From: Nitrososphaeraceae archaeon | GTDB lineage: Archaea; Thermoproteota; Nitrososphaeria; Nitrososphaerales; Nitrososphaeraceae | Direction of reading: 5' to 3' | Length of the DNA: 64,000 nucleotides | Assembly (NCBI GenBank): GCA_035250975.1 | Contig: DATFEP010000043.1 | Span: 1 to 64,000, forward strand | Shown here: piece after piece, positions 1-64,000 of the stretch | Numbering within the stretch: the first letter of the stretch is position 1 | Layout of the letters: each line of letters starts with the position of its first letter | Notes under the pieces: model-generated | The model's database searches: none | Told to the model about the DNA's origin: nothing | What the model saw: the letters and a program-made list of their open reading frames with translations, nothing else | Made by a program: the position numbers and the translations under genes

Positions 1-633
1 ACTTGGTCTCATTATCTATTATAATAATAAATAATAAAAAGCGATTTAAAGAATTATTGCAAGATACTTGCATAAAAAACGTGTGGTATTATTGTCAATA
101 GAATTTTATAGATAGAGAGATAGGTAGGTAGAGGGATAGAAGATGGATAGGTAGATGTTATATTCATGATTTTCGTCATACCTTAAATATTATATGTTCT
201 ACTATAGCAACAATTAACATTTTTTTGTTAATCATAAAGACCTAGACCTGAAAGCTTCGAGCTTGGCATCCCATTTTGTACATAATGGTGTAACAAAAAT
301 AATACGTTTAGGTATCTAGATTTATTCTTCAATAAAGATTTATAGAGCAAAAAAAATTTTAAAAAATACACCATTATTTCTTGTGAACTTTCTTATCATT
401 AAAACTAATACATTATTATATTGTTATCAAGTACTGACCTTTTATTTGTTCTGTCATTACTTCTAAATTCCTTACAGCTTCTTTACTATATATTTAATAT
501 ATTACAAAAATTGGATGTAAAAACATTATAAAAAATAATTATTCATGATACTGATCAAAATGTATCGTTTCGTAAAGAAAAAATGAATGAGTTTTAAATT
601 TATCTTATCTACTCATATATTTTTTAGATCTAA

Positions 634-861
634 TTATTCTCCTTCTTGTGCAGCCATTCCTATAGCTTCTTCTGCTAATTGAAGCTGGTTGAGCACCTCT
701 TCTGTATCTCCTTTTTCAAGAGCTGTTTTTGCATTTTTTAGATGTTCTGATACGAATGCTGTAGGGCAACCCGTGGCAAAGCTTTGTTGAACAGACACGA
801 TGGACACTCCTAAAATTATTCCTAACAGACAGAAGTTTATAATATTTTTGGCATTTATCAT
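634..861 (-). CDS. small secreted helical protein
   Basis: 75-aa ORF with signal peptide and HLKNAKTALEKGD..QLQLAEEAI helical hairpin; TATA-like TTAATATA about 25 nt upstream. Confidence 0.7.
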   Translation of the reverse strand: MINAKNIINFCLLGIILGVSIVSVQQSFATGCPTAFVSEHLKNAKTALEKGDTEEVLNQLQLAEEAIGMAAQEGE

Positions 862-882
862 TACTTAGTTTTGTTTTTTCTC

Positions 883-916
883 AGTATATTAATGTTATAG
901 TAATTTAGTTATAATA
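883..916 (-). promoter_or_regulatory. 34-bp promoter/operator motif, copy 1
   Basis: AGTATATTAATGTTATAGTAATTTAGTTATAATA, 32/34 identical to 1743-1776; 22 nt upstream of ATG at 861. Confidence 0.7.
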
Positions 917-1229
917 TTTATTTTTGTGAAAAAGCTAAATATTTTCCTTGGAATAATGATTTATTAATATCATATAATAATACAACATTTATCTGCAATC
1001 CGGACTATTGTTTTCTAAAAAATTTAATTTCCTTTAAATCACTTTGCGAAAATTACATAAACTATGTATTTCACATGTGACTATTACTACGAATACAATT
1101 GAGTAATAACATACATAATATAATATATTTTCTATAATATAAGAATTTGGAAATTTAAGTCCTCAAAAGAATCATTTAAAAATAGTAGAAATATATGTAG
1201 AAATTACAACAGCCCGCTAATTAATAGAC

Positions 1230-1721
1230 TTATCGTTTTGGTGTAATAGATTCCTCTTTCTGACTTTTTACGTGATATACACTTTGTAACATCATTGCTA
1301 ATGGTATTACGAATGCTTGTTGTGCTATCTTTGTTATAACATCTCTATAATCTATGGCATATTCCTTGATCACCAAATCTGTACCGGGTATTGGGATTCC
1401 TGTCATTGTTCTAAAATAGTAAACAATCAGTATTGCCACAGTACCTATCAAAAGTACATAATATGGTATTTCATTATTTGGTTTAATAAATATGAAAATT
1501 GTAGTAACAACATAACCTATTGCTATTAACGCAAAGAATATACCTTCTGAAAGTTGTCTTGTACTTTTATTTACCATTCCCTGTTCTGAAGACTTTGCAG
1601 ATTCCTGAAATTCAAGTAATGAATGTTCGAAATATACTATGACGTTGGGAATCATTAACCCAACAAATATTATTGATAATATTTTTATTTGTTTATTATT
1701 CTTGAGTATTGATATTGTCAC
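1230..1721 (-). CDS. membrane protein (about 4 TM); probable start GTG at 1721
   Basis: hydrophobic segments; in-frame GTG lies 22 nt from the shared promoter motif, the same spacing as the neighbouring gene. Confidence 0.7.
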   Translation of the reverse strand: MTISILKNNKQIKILSIIFVGLMIPNVIVYFEHSLLEFQESAKSSEQGMVNKSTRQLSEGIFFALIAIGYVVTTIFIFIKPNNEIPYYVLLIGTVAILIVYYFRTMTGIPIPGTDLVIKEYAIDYRDVITKIAQQAFVIPLAMMLQSVYHVKSQKEESITPKR

Positions 1722-1742
1722 ATATTGCCTGAGAGGAAACAT

Positions 1743-1776
1743 AGTATATTAATGTTAGAGTAATTGAGTTATAATA
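1743..1776 (-). promoter_or_regulatory. 34-bp promoter/operator motif, copy 2
   Basis: AGTATATTAATGTTAGAGTAATTGAGTTATAATA, near-identical to 883-916. Confidence 0.7.
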
Positions 1777-2188
1777 GTATTTAATAACATGATATATTTA
1801 CAGCAAGAATCTATAAAAAAATACAGGAAGTTTTGTTAGTTTGATACAATTATAAAATTTGTCTATAACAATATTACATTATTTTGAGAAATTAGATATA
1901 ATTTTTTATGAAAACTGAGATTTTCTTCAAAATATCTTTATTTATACCAAATAAAATATTAATAATATCAAAAAATTACGCAAATTAATGCAATTAAACA
2001 GCTAGATCTGGGAACAATATCTTGCATAGTAGATAAATTAGAACAAAATTGATATATTAAATCAATTGATACATATAATGAAAACATTTTATATATATAC
2101 CATTAAAGAAAAAGTGTTTGAAGCTTATTTAAAATTGCATAATACATTTGTGTCTATAGTTAGAAACATAAATTACAAAAAGAATAGA

Positions 2189-3079
2189 TTAAGCTAACAC
2201 CTTGTTTAAATTTTCCAAATTACAGTCTGTATTATCAGACTTTTCTATAAAAATTAGACTATCGCTAATAGTTTTATCCTTAATTTTACTCACCAGATTG
2301 TAACTTTCCTGAGAAATACTTCTTCCAATCATCATAGCCAACCCAATTTTATTTCCCTGTTTCCTATACTCTTGCAATGATGTTATAAAACTTTGAGTAA
2401 TATCTTTATTAATAACACTTTCTGTAATTTTGACTAAAATACTGCCATAGTCTTGAATAGTACTTTTTAACGAATTTGCATCTATAGGTTTTACTGTTGA
2501 TTTATCGATTAGAATATCAAAGGTGGTTTCATCAATGCTAACATCATAAAATTCGCTATGATCTGACTTTGAAAGATAATCTTGCAATGGGGTCGCGATT
2601 TGTTCAATAGTTTCTGATAATGCGACTAAAACTTCTTCTTTACTCTTATTGTTGATTGAAAGAATTATGCCAGTACGAATCGCATTTTTATCAAACAGAT
2701 TTGACCATCTTTCTAATATTTTTTGTGATCTAAATACCGGCCTTATCATGAAAACAGTAAATAAAATAAGAAATACTGATACACCAATTATCATTGCATC
2801 AATTGTTTCATCAGATACAGATAAAATGTTGGTAAATCCCAAATCCATTAGTAAATCAAAAATTGTCATAGATGCAATTAAAATGAGAATAAGTACAACA
2901 AATGAAATATTTTTTTTAAATGATTTAATTAATTGTGATGCCTCATAACTATATTGTGTAAGCAATATAGAGTTAGAATTTGTACTATCATCAATTTTAC
3001 CCATTTTTGAACTCTTATCTTCCAATGCAGACAATAATCTCAGAACATCTGAATATATAAATAATGATATAAATATCAT
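2189..3079 (-). CDS. hypothetical protein, two N-terminal TM helices plus soluble alpha/beta domain
   Basis: 296-aa ORF; start may be a downstream Met. Confidence 0.7.
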   Translation of the reverse strand: MIFISLFIYSDVLRLLSALEDKSSKMGKIDDSTNSNSILLTQYSYEASQLIKSFKKNISFVVLILILIASMTIFDLLMDLGFTNILSVSDETIDAMIIGVSVFLILFTVFMIRPVFRSQKILERWSNLFDKNAIRTGIILSINNKSKEEVLVALSETIEQIATPLQDYLSKSDHSEFYDVSIDETTFDILIDKSTVKPIDANSLKSTIQDYGSILVKITESVINKDITQSFITSLQEYRKQGNKIGLAMMIGRSISQESYNLVSKIKDKTISDSLIFIEKSDNTDCNLENLNKVLA

Positions 3080-3559
3080 ATATAATAATTCTAGTGTGAA
3101 TAAACAATATAATTTGATTTCAAGAAAATAAAATCATTTAATTTAATTTAATTTTTAAAAAACTACAATGAAGTATGACCTAGCATACTCTTACCTAAAT
3201 CCGCAAAAGAGCTTTGCTAATATTACAAATTTATCTTAATTTAAAGTAAAGGTCGATTATTTCCGGGATAATATTGTGCTTACATTATTAGATATTAATG
3301 TGTTATGACTAAAAATATGAGGATTTGTTTATAGTAATATTTCTATTTTTTACGAACTTATCTTATTTGGTATAGATAACATCTTTAATTGAGATATCTA
3401 AGAATAAGAATTGCTAACAATATAAGATAAAATTTGTTTTTGTGATACTATTGAGATACTATTGTCTTAAGTTTTTTTAAATTCAAAATATGGTAATGAA
3501 ATAACGAAATCATAAATTACTTTGGTATTATCTTTCTTTGACTAATGTCTTTACAAAGA

Positions 3560-4900
3560 TTATATTACTATAGAAATATTTGCAAGGAATATTTCATGAT
3601 TCCCAGGAGTATAATCTTCCCAAATTATATAGATATTGTTATCAGAAATAGCGATAGATGGACATTCAGAAATACCAGGATTGTTACTTAAATTAAATAT
3701 TTTTGTATGATCATTATCTTTTTGATCATCTACTAGTAGTATGATATCCTCATTTTGGTTAGAAAATGAATTTTGCCAAACTATATACGAAAAATTTTTA
3801 TTAGCCACTTCTACATTCAGAGGATTCTTAATAATACCATTCAATTCAGTATAATCATTTGTATCACTAGATCTAATAGTTTTTTCAGAAATTGTTTTTG
3901 CATTCGTAAATATTTGACCATTATCGTCACTTTTAACATAATAAATATTCTCAATATTCTTTGATAGAAATCCGCCCCAAATCACTAACACTTCATTTTT
4001 ATAAACTGCTATTTGTGATTCTCCAAAATTACTATCATTATTTAATTTAATAATTCTCTGAAAATTATTTCCTTTATCAAAACTTTTTACAAAAAATAAT
4101 CCACTGTTTTTTTTGTTTTCATTGTTCCATACTATATAAATATAATTGTCATATGAATTGATTTTAGGAAATGCATCATTAGTATTGTTTATCAATTCTA
4201 TTGAACTGTTAAATGTATTTCCGGTATTGTTGCTACTTTTAAACATAATACTGCCGTTTGTATTATTATTATTGCTTTTGTCTGTATCTTGCCACACAAC
4301 GTATACATTTTCATTAAAAGCAGAAATTTCTTGATTGTATGAATCTTTTGAATTATTGCTAAGATTAATTGGTTTACTAAATGTTTTTCCTTTATCTTGA
4401 CTTTTTATAAACATAATTTCTTTATTATTAGGATTGGTAGTGTCTGCCCACACTATAAATATTCCATTTTTAGATACAGCAATCTGAGGACGTTCTGAAA
4501 ACTCTGTATTGTTGCTAAGATTAATTGGTTTACTAAATGTTTTTCCTTTATCTTGACTTTTTATAAAAAATATATCATAATTATGATAAGGTAAACTTTT
4601 AGTAACAGATTCTTGCCATACAACATATATATTATTTTCAAAGGCTCCTATCTGTCCATATATTGAATCTTCATTATTGTTTGTTAAATTAGTTATAGTT
4701 GAATGAGGGAAATTAACTATTGTTGAATCATTATTTTGAAAAAAGCCGCTAGCATTTTTTGTTTCATCAATTCCATTAATCTCATAGTCATAAAGTAATG
4801 AGCTAATAAAAAAAATAATCAAAATATAACTCGAATTTGTTAAAATATTATTATTTGGAAATATATTGAGAATTTTAAGGTGTAACAAAGATTTAGTCAT
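3560..4900 (-). CDS. secreted BNR/Asp-box (sialidase-like) beta-propeller protein
   Basis: repeated SxDxGxTF Asp-boxes and IYVVW strands, N-terminal hydrophobic segment. Confidence 0.85.
   Translation of the reverse strand: MTKSLLHLKILNIFPNNNILTNSSYILIIFFISSLLYDYEINGIDETKNASGFFQNNDSTIVNFPHSTITNLTNNNEDSIYGQIGAFENNIYVVWQESVTKSLPYHNYDIFFIKSQDKGKTFSKPINLSNNTEFSERPQIAVSKNGIFIVWADTTNPNNKEIMFIKSQDKGKTFSKPINLSNNSKDSYNQEISAFNENVYVVWQDTDKSNNNNTNGSIMFKSSNNTGNTFNSSIELINNTNDAFPKINSYDNYIYIVWNNENKKNSGLFFVKSFDKGNNFQRIIKLNNDSNFGESQIAVYKNEVLVIWGGFLSKNIENIYYVKSDDNGQIFTNAKTISEKTIRSSDTNDYTELNGIIKNPLNVEVANKNFSYIVWQNSFSNQNEDIILLVDDQKDNDHTKIFNLSNNPGISECPSIAISDNNIYIIWEDYTPGNHEIFLANISIVI
4356..4567. repeat. identical 56-bp intragenic direct repeat (4356-4411 and 4512-4567)
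   Basis: TTGCTAAGATTAATTGG...CTTTTTATAAA occurs twice, 156 bp apart. Confidence 0.9.
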
Positions 4901-5093
4901 TATTAATTATTAATTGTAGTCAAATGTATTTCAATGTATCGTAATTTAGAATCATTTTTCAGATTAAATATATTAATCATTTGTATAAGAAAAATCTTAA
5001 TATAAAAAAGTAAGTAATGTGTCCATTTTACCACTGGAAGTAGGTTTTTATGATAATTATTTACATTTATAAGGATAAGAGAAGAATTAATTA

Positions 5094-6038
5094 TTATCCT
5101 TCTTTCAGACTCATATATATATTTTTTACAAGATCTTTTGGTTTTATAAAGCTATGATCATAATAAGTAGTGTCATATTTTGATGTTGGTTTAGTTTGCA
5201 TTATTTCAGTAAGTGATTTATCTTCTTCTATCATTTGATTTATGTGGTTACGGATATCTATTACCATATCCAAATAATCTTTTACTTTAGTTTGATTAGA
5301 TATTCCAGAATGGCCTCCAACTACTTTTGTTTCTTCATTTATAAGTAAAAGTATTTTTTGTAATGATAAAATAAGCCCATCAACTGAACCTCCACTTGAC
5401 AAGTCCATAAATGGATAAGATCTATCACTGAAATCATCTCCAATATAAATTACATTTTTATTTGTAAAAAAAACTGCTGAATCACCATCTGTGTGGCCAC
5501 TATTTAAATGAGTGATTTTAATCTCTTCATGATTTTGGTGAAAAGTCATATTTTCAGAAAATGTTATAATTGGTAATCCTTTTTCAGATAATGCCGGAAT
5601 AGTTTGGTTAATGAATTCAAAGGGTTGGTTACTACTAAGACGTTTCCTAACACTATCATGTGAAACTATTATTGCTCCTTCTTCTCCAAGTTTTTCATTG
5701 CCTCCTGTATGATCAGGATGCAGATGACTGTTGATTACAAACTTTATTGGTTTGTCAGTCAGGTTAGCAATTACTGACTTTATTCTTTCGGTAACTGGGG
5801 CATACTGATCATCAACAAGAATTACTCCATCATCTCCAATAGAAAGAATTACATTTCCCCCGGAGCCATGAATCACATACATATCATTAGATAATTTAGT
5901 AGTATCAATTTCTAGATGCGAAGCATATATTACATTTAAATTTGAAAAAGATAGAAATGCAATCAAGGTTCCAAAAATTATCAACAATGAATATAAAGTT
6001 AGTTTATATCTTCCTGTTTTTATAAAAAATAAATTCAT
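5094..6038 (-). CDS. secreted MBL-fold metallo-hydrolase (cyclase-like)
   Basis: SHLHPDHTGGN and GHTDGD motifs; likely start ATG 6038 before a signal/TM segment. Confidence 0.85.
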   Translation of the reverse strand: MNLFFIKTGRYKLTLYSLLIIFGTLIAFLSFSNLNVIYASHLEIDTTKLSNDMYVIHGSGGNVILSIGDDGVILVDDQYAPVTERIKSVIANLTDKPIKFVINSHLHPDHTGGNEKLGEEGAIIVSHDSVRKRLSSNQPFEFINQTIPALSEKGLPIITFSENMTFHQNHEEIKITHLNSGHTDGDSAVFFTNKNVIYIGDDFSDRSYPFMDLSSGGSVDGLILSLQKILLLINEETKVVGGHSGISNQTKVKDYLDMVIDIRNHINQMIEEDKSLTEIMQTKPTSKYDTTYYDHSFIKPKDLVKNIYMSLKEG

Positions 6039-6141
6039 TAGTTTCGTTGATATCAATTCAGTTAATGCTAAATTTAAATATTCATTTAATAGGATTAACA
6101 AGAAAAAGATCGCCCTGTTTCTTATTTTTTTATAATCTTGT

Positions 6142-7109
6142 TTATGGTGTATTTGTATCTGATGTTCTTACAGTATATTTACTTGCATTTGTTGCCGGAA
6201 CAGTTGTGTCAATATGGCTCTGTAGAAAACATCTAACAATAACCAACAGATTTACCATTCTGTGAGCATTATATGCTATACACCTAAAGACTAGTTCTCT
6301 ATTCTGCATTCTTACAAGTGTGGATGTGATATGTTCTCCAAACAATCTCTTTATGACCGATACAATAGTTCATCTTTGTTTCTTTGATTGTATAGAATCT
6401 TGTTGTATCCATGTTTCATCTCTTTTCTGTATTTACCACGAGTTTTCCATACCGGTACATTCTCATATCTTGGTGGTATAACACTGAATCCATGTAGTTT
6501 GTCTCTTACAAGCACATGATTGTCTTCACTATCATATGCTTTATCTGCAACAACTATAGATAATGATTTTATTTTTGATATTTTTGTAACAATCGGTTGG
6601 AAATCTATATTGTCATGTCTTGTTGGTGCTCGTCTTATCTTTATAGAACAGATGATCTGTTGTAAGACATCTCCGCCAATAGATAGTTTCGCGTATTTCT
6701 TCCTTCTCGATTTAGATGTATTTGTATAGTATTCTGATGCATGTGTTATTTTGAATCCAGTTGCATCTATTCCAGCAAATATGTATCTTGTATGTGTAAA
6801 GAGGATGAATGATGAGATTATCTTGCCAAGCACCATGACGTTGATTCTATCTGTAAATTTCTGTAATGTTGTATAATGCGGTATTTTAGACAACTGGAGA
6901 AACAACCTCAAATAGTATGCTTCAACCAACCAATCTGTAAACATTCTGTAACTCTTGCCTTCATACTGTCTTATTGTAACTAAAACTATATGTTGCCATA
7001 CTGTGTAGATGTGATTACTCTTTCTATGCAAAAATAATGGAATACGACAATGTTTAATGATACGTAATAATTGGTCTGCTAATCTAACGTATTTGGACTG
7101 TTTGCTCAA
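6142..7109 (-). pseudogene. DDE transposase, frameshifted near 6369
   Basis: IDATG and ADKAYDSE motifs; adding one A at GATGAA(A)CT joins ORF 6351-7109 to the 6142-6345 frame (QRNKDETIVSVIKRLFG...CIAYN). Confidence 0.85.
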
Positions 7110-7155
7110 TATTGTAATATAGAAGGGAGTTAGCTATGATCGTTTCTACAGAGCC
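6216..7155 (-). mobile_element. IS5-family (ISH1-like) insertion sequence, 940 bp
   Basis: 13-bp terminal inverted repeats GGCTCTGTAGAAA / TTTCTACAGAGCC; 8-bp target duplication GTCAATAT at 6208-6215 and 7156-7163. Confidence 0.92.
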
Positions 7156-8159
7156 GTCAATATATATCATTTCTACAAACATTTTCGAACTTTAATTTTT
7201 TTATCTTGTCTAAACATTGTTGGACGGAATATCCTTGACTATTATTTTCACCAGCAAATATAGTTATTACATCTAGACTGATGGTCCAAGAATGAAATGC
7301 TATTGGAACTGTGACTTGGTTAGGTTATTTTAAATTTCACACAAAATGATAATCCTTGTTGAGCTTTCAATTTTCATTATCGGTCATGGAAACATAATTT
7401 GAGAATATGTTATCCTAAACGAAATTCTTATTCTTCATATTTCGTAATAATTTAATAAATTTTGTTAAACAATTTATGTTGTTATCAATATATATTATTA
7501 TATCATTAATTTTTTTACTTTTATATATTTCAATTTTAATAATCATTATTATAAATATAAAATATGGCTATATATTGCACATTGAAAAGATAATAGAACG
7601 TAATAAGCAGATAAGATGACAAACAATATATCATTTCAAATTAAAAGCTATAAAATATTTGAGCACGATACCAAATTATCATTTTATGAATTTTTTTATC
7701 CATGTTATCATAAAATAATTGAGAATCGTTTTTATTTAGCAAATTGTCGATTATTTGAAGGGTTATAAAATCTTTTATTATCATAATTATCAGTATAATC
7801 ATCGATATCTTATCAAAGCTCAACAGGATCGAAATTCATCCATCTAATACTCTCTCAAGTTGTATGAAATGAAAATATATCATTCAATAGATCCTCCACA
7901 GCCAACTTATTTATGTTAGTACTTCAATTAAAGTTCTTTAAAAATATACAATATTATTTTTATTTTCATTTGAAATTCGTGGCAAATTCTCATTGCAGTT
8001 ATCATAGAATTAAAATTATAGAAGTATAACACATAAAAATCAATAGACAGAATAACAGTATTAGAATGATCAATAACATTAAACTGAACATAATGAGTAG
8101 AGCAATAACATATTATAATTTTTAGCATTCTAAATAAGTGTATTAAATATAAATGCAAT

Positions 8160-9209
8160 ATGCGCAACCCAGTCTTTACCGCCGTGTTATTATCAGTGCT
8201 TTTATTATCAGGGGTTATCGCCACATCAATGATCTCATTTATTGATGCAGAGGCATCCTCAGATAGGAAAGAAAAAAAGAAAGAAAAAGATAAAAAAGAT
8301 TATTATGAGAACTATGATGAAATCAAAGATGTTTATGAATCCGCAGATCATGATTCCTACAAAATACCTATGGCAGATCAATATTCTGATAGTTATCAAA
8401 TGAATGACTATACTGCAGAAGCAGATCAATATTCTGATAGTTATCAAACAGATAGATATGTTTCTGAAAAAGATAATCAAGAAAAATATAAAGCTGACGA
8501 CAAAGGAGACTATAAAAATAACGACAAAAAAGCAATTAAAAAAATCAAGATAATTGAATGTAAGAACTCCAATGTCAATGGAGATGAATTAGAAGATCTT
8601 GAAACCGTGGAAACAATGAAGGCTGAAAATCCCATTGTTAAACAATTGGAAAATAAACAATTAGGGAATCAAATGAATGAATATGATCAAATTAATGGAG
8701 GTGTTCATGAATTCTATATTGGTTCAGACACCAAGATAATATTCATATGCACTAATGAAAATTATAACTTAGATGCTAATAACAACATAGATACATTAAA
8801 GACCCCAAATACAGGTTCGACTACAATAGAAACTACAGAGAGTGGTGATAATGCAACAGCAACCGTTGATTCTAATGATAATACAGACACCATAAAGGAA
8901 ACAGAAACTACAGAGAGTGGTGATAATGCAATAATGCAACAAAAACAACAAGAACAACCAGTACAACAACAACAAGAACAAATACAACAACAACACCTAC
9001 AAAAACAACTAAAACAACAACAACTAAAACAACAACAAGAACAACAAAAAGATACTAGATTATTGAATTCTGGTAATGCAATAGCAACAGAGGATCCTGA
9101 CGATAGATTGGATTTAGGAACGAACGAGATGATTACCGGCCAAAATACTGACTCCTTATCACAGACGGATGTCGACACAACACCAAATTACCTTAATATT
9201 ATGAAATAA
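8160..9209 (+). CDS. secreted low-complexity (D/Y- and Q-rich) protein
   Basis: signal peptide, IECKNSNVNG...FICTNEN core, duplicated ADQYSDSYQ and ETTESGDNA, poly-Q tract. Confidence 0.8.
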   Translation: MRNPVFTAVLLSVLLLSGVIATSMISFIDAEASSDRKEKKKEKDKKDYYENYDEIKDVYESADHDSYKIPMADQYSDSYQMNDYTAEADQYSDSYQTDRYVSEKDNQEKYKADDKGDYKNNDKKAIKKIKIIECKNSNVNGDELEDLETVETMKAENPIVKQLENKQLGNQMNEYDQINGGVHEFYIGSDTKIIFICTNENYNLDANNNIDTLKTPNTGSTTIETTESGDNATATVDSNDNTDTIKETETTESGDNAIMQQKQQEQPVQQQQEQIQQQHLQKQLKQQQLKQQQEQQKDTRLLNSGNAIATEDPDDRLDLGTNEMITGQNTDSLSQTDVDTTPNYLNIMK

Positions 9210-9580
9210 CAGTGATAATCCTTAATTTGATTTAGTGATATTCAATTTTTATTTTTATGAAAGAAAAGTAAGTTATAAAATAATGAATTTCAAATAATTT
9301 CTTAATGTCATAATTTTTTTAGAGTGGTATAAAAAAAGATTTCATCAATATCATCATAAACTCAGAGAAAACACTCCCCGGTAAAAATATGACAATAGAC
9401 AACAAAAGTAATAATACCTTTTATAAAGAGATTTCGAAAATTTAAACAAATTAATTTTATTTTTTTTCTAGTATTAAAAATTGTATTAAAAATTTCTCTA
9501 ATAACCTATGATAAAATGTGCTAAAATAGATCAATTTTTTTAACATCAGAATTAGAATTTCAAATTAAATGATCCTACCT

Positions 9581-10408
9581 TTATCGTTTGATTAAATTAT
9601 AGAATTTTTCATCTGTAACTGCATAGAAAGACAGTCTGGTCTTCGCATCAAGATCAGAATCTAATTCTTTTCCGTCAATAGAGTACAATTTTCCACCTGC
9701 TTCCTTTGCTATTAGATATCCCGCAGCCATATCGGTGGATCGTATCTTTCCTCTAATATCTATATAAGCATCCATAAATCCTCTAGCAAAATAACATAGT
9801 TCAAGAGCATTGGCACCAAAATGTCTTATATGATTAGAACATGAAAGTATAGATAAAAGTTCTTTTAGTATATTTGATGGTATTCCAGAAATATTTGTAC
9901 CGATAACAGGATCAATAGATTTGAGGTCTTCTAGAGACTCAACCTTATTAAGATTTGTATTTCTTACTTTGATTTTTTTATTATTAAAATATGAACCTTT
10001 ATTCTTTGATGCTGAATATATATCACCAGTAAAGAGGTCTAGAACCACTGCATCAATTACAGAACTAAGTCTAAATTCGGTTGCATATGCCAAGGAACAA
10101 CAAAAAAAAGGAATACCGCGTGTTGCGTTAGTAGTTCCATCTACCGCATCCATTATCAAAAAGCCATTATTTTCGTTGGTATGATTTTTTTCATAAATTA
10201 GGCCACACTCTTCTCCTACTACAATGGGAAAAAAATCAGATTGTCTAATGGTTTTTAATACAACTTCTTCAGCGACTAAATCAATCTTTCTGGACATATC
10301 TCCCCCTGCACCAAGAGAAATTTTTAACGCTCCCTCGTCTGTTCCGACAAGATTTTTAACTTCCTGATATACATTTTTGGAAGCTTGGATTAATGTATCT
10401 AATATCAT
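9581..10408 (-). CDS. suhB: inositol monophosphatase / FBPase family protein
   Basis: GEE, DAVDGTTN and D.AAG motifs. Confidence 0.88.
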   Translation of the reverse strand: MILDTLIQASKNVYQEVKNLVGTDEGALKISLGAGGDMSRKIDLVAEEVVLKTIRQSDFFPIVVGEECGLIYEKNHTNENNGFLIMDAVDGTTNATRGIPFFCCSLAYATEFRLSSVIDAVVLDLFTGDIYSASKNKGSYFNNKKIKVRNTNLNKVESLEDLKSIDPVIGTNISGIPSNILKELLSILSCSNHIRHFGANALELCYFARGFMDAYIDIRGKIRSTDMAAGYLIAKEAGGKLYSIDGKELDSDLDAKTRLSFYAVTDEKFYNLIKR

Positions 10409-10744
10409 AAAAAATATTTATGAGATATATATTATAAATGATGTATCAATGTAAAATGATGGCAATCATTCAAACTAAAATAGAATGTAAATTCAATTTT
10501 TAAGCTGTTCTTGAATATTGCTCTTCCTTAATTTCATTATTTTATAAATAGCCATTTTTATACCCATATAGATACTATAAAGCGTTCTTGAGACCATAGT
10601 ATTACAATAGTGTCTTTTACTTTTAAACTTTAATGAAAAAAGAAGTTTTGAAAGGTTAGAATACTTTATACTTTATATAAAATATCTAAATCGATTTCTG
10701 GAAAATAGATTGTTTCGTTCCTTAATCAAAAATAAGATGGAAAC

Positions 10745-11086
10745 TCAAATAGGAAATTCAAAAGATGATTGGTCAAGCTCTAATATTGGAATATAGATAG
10801 ATTGAGTATCATTTCCAATATTATTAACAAATTCGAATTTTCCTGTCAATTGTCTTAGTTCAATAAATTTTCTTGATGGTTTTTCATCAATAATTACATA
10901 GTGAACGATTGTATTGACCGCCCCAGTTTCTATGAATAATAATTGCTTTTCTCTGTAATTAATGTGATAAAGCATAGGAATCATTCCTATAGGAGATTGG
11001 GCTGCAAATAAGATTACTTTGAGCATATCTTCAAGATCATTATATTTTAGATATGTGATAGAATTGTATTCTTGGTTTGATGACAT
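10745..11086 (-). CDS. conserved hypothetical archaeal protein
   Basis: 113-aa ORF with native codon usage and upstream TATA. Confidence 0.7.
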   Translation of the reverse strand: MSSNQEYNSITYLKYNDLEDMLKVILFAAQSPIGMIPMLYHINYREKQLLFIETGAVNTIVHYVIIDEKPSRKFIELRQLTGKFEFVNNIGNDTQSIYIPILELDQSSFEFPI

Positions 11087-11230
11087 GTAATAAATCTTAC
11101 ATCATATAAAACAATAACCTATAATACTCTTTTCTTTCTTTCTTCGATTCTTTACAGAAAGTTGGATTAGACTACTTAAATTTAGAATAGGTGTTGATAA
11201 ATATAACGGTATTTTAATAAATCTAAATCA

Positions 11231-11875
11231 TTGAAGAAATTAACAAAATACTGTTTTTTCATTCTATTTAGTGTTATTGTTATATTTTTCAATCTTAATT
11301 TTTTTGATAATTCAATAAGTGGTCATAAACAAAATGATGAGTTAAAAAGACAAATAGAAATTTGTTGTACGTGGGGTGATACACTCGAAGATGGAATACT
11401 GACTTTTGAGATAATTAATGCAAAACCCGAATCAAAAAAGCTTGTTAAAGCCGCTTTCAGCTATTGGGATCAAAATCTTTATGTATTAAGATTTAAAGAA
11501 GCTGATGATAAAGAAAAGGTAGATATTAGTGTCTCTTTTGGGAGCGACAATGGAAAAGTAGCAGGTCAAACGATAACTCATTTTGATTCAAAAGGATTTA
11601 TTTATAGTAACAAAATTTTTCTAGCTGAAAATGCTTTCACAAAAAAACTAAGTAATAATTTGATAGAATATATTGCTAAGCACGAGATTGGTCATGTATT
11701 AGGTCTTGGTCATGCAAATTTTGATGACTCTTTGATGTCTTCTTTGGTATATAATACAAATAACAAAATCGATCAGTGTGATATAGAAGCTGTAATACAA
11801 GCTAACAAATGGAAATTTATTGATAATTCCGTCGTTCCTCAGCTAACCAAAAATAAAAATTATATATGTAAATAA
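11231..11875 (+). CDS. matrixin-like (metzincin) Zn metalloprotease, exported
   Basis: HEIGHVLGLGH plus Met-turn SLMS; N-terminal TM/signal. Confidence 0.88.
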   Translation: MKKLTKYCFFILFSVIVIFFNLNFFDNSISGHKQNDELKRQIEICCTWGDTLEDGILTFEIINAKPESKKLVKAAFSYWDQNLYVLRFKEADDKEKVDISVSFGSDNGKVAGQTITHFDSKGFIYSNKIFLAENAFTKKLSNNLIEYIAKHEIGHVLGLGHANFDDSLMSSLVYNTNNKIDQCDIEAVIQANKWKFIDNSVVPQLTKNKNYICK

Positions 11876-12167
11876 TATATTATAGTTGTAACATATATTC
11901 TATTTATAATAAGGTACAATAATTAATTTTAATTTTTATCTCTGGTATTCTATTAAAAAAATTCTTTGTAATATAGATTTCACGGAATCTTTTTGGGTCG
12001 GAATTATTTCTTTTACGGTAACATAATATAAATATAGAATTGCATTAAATATATAAAATATTAAAATAACATATAACACTTTCCGAAAACAATTTTATAA
12101 ATTTGAACCTTACATGATGATGTTAATGATGATGATAATTGATTAACGGTTAGTAACATAAAAATAC

Positions 12168-12440
12168 TTAATCTTGTATGTTATGATCTTTATCATCTGG
12201 AGTGATTAATTCCATAACCTTTGAATATAAATATAGAAATCTTCTTCCTTTATCTGTAATTCTGAATATCTGTTCCTTTTCAAGGTATTCAATTAATTCT
12301 CTTTCTAATAGTATTGAAAGATATTCTTTTAATTGACTATAAGAAAGAAAAGCTTTATACATTATTTTTGTTTTAGCTGCACCATCTTTAGTAGCCTCCA
12401 ATATTAGCGCTACTATATCAGTTCTACTTCTATATTTCAT
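12168..12440 (-). CDS. winged-HTH transcriptional regulator
   Basis: MKYRSRTDI...KTKIMYKAFLSY...ITDKG pattern. Confidence 0.85.
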   Translation of the reverse strand: MKYRSRTDIVALILEATKDGAAKTKIMYKAFLSYSQLKEYLSILLERELIEYLEKEQIFRITDKGRRFLYLYSKVMELITPDDKDHNIQD

Positions 12441-12496
12441 AGATAAATGTTATAGAACAAATGCTTCATAAAAATTGATCGCAGAAAAGATATAAT

Positions 12497-12757
12497 CTAT
12501 TGACCTTTTGACTTTGAATCAAGTTCAATTAACAATTGTTGACCTTTTTTTGTTATAGAATAATTCCTGGAACTTTTTTTTATATATTCTTTCATTCTTT
12601 CAATATGGTAATAAATTGAACCGGTTGATAACGCAGTGGCATTTTGAATGTCAGAAAAACCAGCAGAACCATTTTTTTCAGATATAGCACGTAATATCCT
12701 TATACGAGTTCTTCTAGCACGGAGTTGAGTCTCCCCTATCAATAAAAGTAATAACAA
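12497..12757 (-). CDS. winged-HTH (ArsR-like) protein
   Basis: RIRIL...FSDI...LSTGSIYYH...YSITKKG. Confidence 0.75.
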   Translation of the reverse strand: MLLLLLIGETQLRARRTRIRILRAISEKNGSAGFSDIQNATALSTGSIYYHIERMKEYIKKSSRNYSITKKGQQLLIELDSKSKGQ

Positions 12758-12934
12758 TAGAAATTATTTATTTTTTACTAAAGAAAATAGAATTTATAAA
12801 GAAGATAAAGAGTCATATAATTATATTATAAAAAAATATCAAATTTCACATTTTCTTATGCAAATAACTTAGCTCTAAAATCTTCGTAAGACTTATAGAC
12901 ATAACATATACTAATCTTATCTGCGATGTAATAT

Positions 12935-13070
12935 GGGGTCGTAGCGAAGCCAGGCATCGCAACGGGCTCCAGATCAAAATTTAGGGCTGGTCTCAGTAGG
13001 AAGAAACCCGTAGGTCAAGGGTTCAAATGGTAATGGTTTTTCATTATCAGAACAGCTCCCTTCGGCCCCA
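12935..13070 (+). tRNA. tRNA-Trp(CCA) with two introns (anticodon loop about 12973-13005; T-loop about 13027-13055)
   Basis: acceptor GGGGTCG/CGGCCCC-A, D-stem GCGA/TCGC, anticodon stem ACGGG/CCCGT; T-loop intron with BHB helix GTTC/GAAC. Confidence 0.9.
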
Positions 13071-13188
13071 TTTGCAAATTCTAAAATTGAACTGTACTTA
13101 AATAAAGAGTCAGATAGATGTTCATATCAAAAGATACTCTCCCTCTCCCTCTTAGGTTACTGTATATATTAATATGAGAAAATTTTAG

Positions 13189-14265
13189 ATGACGTATATG
13201 GAAAAAGAATCAAAATCTAATGGAAGTATAGCAATAATCGATCTTGATATTCAAGATATTGAAGGAGTTGGTCCTACAACAGCTAGAAAATTGAAAGATG
13301 CAGGTATTGTTTCGGTGATGGATCTAGCAGTATCTAGTGCGGAAGAATTATCAGAAAGTATTAATGCTACAAAAGAAACTGCTGCTTCTTTTATAATAGC
13401 AGCTCAAAAATTATTAAGAGAAACAAATGTTTTAGATAAGGAATTTGTTACCGCTGATGCAGCATTACAAAAAAGGCGATCAATGTTAAGATGCTCAACT
13501 GGATCATATGCATTAGATGATCTGTTACTTGGTGGAATAGAGACACAAGCCATGACTGAATTTTATGGAGAATTTGGTTCAGGAAAATCGCAAGTATGTC
13601 ATACATTATGTGTTATGGCAAAACAACCAATAGAAGCAGGAGGTTTAGAAAGCAGTGTAATATATATTGATACAGAGGGGACGTTTAGACCTGAGAGAGT
13701 TGAACAAATAGCTAGATCAAGAGGATTTGATCCAACTGAAATTCTGAAAAATGTTGCTGTTTGTAAGGTTTATAATAGTTCACATCTAGAGCTAATAGTA
13801 AAAGATTTAGGAAAATATATTGATGATTTTAAAGCAAAATTAGTAGTAATTGATAGTATTATCTCTCTTCATAGAGCAGAATTTTCTGGAAGAGGAACAT
13901 TAGCCGATAGACAACAGAGACTAAACAATATGCTACATAAATTGATTAGACTAGCAGAAATATACAATATAGCTATAGTTATAACAAATCAAGTACAATC
14001 ATCACCAGATACGTTCTTTGGTGACCCAACAAAAGCTACTGGAGGTAATGTGCTTGGACATGCATCTACATATAGAATTTATCTAAGAAAATCTGGAGAA
14101 AATAGAGTAGCAAAGATGATGGATTCTCCTTATCACCCATATTCAGATACAAGGTTTACTGTTACTGAGAGAGGCGCCGATGACATAGATGAACAGACTA
14201 CAAAGAAAGGAAATAAAAAAACATCAAAGAAGAATGAAATTGATAATGAAGAAGAAGATGAATAA
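13189..14265 (+). CDS. radA: DNA repair and recombination protein RadA
   Basis: HhH N-domain, GEFGSGKSQ Walker A, YIDTEGTFRPER. Confidence 0.97.
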   Translation: MTYMEKESKSNGSIAIIDLDIQDIEGVGPTTARKLKDAGIVSVMDLAVSSAEELSESINATKETAASFIIAAQKLLRETNVLDKEFVTADAALQKRRSMLRCSTGSYALDDLLLGGIETQAMTEFYGEFGSGKSQVCHTLCVMAKQPIEAGGLESSVIYIDTEGTFRPERVEQIARSRGFDPTEILKNVAVCKVYNSSHLELIVKDLGKYIDDFKAKLVVIDSIISLHRAEFSGRGTLADRQQRLNNMLHKLIRLAEIYNIAIVITNQVQSSPDTFFGDPTKATGGNVLGHASTYRIYLRKSGENRVAKMMDSPYHPYSDTRFTVTERGADDIDEQTTKKGNKKTSKKNEIDNEEEDE

Positions 14266-14284
14266 TATTTTTTGAAACATTTTT

Positions 14285-14557
14285 TTATTGATATGATAGC
14301 TTTCTATTTGAATACCACTTTCCAAACCTAATCATCGTTATACCAACTGAAATAACAAGTAAGACGATTAATAATAAAATTGGCTGGATAAGAAGATTTA
14401 GTGGATATGGTGCTTCGGAAAAATAAATGCATTTAATATCACTATTGCATTCTTTAATAACTGGAAATGCAAGTAATGTAACAGCAAAAACTATTAAGGA
14501 AATTGTTCCTATTGATGCGACTACTGCGCCTAATTTTATTATCAGGGATATATTCAC
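14285..14557 (-). CDS. small 2-TM membrane protein
   Basis: two hydrophobic helices with a Cys pair in the loop. Confidence 0.6.
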   Translation of the reverse strand: MNISLIIKLGAVVASIGTISLIVFAVTLLAFPVIKECNSDIKCIYFSEAPYPLNLLIQPILLLIVLLVISVGITMIRFGKWYSNRKLSYQ

Positions 14558-14603
14558 AGAAAATTGATAGTAAATTTAGAATTACTTCTTTTAAACTTTA
14601 GTA

Positions 14604-15224
14604 TTATAGCTTTGATATGTCCATTGTTACAAAGCTATAGTAATTGTCCTGTGATACTTTGGAAAAATGGTTATTATAATACAAAAAAGGAAGCTCTTTG
14701 TATGTGTGTTCATCCCATAAATCATGAACCTTGTCAAAATATTCTTTTTTGGTTTTACCTTTGATCCTCAAAATTTCATGTAATAATATATGAGATATTC
14801 TAGCACAATTAGAATCAGCAAAAAATTTTGAACGTTGCTCATCTGAAATTATCTTGTTAGGCCTTATCCAATATAACATTCCAAAATTATTTGTAGCATA
14901 TCCATCAACATGACAATCACTCCAAAATGGTCTGAAATATGACAGGTAAAAATGATATATGGATTTTCCTCTCTGCTGATGGTCTCGTAAGAGATAAGCA
15001 AGTGAAGCTCTGTCAAATAATTTTCCTGGTATTATGGGGAGAATATCTGCAACTATACTAAAGTTTATATGAAAATATTTTTTTGACCACCAACGAAAGA
15101 AATTTACCATAGAAGATACATAATGCCAATCTTCCGATTGTAATCTTTCCCATTCTTCATTTCTTGCTACATAGATAAAGAATAATTGATTATTTGATAT
15201 CGATTGCATATTACATTCATTCAA
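14604..15224 (-). CDS. conserved hypothetical protein (zincin-like HILLHE motif)
   Basis: 206-aa aromatic-rich ORF. Confidence 0.7.
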   Translation of the reverse strand: MNECNMQSISNNQLFFIYVARNEEWERLQSEDWHYVSSMVNFFRWWSKKYFHINFSIVADILPIIPGKLFDRASLAYLLRDHQQRGKSIYHFYLSYFRPFWSDCHVDGYATNNFGMLYWIRPNKIISDEQRSKFFADSNCARISHILLHEILRIKGKTKKEYFDKVHDLWDEHTYKELPFLYYNNHFSKVSQDNYYSFVTMDISKL

Positions 15225-15236
15225 AAAAAGATAAAA

Positions 15237-15416
15237 TCAAATATGGTTGGAATTTGAACATCCGCAGTTGCAATTATTATTATTATCTTCAAACAATTTT
15301 CCCATTTTAAATTGCGAATAGCAATATGATTTGTGCATACGTTTAATCAATTCATAATCAGAATTAAAACTATCTACAAAAGCAATACAATTTTTTAGAA
15401 CTTTTAACCCATCCAT
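15237..15416 (-). CDS. small Cys-rich protein (59 aa, below ORF-track cutoff)
   Basis: MDGLKVLKNCIAF...NNNNCNCGCSNSNHI*; ends 12 nt before the next co-oriented ORF; AT-rich TATA-like element upstream. Confidence 0.5.
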   Translation of the reverse strand: MDGLKVLKNCIAFVDSFNSDYELIKRMHKSYCYSQFKMGKLFEDNNNNCNCGCSNSNHI

Positions 15417-15564
15417 ACAAAAATATTATTGGAAAATATAATAAAAAACATTTCTATCCAATGCAAATTATAAGATAACAATTATGAACACACCTAAATT
15501 TTAAATTATGACAACCTAAAATCAATCATAATTATATTAAAGATATCTTATTAATAATAGATCA

Positions 15565-16437
15565 TTGAAGGATGTTGAATCAATAATTAATGATTGGAAA
15601 ACAAATGTAGTTGAACCAATTATAAAAGTAAACGATCTTGATAAGATTATGAATTCTGCATTACAATTATCAAAAATATTATATGATGATGATCTGGATT
15701 TAGAGAAAAATCTTCATGATATTAGACTCTTGCAGAGAGAACTTAATGACAAAGTAAAAGAAAGATCTAAGAAAGAGATAGTAAATAGACCTACACAAAT
15801 AATAGAAATAATTAATGAATTTATGTTTAAAGAAAAAGAATTTAGATCAAACATTCATGATTATCAAAATCCGATGAATAATTTCTTGAATGTGGTGTTG
15901 CAAAAGAGAATAGGAATTCCAATTACCTTATCAATTATCTATATTTCACTGGGAAATTCAATTAATTTTAGATTATATCCAATTAATTTTCCAGGTCATT
16001 TCTTGGTAAAACATATTCTAGATGAAAATAGAAACGAGATCATAATAGATCCATTCAATCAAGGAAGGATCATGGATGATTATTCACTAAAAAATATACT
16101 GGATAGATTTTTTCCACATCAAAAGATCCTGGTAACTAAATCATTACTAGAAAAAACAACACTTTCACATGTAATAATAAGGTTACTTAATAACCTAAAA
16201 GAAAGTTTTTTTGAAATGCAAGAATTTGAGAGACTAAATATAGCTAATGAGATGATATTATCTATAGATCCCCAAAATTCTCATGCAATAAGGGACAAAG
16301 GAATAATTTTATATGATAAAAATCCACAAAAAGCAGAAGAATTGCTAATTAAATATCTTGAGCTTGAACCCGAAGCTAATGATGCTGATTCAGTTTTAAA
16401 TACCATTAGGAATTTGAGAGAAAGAAAACATTTTTAA
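15565..16437 (+). CDS. SirB1-like transglutaminase-core protein with C-terminal TPR
   Basis: RIGIPITLS, NFPGHFLVK, IDPFNQG, RLLNNLK, RDKG. Confidence 0.88.
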   Translation: MKDVESIINDWKTNVVEPIIKVNDLDKIMNSALQLSKILYDDDLDLEKNLHDIRLLQRELNDKVKERSKKEIVNRPTQIIEIINEFMFKEKEFRSNIHDYQNPMNNFLNVVLQKRIGIPITLSIIYISLGNSINFRLYPINFPGHFLVKHILDENRNEIIIDPFNQGRIMDDYSLKNILDRFFPHQKILVTKSLLEKTTLSHVIIRLLNNLKESFFEMQEFERLNIANEMILSIDPQNSHAIRDKGIILYDKNPQKAEELLIKYLELEPEANDADSVLNTIRNLRERKHF

Positions 16438-16504
16438 TTTATCGATATTTGTTCGAAAATGGACAAGTCCTTTTTTTAACTTTATCAAAAAACTGGCGAT
16501 TAAT

Positions 16505-17026
16505 TTAAATAAAATCTAACCAAGGCACAAGGTCTTCTCTTCTTAATTTATCAATTTTTATTTTAGCTTCTTCTAATATTTTACCACCATCTTCAGGATA
16601 ATCATTAAGAACTACAATTCTTTTGATCCCTACAGTTATGCACATTTTGCTACATTCCAAACATGGTGCGAAGGTGCTATAGAGTGTAGTTCCACTGGTA
16701 CTAGTTGCATTTCCAAATAAGGCGCACTGCATAATAGCATTTGCTTCAGCATGAGTACATAGACATCGATGTAAACCATCTCCAGAACTCAATTCGCCGT
16801 TCTTTCTTGATTGACATCTACTACAGCCACCATCGATACAATTCTTGATTCCAGGAGGAGTACCATTATAACCTGTAGCGATTTGACGGTTGTCTTTAAC
16901 TATAACAGATCCTATTTGACGTGTAATACAGTTTGAACGTAATTTAGCAATTTCAGCTTGGAGCATAAAATACACGTCCCAATTTGGTCGCACCTTGTTC
17001 CAATTTATTTTATTTACTTTATTCAT
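16505..17026 (-). CDS. dCMP deaminase family protein
   Basis: WDVYFM, GYNG, HAEANA, PCLEC. Confidence 0.92.
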   Translation of the reverse strand: MNKVNKINWNKVRPNWDVYFMLQAEIAKLRSNCITRQIGSVIVKDNRQIATGYNGTPPGIKNCIDGGCSRCQSRKNGELSSGDGLHRCLCTHAEANAIMQCALFGNATSTSGTTLYSTFAPCLECSKMCITVGIKRIVVLNDYPEDGGKILEEAKIKIDKLRREDLVPWLDFI

Positions 17027-17132
17027 TTTTTATATCTCATAACAATTTATCTGAACTTTTTGTTATATTAATTATAAAAATATTTAAAGGAATTTTTATA
17101 GATCTATTTCAAATAATGGAAGTGATATTTTA

Positions 17133-17684
17133 GTGCACACATCATTACAAAAAAAAGATGAAAAATACGCAAGAACTATTTACTTGATGGTTTTTTATCT
17201 TTGTGCGATAATAATGATATTGATTACTTTTTATTCTTTATATGTCAGTATTGATGAGTATTTAAAAACTGGTAAAGTTGTTATAGGAGAAGTTTTAGTG
17301 TATACTGAATTTCCTGTCCCAGGATTGGCAAAACTGATAACCTATTTAATGATCGTAACAGTGGTTGGATGGTATTGCGTAACGAAATTAGGTCAAAATA
17401 AAGTGAAAAATATCCCCGAATCGGTAAAAGCCGTTCTTCAGCTTGTTGTTCTTGCAATTTTGGTTATATCGATTTATGAATTCATTTATAATTTCATCAT
17501 ATGGAATTCCTTTATAACAGTAGATGCCATCAATGGAATAATAAGGTTAGACGATTTAAGTGTTCCATATCCAAATCCAAACACGCCATGGAATCTAGTC
17601 TTTGCAACAAAAATGTCGTTATCAGCTTTGCTCATTTCAGCACATGGTTTCTATACAATTTCAAAACATAAAAATAATAATTAG
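17133..17684 (+). CDS. multi-pass membrane protein
   Basis: four hydrophobic segments. Confidence 0.75.
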   Translation: MHTSLQKKDEKYARTIYLMVFYLCAIIMILITFYSLYVSIDEYLKTGKVVIGEVLVYTEFPVPGLAKLITYLMIVTVVGWYCVTKLGQNKVKNIPESVKAVLQLVVLAILVISIYEFIYNFIIWNSFITVDAINGIIRLDDLSVPYPNPNTPWNLVFATKMSLSALLISAHGFYTISKHKNNN

Positions 17685-17702
17685 TCGAAAAAATAAAAAG
17701 TT

Positions 17703-19073
17703 CTATCCATATTGTGCAAATCTTTCAATAATCTTACATAAGCATTTGGTAATACTTGCTAAGAGATCTATTCTAGCATATTCATTTGGAGAATGAATTC
17801 TTGAATATACAAAAGTACAACCCAATGAGATTGATGGTGCGTGAAGGATATTTTGAAAACTATACATAGGACCGGTACCTGCCGATGAAATGTTCAAAAT
17901 GGTTTGTCCAAAAATTTCTTTTGCGCATTCATTTACCAGGTTAACAAAAGGATGATCATATGGAATTCGAGCAGCAGGTTCTCCATGAATGAATTTAATA
18001 TCAATATTTTTATTTCCTTTCTTTTCAACGTGTTTTTTTAAAAGCTCGAATTGTTTTTTTGGCATCATGTTGGGAACTAATCTAAAATCTAATTTTACCG
18101 TAGCATGTGAAGGTATAATGGTTTTAGCTCCTTGTTCTGTATAGCCAGAAACCATTCCAGCTATATTACAAGTTGGATATCCAGATAAAGCTCTTTTTAT
18201 TTCAGTATCTTTTATGTTACCTAAAAAACTGGTTATTCCATATTCTTTCTTGAAAGATTCTTCATCAAAAAGTTCAGCCGATAGAATAGATTCCTCCTCA
18301 GGTAAAAATTCCTTTATATCGTTATACCAATCTTCTATCAAGATTTTTCCATTTTCATTTACCATAGAATTAAGTAATTTTATTAATTTCCATGCAGGAT
18401 TTTCTATAATCACTGCCAAACTAGAATGAGTATCTTTGTTAGGACCAGAAGCAGTCAATTCAACATACAAAAGACCTTTCATTCCAAGACTGATTATTGG
18501 ATTATTCTTTTCGTTGACATAACCAAATTCCCAAATGATTCCATCACACCCAAATTTTTCTTTATACTTTACAAGATATTCTTCAATGTGATTACTGCCT
18601 ATTTCTTCTTCTCCTTCAACAATAAATTTTACATTACATGGTACATCCCCAGTTTCTTTAATGAAAGATTCTACTGCTTTTATTCTAGTTATTAATTCTC
18701 CCTTGTCATCAGATGCACCACGCCCATAAATATAATTACCAGAGATTTGACCACTAAAAGGAGGAAAATTCCATTGATTTAGTGGGTCTTCAGGTTGAAC
18801 ATCATAATGGTTATAAAATAGCAGTGTTTTTCCATTAGGATTTTTTTTAGATAGTAATTCTCCAAAAAGAATAGGAGGTATATTTTTTTCCTCATCAAGG
18901 TACAGAATTTCTGAATTTATTCCGGCGTTTGTCATCAACTTGTAGATCATTTCTGCACATTCTATAAGATTTTGATTTTTAGCAGAAACACTTGGTATTC
19001 TGATTAAAGTTTGTAGATCTGAAACCATTTCGTTGATATGAGAATCTATATATTTTTCTATTACGTTTCCCAT
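17703..19073 (-). CDS. M20 family peptidase/deacylase
   Basis: HYDVQP, GRGASDDKG, EGEEEIGS, HSPNE. Confidence 0.92.
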   Translation of the reverse strand: MGNVIEKYIDSHINEMVSDLQTLIRIPSVSAKNQNLIECAEMIYKLMTNAGINSEILYLDEEKNIPPILFGELLSKKNPNGKTLLFYNHYDVQPEDPLNQWNFPPFSGQISGNYIYGRGASDDKGELITRIKAVESFIKETGDVPCNVKFIVEGEEEIGSNHIEEYLVKYKEKFGCDGIIWEFGYVNEKNNPIISLGMKGLLYVELTASGPNKDTHSSLAVIIENPAWKLIKLLNSMVNENGKILIEDWYNDIKEFLPEEESILSAELFDEESFKKEYGITSFLGNIKDTEIKRALSGYPTCNIAGMVSGYTEQGAKTIIPSHATVKLDFRLVPNMMPKKQFELLKKHVEKKGNKNIDIKFIHGEPAARIPYDHPFVNLVNECAKEIFGQTILNISSAGTGPMYSFQNILHAPSISLGCTFVYSRIHSPNEYARIDLLASITKCLCKIIERFAQYG

Positions 19074-19146
19074 CGATTTAAAGCTCCATATCTACAATTT
19101 TAACTTTCAAATTGCATTGAATATAAGGAAAATAATGCATCATAAT

Positions 19147-19179
19147 ATAATAACTAGATAATAACTAGATAATAAGAGG
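19147..19179. repeat. 11-bp tandem repeat in divergent promoter region
   Basis: ATAATAACTAG x2 followed by ATAATAAGAGG. Confidence 0.7.
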
Positions 19180-19211
19180 AATAAATATAACCGTGATTTA
19201 GTGAAACGGTA

Positions 19212-21332
19212 TTGATGATATCATCATCTGTTCCGAAGAATATATTTTTTAATCCTAATTCTATTGCAGTAATAGGTGCCTCTGAAAAACCAGGTGTAGG
19301 AAAAGCAATATTTTCAAACATTGTAAATGGTTATAGTGGTAAAATTTTTCCTATCACTCCATCAAACCCAAGTGTATTGGGAGTAACTGCTTACAAAAGT
19401 GTTTTAGATGTCCCAGAAAATATTGATTTGGCTGTTATTGCCACACCTAATAAGATAGTTTCACAGGTCATGGAAGAAGTAGGAAAGAAGAAAATTAAGG
19501 CTGCAATAATAGTTTCAGCAGGATTCAAAGAGGTAGACGAAAATGGAGCTAAACTTGAGAGAGAAATTGGAGAAATTGGAGAAAAATATGGAACTCGAAT
19601 AATAGGTCCGAATTGTTTAGGTATAATGAGTCTATCGAAAAGTAACATGATGAATGCAACATTTTTAAAGATTACTCCAGAGTCTGGTGGAATAGCATTG
19701 GTATCACAAAGTGGAGCAATTTGTGCTGCTACGGTTGAAGATGCTATTGCACAAGGAATCGGATTTTCAAAAGTGATTAGTATGGGAAATAAGGTTGACA
19801 TGGATGAAAATGATATTTTAGAATTATTGGCTGATGATGAGGAAACAAAGGTGATTGTTATGTACCTTGAAGACATACATGATGGAAGAAAATTTATGAA
19901 AATAGCAAAAAAGATAACAAAAGAGAAGAAAAAGCCAATTCTTGTTCTAAAAGCTGGTAGGACGCCTGAGGGTGCAAAGGCTGCGATGTCTCACACAGGT
20001 GCTTTGATGGGTTCAGATGAAACCTATGACGCATTACTTCGTCAATCTGGTGTGATACGAGTAGATACAATGCAAGAATTATTTGAAATATCTACTGCAT
20101 TTTCAAAACAGCCGATACCATATGCAGAGGGTGGAGTAGTAATAGTTTCTAATGCAGGAGGACCGGCGATCATATCAACCGATTCATGTTCAAAATATGG
20201 ACTGAGAATGGCAGATATTTCTTCATCAAAGTCAGAAATATCAAAAATAATACCACCACATGGATCTGCAAGAAATCCTGTAGATATCGTTGGAGATGCA
20301 GATTTTAATAGGTTTGAGAGAGTCTTAATTGAGGTACTAAGTCATAAAAATGTTAGTGCAATAGTTACCATGTGTACTCCTTCAGCCACATTAGATTATA
20401 ATGATTTAGCAAAAACGATCATAAAGACATCCAATAACTCTGGAAAAACTATGTTGGCCGCATTAATGGGTTTAGCAGAAGGGGAAGAAAATAAAAAGAT
20501 CCTTTCGGATGGTGGCATTCCACATTTTATGTATGCCGAACCAGCTATAAGAACATTGGAAGCTATGTTTCGTTATAGTCGATGGTTAGAAAGAGATGAT
20601 TCACCTCCCAAAGAATTTCAAGTAGACAAGATGAGAGTAAAAAATGTCTTCGATAAAGTAAAAAAAGAAAATCGAAGAAATTTGCTTGAAGAGGAAGGTT
20701 ACGAAATCCTTAAAGCATATGGCTTTTCAACTCCAAAAAATTTTCTTGCTACAAATGAAGAAGAGGCGATAAAATCGTCTAATGAGATAGGCTATCCAGT
20801 TGTAATGAAGATCGTTTCACCAGAAATTGTACACAAATCTGAGTCAGGGGGTGTTAAAGTTGGAATAAGAAATCAAGATCAAGCTAGAAAAGCATTTAAT
20901 GATATATTAGCGAACGTTAAGAGTTATAATCCTAATGCCACTATAAAAGGAGTTTTGATACAAGAAATGATAGAGTCAGCAAAAGAGACGATTTTGGGTG
21001 CAAAAAGAGATCAGTTGGTTGGACCGTTGATCATGTTTGGACTTGGAGGAATTTATGTTGAAATCCTTAAAGATGTTGTATTTAGATTGGCACCAATAAA
21101 TGGTCAAGATGCTAAAGAAATGACAGAATCTATAAAAACCATCAAACTTTTAAAAGGAGTAAGAGGAGAACAGCCATCAGATATAGAAGGGATAGAAGAA
21201 AGTTTACAACGCTTATCCCAATTAGTAACTGATTTTCCAGAAATAGAGGAATTTGATATGAATCCTTTGCTAGTATTAGAAAAGGGTAAAGGAGTAAGAG
21301 CAGTTGATGTGAGGATAGGACTTCGAGAGTAA
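19212..21332 (+). CDS. ADP-forming acyl-CoA synthetase, probably 4-hydroxybutyrate-CoA ligase of the 3HP/4HB cycle
   Basis: CoA-binding domain, GPNCLG, SQSGA, phospho-His SHTG, fused ATP-grasp HKSE; resembles the thaumarchaeal enzyme as recalled. Confidence 0.85.
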   Translation: MMISSSVPKNIFFNPNSIAVIGASEKPGVGKAIFSNIVNGYSGKIFPITPSNPSVLGVTAYKSVLDVPENIDLAVIATPNKIVSQVMEEVGKKKIKAAIIVSAGFKEVDENGAKLEREIGEIGEKYGTRIIGPNCLGIMSLSKSNMMNATFLKITPESGGIALVSQSGAICAATVEDAIAQGIGFSKVISMGNKVDMDENDILELLADDEETKVIVMYLEDIHDGRKFMKIAKKITKEKKKPILVLKAGRTPEGAKAAMSHTGALMGSDETYDALLRQSGVIRVDTMQELFEISTAFSKQPIPYAEGGVVIVSNAGGPAIISTDSCSKYGLRMADISSSKSEISKIIPPHGSARNPVDIVGDADFNRFERVLIEVLSHKNVSAIVTMCTPSATLDYNDLAKTIIKTSNNSGKTMLAALMGLAEGEENKKILSDGGIPHFMYAEPAIRTLEAMFRYSRWLERDDSPPKEFQVDKMRVKNVFDKVKKENRRNLLEEEGYEILKAYGFSTPKNFLATNEEEAIKSSNEIGYPVVMKIVSPEIVHKSESGGVKVGIRNQDQARKAFNDILANVKSYNPNATIKGVLIQEMIESAKETILGAKRDQLVGPLIMFGLGGIYVEILKDVVFRLAPINGQDAKEMTESIKTIKLLKGVRGEQPSDIEGIEESLQRLSQLVTDFPEIEEFDMNPLLVLEKGKGVRAVDVRIGLRE

Positions 21333-21349
21333 AATATGTTTAAATTAAA

Positions 21350-22240
21350 TTAACTCAATTTTTTGCCACAATCCTCACAGTAAATTGCGTCTGATTCATT
21401 TTGATTCATACATGAACTACATATTTTAGGTTTTGTCTGATTATTTGCAGTATTTACTTCTAATTTATTATTTTGATGACGCGAAATGAGAACTATATCA
21501 CCTATTTTAGAAATATTTGACCATGTTATTTCATCATTTTTATTACTGGTTTGATCTTCAGATAGTACTTTAGTATTATTAACTTTTAATGTTATTTGTA
21601 TAACTCCATTGGAAGATTTTCTAAGACCAATTTCTTTAACATTTCCAACCAACATAGCCTCATTATCATATATTGGCATACCGATTATAGATTGGATTGG
21701 AAAATATTTATCACTTGATATCGTAACCTCTGATGATTCTATTTCATCTTTAACTGCCTTTTGAACCTTTTCTAAATCCTTTTGTTCTATTGAAGATTTT
21801 GATGAAGTAATCTTTTTGTTTTCTTGCCCTGGAGATGAACTAGATATATTTTCTTGTTTTAATTTATTTTTAGAAATTTCGTTCGATGATGGAGATTTCT
21901 TTATCAATTCCTCATCTTTATTAAACTTTCTATATTGAGATATTGTAGATTTACAAGAAGTACATTTGTATTCGCCTTTTTCTACCAATATTACACCCTC
22001 ACCGACCTCTTCATTTGGATTTTCATAAATAATATCAGGAGATTTAGGATAATCCTTTTCACATTTGTTACAATAGTATTTTAAAATTCTATCTTTATCT
22101 AATCTCCCAATTCCGGCTATAAATAATTCCGGTCCTCCAAGGTTTCCTTTTTTTTGTTCACTTTCGGAAACTCGTGCTATTATAAAACCTCCAGAACCAC
22201 GTAGTTTTTTCTCCTTTAAATCTTCATCTTCTGCCATCAT
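21350..22240 (-). CDS. zinc-ribbon plus PRC-barrel domain protein
   Basis: CNKC/CTSC, IIGMPIYD..GNVKEI..WSNISKIGDIVL, C-terminal CSSC..CEDCG. Confidence 0.8.
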   Translation of the reverse strand: MMAEDEDLKEKKLRGSGGFIIARVSESEQKKGNLGGPELFIAGIGRLDKDRILKYYCNKCEKDYPKSPDIIYENPNEEVGEGVILVEKGEYKCTSCKSTISQYRKFNKDEELIKKSPSSNEISKNKLKQENISSSSPGQENKKITSSKSSIEQKDLEKVQKAVKDEIESSEVTISSDKYFPIQSIIGMPIYDNEAMLVGNVKEIGLRKSSNGVIQITLKVNNTKVLSEDQTSNKNDEITWSNISKIGDIVLISRHQNNKLEVNTANNQTKPKICSSCMNQNESDAIYCEDCGKKLS

Positions 22241-22534
22241 AATGAGTAATAGTTCGATCGAAAAACGCTCGTATTAGTGTTTGTATAAATTATATCCAAT
22301 TTTAATACAGACCAGAATATAATTACATTATGGACATAAAAAGAAAACTTGTATATTAAATACTCTTCATTACCATAATACATTTTAGATTTTACTTATT
22401 AAATTAATAATCAATAATAAAATATAAAATCCACACAAGAATGAAATTATTATTAATATTTAAACAATTAATGGGTAATTACCAGTTTAAAGGTTCGGTA
22501 TATATATAATACCTAAAGTGGATATTTAATATAG

Positions 22535-23053
22535 ATGACATCTACAGATAACGAAGAATCTTTTGTTAAAATATCAAATTTGATAGGTGGTGAAGAATAT
22601 CAGAGAGTAGCTAAAGCATTATTAAATACACAAGATGCCACAGATGAAGAGATAGCTAGCGCAACTGGAATGAGAATTAATATCATTAGAAAGGTGTTGT
22701 ATGACATGTTCGGAAAAGCTTTGATCACGGGTATTCGTGTTAAGGATGAAAAAAAAGGATGGTTTGTATATAGATGGCGTGCTAAAAGCGACCAGGTTGA
22801 TAATTTTATTGACAACCAGAAGAAAAAGATCTTAGAAAGATTACAAAAAAGATTAGAATACGAGGAGTCGTCAGAATTTTATCATTGTGGAAATAATGAA
22901 TGTCAAAGAATAAAATTTGATGTAGCAATAGAATCATTTTTTAAGTGTCCCACATGTAAGGGTAACCTTGCTATGGTAGATAATAACTATACAAAAGAAG
23001 CATTAAGATATAAGATAGATCAGATTATGTCTGAAGTTTCTTTAGATAGATAG
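22535..23053 (+). CDS. tfe: transcription factor E (TFE alpha)
   Basis: wHTH TDEEIA..RKVLY, GWFVYRW, Zn ribbon FKCPTC. Confidence 0.92.
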   Translation: MTSTDNEESFVKISNLIGGEEYQRVAKALLNTQDATDEEIASATGMRINIIRKVLYDMFGKALITGIRVKDEKKGWFVYRWRAKSDQVDNFIDNQKKKILERLQKRLEYEESSEFYHCGNNECQRIKFDVAIESFFKCPTCKGNLAMVDNNYTKEALRYKIDQIMSEVSLDR

Positions 23054-23066
23054 AACCTGGTGTAAA

Positions 23067-23732
23067 TCATATTTTATAATGTAATACTATTTCTCCATTA
23101 CGATATCTGATCAGTCTCGCAAGTTTTAGATTTATTCCTGCGGAGATCTTTGGATATCCAGTACCTTCTACCAATGTTATTGCGTTTTTTCCCCCTATAA
23201 TTTTCGGAGATATTGTTAATATTAATTTGGTAACAAGTCCAGAAGAAAGACATGACCAATTAATTTCTCCTCCTCCTTCTACCAAAATTTTTTTATATCC
23301 CATTTTATATAAAACATCAAACAATTTTGGCAAATCCACTGATTTTGTACCTATGACAAATACCTTTGCACCAAAAGAATTGATTTTTTTTATTATATCA
23401 GCATGAGTTTTTTTTGTAACTATTATAAGAGTATCTATAAAAGAAGCACTTTTCAGAATTTTTGAATCTAGGGGTATTTTACCAGTACTGTCGATGATAA
23501 TTCGTGTAGGTATTTTTCTTTTTGAATTAGATAGTCTAACATTCAGCATTGGATCGTCAATTATCACAGTATTGATTCCTACCATAATTGCATCAACATT
23601 GGAACGTAATTTGTGTAAACGAATCAAGTCTTCTCGAGAGGAAATTTTCGAGTCACCTATAGAAGAAGAGATTTTTCCATCTACAGTCATTGCTGAATTA
23701 ATTATTATTTGCAGGTCAGAATGTAATATCAT
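23067..23732 (-). CDS. arfC: 2,5-diamino-6-ribosylamino-4(3H)-pyrimidinone 5'-phosphate reductase (RibD C-terminal type)
   Basis: AMTVDGKI, VGINTVIIDDP, VEGGG; no deaminase domain. Confidence 0.88.
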   Translation of the reverse strand: MILHSDLQIIINSAMTVDGKISSSIGDSKISSREDLIRLHKLRSNVDAIMVGINTVIIDDPMLNVRLSNSKRKIPTRIIIDSTGKIPLDSKILKSASFIDTLIIVTKKTHADIIKKINSFGAKVFVIGTKSVDLPKLFDVLYKMGYKKILVEGGGEINWSCLSSGLVTKLILTISPKIIGGKNAITLVEGTGYPKISAGINLKLARLIRYRNGEIVLHYKI

Positions 23733-25008
23733 TTACAAATCTTCCATTTATCATTACTGATTTAATTGCGTCATAAGAAAGACGATGTATTATGGAAGAA
23801 TAAACATTGTGAATTGGTTGTAGATCCAAATGAAATTTATCAATAAATAACAGATCAGCAAATTTTCCTTTATCTATTGATCCAGAATTTAACCTAAAAA
23901 GTTCTCCCGGATTGACTGTAATCATCTTTAATAATTCTTTCAATTTAACAGTAGTAGAATATCTCGGACTCGGTGATTTGAACACTTTCCACAAATAGTC
24001 TAACTCGCGTAAAAGATCCGGAGAATTAACCATAATATTATCAGTACCAATAGCAATTTTGCATCCCAATTTTAACATCGACATCACATCAGGAATTCCA
24101 TTTCCAAGAATACCATTAGATCTCGGACATAAAACTATACCAATCTTATTTTTTGATGCTAGCATAAGATCATTTAAACTTGCATGTGTCATGTGAACTA
24201 GGATATTAGGTTTCAGAAAGGTAATTATTCTCTCGACTTCAGTTTTTTTAGTATATTTGTTTGAGAAATCCAAAGTTTTTTTAGATTCAGCAGCATGAAT
24301 GGCAATAATTTTTCTTTTCTTTAGGTATTGTTCCTGAAATTTTCCAATAGTTGATCGATATTGTTTGAGAGCAGAATCTGTATTTTCGTTTGCTCCGCTT
24401 ATTCCCAAGCCATCACTTAATTTCAGTAGATCATGGATAGAAGACAGAATCCTTGAGGGTATACTTGGATCATAGAATTTATTGTCTTTTTGTCTTCCAA
24501 ACATTTGTATCTCTTTTAAATCAAAGTAATATTCTATTCTTCCCAAGATTACCGATTTTATTGGCAGACCAGTTAAAGAATCTAATAGCAATTGAACGCC
24601 CTGTACACCGCCTTCTCTAAAATCTACAAATGTTACTATGCCTTTTTTTATCATGCTGATTGCGGAATTTCGAATGAAATATTTTATATGTCTCTGATTA
24701 CTATTTGTTAATATCTTTCTTTTAATTCCATAAACTGGATGAATTTGCTCTTCAAATTTAAAATCCATCGATATATCTTTTCCTATTGAATCTGCAATAT
24801 GAGTATGGGCATTAATCAATCCAGGTATAACAAGTAATCCTTCTCCATCAAAAACCTGAGTAGCCTTATTCTCATCAGTACATGAATACTTATCAATTGA
24901 TCCTGCATCAAGAATAATCCCTTGATTATTAATATTTATAAATCCGTGATCAATAAACGTTAAATCTTTTCCATAAAGTAAGCTTATGTTTTTAATTAAT
25001 ATAGTCAT
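23716..25008 (-). CDS. amidohydrolase-superfamily metalloenzyme within riboflavin operon
   Basis: PGLINAHTH, HAAE, VHMTH, CPRSN, GTDN; overlaps both neighbours. Confidence 0.88.
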   Translation of the reverse strand: MTILIKNISLLYGKDLTFIDHGFININNQGIILDAGSIDKYSCTDENKATQVFDGEGLLVIPGLINAHTHIADSIGKDISMDFKFEEQIHPVYGIKRKILTNSNQRHIKYFIRNSAISMIKKGIVTFVDFREGGVQGVQLLLDSLTGLPIKSVILGRIEYYFDLKEIQMFGRQKDNKFYDPSIPSRILSSIHDLLKLSDGLGISGANENTDSALKQYRSTIGKFQEQYLKKRKIIAIHAAESKKTLDFSNKYTKKTEVERIITFLKPNILVHMTHASLNDLMLASKNKIGIVLCPRSNGILGNGIPDVMSMLKLGCKIAIGTDNIMVNSPDLLRELDYLWKVFKSPSPRYSTTVKLKELLKMITVNPGELFRLNSGSIDKGKFADLLFIDKFHLDLQPIHNVYSSIIHRLSYDAIKSVMINGRFVNDITF

Positions 25009-25778
25009 AATGATTCATAGATATTCAGAATTTTACCTTCATTTCGTAATTTTCTTATAGTATCAAGTGATTTTGTTGCTTTTTTAGCAGCTTCTCTTGA
25101 TGTGGTTCCAGATCCTATTCCACAATTCAAATTCACTGCGGATTCGTCGTATATAACATCAAGTAAATCACAAATTTCAGAATCCTTCAAGTCATCAGCA
25201 AGTACCATAAAATTGTCTCCTCCCAAAAAGAAAGTTAATGATTTTTTTTTGAGAAATTTATCGATAAGCATTACATATATTTTCATCACTTGAGAAGTAA
25301 CTTCATATGGCGATAATCTAGATTCTATTCTTGAGGAATTATTTATATCAATATGAAGGATTTTGATACGATGATCACTATTGGTTTTCTCTAAATTCAA
25401 ATAATTATCAGAATTGCAATAAATTAAAAAAGGGGAATCAAAAATTTTTTTTTCTTTTCTAGCTTTATAGGCCCCATTATTAGCTTCTATTGGAGTGTTT
25501 CCTATCCCTATAGAAATTGACAAGTTCAGATCTGGATACATTTTATAAATTTCTGTAATTATTTTCACATGGTCCTCGATTGATAAAGTATTGGAAACTA
25601 CAAAATATTCATCAAATCGATTAAAGAATACTAAACAATTTTTTTTTGAAAATAATTTTTGTAGATCACCATATATTTGAGATTGAAGAATTTGCAATTG
25701 TGCTTCTCTATCACTCCCTAAGGTTAGAGTCCAAGGACCGTATCCCTCAATTTTCAAGATTGATATTTGAATAGTCAT
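25005..25778 (-). CDS. gch3: GTP cyclohydrolase III
   Basis: YGPWTLTLGSDREAQLQ, RFD, FFLGGDNFM. Confidence 0.92.
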   Translation of the reverse strand: MTIQISILKIEGYGPWTLTLGSDREAQLQILQSQIYGDLQKLFSKKNCLVFFNRFDEYFVVSNTLSIEDHVKIITEIYKMYPDLNLSISIGIGNTPIEANNGAYKARKEKKIFDSPFLIYCNSDNYLNLEKTNSDHRIKILHIDINNSSRIESRLSPYEVTSQVMKIYVMLIDKFLKKKSLTFFLGGDNFMVLADDLKDSEICDLLDVIYDESAVNLNCGIGSGTTSREAAKKATKSLDTIRKLRNEGKILNIYESL

Positions 25779-26236
25779 TTTATGATAATCGTTTCATTTT
25801 GTAGGTTATCAATTTCATTGATTTTTTGTAATCTTGTTACCATATTTACTGCAGCATTTACCGTTCTTATTGGTACTATTTTTACTCTTTCCCAAGCTTG
25901 GTCCAGCGTCATATCAGGTCCAGAAATTCCAAGCAAAATCGGCTTTTTATATTTAAGTGATAAATCTGCTAAAAGTCTAGCAGTATTTTCTGCCACTATA
26001 ATATCATGTTTAGTATCCCCCTTGATAACTGCTCCCAATGTAACTATAGCATCAACATTAGGTTTCTTTAGTAAACTGCTGATCATTATTGGCATATCAA
26101 AAGTACCAGGAACATAACATATGTAGCTTATAATCGCTCCCAACTTTGATGCTTGAGATTTAGCTTCTTCTAACATGTTACTAGTAACATCATTATTAAA
26201 TTCTGAAACTACGATTCCTATTCTGATAGGAAACAA
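25775..26236 (-). CDS. ribH: 6,7-dimethyl-8-ribityllumazine synthase
   Basis: VVSEFN, VPGTFDMP, GAVIKGDTKHD. Confidence 0.95.
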   Translation of the reverse strand: MFPIRIGIVVSEFNNDVTSNMLEEAKSQASKLGAIISYICYVPGTFDMPIMISSLLKKPNVDAIVTLGAVIKGDTKHDIIVAENTARLLADLSLKYKKPILLGISGPDMTLDQAWERVKIVPIRTVNAAVNMVTRLQKINEIDNLQNETIIIK

Positions 26237-26244
26237 TTCTAAAA

Positions 26245-26946
26245 TTAAACCACCGAATATGTTTTTAATTGATTAGATTCTAGCAAGGGAATACCGGTCT
26301 TTGCCGCATAGATATTAGCTTCATCAATTGATAACGATCCGTAAGTTTTAGAATCAAGCATCTCACAAATTGCAACAACAGGCGTAATTCCAGCAAGTTT
26401 TGCCAAGTATACTGCAAGCTCAGTATGACCAAATCTTTCTTTTAATAGACCTGATGCAGCAATTAGAAGAGGGACATGACCTGGTGTCCTGAAATTATTA
26501 ATAAAGTCAGATATTCCACCATTATCGATATTTTTACAGGCTGACGCGAGCATGGATATGGTCAACGCCCTATCGTGATCGGTTATTCCAGTGTATGTTT
26601 GACGATGATTGACAGAAATTGAAAACGAAGGTTTATCACCGTATGGTGCACGACCGTTTGTCATGGTGAGAAACAAATTATTTACACTAGGAGTATTATT
26701 GAAAATATCGTGTAAATACGATAAGCCTAATTTTTTAGATATCAAACCGTCGATGGCTAAACATAGCAAACCGCCTGCATCATTTCTCATTGTTGCTATA
26801 TGTTTCGGTGTGATGTTCTCACCAGCCACAATCATATCTATCTCATTTTCTCGATTTTTATCATCATGGACTAGAACAAACTTGCCTTGACGCAATGCGA
26901 GTATAGCTTTATCTATCGCTGACAAACAATAGATAAATAAAACCAT
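26245..26946 (-). CDS. ribB: 3,4-dihydroxy-2-butanone 4-phosphate synthase
   Basis: DDKNRENE, TGITDHDR, PGHV, RFGHTE, CEMLD. Confidence 0.95.
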   Translation of the reverse strand: MVLFIYCLSAIDKAILALRQGKFVLVHDDKNRENEIDMIVAGENITPKHIATMRNDAGGLLCLAIDGLISKKLGLSYLHDIFNNTPSVNNLFLTMTNGRAPYGDKPSFSISVNHRQTYTGITDHDRALTISMLASACKNIDNGGISDFINNFRTPGHVPLLIAASGLLKERFGHTELAVYLAKLAGITPVVAICEMLDSKTYGSLSIDEANIYAAKTGIPLLESNQLKTYSVV

Positions 26947-26981
26947 ATTTATTATATAGTTTACTATAATTTTTGTTATTA

Positions 26982-27602
26982 CTACTTTTTTGGTAATAGT
27001 TTAGATATATATTTTCCAACGATATCAAATTCAATATTTACTGGATCCCCTATCGACTTGATGCCGAAGGTAGTGTTTTTTAAGGTGTGAGGGATCAATG
27101 AGATAGAAAATAGAAGACCAGTTACATCTACTACAGTTAAGCTTATTCCGTCTATTGCGATAGAACCTTTTGAAACTATAAATGACAGCATCTCTTTTTT
27201 TTCCTCTGGTATTTTGATAACAATTTTTGTTTCTGTAGGAAATATTATTTTATCATGAATTATTCCGATACAATCAACATGACCCTGAACAAAATGTCCA
27301 TCAAAACGACCAGACGCTCGCATGCTTCTTTCAATGTTTGTTTTATCGCCTTTCTTTATTAAATTCAAACAGGTTCTCTTTACAGTTTCACCAACTAATT
27401 CGAATTCTGCAATACCATTACGAAGATTAGTAATTGTTAAACAGGTACCGTTTACACATATACTTTGACCTATTTTTAGACCTTTACCTAATCCTTTAAG
27501 ATCTATTCTAAGTTTGATTTCTGGAGAGGATTTGGGTATATTATTTTTTAAATATTTAATAGATTTTACCTCGCACAAAGATTCGACTATACCTGTAAAC
27601 AT
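26982..27602 (-). CDS. ribE: riboflavin synthase, bacterial alpha-chain type
   Basis: MFTGIVE start, GTCLT, GHFVQGHVD, GISLTV. Confidence 0.93.
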   Translation of the reverse strand: MFTGIVESLCEVKSIKYLKNNIPKSSPEIKLRIDLKGLGKGLKIGQSICVNGTCLTITNLRNGIAEFELVGETVKRTCLNLIKKGDKTNIERSMRASGRFDGHFVQGHVDCIGIIHDKIIFPTETKIVIKIPEEKKEMLSFIVSKGSIAIDGISLTVVDVTGLLFSISLIPHTLKNTTFGIKSIGDPVNIEFDIVGKYISKLLPKK

Positions 27603-27743
27603 TTCCAAAATATCATTTATCAATTATTAATAAAATTATATCGATTTTAAAAATGTAAGTTGATTAGAAAAATGAATATCTTTCTTTTATTAATTCACAT
27701 CAAAGATATTTTAAATATTAAATGGGGTGATAATACATAGAAG

Positions 27744-28574
27744 TTGACGATAATAATTAGAAAGGATTCTTATTTTTTAAATCTTCTAAAAAGGAACCTC
27801 AAAGAATATTACGATACTAGAAGAAGATTGGATAACATTATTCATATATCAGACATATTACCATCGAATTGTCTAAGAAAACAATACTATACCAGAAAAA
27901 TTCCCGAGAAGAATATCTTATCAGACGAATTAATCCAACATTTTATCAGAGGAGAATCTAGTGAATTTGTGATCTCAAAATTGTCAAATATTGGTGTAAC
28001 ACAAAATGAATTAAAAATTGAAGAATTGGTTGCACATCCAGATATAATGAATGAAGAAATGATTGTTGAGTTAAAGGATACAACAAGCCATAAACGCTTG
28101 GACATAAATGACAGGAAATTTAGGTCGTATTTAAGACAATTACTATATTACTTGGTTATCTCGGGGTTAGAAAAAGGAATTATTTCTATCAGATATACGA
28201 ACGATGAACTTAAGTTTATAAAAAGCGATCTGGAAGGAGATTATTTTTTTAGACCTAATAAAGCTAAAAAACAGCAAATAGAAAGTTGGAGAGTTTTCTT
28301 ACCAAAGGATGACATAATTAGAGAGATATTAAAAAATGAGATGATTAGAAGGAAGAATTTGTTATTAAAAGCAATTGTTGAAGATGATGTTTCAATATTA
28401 CCAAGAATACCTGAATCAAAAAGAGGAAATATATGTACTAAATGTGAATATTTCCACATGTGTATGGATATAGATGACGAAACTAAAGAAGCGGTAGATA
28501 TGTCAAAAGAATTAGATGTATTTGACATCAAAGGAATAATAGACTTCAAACCTATTTTTGAAGATGGAAGTTAA
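27744..28574 (+). CDS. solo Cas4-like PD-(D/E)XK nuclease with Fe-S motif
   Basis: CLRKQYY, HPD, ELK, QLLYY and C-terminal CTKCEYFHMC. Confidence 0.8.
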   Translation: MTIIIRKDSYFLNLLKRNLKEYYDTRRRLDNIIHISDILPSNCLRKQYYTRKIPEKNILSDELIQHFIRGESSEFVISKLSNIGVTQNELKIEELVAHPDIMNEEMIVELKDTTSHKRLDINDRKFRSYLRQLLYYLVISGLEKGIISIRYTNDELKFIKSDLEGDYFFRPNKAKKQQIESWRVFLPKDDIIREILKNEMIRRKNLLLKAIVEDDVSILPRIPESKRGNICTKCEYFHMCMDIDDETKEAVDMSKELDVFDIKGIIDFKPIFEDGS

Positions 28575-28758
28575 AATAAATAAAAAAATTAAAGAAAAAG
28601 ATAATTATTAAGTCCTTTTAGAATATAAAATTGGTTTATATATTAGAAAATTATTCGCCTATAATACTTTTAGAATCGTCAAAAGTGGATCATATTAGAT
28701 TTGCTTGAAAAAACAAGCAAGGTTATAATATCATATAACTCAAAATTAAGAATATCTT

Positions 28759-30231
28759 ATGGATAATATTGTAACCAAACGAGGAAATCATGTAGTCGAA
28801 AAAACCAGTGAATTTGTATACACGATACATGCCAACCAATCAAAAAAAATGAATGTCCCCGTTACAGTCTATGCTGATGATAATCTATTATTAAAAATGA
28901 CTGAAGATAGAACCCTTGATCAGGCTGTGAATGTTTCAACTTTACCCGGAGTAAGAAAACATATAGTTGTATTGCCGGATGGTCATGAAGGATATGGATT
29001 CCCGGTAGGAGGTGTTGCCGCTACAGATTTAGAAGAAGGAGTGATCAGCCCTGGTGGAGTAGGATACGATATCAATTGTGGTGTTAGATTGCTTAGATCC
29101 AATCTAAAAGCAGATGATGGTAGAAAGCAATTAAAAAATCTTGTCAATGAATTGTTTGTTGCTATACCTTCTGGAGTTGGAAGTGAAGGTACTATTAAAC
29201 TCAATAAATCAGAATTAAATGACTTGCTAGTCGAAGGAGTTGATTGGGCCATTCAACACGGGTATGGATTAGAACAGGATGCAGAGGTATGCGAAGAGAA
29301 TGGCAGAATGCTAGGAGCAGATCCTGAAAGTGTTTCAGAAACAGCAAGAAAAAGGGGAGCTCCTCAATTAGGAAGTTTAGGTTCTGGAAACCATTTTCTT
29401 GAAATACAAGAAATTCAACAAATTTTTGATGAGAAAGCTGCAAAAGTAATGGGACTTGAGGAAGGACAATTAACAGTATTGATCCACTGTGGTTCAAGAG
29501 GATTTGGGCACCAAGTTTGTAGCGACTATCTCAGATATTCTGAACAAGCACTAAGGAAATATAAAATTGAACTGATTGATCGAGAATTAGCATGTGTTCC
29601 AAATAATTCTCCAGAGGGAGAAAATTATAGAAAAGCAATGTATTGTGCTCTGAATTTTGCCTGGTCCAATAGACAAATGATAACTCATTTTACAAGACGG
29701 GTATTTGAAAAGATATTTTCAATGTCTGAAACAGAATTGGATTTGAAGTTGGTTTATGATGTGGCACATAATATAGCCAAGATAGAGCGACATAGAATAG
29801 ATGGTGAAGGAATGAGAGAGGTGGTTGTACACAGAAAGGGTGCAACGAGGGCTTTTCCAGCAGGAATGGATCAAATTCCTAGTAAGTATCGCGCTATCGG
29901 GCAACCAGTTATAATACCTGGATCTATGGGAACCGCAAGTTGGATATTATTAGGAAATGAAAAATCTCTTGATCTAAGTTTTGGATCCACTGCTCATGGT
30001 GCAGGAAGAACTATGTCAAGAGGTGCAGCAAAAAGAAGTTTCACAGTCGATGATGTAAAAAGAGGATTAGAATCTAAGGGAATATATATTAAATCATTAA
30101 CGAAAAATGGAATAGTAGAAGAAACTCCTATGGCCTATAAAGATGTGGATTCTGTGGTTAATGTATCTGATTATCTAGGAATTGCAACTAAAGTAGCAAA
30201 ACTAATACCAGTTGGAGTGATCAAAGGCTAA
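28759..30231 (+). CDS. rtcB: RNA-splicing ligase RtcB
   Basis: PDGHEGYGFPVGG, DINCG, GSGNHF, HGAGR. Confidence 0.97.
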   Translation: MDNIVTKRGNHVVEKTSEFVYTIHANQSKKMNVPVTVYADDNLLLKMTEDRTLDQAVNVSTLPGVRKHIVVLPDGHEGYGFPVGGVAATDLEEGVISPGGVGYDINCGVRLLRSNLKADDGRKQLKNLVNELFVAIPSGVGSEGTIKLNKSELNDLLVEGVDWAIQHGYGLEQDAEVCEENGRMLGADPESVSETARKRGAPQLGSLGSGNHFLEIQEIQQIFDEKAAKVMGLEEGQLTVLIHCGSRGFGHQVCSDYLRYSEQALRKYKIELIDRELACVPNNSPEGENYRKAMYCALNFAWSNRQMITHFTRRVFEKIFSMSETELDLKLVYDVAHNIAKIERHRIDGEGMREVVVHRKGATRAFPAGMDQIPSKYRAIGQPVIIPGSMGTASWILLGNEKSLDLSFGSTAHGAGRTMSRGAAKRSFTVDDVKRGLESKGIYIKSLTKNGIVEETPMAYKDVDSVVNVSDYLGIATKVAKLIPVGVIKG

Positions 30232-30232
30232 C

Positions 30233-30640
30233 ATGAACGAAGATCGTGATATAGAAATCCTAAAAGCAAAAAAAATGAAAGAGATTATGGAAAGAATGAT
30301 TAAGCAACAAAAAGAAAAGACATTGAAAGAAATGAAGATTAAAAATATTTCCTTAGAAAAAGAAGCTATTTTATCATATCTATACGATAGAGGCGATGAG
30401 GTTTTAGCTCTAGCTGAATTGCAGTTTCCAGAGCAAACGAAAATAATAATTAGTAGAATTTTAGAACTTATCAAAGAAGGTGAGATTACAAAAAAAATAT
30501 CAGGCGGAGAACTCCTCTCTTTATTTCGTTCCTTGGGATTAAACGTTAAAGTAAAAACTACCATAAAGATTGAAGAGCATGGAAAATATGTATCATTTGC
30601 AGATAAACTAAAACAAGATAAAGAAAATGATAATTTGTAG
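30233..30640 (+). CDS. PDCD5-like double-stranded DNA-binding protein
   Basis: basic helical N-terminus, GEITKKISGGELLSLFRSLG; adjacent to rtcB. Confidence 0.7.
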   Translation: MNEDRDIEILKAKKMKEIMERMIKQQKEKTLKEMKIKNISLEKEAILSYLYDRGDEVLALAELQFPEQTKIIISRILELIKEGEITKKISGGELLSLFRSLGLNVKVKTTIKIEEHGKYVSFADKLKQDKENDNL

Positions 30641-30819
30641 AATTTAAACGTCAATTATTATCGTATATATTAAGGATATATATCTACGAACATTATTATA
30701 AGAGATTGAAGGATCTTTGGTTATTATATTAGTAAGATCATAGTATTAAAATCATACTTAATGATGTCTTGTTCAAAACAATAAATATTATTGATATAAA
30801 ATAGAAAATTGAAGAATTT

Positions 30820-31227
30820 TTAAACTCTTCTGCCCCTTCTGCCGCCCGGTTTTCTAGTTGTATCGTGTGGTACAGGTGTAACATCATCAATTCTACCTAT
30901 TCTGAATCCAGCTCTGGCCAAAGCTCTTATTGCAGCTTGTGCTCCAGGACCAGGTATTCTAGGACCCACACCACCCACTGCTCGAACACGAATATGTAGT
31001 GCATTTATCCCTTTACTTTTTGCAGCATCTGCTGCTGATACAGCTGATTTCATAGCTGCATAAGGAGAGGATTCATATCTATCTGCAGTAACATGTCTTC
31101 CTCCTGAGCTAAAAGAAATAGTTTCAGCACCACTGATATCCGTGATGTGAACTAATGTATTATTATAACTACTAAAAATATGAGCTACACCCCATTTATA
31201 TTGAGTGATTTCTTCGTTTTCGGACAT
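30820..31227 (-). CDS. rps11: 30S ribosomal protein S11 (uS11)
   Basis: [29 protein letters not shown]. Confidence 0.98.
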
Positions 31228-31272
31228 GATTGATATCTCATCAGATGAGGATATTAAAACTTTATCAATGGA

Positions 31273-32328
31273 TCAGCAAAAATGCATATAGCCTTGATTC
31301 TTTAATAAGTAATAATCCCTATCAAACATCGTTTTCTTTTTATTAGTTAAATCAATTGTCTTATCAAACTTTACAAATACCCTACCCTTCCCAGTTTTTA
31401 CTTTACCAATTACAATAACTTTCAAGTTGAATTTATTTGAAATGTTAATAATTTCCTTGAAATTTGACGGGTTTATGGTAGCCACTATTTCGTATTCCTC
31501 TCCCCCATTGAAAATCAAATCATGGGGATCGAGAGAGTTAGCCTTAGAAAATTCTATGAGTCCTTCTGGCAAAGGAAGAGAATTAATAAAAAAATCTGCT
31601 TGGCTCTGTGTAGCTAATTCATAAAGCGAAGTACTTAATCCATCACTAGAATCTATAGAAGATGAAAAATACTTTCCAAATACTTTACCAAACTTATGTC
31701 TTGGACATGGATTTAATACACTTTCTGTGGCTTTTTCTTTAAACTCACCTTTTGCCTTTGAATTTTTTAGTAATATATTCAAACCTGATGCGGAATAACC
31801 AAATTCTCCTGACACTACTACTAGATCGTCATTAATTGCACCATTCCGTTTTGGCATATAATTAATTTTTGGATTCAAGAAACCTATTAAAACGCAATCA
31901 ATTATTAGTTCCTTTGACTCATTTGTATCTCCTCCCAAAAAAGTAATATCAAATTCTTTTGATGCCCTCTGGAATCCCAAGATTAAATTATTAATCTTGT
32001 TTTTTGTCCAAACTCGAGGTATTCCTAAAGATAATATTGAATAAAAAGGTGAAGATATACCTTTTGCTGACATGTCACTTACAGAAGATACTACACTTTT
32101 TCGAGCCATCTGCCATGGTGCCATCTGTTTTACCACGTCAGTACTTTCTACCAGCATATCAGATTTAATGACTAGATTATTCGGAGTGAAATATTTACCG
32201 TCATTATCTTTTAGGTTTTGAAAATCGAGAATGGAAACATCATCTCTTAAATTAAGATTTGATTTATTTTTTTGAATTAGCTTAGAAAAAAATAAATCAA
32301 TAATTTGTTTTTCATTTAGTCTGATCAT
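31273..32328 (-). CDS. thiL: thiamine-monophosphate kinase
   Basis: SDMSAKG, GGDTN, DSSDGL, GGEEYE. Confidence 0.9.
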   Translation of the reverse strand: MIRLNEKQIIDLFFSKLIQKNKSNLNLRDDVSILDFQNLKDNDGKYFTPNNLVIKSDMLVESTDVVKQMAPWQMARKSVVSSVSDMSAKGISSPFYSILSLGIPRVWTKNKINNLILGFQRASKEFDITFLGGDTNESKELIIDCVLIGFLNPKINYMPKRNGAINDDLVVVSGEFGYSASGLNILLKNSKAKGEFKEKATESVLNPCPRHKFGKVFGKYFSSSIDSSDGLSTSLYELATQSQADFFINSLPLPEGLIEFSKANSLDPHDLIFNGGEEYEIVATINPSNFKEIINISNKFNLKVIVIGKVKTGKGRVFVKFDKTIDLTNKKKTMFDRDYYLLKNQGYMHFC

Positions 32329-33649
32329 ATATTTTCTTAACTCTGTTTATCGTAGTTCTGTAGATAGATTTTATTTTATATGGATTAGACTCTATTGAAA
32401 TTCTTAAAACATTTTCGGTATTTGAAGATCTAAATAATATCCAAGAAGCATCATCAAGAATTATTTTGATTCCATCGATGGTAATCATTTCTGTGGAATC
32501 AGATTTAAATTCTTCCTGTAATTTTTCCATTATCTTATCTTGTAAATCTATATTAATTGACATTTTATCTCTAATTTGAGAATAATTTGATGCCAAGTCC
32601 ATACATTCTTGAAATAAAGATTGATCTATAGTACTAATCAGTATACTTGCAAGAATGCCATCTCTACACCAGTTAAAGTTTGACATAATGAATCCTGCAC
32701 TACTGCCTTCACCCCCAGCATCAGCATTAGTTTCTAAGATTTTTTGAACGACGTTAGCTTCTCCGACTTTAGAGTAGATTAAGTTTCCATTATTATTTTT
32801 TATGAACTGATCTATAGCATTACTTGTATCTAAACTAGTAACAAACTTTTTTATCTTAAATTTATTCATAGTTTTTGCAACACATAATAAAAGTGTACTA
32901 TCAGAATTTAATTTCTGACCGTTATTAGATACAACTACTAGTCTATCTCCATCCAGATCAAATGAAAAACCATAATCCAGATTACATGATTTAACAATAG
33001 ATTTCAATTGAATTAGATTGTCTGTTGTTGGATCTGGTCCTCTGGAAATTATACTTGGATTTCCGTTTATAACATGAGTAGTATGTCCTATCTTTTTGAA
33101 AAGATCCTCCACATAACAGCAAGTAGCTCCACCACCTCCATCAATACCTATCTTTTTAGGATGCGGATAGTCATTTTTGGATTGTTGAAATAACTCCAAG
33201 AGTTCATTAGAATAAGTTGATGAAAAATTTTCTAAAGTACCGTAGGGAGGTAAAATATCATGATATGATTTTTTTGATAACAATTCTTTCAATTCATATT
33301 CAAATAAACCTCTTCCTTTTATGATAAATTTGATACCATTCCAATTAATTGGATTATGTGAAGCGGTAATGATAATAGCTCCTTCGAATTTTCTTGATTC
33401 TCTAAATATTACTGGAGTTGGAGAAATATTCATATCATAAACATCAATTCCATTTTCTAGAAGACTTGAAACTATTATTTTTTTTATTATTTCTCCCGAA
33501 TGTCTTGTATCTCTAGCAACTATACATTTTACACTTTCTTTTTTGGAATTTTTAAGAAACAATGAAAACATACTAGAAAATCTATAAATTTCATTAAGAG
33601 TAAGATCCTCGCCATAGATGCCCCTAATTCCAGATATAGAAACTTTCAT
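32312..33649 (-). CDS. phosphohexomutase (PMM/PGM/GlmM family)
   Basis: SGIRG, TASHNP, DLDGDR, RSSNTE. Confidence 0.92.
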   Translation of the reverse strand: MKVSISGIRGIYGEDLTLNEIYRFSSMFSLFLKNSKKESVKCIVARDTRHSGEIIKKIIVSSLLENGIDVYDMNISPTPVIFRESRKFEGAIIITASHNPINWNGIKFIIKGRGLFEYELKELLSKKSYHDILPPYGTLENFSSTYSNELLELFQQSKNDYPHPKKIGIDGGGGATCCYVEDLFKKIGHTTHVINGNPSIISRGPDPTTDNLIQLKSIVKSCNLDYGFSFDLDGDRLVVVSNNGQKLNSDSTLLLCVAKTMNKFKIKKFVTSLDTSNAIDQFIKNNNGNLIYSKVGEANVVQKILETNADAGGEGSSAGFIMSNFNWCRDGILASILISTIDQSLFQECMDLASNYSQIRDKMSINIDLQDKIMEKLQEEFKSDSTEMITIDGIKIILDDASWILFRSSNTENVLRISIESNPYKIKSIYRTTINRVKKIYDQTK

Positions 33650-33778
33650 TATACTACTTTTGAAAATTCAGAATTTAATTGTGTTGGTAGAATGTAAAAT
33701 ATATATCGGTTAATAGTAGATTCTTGTTACCAAAAAACAAGTGATGAAAATTAATTTTTATAATAAAGAATAATCGTT

Positions 33779-33852
33779 GCCTCTGTAGCTCAGCCTGGTT
33801 GAGCGAAGGTTTCGTAAACCTTAGGTCGTGGGTTCAAATCCCACCAGAGGCT
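33779..33852 (+). tRNA. tRNA-Thr(CGT)
   Basis: GCCTCTG/CAGAGGC acceptor, AAGGT-TT-CGT-AA-ACCTT anticodon arm, GGTTCAAATCC. Confidence 0.96.
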
Positions 33853-33967
33853 CAGAATTCTGACTTCTGGTCCGCTTGTTTGGTTTGAGTCATAAATTGT
33901 TATAGAGCAATAATGAAGAAATAAACTTTTTGATATATTTGATTGCAAAATTGATTTATTATTCTTG

Positions 33968-34396
33968 TCTTCAATCCTATAATAGTTCGATTAAAACTGA
34001 GGTGGGTGTACCTACAAAAATTATTTCATCACAATTTCAATCCTATAATAGTTCGATTAAAACTATTACTGACGTAGATGGAACAATTGCCAACATAGAA
34101 ATTTCAATCCTATAATAGTTCGATTAAAACAAACAACTGGCAGGAAGGCTTATACGCAATAGAGAAATTTCAATCCTATAATAGTTCGATTAAAACTGAG
34201 GTGGGTGTACCTACAAAAATTATTTCATCACAATTTCAATCCTATAATAGTTCGATTAAAACAAGTTTGTGCCCGGAATGTAGTAAATGTTTCGATATTA
34301 TTTCAATCCTATAATAGTTCGATTAAAACTTAAATCCTGACATCTATTGTATGTATGTTCTACAGTATTTCAATCCTATAATAGTTCGATTAAAAC
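33968..34396 (-). CRISPR. orphan CRISPR array: 7 x 30-bp repeats, 6 spacers of 36-37 bp
   Basis: repeat ATTTCAATCCTATAATAGTTCGATTAAAAC at 33968 (degenerate), 34034, 34101, 34167, 34233, 34300, 34367; minus strand ends in ATTGAAAT (I-B-like 3' handle); degenerate copy is then the trailer. Confidence 0.97.
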
Positions 34397-34458
34397 TTGG
34401 TCGTTATGTTGATGATCTTCTTTATAGCGTCTATTTTAGGTATCTTTTAATGCTAAAA

Positions 34459-34785
34459 TTAAGCTCCCGTTACCTTTATTTTTCCATGAACCCAAGCATG
34501 CTTTATTTCATCCAACTCATAGGATTTGTGTCTTCTTCTCTCAACCACGTAACCAGTTTTCGAATGATAAAAAATAATCATATCATCTGGATAGAAAGAA
34601 ATCATCGAGTGATTACCATAATCTGATGCCATATGTCTTATGTGAATTTTTTCCCAGTCAAATAATTTTTCAACATGACCGTCAAAATGAAAAGAATTAC
34701 CACAGGGACATTCTATATCTCTCCAATTTCCCGAAATATTTTGTAACCAAATATTATTAAAACGTATGTTTTGGCTATTTTTCAT
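34459..34785 (-). CDS. hypothetical protein with CPC...H...H putative Zn site, immediately upstream of the array
   Basis: 108-aa ORF, TATA-like element upstream, stop 62 nt before the leader-side repeat. Confidence 0.6.
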   Translation of the reverse strand: MKNSQNIRFNNIWLQNISGNWRDIECPCGNSFHFDGHVEKLFDWEKIHIRHMASDYGNHSMISFYPDDMIIFYHSKTGYVVERRRHKSYELDEIKHAWVHGKIKVTGA

Positions 34786-35160
34786 AGTATCTGATCTATT
34801 TTATTATGCAGAACATTAATTTAAATATTTCAGTCAGCTCACATTTTGTCAATTAATTTAAAGGAGGAGCTATAATGACAATATTCGAATAAATGAAGAA
34901 ATTTGTCAGAAATAGGACAATTATGAGCTTAAGTTAAGCAGTAATAACTATAGATATGATGCTTTATTTTAAATCTATGATGATAATTAGATTATTTGAA
35001 AGAAATAGAGCATCCACTTTTATTGTAATGTACTCTCTTTATCTATATTTTTTTGTTTCAGTTTATGTAATACATCTAAAACATTAATATTCTTTAAAGA
35101 TAAACGAATGGGTTGACTCCTTTTAAATATATAAAAGAGTAATTTATTAAAGAATATATA

Positions 35161-36990
35161 CTATTTTTTTTCCAACAAAATATCAGATAGATTAAAACCT
35201 GTCCAAAGAATTTCGAATCCAAAATATTGGATCAGATCAATATGATAGGAATCAGGAATTTTATTCATTTGAAATATCTTTTGTGCTTCGACAAATTTCT
35301 TAATATCAGCGATCTGTTTTTTTATTTCGTCTAATTTAATATTTAATATAAAAAAAGTATTTATCAATGAATATTTTTCTTTTAGTAAACAAGCTGATGG
35401 ATTTGAAACAATATCGATTATTGATTCAAGTGACATACAGAATTTTTTAGATATTTCTTCAAGATTTATTATCTCAATGTTTTGTTTCATTAAATTATTT
35501 ATAAAATCACTGATTTCAGATTGGTATATAACTGTATTTTGTTTCTTTATTATCTTATCCATTAATTTTAGATAATTAATAATTGGTTTAATCGGTATAG
35601 AATTTCTTTTATAAATAATAAGCTTCTCTTTATCTATTACTCGGATAAAGGAATTTGAATAAATTTTTCTAGAGTCTTCATCATTTGAAACCAAATTATT
35701 TTCATTTATCGCAATTAAGAAATCATATTTTCCTTCTGACGATGACAGCAATTCATTAATCTTATTAAATTTTCGTTCTAGATAATTTGGAGTCCAATAA
35801 CCAACGATTTCAAAATATATTTTTTTGTCGTATTTCTCAAACATGAAATCCGCTATAAATGCTCTGCCTTTTGGTAAAACTAAGGGGTCCGGTTCTCTTA
35901 TTAGCTCCCAGCCTGTTCGCAATTGCTTAAAGTTTAGAGCAAATTTCTCTTCAACTTTACTATCAAAATCAGAAAATATATTAGAGAATTCAAAAGGAAA
36001 AGCAATATCCTTCTCTCTCAAATCCTGATGAAAATATTTTTTATCGGAAGAAAGTTCAAATTCATACATTTTTCGGTTTGATTGATTATTTTTTAGGATC
36101 CAAGCTTTAATGTTCCATTTAGAGGAATAAATTATTTCAGGAATTATTTTTGCGATTAATACTCCATATTTATTAGTCAACCTAAAAATGCTTAACGGAC
36201 CATCTATAGAACACAATATGTAATTATCTGCTTTATTTTGTACTATTTTATTACTATCTATAAAATCATTGTTAGAACTAGAGTCTAATATATCCGTAAA
36301 ATTATGTTTTTCTTTTTCTAAAGCTTGCTCAACAAGTTTTAAATTATACATTAATCCAAACCTTTTGATTTTTCTCAATACATACTTCCATTCTTTTCCT
36401 CCATGAATACTGAATTCAAAATTTACACAATTAAAAAATAATGTTTGTAAAAGAGAAAGATTATACAATTCTAATAATTTATCTGGAGATATTTTTTTAA
36501 AAGATTCCACAATAAGGTTATCTTCTCGATCAATCCATATGGCTTTTTCAAGATATTTATGTGAAATACCTAATCTGGATGCTGCTCTCTCCAATATTTT
36601 GCATCTTCGATCATAATCTAAAGCTAAGCCTTCTTTTGCGGATTCTTCAAATAATACTTTTCTCAACTTAAAAGAACTTTTTTGCGGTTGAGATAGAAGT
36701 CCTTGTCGGTTAATTGAATCCGGATTTTGAAAATTTTTATTTAAAGAAAAGATGGTTCTTCTCTCCAAAAGAACAATTAATCCTCGGATTAATTTGAAAT
36801 CTCGATATTCTGATTCAATTGATGATAAGTTTTTTTCTAGAATTGCTTTAGTATCTTTGTTATCATAGGATGTTTGAAATTCATTTATTAATTTTTGAGC
36901 GATAGCGATATCTTCAATCGAACAAAAAAGAGGCGTGATCTTCTTACCTTTATCGGTAATTTTTATTCTTAGTAATTCGGAAGGGAGCAT
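35161..36990 (-). CDS. DUF790 / Bax1-family endonuclease
   Basis: MLPSELLR, YNLSLLQTL, DGPLS, FDSKVEEKF, REP, DF..EIVGYWTPNYL. Confidence 0.88.
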   Translation of the reverse strand: MLPSELLRIKITDKGKKITPLFCSIEDIAIAQKLINEFQTSYDNKDTKAILEKNLSSIESEYRDFKLIRGLIVLLERRTIFSLNKNFQNPDSINRQGLLSQPQKSSFKLRKVLFEESAKEGLALDYDRRCKILERAASRLGISHKYLEKAIWIDREDNLIVESFKKISPDKLLELYNLSLLQTLFFNCVNFEFSIHGGKEWKYVLRKIKRFGLMYNLKLVEQALEKEKHNFTDILDSSSNNDFIDSNKIVQNKADNYILCSIDGPLSIFRLTNKYGVLIAKIIPEIIYSSKWNIKAWILKNNQSNRKMYEFELSSDKKYFHQDLREKDIAFPFEFSNIFSDFDSKVEEKFALNFKQLRTGWELIREPDPLVLPKGRAFIADFMFEKYDKKIYFEIVGYWTPNYLERKFNKINELLSSSEGKYDFLIAINENNLVSNDEDSRKIYSNSFIRVIDKEKLIIYKRNSIPIKPIINYLKLMDKIIKKQNTVIYQSEISDFINNLMKQNIEIINLEEISKKFCMSLESIIDIVSNPSACLLKEKYSLINTFFILNIKLDEIKKQIADIKKFVEAQKIFQMNKIPDSYHIDLIQYFGFEILWTGFNLSDILLEKK

Positions 36991-37014
36991 ATAAAAACAA
37001 ACAATTGATAAAAA

Positions 37015-37992
37015 TCAGAGACGACTAAATCCGCCGATCCAACCCAATGTTCTGAAATACAGAAACATTGTTATAGTTAGAGCTACCGAAATTATCAGCA
37101 AAATAATTAGCGTAGTGTAAGATCCTAGAAATTTCAAGTCTGAACCTGGAAGAGAAATATTCATTCCATATATTGTACTTATTATGGTAATTGGAATAGA
37201 GAGTGTAAACATGACAGTGAGAATTGCAATTATCTTGTTAGTTTTTTCTGTACTCAACATGAAATCCGTATCTTTGTAAATTTCTATGGTTTCCTTCGAT
37301 TCTTCTAAGGAATCAAGAACTTTATCGATATGATCTTTTATATCATCAAAATATGGAGTTAAATCTTCTTCAGAAAACTTTTGAATGTCTCGTGTCAAGC
37401 TTACAATAATTCTCTTTAATGGTATCAGAACTCTTCGCATGGTTGTAATTTCTCTTCTTAATAGGGAAATTTCTCTCGCAATTGCAGCCTTTTCGTCATA
37501 TACTGCATCTTCAATGTCATCAAGATTTCCTATTACTTTCATCAGAATATGGAACAGGTCATCTACCAAGGCATCGATTATTGTATGTAACAAATAACCA
37601 GATGATCTTCCCATCATTATCTGTCGATATTCTTTATTTTGTTCTTTTTTACATAAATCAAACATTTCAGCCAATGGTTTAAGATCCCCTTGATGTACAG
37701 TTATAAGATAATTTGAACCAATGAAAATGGATAATTGACTTATTCGAGGAATTTTACTACCATTACTACTTCCAGCAGGAAAATGCAAAGTTACAAAAAC
37801 ATGATCCTCATATTTATCAATTTTTGGTATCTGAATTTTTGAAAGACAGTCTTCTATATTCAATTCATGAAAAGAGTACTTTCTACCAAGATTAAACATC
37901 TTTTCCCTTGTTGGATTTCTAACATCTATCCATAATAAACCATCGTTCAGGATAGATGTAAATTTATCATCGTAGGATTCATGTGATTTCAT
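37015..37992 (-). CDS. corA: CorA Mg2+/Co2+ transporter
   Basis: YGMN signature between two C-terminal TM helices. Confidence 0.93.
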   Translation of the reverse strand: MKSHESYDDKFTSILNDGLLWIDVRNPTREKMFNLGRKYSFHELNIEDCLSKIQIPKIDKYEDHVFVTLHFPAGSSNGSKIPRISQLSIFIGSNYLITVHQGDLKPLAEMFDLCKKEQNKEYRQIMMGRSSGYLLHTIIDALVDDLFHILMKVIGNLDDIEDAVYDEKAAIAREISLLRREITTMRRVLIPLKRIIVSLTRDIQKFSEEDLTPYFDDIKDHIDKVLDSLEESKETIEIYKDTDFMLSTEKTNKIIAILTVMFTLSIPITIISTIYGMNISLPGSDLKFLGSYTTLIILLIISVALTITMFLYFRTLGWIGGFSRL

Positions 37993-38504
37993 ACATCAAG
38001 ATTACCTTATTACCATTTAATCATACAAAAATATAAGTTGTTTCAAAGTATATTATCAAAAAAGATTTTATATTTAGATTAATGAAATTTTTCATGATTT
38101 CATGGCTAAAATTAGAAATGAAAGAAAATTATATAATAAATATGTAAATAATATCAAAACAAAGAAGCATTCTTGATAATCAATATATCAATTGAATGAT
38201 TTTAACAAATATTATTTCAGAAGGAGGATGGTTGATTTTATTTTGTAATTGTGTTTGTATATGTCTTTGAAAGTCGTCTCAAAGAATAACAATATATCTT
38301 TTATTAGTTATCATATCTATATCTGTGTAAAACAGCATTTTATTCAAGGAAGACCAGTGCTATTAAATTTCCATCTTTAGTCAGTCGCCAGAATCTTATA
38401 ATACTATTAATGTACATTTCTATTTATGATCATTTTATCTATATTCATAGAACGTAAGTGAATTATTATAAACATATCTAGATATAAAACAATTTTATCT
38501 ACTT

Positions 38505-40859
38505 TCATCTACTATGAAAAATTTTTTCCAACCAGAATTTTGCACTATGAACTACAGGAATTGTAAAATCTCTAGTAACGATCACGGGACAATTTAATTG
38601 ATCAAGTAAAACCAAGAGATGAGAATTATTAAAGAAATTAAATTTTCCGATTACAGAACTGGTAATAATAAGATCTGGTTGAGAGGCATTTATTGCTGAT
38701 AAAATTAGATCAGATAATTTTTCTGCATTACTTTCGACTTCTTCGGATAAATAGATCTCGTTTGATTCAAATTTAACATCGTTTAGATACTCCAATTTTT
38801 TGGGCTTTATAAAATGATGATCTTCTTCAATATCTGAGTTGATTTTTTTATTTCGTAATGATAAAATATTAATATTAAAAGATTTAGATATTTCTAACCA
38901 TCTGATTGTTTTGAAAATAACATCTGAATCGTGTCTATGATCATCTATTACTACTAGATTATATTTTTTTTGGATTTTTGAATCTCTGTCAATATTCTGA
39001 GTGTCTAATAGAAAATAATCATTACCAGTAGTTTGAATAGCCAATACATCACATGTCACCAGAGCTTGAAGTTTTTTACTACTTCGTAGAGTTTCATAAT
39101 CAATTATCATAAGATCAATTTTTTGTTCTTGTATTGTAGCTAATATTGATTCATTTGTATCATGTGAAATTCGTACTAAATAATGATTCATTATATTTTC
39201 TTCTTCAATTATTTTTTCTAGTGGTTCAAAAGATTTTTTTGCTCTTTCAGAGAAGGCTACACCTGCAGAAAGAGGTGTCTGGTGTGGAACAGTTATGGTC
39301 CTTAATACATTTATTTCTCCATTATTGGCTTTGGCTATATTGATAGCATAACGTATTAATCGATCTGGGTTTTCTGGTGTATATGGAATTAGAATTCTAA
39401 AATCAGTTCTAGTTAGATCTCCTTCACTAGTAATTATGGGTGCATAATGATCTATTTCTTTTCTAAAAGTATATAAACGATAGACACCAAATCCTATCGC
39501 CACCCAAATTAATGTTATTATCCAGCTCATAGGAGCAGTAATTAATAAATAAATTGCTAAACCAATGTCAAGACTTATTCCAATTATAGATAAAAATGGA
39601 AAAAAAGGCATCTTAAAGCCATAATTTAATTTTTCTCCATAAATTCTACGTATATTGATTACGGCCATATTAACCTGTACAAATAATAGGAGAAAAATTA
39701 CACCAGCAGCAATTGCAATTTGATCCAAAGGAAAAGCATATGCCATAATGGCCATAATTATACCTGAAAGTAAAATTGCTATGAAGGGTGTTTTATTTTT
39801 TTTATGTATAGAACTAAATTTATGTGGTAAATTATAATGACGTCCCATTGCAAAGGCTACCCTAGCAGAGGAAAAAGTTGTCGCATTTAAAGCTGCTAAT
39901 GTAGATATCATTCCACCTGCCAGAATAATAAATGCTCCGTATGGTATTATAAGTTCGGCAGCTTTCATTATACCTAGTTCTCCGTAATCACCTATGAATT
40001 TCCATGATGATATCTCTTCTGGAAATATAGATCCTATTGATACAAAAGCAATAAGACAGTATAGGACTACTACAGCGGTTAATGAGATAAATATTGCCCT
40101 TGGAATATTTTTCTTTGGATTTTTTACTTCTTCTCCAGTTTGAACTATGACTTCATACCCCTCAAATGCAATAAATGTCAATCCCATAGCGGCAATGATA
40201 CCAGTAATCCCTAGTGGCACAAAGTCAACGAAATTAATTGTCCAATCAGGATTGTTAAACATAATCCAGATACCCAATCCTATAAATACAAATATTAAAC
40301 AAAGTTGAATTATTGTGACTATAACACCGACTTTGCCGGTTTCAGACGTTCCCTTAATATTAAGATATGTAAAAGCTACAATAGATAATACTGCTATTAA
40401 TTTATCTACTGGAAGAAATCCAAATAAAGAATAAATCTCGTAATTAGACGATTTTAATAAACCTGTAACAAATGAAGCAAAGCTTACAGCATATAGGCTT
40501 CCTGCAACTATATGCGCAAACCAAGCCATCCATCCACTTATAAAGGCATTGGGTCTAGGAAGTCCTTCTCTAACCCAGAGATATCCTCCTCCAGCTTCTG
40601 GCATAGCTGAACCCAATTCTGCATAAGCCATAGCCGTGAATAATGTTATTATCGCATTAGCAATGAAAGCAATTATCACTGCACTACCTGCTAATCCAAT
40701 AGCAGGTCCTGTTAGAACGAAAATAGATCCGCCTATCATTGCAGCTATTCCAACCATTATAACATCAAGAAGACTCAAAGAACGGATTAGATGGGGTTCT
40801 GATGGGAACTGTTCCGATCGTGATTCACGATCACGAGAATCTGACAATGTAAGTAACAA
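38505..40859 (-). CDS. APC-family amino acid permease with C-terminal USP-like domains
   Basis: AMIGGSIF, YAELGSAMPEAGGGY, AFEGYE..GEEVKNP. Confidence 0.92.
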   Translation of the reverse strand: MLLTLSDSRDRESRSEQFPSEPHLIRSLSLLDVIMVGIAAMIGGSIFVLTGPAIGLAGSAVIIAFIANAIITLFTAMAYAELGSAMPEAGGGYLWVREGLPRPNAFISGWMAWFAHIVAGSLYAVSFASFVTGLLKSSNYEIYSLFGFLPVDKLIAVLSIVAFTYLNIKGTSETGKVGVIVTIIQLCLIFVFIGLGIWIMFNNPDWTINFVDFVPLGITGIIAAMGLTFIAFEGYEVIVQTGEEVKNPKKNIPRAIFISLTAVVVLYCLIAFVSIGSIFPEEISSWKFIGDYGELGIMKAAELIIPYGAFIILAGGMISTLAALNATTFSSARVAFAMGRHYNLPHKFSSIHKKNKTPFIAILLSGIIMAIMAYAFPLDQIAIAAGVIFLLLFVQVNMAVINIRRIYGEKLNYGFKMPFFPFLSIIGISLDIGLAIYLLITAPMSWIITLIWVAIGFGVYRLYTFRKEIDHYAPIITSEGDLTRTDFRILIPYTPENPDRLIRYAINIAKANNGEINVLRTITVPHQTPLSAGVAFSERAKKSFEPLEKIIEEENIMNHYLVRISHDTNESILATIQEQKIDLMIIDYETLRSSKKLQALVTCDVLAIQTTGNDYFLLDTQNIDRDSKIQKKYNLVVIDDHRHDSDVIFKTIRWLEISKSFNINILSLRNKKINSDIEEDHHFIKPKKLEYLNDVKFESNEIYLSEEVESNAEKLSDLILSAINASQPDLIITSSVIGKFNFFNNSHLLVLLDQLNCPVIVTRDFTIPVVHSAKFWLEKIFHSR

Positions 40860-40982
40860 CGCTATAAAAAAATGAATTAATTAAATGTTTACATATATTA
40901 GAGTTATAGGAAAAATACTATCATAAATTAAATAACTTTTATTAAGTATTTGATACAATTAAAGTATGATGAATAACCCTTT

Positions 40983-41657
40983 ATGAGGGAAATGAATAAT
41001 CAGATTGTTGTTGCAACTCTTGACGGAAGATCATATTATAAAATAATTAAGTTTTTAAAATCATTTCGATTAAGTTATAAAGAGTTATCACCACTTGAAG
41101 CCATTAATTCCAATACAAAAATAATAATTACTTCACAAAAAGAATCAACCATATTTAAAAAAAAGAACATAATTATAGATTCAGAATTAAGTGAAAATCC
41201 CCTCATTATAAAAGCCAAAATTTTAAGAGATCTAATGAAACCTTATATGTACGACCAGTTGATTATAGGGATAGATCCTGGTAAGAGAATAGGTATTTCA
41301 ATTTTCTATTTATATGACGAAATTGAAAGTATTGTATTAACTTGTATTGAATGTGTATTGGATTTAATCTCCAAAATTTTGGCAGGTATTACTGCAAGGA
41401 GAAAAATTGTAAGAATAGGAGATGGTAACATATCAATGGCAAATAACATTGCCATTCATATAAAAACCAAATTTAATTTCGTTGATGTGGAAATAGTTGA
41501 CGAACATGGAACATCGTCTCACATGAATGCTGAGAGAAATAGAAGAATAATCAAAGATAAATCATCAGCAAGATTAATAGCGTTCCGTAATGGTAAAATT
41601 TTTGATCCTAAATTAAAAAGTTTAAAAAAAGAACATAATAAGCTAGTTAAAGACTAA
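40983..41657 (+). CDS. RNase H-fold (YqgF-like) domain protein
   Basis: IGIDPG, IGDG, VDEHGTS, D..SA..IA. Confidence 0.75.
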   Translation: MREMNNQIVVATLDGRSYYKIIKFLKSFRLSYKELSPLEAINSNTKIIITSQKESTIFKKKNIIIDSELSENPLIIKAKILRDLMKPYMYDQLIIGIDPGKRIGISIFYLYDEIESIVLTCIECVLDLISKILAGITARRKIVRIGDGNISMANNIAIHIKTKFNFVDVEIVDEHGTSSHMNAERNRRIIKDKSSARLIAFRNGKIFDPKLKSLKKEHNKLVKD

Positions 41658-41955
41658 AAAGTAAAACAAAATTTAATATCGAAAATTCAAAAATCATATA
41701 CTTAAAAATGGTTGTAGCTTTAGAAATCAATAAAAGTTAGTAAAAAGAAACTTATTTAGATGTGTTAAAAATTAAATAACATTTAAAAAGTGGTTATCGA
41801 TAAGAAAAAGATTAATGATAAAACAGATGTTTTATGATTATCGTATCTGCAAAAAGTTTATTATGTTTACATATATCAAATACTCTGAAAATCAAATTAA
41901 TTATTTTTTGAAGTAAAATTTCATTACCACAAGGAGATAATAAGGGCAGATCTAA

Positions 41956-42321
41956 ATGAAAAATATAGAAAAATTATTTTCAAACACAATTTTGTTAGAC
42001 GAAAAAAGAAAGATGCATATAAAGATGCTTTTTTTTGATAATGGATGTTTTATTATATTATCAGAAAATTCTCACAGAATAGGTTCTATGACAATTGCAT
42101 CAAGTTTAGCAAATAACGTGACGAAATCACAAATCATTCCTAGTAAGTTTGACTCGTTGTTTATAGATTCAACGGCTCAAAGAATATCATTGATGTTAAA
42201 TGGAATATGTCTAGTATCATTACATAGCAAGAATCCATTAAATATTGAGGATATGAAAATAATTACGGGAGAGATATTAAATATAGTAAGTGAAAGAACA
42301 AAAGAAGATGCAGGTGAATAA
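41956..42321 (+). CDS. conserved hypothetical protein
   Basis: 121-aa ORF overlapping the ubiD-family gene start. Confidence 0.65.
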   Translation: MKNIEKLFSNTILLDEKRKMHIKMLFFDNGCFIILSENSHRIGSMTIASSLANNVTKSQIIPSKFDSLFIDSTAQRISLMLNGICLVSLHSKNPLNIEDMKIITGEILNIVSERTKEDAGE

Positions 42322-43696
42322 TGGTAAAAAAAATAAAAAAGATATAGATCTTAACAGTTTTATCAAAATACTTGAAAAAGAAAAGGAGATTATACGAATA
42401 AGAAAAAAAGTCAATACGAGATTTGAATTAGCTGCATTAGTTTCAAAGGTTGATGGCGGAAAGGCAATAATCTTTGAAAATGTAGAAGAGAAAAAAATTC
42501 CTGTAATTAGTAATCTGCTTGGAACAAGAAAGAGATTTGCTTTAGCTCTAGGTGTAAATAATGAAAAAGAGATTCATAATATCATTAATAAATCTATAAA
42601 TAAAATAAACAATAAAACAAAAATAACGAGTGATGTTCCTCATTGTCAAAACTCTAATACAAACCTATCAATTCTTCCAATAATTACTCATTTTGAAAAA
42701 GATGCTGGACCATATATCACCTCATCGATAGTTTATGCAAAGGATCAGGAAAATGGAAATCAGAATTCATCAACACACAGATTACTGAAATTAGATAATA
42801 AACATTTGGTAGTAAGAATGGTAGAAGGTAGACATTTACATAAATGTTTTATAAATGCAAAGGAACATGGAGAAGATTTGAAAGTAGCAATTGTAATAGG
42901 AGTTCATCCGGTGGTAAATATCGCTGCAGCTTATCAAGCATCTTATGGAATAGATGAAATGTTCATAGCAAATGCTTTGCTAAATGGTAATCTACACTTA
43001 GCTATGAACAATTACTCTCACCTTTTGATTCCCGCTTCGTCAGAAATAGTTTTAGAAGGTAGAATATTGAAAGATAAAACTCATGAAGAATGGATGGTAG
43101 AAATGTTGAAAACATATGACTTTAAAAGACAACAACCAGTCTTTGAATTAGAGAAAATCCGGTTTCGAGATAATGCTATCTTTCACGATATTCTTCCAGG
43201 ATTTTTGGAGCATCGTTTATTGATGGGTTTACCTGTAGAATCAAAGATATTTGATCAAGTTAGAAATATAATTCCTAATACTTTACGGATCTGTTTAACT
43301 GATGGCGGTTGTAATTGGTTAACAGCAGTCATACAAATTAGGAAAAGATTAGAAGGAGAACCAAAAAATGCTTTGATTACAGCTTTTTCATCCCACCCAT
43401 CACTAAAAATTGCAATTGTAGTTGATCATGATATTAATCCATCTAATCCAACAGAGGTGGAATATGCAATATCGACCAGATTTCAAGCTGATAAAGGGTT
43501 ATTAATTATACAGAATGCGAAAGGCTCTAGTCTCGATCCATCAAGTGATCAACAAAATTTACTAACAACTAAGATTGGGATTGATGCTACTGCTAGTTTA
43601 TTGAAGCCAAATGAAGGATTTGAAATTGCACATATTCCAGGAGAAAAGAACATAAAATTATCTGATTATCTTAGAGAACAAGTTTACAGAAAATAA
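42308..43696 (+). CDS. UbiD-family prFMN decarboxylase (possibly anhydromevalonate-phosphate decarboxylase)
   Basis: DAGPYIT, HRL, EIVLEG, VVDHDIN, SLDPS, KIGIDAT. Confidence 0.9.
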   Translation: MQVNNGKKNKKDIDLNSFIKILEKEKEIIRIRKKVNTRFELAALVSKVDGGKAIIFENVEEKKIPVISNLLGTRKRFALALGVNNEKEIHNIINKSINKINNKTKITSDVPHCQNSNTNLSILPIITHFEKDAGPYITSSIVYAKDQENGNQNSSTHRLLKLDNKHLVVRMVEGRHLHKCFINAKEHGEDLKVAIVIGVHPVVNIAAAYQASYGIDEMFIANALLNGNLHLAMNNYSHLLIPASSEIVLEGRILKDKTHEEWMVEMLKTYDFKRQQPVFELEKIRFRDNAIFHDILPGFLEHRLLMGLPVESKIFDQVRNIIPNTLRICLTDGGCNWLTAVIQIRKRLEGEPKNALITAFSSHPSLKIAIVVDHDINPSNPTEVEYAISTRFQADKGLLIIQNAKGSSLDPSSDQQNLLTTKIGIDATASLLKPNEGFEIAHIPGEKNIKLSDYLREQVYRK

Positions 43697-43823
43697 AACA
43701 AGTAATTGATTATGTTCGTTCAACATGTTCAAAGAAATAATCATTTTATTATAATTATAATGATTTAATTCTATTTTTTGTATATTAATTTAAATATCCT
43801 AATTCAACAAAAAAGGAGTGTGA

Positions 43824-44150
43824 ATGTCTGTGAAGCCTAATAGTTTTGCTATGAAAGATTGGCATTTAGAACATGTTGAAAAGGTAATTGTTCGCTATGT
43901 TAGGGGATTATCACCTAATGCAACTTCATTTGAAAAACGTAATTTTAAAAAATATAGTACAATGTCTAATTGTGCAAAACAAATAGAATACGATAAAAAA
44001 CATGGTGTTACTAAAGAAGAAGTGATGGCTGTAATGCAAAAAATTAGAACGGATGAATCATTCTCTGAACTACTTAAAAATCCAGATTCTGTTCAAAGAT
44101 TAGATGAATTAGAAAAACAATTAGCTACTCCGAAAAGAGTTAGTTGGTAA
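43824..44150 (+). CDS. hypothetical protein
   Basis: 108-aa ORF with GGAG upstream and TATA. Confidence 0.7.
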   Translation: MSVKPNSFAMKDWHLEHVEKVIVRYVRGLSPNATSFEKRNFKKYSTMSNCAKQIEYDKKHGVTKEEVMAVMQKIRTDESFSELLKNPDSVQRLDELEKQLATPKRVSW

Positions 44151-44255
44151 TTAATTTTAAAATTAAATTTAAATTTTAGATTTTCAGCATTTTCAAATAT
44201 CTTAAAACAGACATTATGAAAAGATATTTAAATTGTATAAGAATTTATAATAGAA

Positions 44256-44978
44256 ATGAATGGTGATATTAAAATTCTTAGTGTAATAACTGCTAGTAGC
44301 ATTATCATTATGACATTATTAACTTTAAATCCAAATCAAGTAGATGATAATGATGGTCATTCAATTGGATTTATGGATGTATTTGCACAAGATGATAAAT
44401 TACCAGTTGTTAAGAATTCCCAAATACTCCCATTTTCTGGGCAAAATTATGCAGATGTTAAAAATAGCGAGACTATAAATCTCAATAGTTTTACGGTATC
44501 AACTTGGTTTAATACTAATTTGAATGCAACTGGAAAAGAAACATTCTTGATAAATAAAGGTGGAACTGGAAGTGATAAGAGTGGATCGAATCTCAATTAT
44601 GGAATTTTCCTAACAAACAGAGAAAAAGTGAGAGGAGGATTTGAAACCCCGTTAGGCGATGATTATCTTGTTACTTCTCAATCTTCATATAATGACGGAC
44701 AATGGCATAGTACAATTCTTACTTTTGATGAAAAATCTCATATATTGAAATTATATATGGATGGAATAGAAGTTGCCAGCAATTCTACAAAGATTGGTGT
44801 GAAACCAGATTCTACCGGAAAGCAACCTATAAGACTGGGAGCAAATTCTCTGGCTGAAAAAGGAAAGATAACGGGAAATTATACTGGTCAGTTGGATGAT
44901 ATTCAGGTTTGGAATTTTGCTTTTACAAACGATGAAGTGTTAGATTTGTTCAAAAAAGAATCACAAATCCAAAGATAA
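44256..44978 (+). CDS. exported LamG-like jelly-roll protein
   Basis: FTVSTW, DGQWH, LYMDG, GQLDDIQVWN. Confidence 0.88.
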   Translation: MNGDIKILSVITASSIIIMTLLTLNPNQVDDNDGHSIGFMDVFAQDDKLPVVKNSQILPFSGQNYADVKNSETINLNSFTVSTWFNTNLNATGKETFLINKGGTGSDKSGSNLNYGIFLTNREKVRGGFETPLGDDYLVTSQSSYNDGQWHSTILTFDEKSHILKLYMDGIEVASNSTKIGVKPDSTGKQPIRLGANSLAEKGKITGNYTGQLDDIQVWNFAFTNDEVLDLFKKESQIQR

Positions 44979-45068
44979 TGAATTAGTAATGGAAGTTATT
45001 TTCACTGACTAAAATATTTTTTATGTATTTTAAGAATTAAAAGTGTTGTACAATACAAAAATTCAAAG

Positions 45069-45671
45069 TCATTTATCCTCAGGAAAAATATAGTTTAATA
45101 ACATATCAAGAGCTTTATTCTTTATTTTACTTTTAAAATATTCTGTTCCTTTTATGGGTTTCTCTAATAATTTGTCTTTTTCAACTTCTTCAACTGGTCT
45201 ATGATCTAATGCACCCTCAAATTGCATTCTATATTGTTGAAAATTTGATTTAACAATCGAATCAAAAACATCTTTCATCCAGACAGAACCTATAAAATAA
45301 ACATAGGGCGGATTCACACGTTTCTTAAGAAACTCATCAAGACTATTAAGACACTGTGAAACTTTCTTAGACTCTGAATCTATCTTTATTATCTTTTCAT
45401 CTATTCCTCTATTTATTAATTCATTTTTAAGTAATCCTGAATAAAGAGAATCTGCAGTAAGTAGGATAATAGTTTTATGGGCGTCAGGTTTAGAGCGTAC
45501 AATTACGTGATACATCCTTTCACAAAGATTAATTCTTTCCAGCACATGAGAGGGTAATTCCGATGATGAAGGATTTTGATGTATTGAATATAAAATAATG
45601 AGATTCCCATCTGTAAAACGAGTTTCTGACAATGATTTAATTACATATTTTAAATAAGTCTTTTTATACAT
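45069..45671 (-). CDS. hypothetical protein (start uncertain)
   Basis: long ORF; upstream part of the tracked ORF overlaps the divergent gene, so an internal Met is used. Confidence 0.6.
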   Translation of the reverse strand: MYKKTYLKYVIKSLSETRFTDGNLIILYSIHQNPSSSELPSHVLERINLCERMYHVIVRSKPDAHKTIILLTADSLYSGLLKNELINRGIDEKIIKIDSESKKVSQCLNSLDEFLKKRVNPPYVYFIGSVWMKDVFDSIVKSNFQQYRMQFEGALDHRPVEEVEKDKLLEKPIKGTEYFKSKIKNKALDMLLNYIFPEDK

Positions 45672-45755
45672 TCCCAATTGATACAAAAATAACAATAAAT
45701 CATTGAAACTTTTTTCAGTAATTATTAAATTATTTACGATCATAAAATAGGTGAG

Positions 45756-46097
45756 ATGATGGATATATATACAGAAAATCGTCCTTGGGGTAAATTTGAA
45801 AAATTTCATGAAAACATTCCCAGTACTGTTAAATTAATTTATGTGAATGCCAATTCAAGACTTAGTTTACAATATCATCAACATAGAAGAGAATTTTGGA
45901 AAATCATCAAGGGAAGTGCCGTGATCGAAATTGATGGAAAAGAGCTGAAATTAAAAGAAAATGAGACCATAAATATTCCTCTAGGGGCAAGGCACAGAAT
46001 AAAGGCATTAGAAGACTGTATAATATTAGAAATTTCATATGGAAATTTTGATGAAGATGACATTGTTAGAATAGAAGATGATTATAATAGAGTATAA
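45756..46097 (+). CDS. cupin, mannose-6-phosphate isomerase type II C-terminal-like
   Basis: RPWG, LSLQYHQHRREFW, EDDIVRIEDDYNR. Confidence 0.9.
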   Translation: MMDIYTENRPWGKFEKFHENIPSTVKLIYVNANSRLSLQYHQHRREFWKIIKGSAVIEIDGKELKLKENETINIPLGARHRIKALEDCIILEISYGNFDEDDIVRIEDDYNRV

Positions 46098-46111
46098 TAA
46101 ATAAAAAAAAA

Positions 46112-46528
46112 TTAACTAAACGGAAATTTTCCGCTCTTCTTAAAAACGCCTATGATTCTCTTCATGGTAGTCATTGTATCCAAACAAGATGATGAATTTT
46201 GATTATAACTACAAGGTGAATAATTGAAATATTTATCATCCGTGTAATGGTCAAATTTGAATATACCTTTTATTATTTCCATTAATAACGGAATTATCCC
46301 AGATCTAGCCCCCCATGCTCCTTTGGTGTTTACTATCCAGAACATTATTGTTGGATCATAATCAATAGGAAAAATAATTCTCTTTAATGATTTTAATTCT
46401 TCAGAAGAATAATGTCCTTCTATTTGTATCCAACCTTTGGAGAGTTTATGCATTAAAATTGCGAATTTATAACATTGGAAACATCTATCATCATATATAA
46501 GCAAAGGGCGAATTATCTTGGAGTACAT
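46112..46528 (-). CDS. DCC1-like thiol-disulfide oxidoreductase
   Basis: LIYDDRCFQC (DxxCxxC). Confidence 0.7.
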   Translation of the reverse strand: MYSKIIRPLLIYDDRCFQCYKFAILMHKLSKGWIQIEGHYSSEELKSLKRIIFPIDYDPTIMFWIVNTKGAWGARSGIIPLLMEIIKGIFKFDHYTDDKYFNYSPCSYNQNSSSCLDTMTTMKRIIGVFKKSGKFPFS

Positions 46529-46617
46529 ATTAATTATATAGAAACTTAGTTATTTAAAATTATATTGATAAAAGTATGGACAGAATAAATATTCAGTTTT
46601 ACTTAATAAAATAAGGT

Positions 46618-46905
46618 ATGGGAAAAAGGAAGGGAAAAATTGAACAAATTTTTAGCAAAGCAATCTATTCAGATAATCCAGAGTTATATATAATTTTATA
46701 TCGAGATTTCAACACGATTATTTCTGTTACTTTGCCAAGGTTTATGGAAATATCAGAAAATTTACAATTAATACCAATAACTAGAATAGTACAAATAAGA
46801 AAAGGGAATGAAATACTATATCAGAAATTCAATTATCTTAAAGAATTTTTGGGCTCGAAAGATGAACATAATTTCAATTCAATGAAAGCAAATGATAATT
46901 ATTAA
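46618..46905 (+). CDS. MJ1316/DUF504-like RNA-repair domain protein
   Basis: I.YRD...IP..RI.QI...G..LY pattern. Confidence 0.6.
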   Translation: MGKRKGKIEQIFSKAIYSDNPELYIILYRDFNTIISVTLPRFMEISENLQLIPITRIVQIRKGNEILYQKFNYLKEFLGSKDEHNFNSMKANDNY

Positions 46906-46931
46906 ATTATGTTATACTTACAATTCTTTTA

Positions 46932-47498
46932 TTGATTGATAGAATTAATAAGAAAATCATATATTCAGTTATTGGAGTTATAGTCGTAATAGGAATATCT
47001 ATTTTCTTCTTGCAACAATTTGAATTCCCAAGTATTCCAAAGTTGGATTTTAAACCTGAATTTAATCAAGGAGCTCTTAGTGAGGCGAGGCAATTAGAAA
47101 TCTCTTTAAATAATCTTTCTTTTGCGCGCGTTAATAACAATGACATCAATATTAAAACGGCATTCAATGTTTATAATCCAAATATGGGAACATTGCTTCT
47201 TGAAAATATAAATTATAATATTTTACTAGACAACATACGAATTTCTTCTGGAGATATTGGCAAGAAACCAGAAGGTTTCGTAGCTTCTCAGGAAAATATT
47301 TATCCAATCATAGGAAATAGTACTGTTATTCTGAAGGATGATAATACAATATCAAAAGATAATAGAATTGCTGAAGTATGGAATAAAATTATGGATGAAA
47401 AGTCTAAATTTCAAATCCATGGTAATTTTGCATATAAACAAACCTCAAGTTTTCAAGCAACTGCTGGTGAAATCGAGTTTCAATTGAATTACCCGTAG
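46932..47498 (+). CDS. membrane-anchored LEA_2/WHy domain protein
   Basis: N-terminal TM, FNVYNPN motif, beta-rich. Confidence 0.75.
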   Translation: MIDRINKKIIYSVIGVIVVIGISIFFLQQFEFPSIPKLDFKPEFNQGALSEARQLEISLNNLSFARVNNNDINIKTAFNVYNPNMGTLLLENINYNILLDNIRISSGDIGKKPEGFVASQENIYPIIGNSTVILKDDNTISKDNRIAEVWNKIMDEKSKFQIHGNFAYKQTSSFQATAGEIEFQLNYP

Positions 47499-47564
47499 AT
47501 GTTCTAGAAACTTTATTTTTGACGGTAAGGTTTAATATCCTTTAATATTTTTTTATAGTGACAA

Positions 47565-47682
47565 GCGGTCATCGTCTAGTTTGGTTAGGACACTGGCCTT
47601 CCATGCAACAAATCATGCGAAGCAAGCCCGCAACCCGGGACCTTATTAAAGTAAGGCGGGAATTCAAATCCCGGTGACCGCA
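47565..47682 (+). tRNA. tRNA-Gly(TCC) with two introns (47604-47624 at 37/38; 47640-47662 at 53/54)
   Basis: GCGGTCA/TGACCGC-A acceptor; BHB helices CTTC/GAAG and CCCG/CGGG with 3-nt bulges. Confidence 0.92.
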
Positions 47683-47772
47683 TCCTACATAGGAATTCAT
47701 ATACTCGTCTTTGGTATTCTACAGCAGTTGTTGTAAACAACAAAGAGAAGGAGAGAAAGAGGTAGAGAAAAA

Positions 47773-48028
47773 ATGTCGTCAACATCATCGTCATCTTGTT
47801 CAGTCAAACTTTCAACCATAGTGGATAACAAGATTGGTCTTGTACCCAACAAAGAAAACTCCTCTATAATATACGATTTCTATAAATATATGCAAGAGAA
47901 AGGTTCATCTGATAACCATCAGGTAAACAACCTAAAAGTAGTTATTGATTTTGCTAATTTTTTAGGACCAGAGATTTACATTTTATGAATTAAACAAGAG
48001 AGAACAAATAGTATCTTTTCTAGATTCT
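47773..48028 (+). pseudogene. N-terminal fragment of a tyrosine integrase, frameshifted at about 47977
   Basis: NKENSSIIYDFYKYMQEKGSS..NNLK..FANFLG then TFYELNKREQIVSFLD in the shifted frame; directly after a tRNA. Confidence 0.65.
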
Positions 48029-48136
48029 GATAATCTTCCTCCGCCAAACATAATAGCACAGGAAATAGTGGAAAATCTGGAATCAGCGTTAGAGGAATTC
48101 TCTCAGATTGAAGATGAATTAATAATAAGTAAATAG
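48029..48136 (+). pseudogene. C-terminal remnant of type I R-M methyltransferase (HsdM-like)
   Basis: DNLPPPNIIAQEIVENLESALEEFSQIEDEL matches the recalled HsdM tail pattern LPxPxxIAxEIxExLxxAL. Confidence 0.65.
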
Positions 48137-48190
48137 CAGAGTATTGAGTTATTATTATTAAAAAAATCTTTTACCGTTATATTCTTATAT

Positions 48191-48433
48191 ATGTCAATCC
48201 CACCCAGGAATAAAAAAATGGCTAAGCGTTACTGGATACTTGCAATAATATCAGTATTTATTCTAATTATGGCTTATGCTTCTTCTATAACTCTACCTTA
48301 CGGACTGGATTTGTATGCTAATCTTGTATGGATGGCATTTTTCTTTGGAATGCTTCTTGTTAGTATAGGGGCAGGAATTCAGGTAAGAGGATTAGAAAAA
48401 AAGATTAAAGAAATGAACAAAACCACTAAGTAA
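48191..48433 (+). CDS. small 2-TM membrane protein
   Basis: two hydrophobic helices, basic tail. Confidence 0.6.
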   Translation: MSIPPRNKKMAKRYWILAIISVFILIMAYASSITLPYGLDLYANLVWMAFFFGMLLVSIGAGIQVRGLEKKIKEMNKTTK

Positions 48434-48509
48434 TTTTCATGCGTTGTTTCAATTATTTTCTTAAGATATGGTCCTGAGATGAATTTCTGAATTAAAATCT
48501 GACCAACCC

Positions 48510-49142
48510 TCAATCTTGTTTTATACTTATTTCAAGGGCATCTTTAACATTTTTGTTAAATTCTAAACTAGTTTCTGTTGTATGGCTGTTATATCTACCA
48601 GAATTTCTAACGTAGTCTAAATAATCTTTCATCTCGTTTTCATATATCAAAACATTATCTGCAACTACTATTGCCTTCTTTTTCAGCAAATTATTTTCCT
48701 CTAGAAGTTTAAGGTATAAAAAATACTGGTTTTTTTCTGCATCTAAAAAGACAAAGTCAAATTTATAATGATTATTATCAAGCATTGGAATGACCTTTAT
48801 AGCATCACCAGTAATTACATCTATTCTATCTGATAATCCTGCTCTCTCGATATTCTTTTTTGCAATCTTTGCAAGATTTTTATCTATTTCCAAACAGGTA
48901 ACGATAATTTCTTTAGGATGGGTGTCATTGCCATCATAATGATAATAATCATCAGCATGTGTTTTTAATACAAAATTTGCCATCAAAATAGCTGAATATC
49001 CATGCAAAGTTCCAATCTCAAGAATCGTTTTAGGTTTATACCTCTTGATAACTTTTTCTATGATTTTTCCTTTTATTGGACCAATTGACGGAAGGAAATT
49101 CTTTTTTGCTATCTCTTCTATTTCTGATAAAACATCCAACAA
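48510..49142 (-). CDS. class I SAM-dependent O-methyltransferase
   Basis: LEIGTLHGYSA, FVFLDAEK, VADNV. Confidence 0.9.
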   Translation of the reverse strand: MLDVLSEIEEIAKKNFLPSIGPIKGKIIEKVIKRYKPKTILEIGTLHGYSAILMANFVLKTHADDYYHYDGNDTHPKEIIVTCLEIDKNLAKIAKKNIERAGLSDRIDVITGDAIKVIPMLDNNHYKFDFVFLDAEKNQYFLYLKLLEENNLLKKKAIVVADNVLIYENEMKDYLDYVRNSGRYNSHTTETSLEFNKNVKDALEISIKQD

Positions 49143-49412
49143 TACTATGCTCTTTTTGAGAGTAGTGCTATTATTATTGTTATCATATCTACGATTTATC
49201 TCTACTTGTAATAATGAAATATTTATTCATGCATCAGGAAATAGAAGGGAATTTTCTCAGATTGAAGATGAACTAATAATTACTAAGTAGCAATCTTCAA
49301 AGAATTATCATTATTTTAATAAATAAATTTTTTTATTACAATTTCTCATATTTTTTCGATAGGCTCTAAATATTAATAATAATATAATTCAAAAAAATAC
49401 CAAAGATTATTA

Positions 49413-49439
49413 GACTAGGTTAAATATTAAAACCTAGTC
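49413..49439. terminator. perfect 9-bp hairpin downstream of 49460-50068
   Basis: GACTAGGTT-N9-AACCTAGTC. Confidence 0.4.
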
Positions 49440-49459
49440 GATTCTTAGTTACTGGTAAA

Positions 49460-50068
49460 TCACTGTCTATTAACTGATTGTCCTACTGATTTTATGTAAC
49501 TGGTATTTGTTCTTACCAAATCCTTTAGATTGTCGCGTGTTTGTTCTAATGCTGTATTGTATATCCTCATATTTGATGCTAGAGCGTTGTTTATGAGATT
49601 GCTCGTATTTAACAGGTAACTTGTAAAGTTATTCACCAGTACTGCTTGGTTTTCAACAATTTTCTGTGGATTATACAAGTCCCATAGGCCGGTCAAATTT
49701 ACATCACTTTTTTTGTCTGCTTGTTGTGATTGAAAAGAGTTTACTACTTCTTTTTCTGCTTCAATAAAGTCAGAGGCAATATCTTTTATAGTCTGAACGG
49801 TTTTTTCTTGATATTCAGCAATACGTTGAGTGTATTTTGGAATTTCTCGCGTAGCTTCATCAGTGGTTCTCTCTATATTATGTAAGGTGTTGTCGAGTGT
49901 CTTGTTTATTATATCTTTTTGTTGATTTAAGGTGTTATTGTAGTCTCTATTTGCTCTTTCATTGAAATTACTGTGGTCTTTGTTAAATTTAGTTGCATTT
50001 CTTTCATTAAATTCTGGTTCATTTACAGTTATATTTTCATTTCGTTTTATTTCTTCTTTTGTTGTCAT
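49460..50068 (-). CDS. amphipathic coiled-coil protein (phasin-like)
   Basis: all-helical, N/Q/T-rich, no TM. Confidence 0.7.
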   Translation of the reverse strand: MTTKEEIKRNENITVNEPEFNERNATKFNKDHSNFNERANRDYNNTLNQQKDIINKTLDNTLHNIERTTDEATREIPKYTQRIAEYQEKTVQTIKDIASDFIEAEKEVVNSFQSQQADKKSDVNLTGLWDLYNPQKIVENQAVLVNNFTSYLLNTSNLINNALASNMRIYNTALEQTRDNLKDLVRTNTSYIKSVGQSVNRQ

Positions 50069-50386
50069 GGTTATATATATACGTTACTAAGGTATATAAA
50101 CGTACGTAATGATGTCCAATAAAAAGTCATATTTATGTTTGTATGACCTACATATTTGTATAATTGAAGGTAATATATTTGCAATTACAATAATAACAAC
50201 AAGTAAAGGAGACAAAGGATAGATAAAAAAAACAAAAAGTCAAGTGGATAGATCCGAGAAAAACACGGTCACGTCGTGTTGTGAGACATTTTTACCCTTA
50301 TTTTTAGGATAGATAAAACTAAATTTTAAATTCAATAAATTAAGTAATAATATATTCAAATATACTCAAAAATAATATCAAAGAAA

Positions 50387-50652
50387 ATGACACAAAAAGA
50401 GAAGATAGCGATATTTTACTTGTAAAATGTCACATAAGGTCGTGTAATTGTCATCGTTTCTGTGGAATCCGCCTTGAAACTCATCATATAACTCCAGAAA
50501 GTGAAGGAGGAAGTAATAATATTGATAATGCTATTTCAGTATGTTTTGATTGTCATGCTGAAGTTTAACTATATAATGATAAGCACTATCGTGGCCCGAA
50601 TTATACCACAAACCAACTGATAGCACATAAAACAATGGCTGGATTTATGTAA
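50387..50652 (+). pseudogene. HNH endonuclease pseudogene
   Basis: LLVKCHIRSCNCHRFCGIRLETHHITPESEGGSNNIDNAISVCFDCHAEV*LYNDKH; in-frame TAA at 50566-50568 plus frameshifts. Confidence 0.8.
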
Positions 50653-50994
50653 ATCTACTGAATTTCTAAGATTTAAAAACCGCTAATAAGACACGTGTTG
50701 TAGAAATTATTAATGAATTAGACCACATAGAGTGGTGGTTCTAATCGCTCATATTAAACTTCTAGATAGATTAGCTTTCTTTCTGTGGTTTAAAATGGTC
50801 TGATGTGTCTTGAATAATATTTTAAATAGGGTTAAACAATCTACATATATTCTTCTTGTCTGTCTTGTGAGATGAACCGTTTAATCCTATCGCGGATCAT
50901 TGACCAGCATCTTGAAACTAACGGGCAAGTATGAGTGGGTTTCTATTATTTGTCATTTTTAAACTCCCATCAAGACACCCGCAACTAATGTAAC

Positions 50995-51744
50995 TTAGAT
51001 TTGTGCCTCACCACCATCGACGAACAGTTCGATACCGGTGACATAACTGCTGTCATCCGATGCGAGGAACGAGGCGACTTTAGCGACTTCATCAGCGGTA
51101 CCCATCCTCCTCAACGGCACGGTGCTCGCGAGGTTCTTCTTGAGTTGTTCGCTTTGTTCCTCCTTCTGCATCAAGTTACTGAGGGCCTGTGTGTCGATGA
51201 GACCAGGACTGATGGCGTTAACACGGATCTTATGGTGTCTCAGATCGACCGTCCATGTGCGCGCAAACGAACGTACGGCGGCCTTAGTTGCGCTGTAAAC
51301 ACTAAACCCCTCAACTCCTTTGGATGCAGCGACCGATGAATTTAGAATGATCGAACCGCCGTGCTGAAACAACGGAATCGCTTTTTGCACAGTGAACAGA
51401 AGTCCTTTGACGTTGACACCGAATGTTTTGTCAAAGTGCGCTTCAGAAATTTCGCCTAATGTGGCGAATTCTCCAAGTCCGGCGTTGGCGAACAGAATGT
51501 CGATGCGTCCCTTTTGTTGCTTTACCATCGCGTACATCCGATCAAGATCTGCCAGATTTGAGACATCACCCTGAACACCCGTGACGTTTTTACCGATGTC
51601 TCTTACTGCTACATCAAGTTCGGTTTGACGTCGACCTGTGATGAAAACATATGCACCATCAGTGACGAACCGCTTTGCCGTGGCAAGCCCTATGCCACTA
51701 CTTCCACCTGTAATAACTGCTACTTTTCCTTCAAGTTTATTCAT
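50995..51744 (-). CDS. short-chain dehydrogenase/reductase
   Basis: TGGSSGIG, NAG, YSATK; likely start MNKLEGK at 51744. Confidence 0.93.
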   Translation of the reverse strand: MNKLEGKVAVITGGSSGIGLATAKRFVTDGAYVFITGRRQTELDVAVRDIGKNVTGVQGDVSNLADLDRMYAMVKQQKGRIDILFANAGLGEFATLGEISEAHFDKTFGVNVKGLLFTVQKAIPLFQHGGSIILNSSVAASKGVEGFSVYSATKAAVRSFARTWTVDLRHHKIRVNAISPGLIDTQALSNLMQKEEQSEQLKKNLASTVPLRRMGTADEVAKVASFLASDDSSYVTGIELFVDGGEAQI

Positions 51745-52324
51745 TATTTTTACTTCGTTTTGGTAGGTTTTAAGTTTATGAGTTGAAGAGATACTTTGAC
51801 TCTTGTTAATCTTCAAATAAGTTCCACATTAACCTGTGATTACCATATAATGTGAAAATACTTATTCTCCGGATTAGTAATGGATTATGCTTATGAAAAA
51901 CTATTCTTACTCCCAATCTTCCATTGGTTTATCACGTTCCAAATTAATATGATTGAAAAAGATTCTTAATTGCCTAAGATAATAATCCCTTGTTACTTTT
52001 GATCTAATGCCAAATTCCAAATACAATAATGAATATGCATTAGAGCTTTCATAATTTTGTTGTATTTTCAATTTTCTTTAATTCACCTTATTTTTTATTT
52101 TTGTGAATCCAATTAGAGAACTAATATTATAATGGGGCCAGTAGTTTCCACTGTGATATCAATTCTAAAAATGGATTCAAATTAATGGAAACATATCCAA
52201 GCTATAAAACATTGCTATACAACAAATTTGGTTAAAACACAAAATATCTATTCAGAAACCATGGTAAAAAGGATGTTTATTCAAACTCTATAATCATCGT
52301 CGAGATATAGTTCGACCGTTTAAT

Positions 52325-52840
52325 TTAAAAACTTGGTTCAATAGATTCGGTTATAGAGGTATCACGTTCCCATTCTTCATTTTGTAATTTAATAGACTCA
52401 ATTGCTATTGCGTTTGAATTAGCGTCCAATTCTGGTAATGCCTGATATTCCGAAATCCAACATCTATAAATTTTATATGCCATTATTAACTCACCTGCTT
52501 CGTTAAATAATTCTAAAATGACATCTTTCCTAAAATCTTTTAATGATGCATCGGTACCTGGGGTAGGATCAAAATGCCAAACCTTGCTTGCCCAATTCTC
52601 AAAATCAAGGTCATGAGTAACTCCTCTTTCTAAAATGATCGATTCATATGTAATCACTCCAGCAGATTTCCTACTAGTACTTGCATCCCCTCTTTCCCTA
52701 TGTTCTATTACTTCAGTAGTACGTTTTAAACCAGATATTTTATTTATTCCAGCAATGTATTTTCCATCCCATTTTACTTTAAATTTAAAGTTTTTATACG
52801 GATCGAATCTGGTTTGATTTACTGTATACTGGGATTCCAT
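52325..52840 (-). CDS. phage tail tube protein (T4 gp19 / eCIS Afp1-5-like)
   Basis: RFDPYKNFKF, ISGL, LERGVT, FRKD..LFNEAG..YRCW..ELDANSNAIAIE. Confidence 0.88.
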   Translation of the reverse strand: MESQYTVNQTRFDPYKNFKFKVKWDGKYIAGINKISGLKRTTEVIEHRERGDASTSRKSAGVITYESIILERGVTHDLDFENWASKVWHFDPTPGTDASLKDFRKDVILELFNEAGELIMAYKIYRCWISEYQALPELDANSNAIAIESIKLQNEEWERDTSITESIEPSF

Positions 52841-53100
52841 TCTTTGATCTATTTCTTCAATATTTCTCTCGAATTTCTTGATTCCACATTGTAATTACAG
52901 AAAAGATTTTTTTTCCCTTTTGATTGAGGTTCGTAAATATGATTAATTTAACTGGTTCAGTAGGTTCAACGCATGGATATTTGACAAACAGCCATTCAAG
53001 GAATGAAGATCATGAAATAAAACTAGAACATTTAAACAATTTAAGTTATATTTTAAATTTTATTAAACATTCTTATGAAAAAAATTAATCAGTAAAGACA

Positions 53101-53514
53101 ATGTTAAAAGATATAGAAAACACCAATACCAAATTCTATGACGCATTTGAGAATCTATCAATCAAGTTGATGGATAGTGTATGGAAACATAGTGATGATT
53201 GTATCTGTATGCATCCTGGTTGGGAGATGTTCGTTGGTTGGTTAGCAATTCGTGAAAGTTGGATCACAATATTTGCCAGTACAGAGAATATTAAATTTAC
53301 AATTACTAATTTAAAAATCAGAACATATGATGAAGTAATCTCTGTTGTAACATGTTTAGAAAACATAGAAATGAGTTTAAATGCAAGGAAAATTAAATCT
53401 GGTGTAGTTGCAACGAATATATATGAATATGATAACAATCAGAAAAGATGGTTAATAATTCATCATCATGGATCACCAGTTTCAAATTACTTGGTACCGC
53501 CTAAAACAGAGTAG
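53101..53514 (+). CDS. SnoaL/NTF2-like domain protein
   Basis: FYDAFE, CMHPGW, IRESW, ATNIY, HHHGS. Confidence 0.85.
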   Translation: MLKDIENTNTKFYDAFENLSIKLMDSVWKHSDDCICMHPGWEMFVGWLAIRESWITIFASTENIKFTITNLKIRTYDEVISVVTCLENIEMSLNARKIKSGVVATNIYEYDNNQKRWLIIHHHGSPVSNYLVPPKTE

Positions 53515-53846
53515 AGAATTCTTTATAGTCTGGAATTGAGGTACAATTGGAGGATGTTGTTGTTTGAAATCAATAAATTGTTAACATTTTAGATAATTTG
53601 TTGGTCTATTAAAAATGGTTGATAACAGATATTAAATTATATTTTTAAATAAGTAATCATAAATAGAGCCATCTCTTTTTGTCATCGAATAACGGTCAAA
53701 ATGGCTTATATTTTATATGGTTAACTAATATACCTAAATTTTTAACATTTAGAGCGAAAGTTTGGATGATGGTCTAATGACATTCATAATGATATTCGGT
53801 AATTCTATCAGTAGGATTTGAACCCTTGGTCCGTCTTTCATTTCCT

Positions 53847-54125
53847 TTACGCCTCATAAAGTTTGTCTGTTACTTCATGGCAACCACTCAGGTCCACTTC
53901 AACAAATATGGTTTCATTTTTCTTTGCAGCCGCAATCCATTTCTTTAATTCCTGCTTCCAATCAATTTCCTTCTCGTCCACTCTCTGATCAAAAGCATCT
54001 ACAAATCTTGTATAAAATTCACCTACTTTCGTCATTGCCCTAAAATTCTCGTCTCCCTTTAGCCCAATAGCAAATTCATTTCTGTCTTTGTTTGTGTATA
54101 TACAAATTAGTGATTTCTGACTCAC
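53847..54125 (-). CDS. hypothetical protein
   Basis: 92-aa ORF with plausible composition. Confidence 0.55.
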   Translation of the reverse strand: MSQKSLICIYTNKDRNEFAIGLKGDENFRAMTKVGEFYTRFVDAFDQRVDEKEIDWKQELKKWIAAAKKNETIFVEVDLSGCHEVTDKLYEA

Positions 54126-54139
54126 AGCGTTATGATATT

Positions 54140-54180
54140 GTTATCATTATAGTTATCATTATAGTTATCATTATAGTTAT
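54140..54180. repeat. 12-bp tandem repeat x3.4
   Basis: GTTATCATTATA x3 plus GTTAT. Confidence 0.85.
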
Positions 54181-54470
54181 TTTTTTTCACTTTTCTGAAT
54201 CAATATACCGATTTTTAGAAATTTGTTAATACCTACACTGCTGCTGTCAACTATAATGCATCATTTAGATTTTCATTATTATAGATTGATTAGAACGATC
54301 ATATGACATAAAAACAATCCGCACATTGCACTAATAACAAATGATTTGCTAATTGATTGTATTCGTTCAGCTGTTTATTTAGGAGTCATATTCAGAATTA
54401 GATTCAATCTGTACTCTTACATTTACTATGTTTGATAAACAATGAAAAATATAGTTTATCCTTATGCTTT

Positions 54471-56645
54471 CTAAATTATGATTTTCACAATTGAATTATA
54501 AATATCTGTTAGCATTTCAGAATATCTATCTATATCATATCTAGTTTTATCATCTACAAGTTGTAATGGTATTGCTTTCCGTCTTGGATAATAAGTTATT
54601 ACATATTTTAGAAGTTGACCTGCTTTTGGAAATTCTTTGTTAGATGTTAGAATCTTTAATACATTGTTTTCAATGGTATTTCTATTTTCGTATTCATCAT
54701 AATTTTTAGATAATTGTTTTGTAAAAATTAAATCTTCTATTGATACTTTTCTTTCTCTAAGCAGCAATAAGTATTTTTTATAAAGAAAATGGATTTCTGA
54801 TAATTTTTGCCTGAGTTCTTTTCCATTATTAGCTCCTGCAAGAATCTCAAGAATATTTTGTTGAAAATTTGAAAAAAATAATGGCGTGTCGTGTCTTCTA
54901 GTTTCAATACCTCTCATTTTCAATGTTCCATCTTCAAAAACACCAAAGTATCTGTTTGTAACAGGAATGCGATTGTCTTGTTCAGAAGATAGAAAGGCGA
55001 TCCATTTATAGACACCTTCAAAGGATATTTCAAATCCAGTTCTTTCTTCAATACGGTTTTTTAATTTGATATAATCATTTTTTGTAGCATTTTCTTTTTT
55101 TATCCATATTGAATCTACAATTCCATGTAAAACTTCGAATCCTAATTCTTCTGCTATCTTTACTGACTCAAGAAGAATCTTTCTAGCAAAAGCACAGACT
55201 GCAATATGTGCATCGATTCTTCCAAATTTTGCATTACTAAATCCAAGGTAACCAAAAGACGTTACAAGAATCCATTTTAATGCAGATTGTCTTGCATTAT
55301 ATATTTTTTTTAGGTTATCATTAACAGTTGTCTTTTTCAATTGTTTATAATACAATCTTTTTTTGAGAACTAGTTCCAGTGATTTTGGGATCAATCCTTC
55401 CTTTCTTTTACAGATGTGATAGTTTAATTCAGGTATTTTGTTATCTGAATCCAAGTAACAACATTGACATAGAATTGTCTCCGCTGAAATATTCTTTTTG
55501 TATATTATATTTGGATATAAAGATACAAAATCAAATTCGGCTACTTTTTCATGTACTCCAATTTCTGGTTCCAGTATGAGACCTCCTCTATCTGCAATAA
55601 AAAGTTCTCTTAATGTTTTTGGATATTCTGACATTGTTGGTTTCCATGGTACAAGAATACCTTTTTTTGTTGCGTTATACAGATGAAAACTTGTTAAGCA
55701 TTTACCAATTGTTGCTCTTGAGGTCTCATGCAAGGGAAGTCTTGATAGTCTAGAAATCTCTACAAGTCCATGGACATCTTGGGTTTCTCTCCAAAGAAAA
55801 GAGGAACTAGTATCTATATGCCATCTACCATAAAATCTGATACTAGATGGTTTATAGTATGTTCTACCATATGAAAAATACGAGATACCGTTTCTCGTAG
55901 GTTTTTTTAGCGTGACATTAGAATCTCTACCAAGTACCAAATCTAGATTATTTTCTGATGCCCTATGAATTAGATAGGGAAAAAGAAATGAATCTCCATT
56001 CTCTGTTATAATTATATCAGGATCTAATTTTTTTACTATCTTGGATAACTGTATAATTATTTCATCTTCTGATTCACTTTGAATATTTATTTTTGGTTCT
56101 TTGTCACAAGTTGTAGTAATAGTAATATGTTTTAATTTGTCTGATAATTTTGGTATCCCTCCTTTTTGAAAGTTAATCTTTAAATAAATATTTCTAAAAT
56201 TTGGTACGATATAATTTGTCAAAGATACACAATCATTATCAAACACTTTCCAAAATAACCCATACGGGGACTCTTCGACATCAAAGGCACCACATGGAAA
56301 TAAATCATGTTCATAAAAATAATGCTGTACTGGTAAAAGATCTATATTGTATAATCGAAATCCTCCAGATACTTTTACTATTTTCCTTTCTATGATATTT
56401 GCAAGTTTTACATTACTTGCAATATATTGCGTGTATATCTTTAATACTTTGGATTTTTCATCGTCTGTTATTTTCTCATATCTATATACGTATTCAGTTT
56501 TTTTAATGAAATCTTCTCTTTCTCTAAGATTACATATTTGTTCTAAATTAGAGGTATTATTGGATGCTAAATAAAAATAGTTATTCCATTTGGTGTCTTC
56601 TATTTTTATCGTATTATTTTTGGAATCTTTAATCCAAAAAATCAT
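54471..56645 (-). CDS. polB2: family B DNA polymerase, PolB2/Dpo2 clade (exonuclease-deficient)
   Basis: motif A DFVSLYP intact, motif B ALKWILVTSFGYLG, motif C HGIVDS instead of YGDTDS, ExoII NGDSFLFPYL lacking the Asp. Confidence 0.88.
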   Translation of the reverse strand: MIFWIKDSKNNTIKIEDTKWNNYFYLASNNTSNLEQICNLREREDFIKKTEYVYRYEKITDDEKSKVLKIYTQYIASNVKLANIIERKIVKVSGGFRLYNIDLLPVQHYFYEHDLFPCGAFDVEESPYGLFWKVFDNDCVSLTNYIVPNFRNIYLKINFQKGGIPKLSDKLKHITITTTCDKEPKINIQSESEDEIIIQLSKIVKKLDPDIIITENGDSFLFPYLIHRASENNLDLVLGRDSNVTLKKPTRNGISYFSYGRTYYKPSSIRFYGRWHIDTSSSFLWRETQDVHGLVEISRLSRLPLHETSRATIGKCLTSFHLYNATKKGILVPWKPTMSEYPKTLRELFIADRGGLILEPEIGVHEKVAEFDFVSLYPNIIYKKNISAETILCQCCYLDSDNKIPELNYHICKRKEGLIPKSLELVLKKRLYYKQLKKTTVNDNLKKIYNARQSALKWILVTSFGYLGFSNAKFGRIDAHIAVCAFARKILLESVKIAEELGFEVLHGIVDSIWIKKENATKNDYIKLKNRIEERTGFEISFEGVYKWIAFLSSEQDNRIPVTNRYFGVFEDGTLKMRGIETRRHDTPLFFSNFQQNILEILAGANNGKELRQKLSEIHFLYKKYLLLLRERKVSIEDLIFTKQLSKNYDEYENRNTIENNVLKILTSNKEFPKAGQLLKYVITYYPRRKAIPLQLVDDKTRYDIDRYSEMLTDIYNSIVKIII

Positions 56646-56692
56646 TTTGTTATCTAAATGGTAAGCGTCAAAAATCCATCCAGTTGTTTTAA

Positions 56693-56947
56693 CTAAATTG
56701 TAGTCACTCCATCTAAAGTAGGAACAGTAGTAGATGTTGTTCGCTTGTATTGTTCAAATAAAAGCGTCATTAATAGAGATTCGGTTGAATAATCCCTTCC
56801 TTTTGCACTGATAGATTCTGAATATTGGTAACAATTTTTTAGCATCTGATCAAATAGTTCTCTGTCTTTTTTTCTCAGGCAGTCTGAATAACTTTTCCAT
56901 GAGTCTATCTCTTTTGTTAGTATATCTTCATATGGAAATAGATTCAT
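56693..56947 (-). CDS. small PolB2-associated helical protein, paralogue 2
   Basis: E..WKSY..LRKKDRELFDQM...LL..LFEQYK, same pattern as upstream gene; ATGA overlap. Confidence 0.75.
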   Translation of the reverse strand: MNLFPYEDILTKEIDSWKSYSDCLRKKDRELFDQMLKNCYQYSESISAKGRDYSTESLLMTLLFEQYKRTTSTTVPTLDGVTTI

Positions 56948-57189
56948 CTTGATATCACATTCGTCTTTTTTTTTAAAGACTTGTATTGATTAAAAATAAT
57001 AGATAATAAAATAGGATATATTCTAATGGGATTGCTACAATAAGAACAAGCAGAATTGTATAACCTGGCAATTGAAAACATTTCTCTAAATAATTTTCTC
57101 TTTTCTAGATTCAGATATTTTTGATATGATTTCCATTCTTTTTGTTCGAGATCAATTGCTATTCTAAATGAGGGAATAGTTCTACCCAT
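56944..57189 (-). CDS. small PolB2-associated helical protein (arCOG07300-like), paralogue 1
   Basis: MGRTIPSFR..E..EWKSY..L...RKLF..MF..AR...LLSIIF.QYK. Confidence 0.8.
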   Translation of the reverse strand: MGRTIPSFRIAIDLEQKEWKSYQKYLNLEKRKLFREMFSIARLYNSACSYCSNPIRIYPILLSIIFNQYKSLKKKTNVISR

Positions 57190-57195
57190 TTATAT

Positions 57196-57783
57196 TCACG
57201 TTCTATCTCTTTTTTGTGGTTTTTTATGATTCTTGAAATCTGGTAGAGTGATAGAAGAGAAAACGGTTACAATAGAATTGTTAATATTATTTAGTGATTT
57301 TGTAATCTGTTTAACAATCCAATCTTTCTCTTCTTGTTCTATTTGTTGTTTGACCGAATTCAAGAGAAATAGATCAGAAATAATAACTAATAATTTTGAT
57401 TGGGATTTTTCCATTAATTCAAAAAGTTCATGAATTAATGTCTCTGCTAATTGATAAATGGTAAACACTCTGGTAATTATTACATGGTCTAAAACCTTGT
57501 TGACATCCATCCCATACTTTTTCTTTGCGAGATTTACACATTGATAAAAATCAAATCTATTGTTACTTGTAATAACAAGTACATTTGAAGATTCTAGACC
57601 ACCATATCTTTTTGGAAGTAATCCTTTAACAATTATATCACTAACTAATTCATCACAATCTACAAAGGAAATCTTGTCACCATATCTTAACTTAATAGAT
57701 TCGTTATTGTTTATATGGAAAGTCAGTATATTCAAATATTCATAGGCAATTAACGGTTTTGTATAGTGTAACACCGTTTCCAT
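57196..57783 (-). CDS. inactivated RadA/RecA-fold protein
   Basis: GGLES, NRFDFY, VLDHVIITRVFTIYQL, LLVIISD; no Walker A. Confidence 0.78.
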   Translation of the reverse strand: METVLHYTKPLIAYEYLNILTFHINNNESIKLRYGDKISFVDCDELVSDIIVKGLLPKRYGGLESSNVLVITSNNRFDFYQCVNLAKKKYGMDVNKVLDHVIITRVFTIYQLAETLIHELFELMEKSQSKLLVIISDLFLLNSVKQQIEQEEKDWIVKQITKSLNNINNSIVTVFSSITLPDFKNHKKPQKRDRT

Positions 57784-57799
57784 ACCGTACTTTACGGTA
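57783..57799. promoter_or_regulatory. palindromic operator candidate
   Basis: TACCGTA-CTT-TACGGTA between minus-strand TATA (TTTTATAA, 57813-57806) and the start codon. Confidence 0.6.
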
Positions 57800-57926
57800 A
57801 AGAAATTATAAAAGTATTACTATATGAAGTTGTGTATAAGATACCAGAAATCTTTACATCAAGTCAAATATTATTGATATACTACAATTATTATTTAGTA
57901 AATCAATCCATTGTAGTTACCAATCT

Positions 57927-58817
57927 ATGAACGAAACAGAACTTAAGCAATTATTCAAAAGTTCAATTAAAAACAGACATATTCAAAATAATCATCATCT
58001 TCCTATCCATATTTCAGATTATCAATCTCATCAAATAAAGATAAAGGAGGAAGCATACTTTGGCATTTTTGACTTTGTAATTGTAATTGTTCATAAAAAT
58101 AATGAGAAACAAGGAGATATAAACAATACCTATATTGGTACCGCCAGAAAGGACCTTTTCTTTCAAGACGAAGGACGTGATGATGATTATGATGTTTATC
58201 AGAACATTCGTATGCGAACTCACCAGTTTATTCAAATAGCTAAACAAGAAAAATGCAATGTAAAAAATTTAACGTTTATTCCAGTAGAGGTAAAATCAGA
58301 TAGCGATGTACTTGACAAACGTCTTCCTAATCAAATATTAAATGCTATCTTAACCTTTGGTCGGTCATTTTTAGTACTTGATGAGAAACATATTTCCAAG
58401 AACCTTCATCTGTTAAAACTTCTTCCAACAACAATTATAGGATATACAGGTAAAGACGATTATTTTGAAGTACTGTCTGTATTCGATAGATTCGTAATGA
58501 ACGGAATATTTAGTATTCCGAAGAGAAGTTTTAACAAGTTACTACTTGATAGTAAGGTAACAAAACAATTTAGTGACATAGATAAGATATATAAAACTCT
58601 GGTTACATTGGAAAGGATAAACCAGAAACTGGTGTTTAACTATCTATTTAGATTTGGAACTAATCTTTTGGATGAGAATTTTTTGTTACAGGAAGAGATA
58701 CAATTTCTAAATAAATTTTGTGAACTTTTTAAAATACCCACAGAAAATTCATACAAAAAAGAGATTATCAGATTAATTAAAAATAGTGAAAATCATTTGA
58801 TTACTGATTTTCTATAA
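57927..58817 (+). CDS. PD-(D/E)XK nuclease-like protein (sce7726/MmcB-like motif)
   Basis: E..FGIFD...VEVKSDSDVLDKRLPNQ...TFGRSFLVL. Confidence 0.65.
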   Translation: MNETELKQLFKSSIKNRHIQNNHHLPIHISDYQSHQIKIKEEAYFGIFDFVIVIVHKNNEKQGDINNTYIGTARKDLFFQDEGRDDDYDVYQNIRMRTHQFIQIAKQEKCNVKNLTFIPVEVKSDSDVLDKRLPNQILNAILTFGRSFLVLDEKHISKNLHLLKLLPTTIIGYTGKDDYFEVLSVFDRFVMNGIFSIPKRSFNKLLLDSKVTKQFSDIDKIYKTLVTLERINQKLVFNYLFRFGTNLLDENFLLQEEIQFLNKFCELFKIPTENSYKKEIIRLIKNSENHLITDFL

Positions 58818-59285
58818 TTATTACGATAGTCCGAAATATTAATTTTATAAAATAACTATAATATTTTGTAGTGGGTTGTTGGCTAAATTCAAAATCTAAA
58901 GATAAAATTGAGTATTAAATATTAAAAATCACCAGAAATATTTTTGATTAATTTGCTGTAGTTATTAAATCATTTAGATCAATAGAGAGATGAAGGTTCC
59001 TATTATAAATAAAAATAAACTACATTGTTGAAGTGTGACATACCGTCGATGCTGTAAAAAGACAATTGCGGAACGAAGAAAATGAATTATTCATTTTCTA
59101 CCCCTTTCTACTCGGGTATAATCAAAAACAACATTTAGTCTAGATTTAATAAATTGAAGATTAAACTTTGATCAATAGAAAAATAGTCAGATAAACCAAT
59201 TTCCACCTAAGATTACAACGTATATATACTAATTAAAGAGATATACTGAAACTATTATAAGAAATGCTATGTATAACAAACTACA

Positions 59286-59717
59286 ATGAATTTTTCTAAT
59301 GATAATGAGAATATAGATTTTGCTGCAATACTTACTGGAAGAGAAGAAGTGCCAGTAGTAGATACTTTAGATACTGCTTTAGCAACATTCCAATCCAAAG
59401 ATAATGAAGATCTAAAATTTTGCGTTAAAATTACAGATATGAGTAAAATAAAACAAGTTAGTATTGACGTAGGTAAACATGAGAAAGGAGAAACAGTTGC
59501 AGAGCTATATAAGTCTGAAACTCCATCAGACGAGGTTACCGGCAAATTATGTGAAGGGGATATAAATTCACAGGATCTGAAAGGGCCGTTACAAGGAAAG
59601 AATACCGAAGAATTGGTCAAAAAAATAGAAAACGGAGAAGCATATGTAAATATATTGACAGAGGATAAACCGAAGGGAAAAGTAAGAGGACAAATTAAAA
59701 AGTTAGATCATATTTGA
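59286..59717 (+). CDS. CHRD domain protein
   Basis: LTGREEVPVV...G.AYVNILT...GKVRGQI. Confidence 0.85.
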   Translation: MNFSNDNENIDFAAILTGREEVPVVDTLDTALATFQSKDNEDLKFCVKITDMSKIKQVSIDVGKHEKGETVAELYKSETPSDEVTGKLCEGDINSQDLKGPLQGKNTEELVKKIENGEAYVNILTEDKPKGKVRGQIKKLDHI

Positions 59718-59842
59718 GAATTTTTATGGATATTAAAGAAATAATAAATATTAGAAATGAGGTTGTAGGACGATGATGCTTCCATCTTGTTGGTGCTCCT
59801 AGTCGTGGCCGAGGTGTTTTGCCTACGAACAGTCACACCATC

Positions 59843-60235
59843 TCAAATTAATATACCTAACAGGAATTTTCTATAATCTTCATGCATCTTTGTCTTTTCT
59901 TCTACGAGTTTCTTTTTCAAAGCACACCTAAAGTGGTATCTTCTTTTTCTACCTTTTGAAAACTTGTTTGATACAACCAGGCTGTGAACAAAGATTTCCA
60001 GACCACACTCCCAACAATTGATTTTTGTGGCGATAACTGGTCTGTTTACATCCCTTACCACATTGTCCTGATTTATTCGTGTAAGAACTTGATTCTTTCT
60101 ACTTTCTGTAAGTAGTTCTAGACAATACTTGGAGTCTGGAGGACATTCATAGTGTTCCATAATCATATATTTGATAATCTTTATGGTTATTGCTGGATCT
60201 TTTTTATTTGTAACAAGGGATTGCGAAGAAGACAT
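59843..60235 (-). CDS. hypothetical protein with CxxC...HxxC zinc finger
   Basis: CWECG...RRYHFRCA. Confidence 0.6.
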   Translation of the reverse strand: MSSSQSLVTNKKDPAITIKIIKYMIMEHYECPPDSKYCLELLTESRKNQVLTRINQDNVVRDVNRPVIATKINCWECGLEIFVHSLVVSNKFSKGRKRRYHFRCALKKKLVEEKTKMHEDYRKFLLGILI

Positions 60236-60819
60236 ATCTACAGAATTTTTTGATAATTATATTAAAGTTTTCCCCAAAGTTAAAACAATGTTTTTATCCT
60301 TCCGGTAGCCTCTGAGGCCTGAATATCTTTATCTTAAAATCGGTTTATTTGAATTTCATGTCATTCTTCTTTGCTTTCTTTTTAAAAGTCTGTTTTATAT
60401 GAAGGTACTTCAGTGAAAACCTGATTCTTGGGTACATTTCTGCAAAATCTTTCTATAACCGTTATAACCTTTTCTGTACTTTTTGATGTTGGGGAGTGTC
60501 GTCTGTCTGGTGAATATACTTGATTGCTACAGACGTTCGCCTGACATAAAAAAAACTCTGCATTGGTTGTAGTTTTCATCAGGTAGTCATGACCTCCCTA
60601 TTTTTAGTTCCATTTAACACTTTGTAGATTCTGTAAACAGCATCGATGACAGAAGTATTATTGAGGGTGACCAAATAATTAAAAATTAATCAATTTAGTC
60701 ATCTCCTTCTAATATAATACTAGTATGTATGATATAATCATAAGTCAACCAAGGATAAAGAAACCACCGAATACGCCATCAAAACCTAAATCACCTTTAG
60801 AAAGAGGAGGTATAAAATT

Positions 60820-61815
60820 CTGATTCCTATAACTGAAGCAACATTTATCGACGCTATTGAAAACATCACTAAGAATGTGGTTAATATTGCGAGTGTGAAA
60901 ATGGTAACTGATCAGCTCTTCCGTATATTTCCAATTGAAGGTGTCGGATCTGGCATTATCATCGATAGTCAAGGTCACATACTCACAAATTATCATGTAG
61001 TCGACCATGCCAGGAGATTAAAAGTTACCTTACATGACGGAAGAACATTTAATGCTAAAGTAATAGGAACTGATAAGCTAACTGACCTTGCTGTATTAAA
61101 AATCGAATTGAATTCTATAAGTTTTGATGAATCTAACAATAATGATACTAATTATCATGATAACAAGTCAATAACCTCGGTGCCATTTGCTAAATTAGGA
61201 GATTCTGACGTTCTAAAAGTGGGTCAAATAGTCATAGCCGTTGGTAATCCATTTGGTCTAACAGGAGGACCTACGGTTACGACCGGAATTATTAGTTCCA
61301 TAAATAGAAACATCGAATTTGAGGATGGAGTATTAGAATTGGTTCAAACCGATGCAGCAATAAATCCAGGCAATTCTGGCGGACCTTTAGTAAATACTAG
61401 CGGAGAAGTAGTTGCCATCAATACTGCAAAAATACCTTATGCCCATGGAATAGGATTTGCAATCCCCGTTAACACAGCAAAAAAGGTATTGGAGGAGTTA
61501 ATACAATATGGGAAGGTCAATCGACCATGGTTAGGCATCTCTACAATCAAGATAACCGGTAGAATAGCAAGGTATTATCGGTTACCAACCAATGAAGGTG
61601 CGCTAGTTGTAAAGGTGGAAGAATATAGTCCCGCAGCTGATGCAGGAATAAGACCAGGTGATATCATCGAGGAGATTGATGATAAAAGGATAGAAGAAAT
61701 AACAGAGCTTTCATCTCAAATCAAAAAGAAGAAGATAAATGAAAAAACTTTATTATCTGTGAATAGATATGGGAGACGATTTAATGTTTCAGTGATATTG
61801 GAGAATCAGCCATAA
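60820..61815 (+). CDS. htrA: HtrA/DegP-family trypsin-like serine protease with PDZ; probable CTG start at 60820
   Basis: GSGII, LTNYHVV, DLAVLK, GNSGGPL, PDZ; AGGAGGT 8 nt before in-frame CTG. Confidence 0.9.
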   Translation: MIPITEATFIDAIENITKNVVNIASVKMVTDQLFRIFPIEGVGSGIIIDSQGHILTNYHVVDHARRLKVTLHDGRTFNAKVIGTDKLTDLAVLKIELNSISFDESNNNDTNYHDNKSITSVPFAKLGDSDVLKVGQIVIAVGNPFGLTGGPTVTTGIISSINRNIEFEDGVLELVQTDAAINPGNSGGPLVNTSGEVVAINTAKIPYAHGIGFAIPVNTAKKVLEELIQYGKVNRPWLGISTIKITGRIARYYRLPTNEGALVVKVEEYSPAADAGIRPGDIIEEIDDKRIEEITELSSQIKKKKINEKTLLSVNRYGRRFNVSVILENQP

Positions 61816-61930
61816 CTATTTTTTTTTATGTTTTCTGTTACTAAATGAGTTCATTTTACTTACCATATAGTAAGTTGCTTTATACATATCCACTTACCAA
61901 TTTATATATACTTACATTAATATAGTTAAT

Positions 61931-62674
61931 GTGGCGTGTAAAATAAAAATAAAAGAAAATACTCAAATTCAAAATAAAAATAGCATAGATAAGGATAATT
62001 TAACCGTATTACTTACATCGTTTCCGGATAAACAAAAGATATATGATAATAATTCTTCTATATCTCTCTCAGACCTTAGACAACATGATATAGATATTAT
62101 GAATATTTTGTATGGTAATGAAGATGAAAATACTATAGCCACATTTTCATTTAATGGACTCAAGAGTATGTTAGATATACATCAAGAAATTTTATCAAGA
62201 TCACTGAGACGATTACAGGAATTGGGTTTGATTGAGAGAACCAAATTAGGATATAGATCTACGAAAGATGGAAAAATAATATTTTCAAATCTGAAGGGTT
62301 CATCAAATGAAGAAATAAGTAATCAAACAAAATATACACAAATTCTTCAAGTGTATGTACCATACAAACTTGTTAATAAAAAAATAGTTCAAAGTATTTC
62401 AGGAAAATGGTTTGACAACCTAAGATGGGTAGGTATGGTACAAACATTAACAGGGTATCAGTTAAAATGGAAAGATATAGAAAACTGTATCGAAATAGTT
62501 GTGTATCTGTCTGAGAATAATATCATCATAGAAACAAACGACAATCAGTCAGATATTTCCAAAGCATTCAGATATTCTACAAGAATCATAGAATCAATTG
62601 GTGACATAGTAATTGAAAATAACTCTTTAATTTATCCTATAAAAAATAATGATTACAATAAAATAGATAATTAA
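61931..62674 (+). CDS. winged-HTH domain protein
   Basis: FSFNGLK..IHQEILSRSLRRL..LGLIER..GYR.T..G. Confidence 0.78.
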   Translation: MACKIKIKENTQIQNKNSIDKDNLTVLLTSFPDKQKIYDNNSSISLSDLRQHDIDIMNILYGNEDENTIATFSFNGLKSMLDIHQEILSRSLRRLQELGLIERTKLGYRSTKDGKIIFSNLKGSSNEEISNQTKYTQILQVYVPYKLVNKKIVQSISGKWFDNLRWVGMVQTLTGYQLKWKDIENCIEIVVYLSENNIIIETNDNQSDISKAFRYSTRIIESIGDIVIENNSLIYPIKNNDYNKIDN

Positions 62675-63218
62675 TGACAAATTAATGATTCTTCCGAATA
62701 TATGTTATTTTTCGTATATACGCCTTTTAATATAAAAATAATTAATTATATAGAGATAAAAGAATTCTATATAGGATTTGATCCAATCACTTATCGATTA
62801 GGCTAAAAGAGATAAAGAGAATTAAACTGATAGAGAGAAGGAGCAGTCCAAGTGAAGACGATATCAGCAACGAACACTATCCTAAGCAAAGATGACTGAT
62901 TTCTTACCGAGCAGGGTTGATTGTTGTTGGTACTTTTGAAATAATGCACCAGAATATTTTATTTGCAAATATACCAAAAAAGCAGAATTCAAAAAAACAA
63001 ATGATAAAACAATGTTGCAACTAACAGACATGAAAAATAAATTTGTCTAAATTTTATTTTGTGAATAAAAGAAATATGACTTCAAAAACAACAACTAGTC
63101 AATATTTTGATAAACATATTAATCTATTCTTGTTTAAAGATGATAAAAACATAAATTGTTTTGTGACTTTATTTGAAAATGTAGGTCTATATTTACCTGA
63201 TACTATACTATATATATT

Positions 63219-63560
63219 ATGACAAAAGAATTAGAAAAAGTTGTTTCATTGAATGCAACAGATTGGAACGACAAAGTATTGCATTCTGATATCCCAGTGC
63301 TAGTAGATTTTTGGGCAGAGTGGTGTGGTCCCTGTAAAATGGTTGGCCCAATTGTTGAACAATTAGCTTACTCTCTAGATGGAAAAGTTAAAGTCTCTAA
63401 ACTTAACGTTGATCAAAATGAAGAAATTGCAGTAAAATATAATATTCAATCTATACCTTCACTAGTTTTGTTTAAAAATGGCAATGAGATAGCTCGAACT
63501 GTGGGAGTTTCTCCAAAGGAAAAATACGAAGCATTTGTGAATAGTGCATTAAATTCATAA
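63219..63560 (+). CDS. trxA: thioredoxin
   Basis: VDFWAEWCGPCK. Confidence 0.95.
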   Translation: MTKELEKVVSLNATDWNDKVLHSDIPVLVDFWAEWCGPCKMVGPIVEQLAYSLDGKVKVSKLNVDQNEEIAVKYNIQSIPSLVLFKNGNEIARTVGVSPKEKYEAFVNSALNS

Positions 63561-64000
63561 ACAACTGTCCACTATTTGTTCATTTATATCATTGTGTCCA
63601 AAATGAAGTATAATGATTAGGAACACTATCTACAAGATAGGCTGATGCCTTATCATAGAAGGTGTTATTAGGTCTAATCATTGAAGAAACAATATAATTA
63701 AATTGTTGTGGATTTCCAAAGAACATGGGATCTATAAACACTTGAACCATATTTTTGAACATATCCGATATTTTGGATAATGGAAGATTATATTTATTGT
63801 TAGTATTATTAAAAATTGGATTCGCTGTAAGACATAAACAGGTGCAGAAAGAGACCATAAGAGATTATCTTACTGAGCAAGACAAGCCCCTCTAAATGAG
63901 AAATAGGAATGAAATCAACGATTACGATATGAGATTAGGGAGAATGCCAAACTACTATAGGACCTTTCACTAGGAAAACATATCATCATACAAATTAAGG

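Follow-up and report, generated by a model that had tools for sequence, protein, structure and literature searches.

The locus examined here raises the question of whether a tightly packed set of polymerase-related genes and a divergent nuclease gene form a five-gene inducible damage-tolerance system, as an earlier note on this DNA had supposed, or whether a known operon has simply come to lie beside another gene. The window, by which we mean the whole stretch of DNA that was analyzed, comprises 64,000 nt (positions 1-64,000, forward strand) of contig DATFEP010000043.1 from a Nitrososphaeraceae archaeon (GCA_035250975.1). The genes concerned are as follows.

57196-57783, minus strand: iRadA, ORF of 195 aa
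56944-57189, minus strand: PPB2a, ORF of 81 aa
56693-56947, minus strand: PPB2b, ORF of 84 aa
54471-56645, minus strand: PolB2, ORF of 724 aa counted from the first ATG
57927-58817, plus strand: neighboring PD-(D/E)XK-fold gene, outside the conserved system, divergent ORF of 296 aa

The four minus-strand ORFs are co-directional and as closely spaced as the earlier note described, with 6 nt between iRadA and PPB2a, an ATGA overlap between PPB2a and PPB2b, and 47 nt between PPB2b and PolB2; the region separating iRadA from the divergent gene measures 143 nt, again as claimed. A mutasome of PolB2, iRadA and a PPB2 trimer has been described by Timinskas, Timinskas & Venclovas (2025; PMC11791011), from whom the copy names PPB2a and PPB2b are taken. 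Their table uses the group term "2 (iRadA-PPB2-PPB2-PolB2)" 58 times, including rows for Nitrososphaeraceae with HGIVDS/IVD. The locus is very probably a standard PolB2 mutasome operon of this published type 2, next to which the PD-(D/E)XK gene came to lie only in this lineage. The module of PolB2, iRadA and small subunits, all encoded in one operon, had thus been recognized correctly, but the operon is already known and not new, and the duplicated small subunit, put forward as undescribed, is already published as operon group 2 (PMC11791011). Counting the window, 11 of 24 examined PolB2 loci of Nitrososphaeraceae have the iRadA-PPB2a-PPB2b-PolB2 arrangement. The core differs from group 2 in nothing: the gene order, an iRadA without ATPase motifs, the MGRT arm on the first PPB2 only, a PolB2 with the IVD/HGIVDS motif C and a dead exonuclease are all shared (PMC11791011). 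The differences are local to the window, namely a short iRadA (195 aa), a PolB2 without a canonical start before its conserved N-terminus, the divergent PD-(D/E)XK neighbor, and the absence of DUF72 and, in Pfam scans of the window's proteins, of orc1/cdc6 next to the operon, both of which adjoin many published loci.

PolB2 matches Pfam DNA_pol_B (6.4e-36), and its best NCBIfam PolB model, NF004416, scores 399 bits, under the 516-bit cut-off. Its identity to the PolB2 of locus L048 reaches 50% across the full length (residues 1-721), and the N-terminal 27 residues of the L048 protein read identically to a Nitrososphaera PolB2 row of the published table (PMC11791011); its identity to the PolB1 of its own genome is only 29% (residues 292-658). 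The polymerase therefore appears to group with recognized PolB2 and not with replicative PolB1, a grouping made by pairwise identity and motifs. Aligned with PolB1, Exo I reads KIN in place of DIE and Exo II NGDSFL in place of NGDDFD, and the part holding Exo III is deleted, so that the active site of the 3'-5' exonuclease is lost. Motif A is kept (DFVSLYP), and residues 507-512 read HGIVDS where PolB1 has YGDTDS, that is, GIVDS instead of GDTDS. The alignment thus confirms the proofreading-deficient PolB with an HGIVDS motif C that had been reported for this locus. Most PolB2 members have a substitution of the first DxD aspartate, and all 11 PolB2 rows printed (24 aligned) have I or M at this position, giving (I/M)VD. 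The segment ILVPWKPTMSEYPKTLRELFIAD352R353GG carries PWKP and D(R/K)GG, which are present in 24 of 24 orthologs and in neither of two PolB1 sequences; from this conservation and the spacing, D352-R353 probably corresponds to D(K/R) as published, with the putative iRadA-binding loop before it.

The 195-aa iRadA has the RadA/Rad51 core fold: it matches Pfam Rad51 (2.6e-6, 27.3 bits against a cut-off of 22), the NCBIfam RadA and Dmc1 models weakly, and RadA best among solved structures (E 0.013). It lacks GxxxxGK[ST]; when it is aligned with the two RadA proteins of the genome, a gap stands opposite the RadA P-loop GEFGSGKS, as it does in six iRadA orthologs. It is also shorter than RadA (358 aa) and has no N-terminal HhH domain. 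Judging from these alignments, iRadA has lost the ATPase site and the N-terminal helical domain, in agreement with its initial description as a Walker-A-less RadA-like protein. Some iRadA proteins end in a PCNA-binding motif. In this one the C-terminus reads ...FSSITLPDFKNHKK, where SITLPDF is only a weak PIP-like motif that has neither Q1 nor the second aromatic residue; of nine same-genus sequences, seven retain the pattern x-x-x-(L/I/M)-x-x-F.

The two PPB2 copies are small three-helix proteins of the arCOG07300 type. That they are paralogs, as the description of two helical proteins of about 80 aa with an ATGA overlap had it, is borne out by BLASTP (30% identity, E 7e-8) and hhalign (97.3%). 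PPB2a starts MGRTIPSFR, with the MGRT arm, whereas PPB2b starts MNLFPYEDIL and is armless; in all duplicated PPB2 operons the arm is on one copy only (PMC11791011, section 3.3.1). Among 17 aligned a-type sequences, G2, R3 and P6 never vary, T4 and R9 are at least 90% conserved, and a conserved b-type N-terminus is visible in the PPB2b alignment. The a and b clades separate at 100/100 support. An AF2 model of PPB2a (pLDDT 78.1) has three helices (7-23, 28-51 and 54-80) preceded by the arm (residues 1-6). As a separate observation, solitary PPB2 genes are amplified in Nitrososphaeraceae, where PolB2-less iRadA-PPB2 sets also occur.

Following the literature, PolB2 would serve as catalytic subunit in a polymerase for translesion synthesis or mismatch extension and would bind iRadA through a loop mimicking the RadA oligomerization motif, just before D(K/R). 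The PPB2 trimer would most likely consist of one PPB2a and two PPB2b, with the MGRT arm of PPB2a inserted into the PolB2-iRadA cleft near the DNA, and DNA damage would be expected to raise operon expression, as with Sulfolobus Dpo2. The latter is damage-inducible and responsible for targeted mutagenesis (Feng et al. 2020, PMC7390963), acts as an exonuclease-free extender polymerase (Feng et al. 2022, PMC8764526), and depends for its induction on Orc1-2 and the ANTTTC box (PMC6061795). Dpo2 of Sulfolobus islandicus and S. solfataricus occurs with arCOG07300 and iRadA, the same three protein families as in the window (Makarova et al. 2014, PMC4104785), and it resembles the PolB2 of the window in its inactive exonuclease and in having Ile at the first position of DxD, with IID given for S. 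islandicus in PMC11791011 and IVD present in the window. However, Sulfolobus has one PPB2 as opposed to two in the window, and damage induction and extender activity are experimental findings there but predictions in Nitrososphaeraceae. The bacterial ImuA-ImuB-DnaE2 cassette follows a logic parallel to that of the PolB2 mutasome. The logic of the E. coli Pol V mutasome (UmuD'2C-RecA) is likewise analogous, combining an error-tolerant polymerase with a partner of the RecA family and with a small accessory subunit that bears an N-terminal arm (PMC11791011, Discussion). Both bacterial systems differ from the window in polymerase family (Y and C vs. B), in their small subunits and stoichiometry, and in that the RecA homolog in the window is inactive; apart from the RecA fold, the subunits are non-homologous.

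A role outside translesion synthesis, such as alternative replication initiation or origin regulation by the PolB2 complex, was speculated on by Makarova et al. (2014) from linkage to arORC2 (PMC4104785), and the occurrence in Nitrososphaeraceae of PPB2 genes that stand alone, and of iRadA-PPB2 sets lacking PolB2, hints at roles beyond one polymerase. Nevertheless, Sulfolobus genetics and biochemistry place PolB2 in damage tolerance and mismatch extension (PMC7390963, PMC8764526) and no orc1/cdc6 was seen adjoining the operon, and we regard a replication role as very unlikely.

Purifying selection acts on all five genes, with dN/dS of 0.09-0.56 overall and of 0.42-0.56 for iRadA against close relatives. 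Two metatranscriptome runs of one study yielded short contigs over parts of PolB2, the PPB2b/PolB2 junction, the PPB2a/iRadA junction and iRadA; these are contigs alone, with possible DNA carry-over, and attest the presence of the sequence in the libraries.

PolB2 has no canonical start codon ahead of its conserved N-terminal segment GWIFDAY. Upstream of the first ATG the conserved frame can be followed at least as far as 56681 (GWIFDAYHLDNK) and stays open until about 56753, yet no in-frame ATG, GTG or TTG precedes GWIFDAY in the window, L003 or L004. This could indicate that PolB2 is decaying in the lineage: loss of one nucleotide relative to L006 would have removed an in-frame GTG start and left a product that is N-terminally truncated or poorly made, and the GTG homologous to that of L006 does fall in the PPB2b frame in the window. 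However, the 724-codon frame is intact, and dN/dS is 0.14-0.19 against L003 and L004, both of which have the same start configuration. Moreover, the 12 upstream codons show 4 synonymous changes and 1 non-synonymous change relative to L006/L037 and therefore appear to be still translated, and a canonical start is absent at 8 of 10 same-genus loci. Decay of PolB2 is accordingly very unlikely, the least probable of the readings considered here.

The 143-nt region upstream of iRadA contains the following elements.

57802-57814, minus strand: candidate TATA box (CTTTTATAATTTC), -31 to -19 from the iRadA ATG
57783-57799, no strand assigned: palindrome TACCGTA-aag-TACGGTA (repeat I1), overlapping the iRadA start codon
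57881-57917, no strand assigned: inverted repeat ACTACAAT..ATTGTAGT (repeat I4), bracketing an A/T-rich stretch upstream of the nuclease gene

The element CTTTTATAATTTC is conserved in the window, L003, L004, L006 and L037 and may be the TATA box of the operon; its position would imply a leaderless or near-leaderless mRNA. The left arm of palindrome I1 is not retained in L006 or L037. In repeat I4, the changes in L003 fall on both arms and keep the pairing and L004 has one mismatch, a comparison of three sequences only. Of 1000 shuffles, 20.6% and 22.3% contained one or more perfect inverted repeats of the kinds observed, and neither repeat exceeds chance, contrary to the proposal of an operator. 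ANTTTC has one match in the window's promoter, which equals chance expectation. The supposed tRNA-linked island also finds no support: the window has a single tRNA gene, tRNA-Thr (33779-33853), which lies 20.6 kb away from the operon, and none of 26 proteins scanned with Pfam (23 encoded at 27.7-51.8 kb and 3 at 60.9-63.6 kb) matched an integrase or any other family of mobile elements.

It remained to be asked whether the nuclease belongs to the system. In a five-gene system it would be co-regulated through an operator in the shared 143 bp and process lesions or flaps for the mutasome. Consistent with this, both of the closest relatives retain the divergent layout with its 143-nt shared region, the nuclease shows conservation of its fold and of catalytic-type residues, the both-arm change in repeat I4 of L003 preserves pairing, and in another genus a nuclease homolog lies beside a 53-aa PPB2a-like ORF (G309) or a 257-aa iRadA (G378). 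However, the survey of gene neighborhoods showed no co-conservation. In only 3 of the 42 genomes holding both the operon and the PD-(D/E)XK gene (a set that includes G365, an unpublished genome) are the two adjacent, and those three share at least 95% PolB2 identity; in the other 39 they lie on separate contigs or 48 kb or more from each other, the distance being 330-870 kb in four complete or large assemblies. Viewed from the nuclease, a mutasome-type gene lies alongside at 5 of 50 loci and is missing from the fetched flanks of the other 45, and the gene adjoins trpA/trpB in two genera; viewed from PolB2, none of 21 loci outside the close lineage has the PD-(D/E)XK gene within 3-6 kb. The published neighborhood enrichment is for orc1/cdc6, lexA, SRAP and DUF72, and no word starting with 'nuclease' occurs in the text and supplements of that study (PMC11791011). 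The PD-(D/E)XK gene is thus a family-wide gene that stands beside the operon in this narrow lineage only. A five-gene inducible system is unsupported because the nuclease is not co-conserved, the repeats are within chance, the small-subunit duplication is published and the tRNA link is absent, and we consider this reading quite improbable. Only slightly less doubtful is a combined proposal that the nuclease has been recruited to the mutasome in this lineage, as a lesion or flap nuclease for PolB2 (given a shared bidirectional control region and homologs beside iRadA or PPB2 in two other-genus genomes), and that, separately, PolB2 in this genus may use non-canonical initiation or recoding coupled to PPB2b termination. 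The four-gene mutasome operon with an incidental neighbor remains the preferred interpretation.

Finally, the identification of the divergent gene as a PD-(D/E)XK nuclease holds by its fold and catalytic-type residues. The N-terminal domain (about residues 1-190) has a restriction-endonuclease-like alpha-beta-beta-beta-alpha-beta core with acidic residues and a (D/E)xK strand, and E42, D49, E121 and K123 are conserved; an extra variable insert occupies about residues 57-97, and the C-terminal part is helical. Pfam gave no match for the protein. The sce7726 family (NF033832) aligns with residues 115-173 (E 3.3e-5), and membership was rejected at 23.9 bits against a cut-off of 70. The likeness to sce7726 and to PF26915 (Phage_P4_cII), a lead also given by the protein atlas, is a weak local match to the ExK strand and the next helix, to which the neighbor protein adds its variable insert and helical C-terminal half. 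The dN/dS of the gene is 0.24, and in the class sample its homologs occur only in Nitrososphaeraceae.

The four-gene operon described in the earlier note is present on the reverse strand with the order and tight packing that had been reported (6 nt between iRadA and PPB2a, an ATGA overlap of PPB2a with PPB2b, and 47 nt between PPB2b and PolB2). The region between iRadA and the divergent gene is 143 nt long, as had also been stated, with a GC content of 24%. The open reading frames are:

57196-57783, - strand: iRadA, ORF of 195 aa
56944-57189, - strand: PPB2a, ORF of 81 aa
56693-56947, - strand: PPB2b, ORF of 84 aa
54471-56645, - strand: PolB2, ORF of 724 aa
57927-58817, + strand: the neighbouring PD-(D/E)XK gene, ORF of 296 aa

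The window is rich in A and T, with a GC fraction of 0.25-0.37 per 2 kb, and corresponds to C51:1-64000 in a genome of 2.49 Mb in 91 contigs; its four nearest relatives in the species collection have PolB identities of 96, 95, 72 and 72%. A search of 53500-59500 against Rfam gave no match at E<=1.

In Pfam, PolB2 matches DNA_pol_B at 6.4e-36 and the exonuclease domain at 7.4e-9. Its best NCBIfam model, NF004416, scored 399 bits, below the cut-off of 516, and its best relative of solved structure is 5mdn_A (2.8e-46), labelled in the table only as 'DNA polymerase' and presumably PolB3. The only further family B polymerase encoded in the genome is a 931-aa PolB1 on contig C1. When the window's PolB2 was aligned with this PolB1 and 23 Nitrososphaeraceae orthologues, Exo I (DIE in PolB1, KIN in PolB2) and Exo II (NGDDFD in PolB1, NGDSFL in PolB2) were found to be lost and the Exo III region deleted, while motif A (DFVSLYP) is retained and motif C reads HGIVDS vs. 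YGDTDS in PolB1. These features bear out the proposal of a proofreading-deficient polymerase with an HGIVDS motif. A PolB2-specific segment, PWKP...AD(R/K)GG, is found in all 24 orthologues and in 0 of 2 PolB1 sequences. PADLOC matched PolB2 to 'HEase', a model of 1671 positions; we read this as a match to the polymerase part of the model and not as a finding.

The RadA-like protein without a Walker A motif was likewise confirmed. iRadA scores above the Pfam Rad51 cut-off (27.3 vs. 22 bits) and lacks GxxxxGK[ST], and the P-loop of the genome's two RadA proteins, GEFGSGKS/T, aligns with a gap in iRadA and in six orthologues. The two overlapping small proteins are paralogues, as had been suggested (BLASTP 30% identity, E 7e-8; profile comparison 97.3%, E 2.3e-11). 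In a tree of the family, a-type and b-type sequences fall into two distinct clades (100/100 support), and each type has a conserved N-terminus of its own, which in the window reads MGRTIPSFR in PPB2a and MNLFPYEDIL in PPB2b. The AF2 model of PPB2a (pLDDT 78) has a short arm and three helices. Comparison of the PPB2 profile with PDB sequences returned nothing meaningful, and PADLOC assigned neither PPB2a nor PPB2b to a defence family. In the close relative L003, one ORF of 165 aa (L003:5456-5953) takes in both PPB2a and PPB2b, which reflects either a fusion of the paralogues or an assembly indel.

The bacterial ImuA-ImuB-DnaE2 cassette follows a logic analogous to that of the PolB2 mutasome. 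Makarova et al. 2014 (PMC4104785) described the operon of PolB2, arCOG07300 and inactive RadA, and Timinskas, Timinskas & Venclovas 2025 (PMC11791011) named the small protein PPB2 and modelled a heteropentamer of PolB2, iRadA and a PPB2 trimer, the best complexes being those with a single arm-bearing PPB2 copy. The supplementary table of the latter paper has an operon group '2 (iRadA-PPB2-PPB2-PolB2)', a term that occurs 58 times, and this group includes Nitrososphaeraceae rows with motif C HGIVDS (IVD); the names PPB2a and PPB2b are used in its Supplementary Figure S10. In Sulfolobus, the damage-inducible polymerase Dpo2 accounts for targeted mutagenesis (PMC7390963) and is an exonuclease-free extender polymerase (PMC8764526). 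The operon in the window agrees point by point with the description in PMC11791011, and therefore the duplicated small subunit, which the earlier note had considered undescribed, is not new. Because the operon type, the PPB2 duplication in which a single copy bears the MGRT arm, and their occurrence in Nitrososphaeraceae are already in print, the discovery value of the operon is small. At L048, a locus in another genome, PPB2 ORFs of the a type and of the b type are present (L048:5422-5956), whereas the row of PMC11791011 whose PolB2 N-terminus reads like that of L048 has one PPB2 only (group 1a); therefore, duplications may be under-counted where small ORFs are unannotated.

We also surveyed PolB2 loci in the family (24, the window included). 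Both PPB2 types and iRadA adjoin PolB2 at 11 loci and one PPB2 type does so at 4; the remaining 9 have neither type within the fetched flanks. In genomes G308 (locus L089) and G272 (locus L090), iRadA, PPB2a and PPB2b form an operon roughly 20 kb away from PolB2 on its contig, and the mutasome locus is therefore split in that genus. The neighbourhood analysis of PMC11791011 lists orc1/cdc6, lexA, SRAP and DUF72; the window's genome has at least three intact copies of DUF72, none of which adjoins the operon.

The ratio dN/dS, computed against two close relatives, was 0.14-0.19 for PolB2, 0.09 for PPB2b, 0.36 for PPB2a, 0.42-0.56 for iRadA and 0.24 for the nuclease. Pseudogenisation of PolB2, an outcome that the earlier note had allowed for, is contradicted by the PolB2 ratio, which indicates purifying selection. 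Two metatranscriptome runs from one study yielded contigs of 151-303 nt that match the locus at 95-99% identity. They fall on PolB2, iRadA and the nuclease gene, as well as on 56666-56816 (the end of PPB2b into the upstream frame of PolB2) and 57065-57366 (PPB2a into iRadA). Strand, ends and level cannot be read from such contigs, and they may stem from carried-over DNA; that parts of the locus are uncovered in the two runs proves nothing either way.

The divergent 296-aa protein belongs to no Pfam family and has a sub-threshold local match to the NCBIfam model sce7726 (23.9 vs. 70 bits). Residues E42, D49, P119, E121, K123, D127, D130, R132, N135 and Q136 are kept in 16 aligned homologues. 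Both its fold and its motif, with the conserved E42, D49, E121 and K123, support its designation as a putative PD-(D/E)XK nuclease. Its AF2 model is only fair (pLDDT 58), a Foldseek comparison of that model with the PDB gave nothing at E<=0.001, the family profile found only a chance match among PDB sequences (E 0.39), and PADLOC assigned no defence family to the nuclease or its neighbours. In a 401-genome sample of the class, the nuclease was found in 60 of the 78 genomes that share the window's family, its own genome not counted, and in none of the 322 that belong to other families. The best 120 database relatives are unnamed or 'hypothetical' proteins, and among them every source name that gives an organism is Nitrososphaeraceae. 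(The tallies for the nuclease, PolB2 and PPB2 profile samples include the unpublished genomes G365, G436 and G447.)

The earlier note had also linked this nuclease to the operon as a partner. Among 42 genomes with both the nuclease and a PolB2 orthologue (unpublished G365 included), the two adjoin in 3, the window's genome and two relatives whose PolB2 is at least 95% identical, and are on different contigs or far apart in 39, with distances of 867 kb in G184, 567 kb in G159, 375 kb in G197, 330 kb in G171 and 48 kb in G122. Direct reading of the nuclease flanks at 50 loci (30 with 1.5-kb and 20 with 4-kb flanks) placed the full operon beside it at three, a 53-aa PPB2a-like ORF at a fourth, in G309, and an iRadA at a fifth, in G378; the flanks at the other 45 contain no mutasome-type genes, and the proposed partnership is not upheld. 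The adjacencies in G309 and G378 are more than we would expect from chance, yet too few and insufficiently independent to build on. In two genera the nuclease lies beside trpA/trpB (L062, L066, L092-L094, L098 and L101-L111); at these loci, either the replicative PolB1 is about 3.4 kb away or the true RadA about 2.5 kb away. The nuclease is a family-restricted gene often near DNA-metabolism genes. At word start, 'nuclease' has 0 occurrences in the text or supplements of PMC11791011.

Two elements of the shared upstream region are:

19-31 nt upstream of the iRadA ATG, operon strand: CTTTTATAATTTC, kept down to the 72%-identity relatives
57881-57917, upstream of the nuclease gene: inverted repeat ACTACAAT/ATTGTAGT, with 8-nt arms

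We read the first as a candidate TATA box of a leaderless mRNA. A palindrome over the iRadA start codon, TACCGTA-aag-TACGGTA, has lost its left arm in the 72%-identity relatives. The repeat at 57881-57917 reads ACTATAAT/ATTATAGT in L003, a change on both arms with pairing maintained, and has one mismatch in L004, the other close relative; with three sequences only, this paired-arm retention is a lead and not a finding. Perfect repeats of both sizes arise in 20.6% and 22.3% of 1000 shuffles. The inverted repeats are therefore within chance, and the operator that had been proposed cannot be claimed. One match to the Sulfolobus damage box ANTTTC lies on the operon strand, within the TATA region (-24 to -19); by our estimate, chance would give about 0.6 matches over 143 bp on both strands, and the match therefore carries no weight as evidence. 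A scan for sigma-70-type promoters gave 40 sites vs. 36.5 expected and is uninformative for an archaeon.

The tRNA-linked island suggested previously did not hold up either. The sole tRNA of the window is a tRNA-Thr at 33779-33853, and a Pfam scan of 26 proteins (23 encoded within 27.7-51.8 kb and 3 within 60.9-63.6 kb) found no integrase or other mobile-element family; the families include RtcB, ribosomal protein S11, DUF790, CorA, amino-acid permease, UbiD, methyltransferase, SDR, trypsin-like protease and thioredoxin. Synteny with close relatives continues on the nuclease side through a CHRD protein, a 130-aa ORF and an HtrA-like protease; on the PolB2 side, the relatives diverge from one another beyond a 92-aa ORF downstream of PolB2. 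What the check contributes is mostly negative: nuclease, operator and tRNA island all drop out of the proposed system. The DUF790 protein (609 aa, 35161-36990, - strand, 3.1e-88) represents what we take to be the family of the XPB-associated nuclease Bax1 ('Bax1-like'). A T4 gp19-like tail-tube/contractile-injection-system inner-tube protein is encoded at 52325-52840 on the - strand (Pfam 1.7e-41), flanked by one gene of SnoaL-like type and one of SDR type, and no other injection-system genes were seen among the window ORFs scanned.

Two observations may interest specialists, the first being that PolB2 is under purifying selection without a canonical start in one Nitrososphaeraceae genus. Its frame is open and conserved upstream of the first ATG (56646-56753, - strand; GWIFDAYHLDNK) and encodes there a GW(I/L)FD.Y segment that is conserved in 24 of 24 orthologues and belongs to PolB2 in other genera and in published protein sequences. 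At 8 of 10 same-genus loci, the window included, no in-frame ATG, GTG or TTG lies ahead of this segment (loci of this observation: the window, L003, L004 and L037-L041). Compared with L006, a more distant relative, the window has a 1-nt deletion that shifts the GTG start of L006 into the PPB2b frame; over 12 upstream PolB2 codons, four synonymous differences and one non-synonymous difference separate the window from L006/L037. The codon two before GW is ATA or ATT at some loci and ACA in the window. Non-canonical initiation, reinitiation after PPB2b or recoding could each explain the start. Models with a -1 or +1 frameshift were rejected, as frames and sequences vary among loci and share no common slippery heptamer.

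The second is an amplification of PPB2-like genes, with solitary copies of either type in many genomes of the Nitrososphaeraceae, of which we found no mention in the portions of PMC4104785 and PMC11791011 consulted. Of 101 genomes, 90 have a match to the PPB2 profile, and the highest number in any one of them is 18 (match counts, not copy numbers). Among 20 extra PPB2 loci (L072-L088 and L091 included), 18 have no PolB2 or iRadA in the flanks that were read (up to 5 kb), and most are solitary. PPB2 copies from one genome cluster in the tree, and the window's own genome has a second, degenerate PPB2 pair at a contig start (C42:602-1063).
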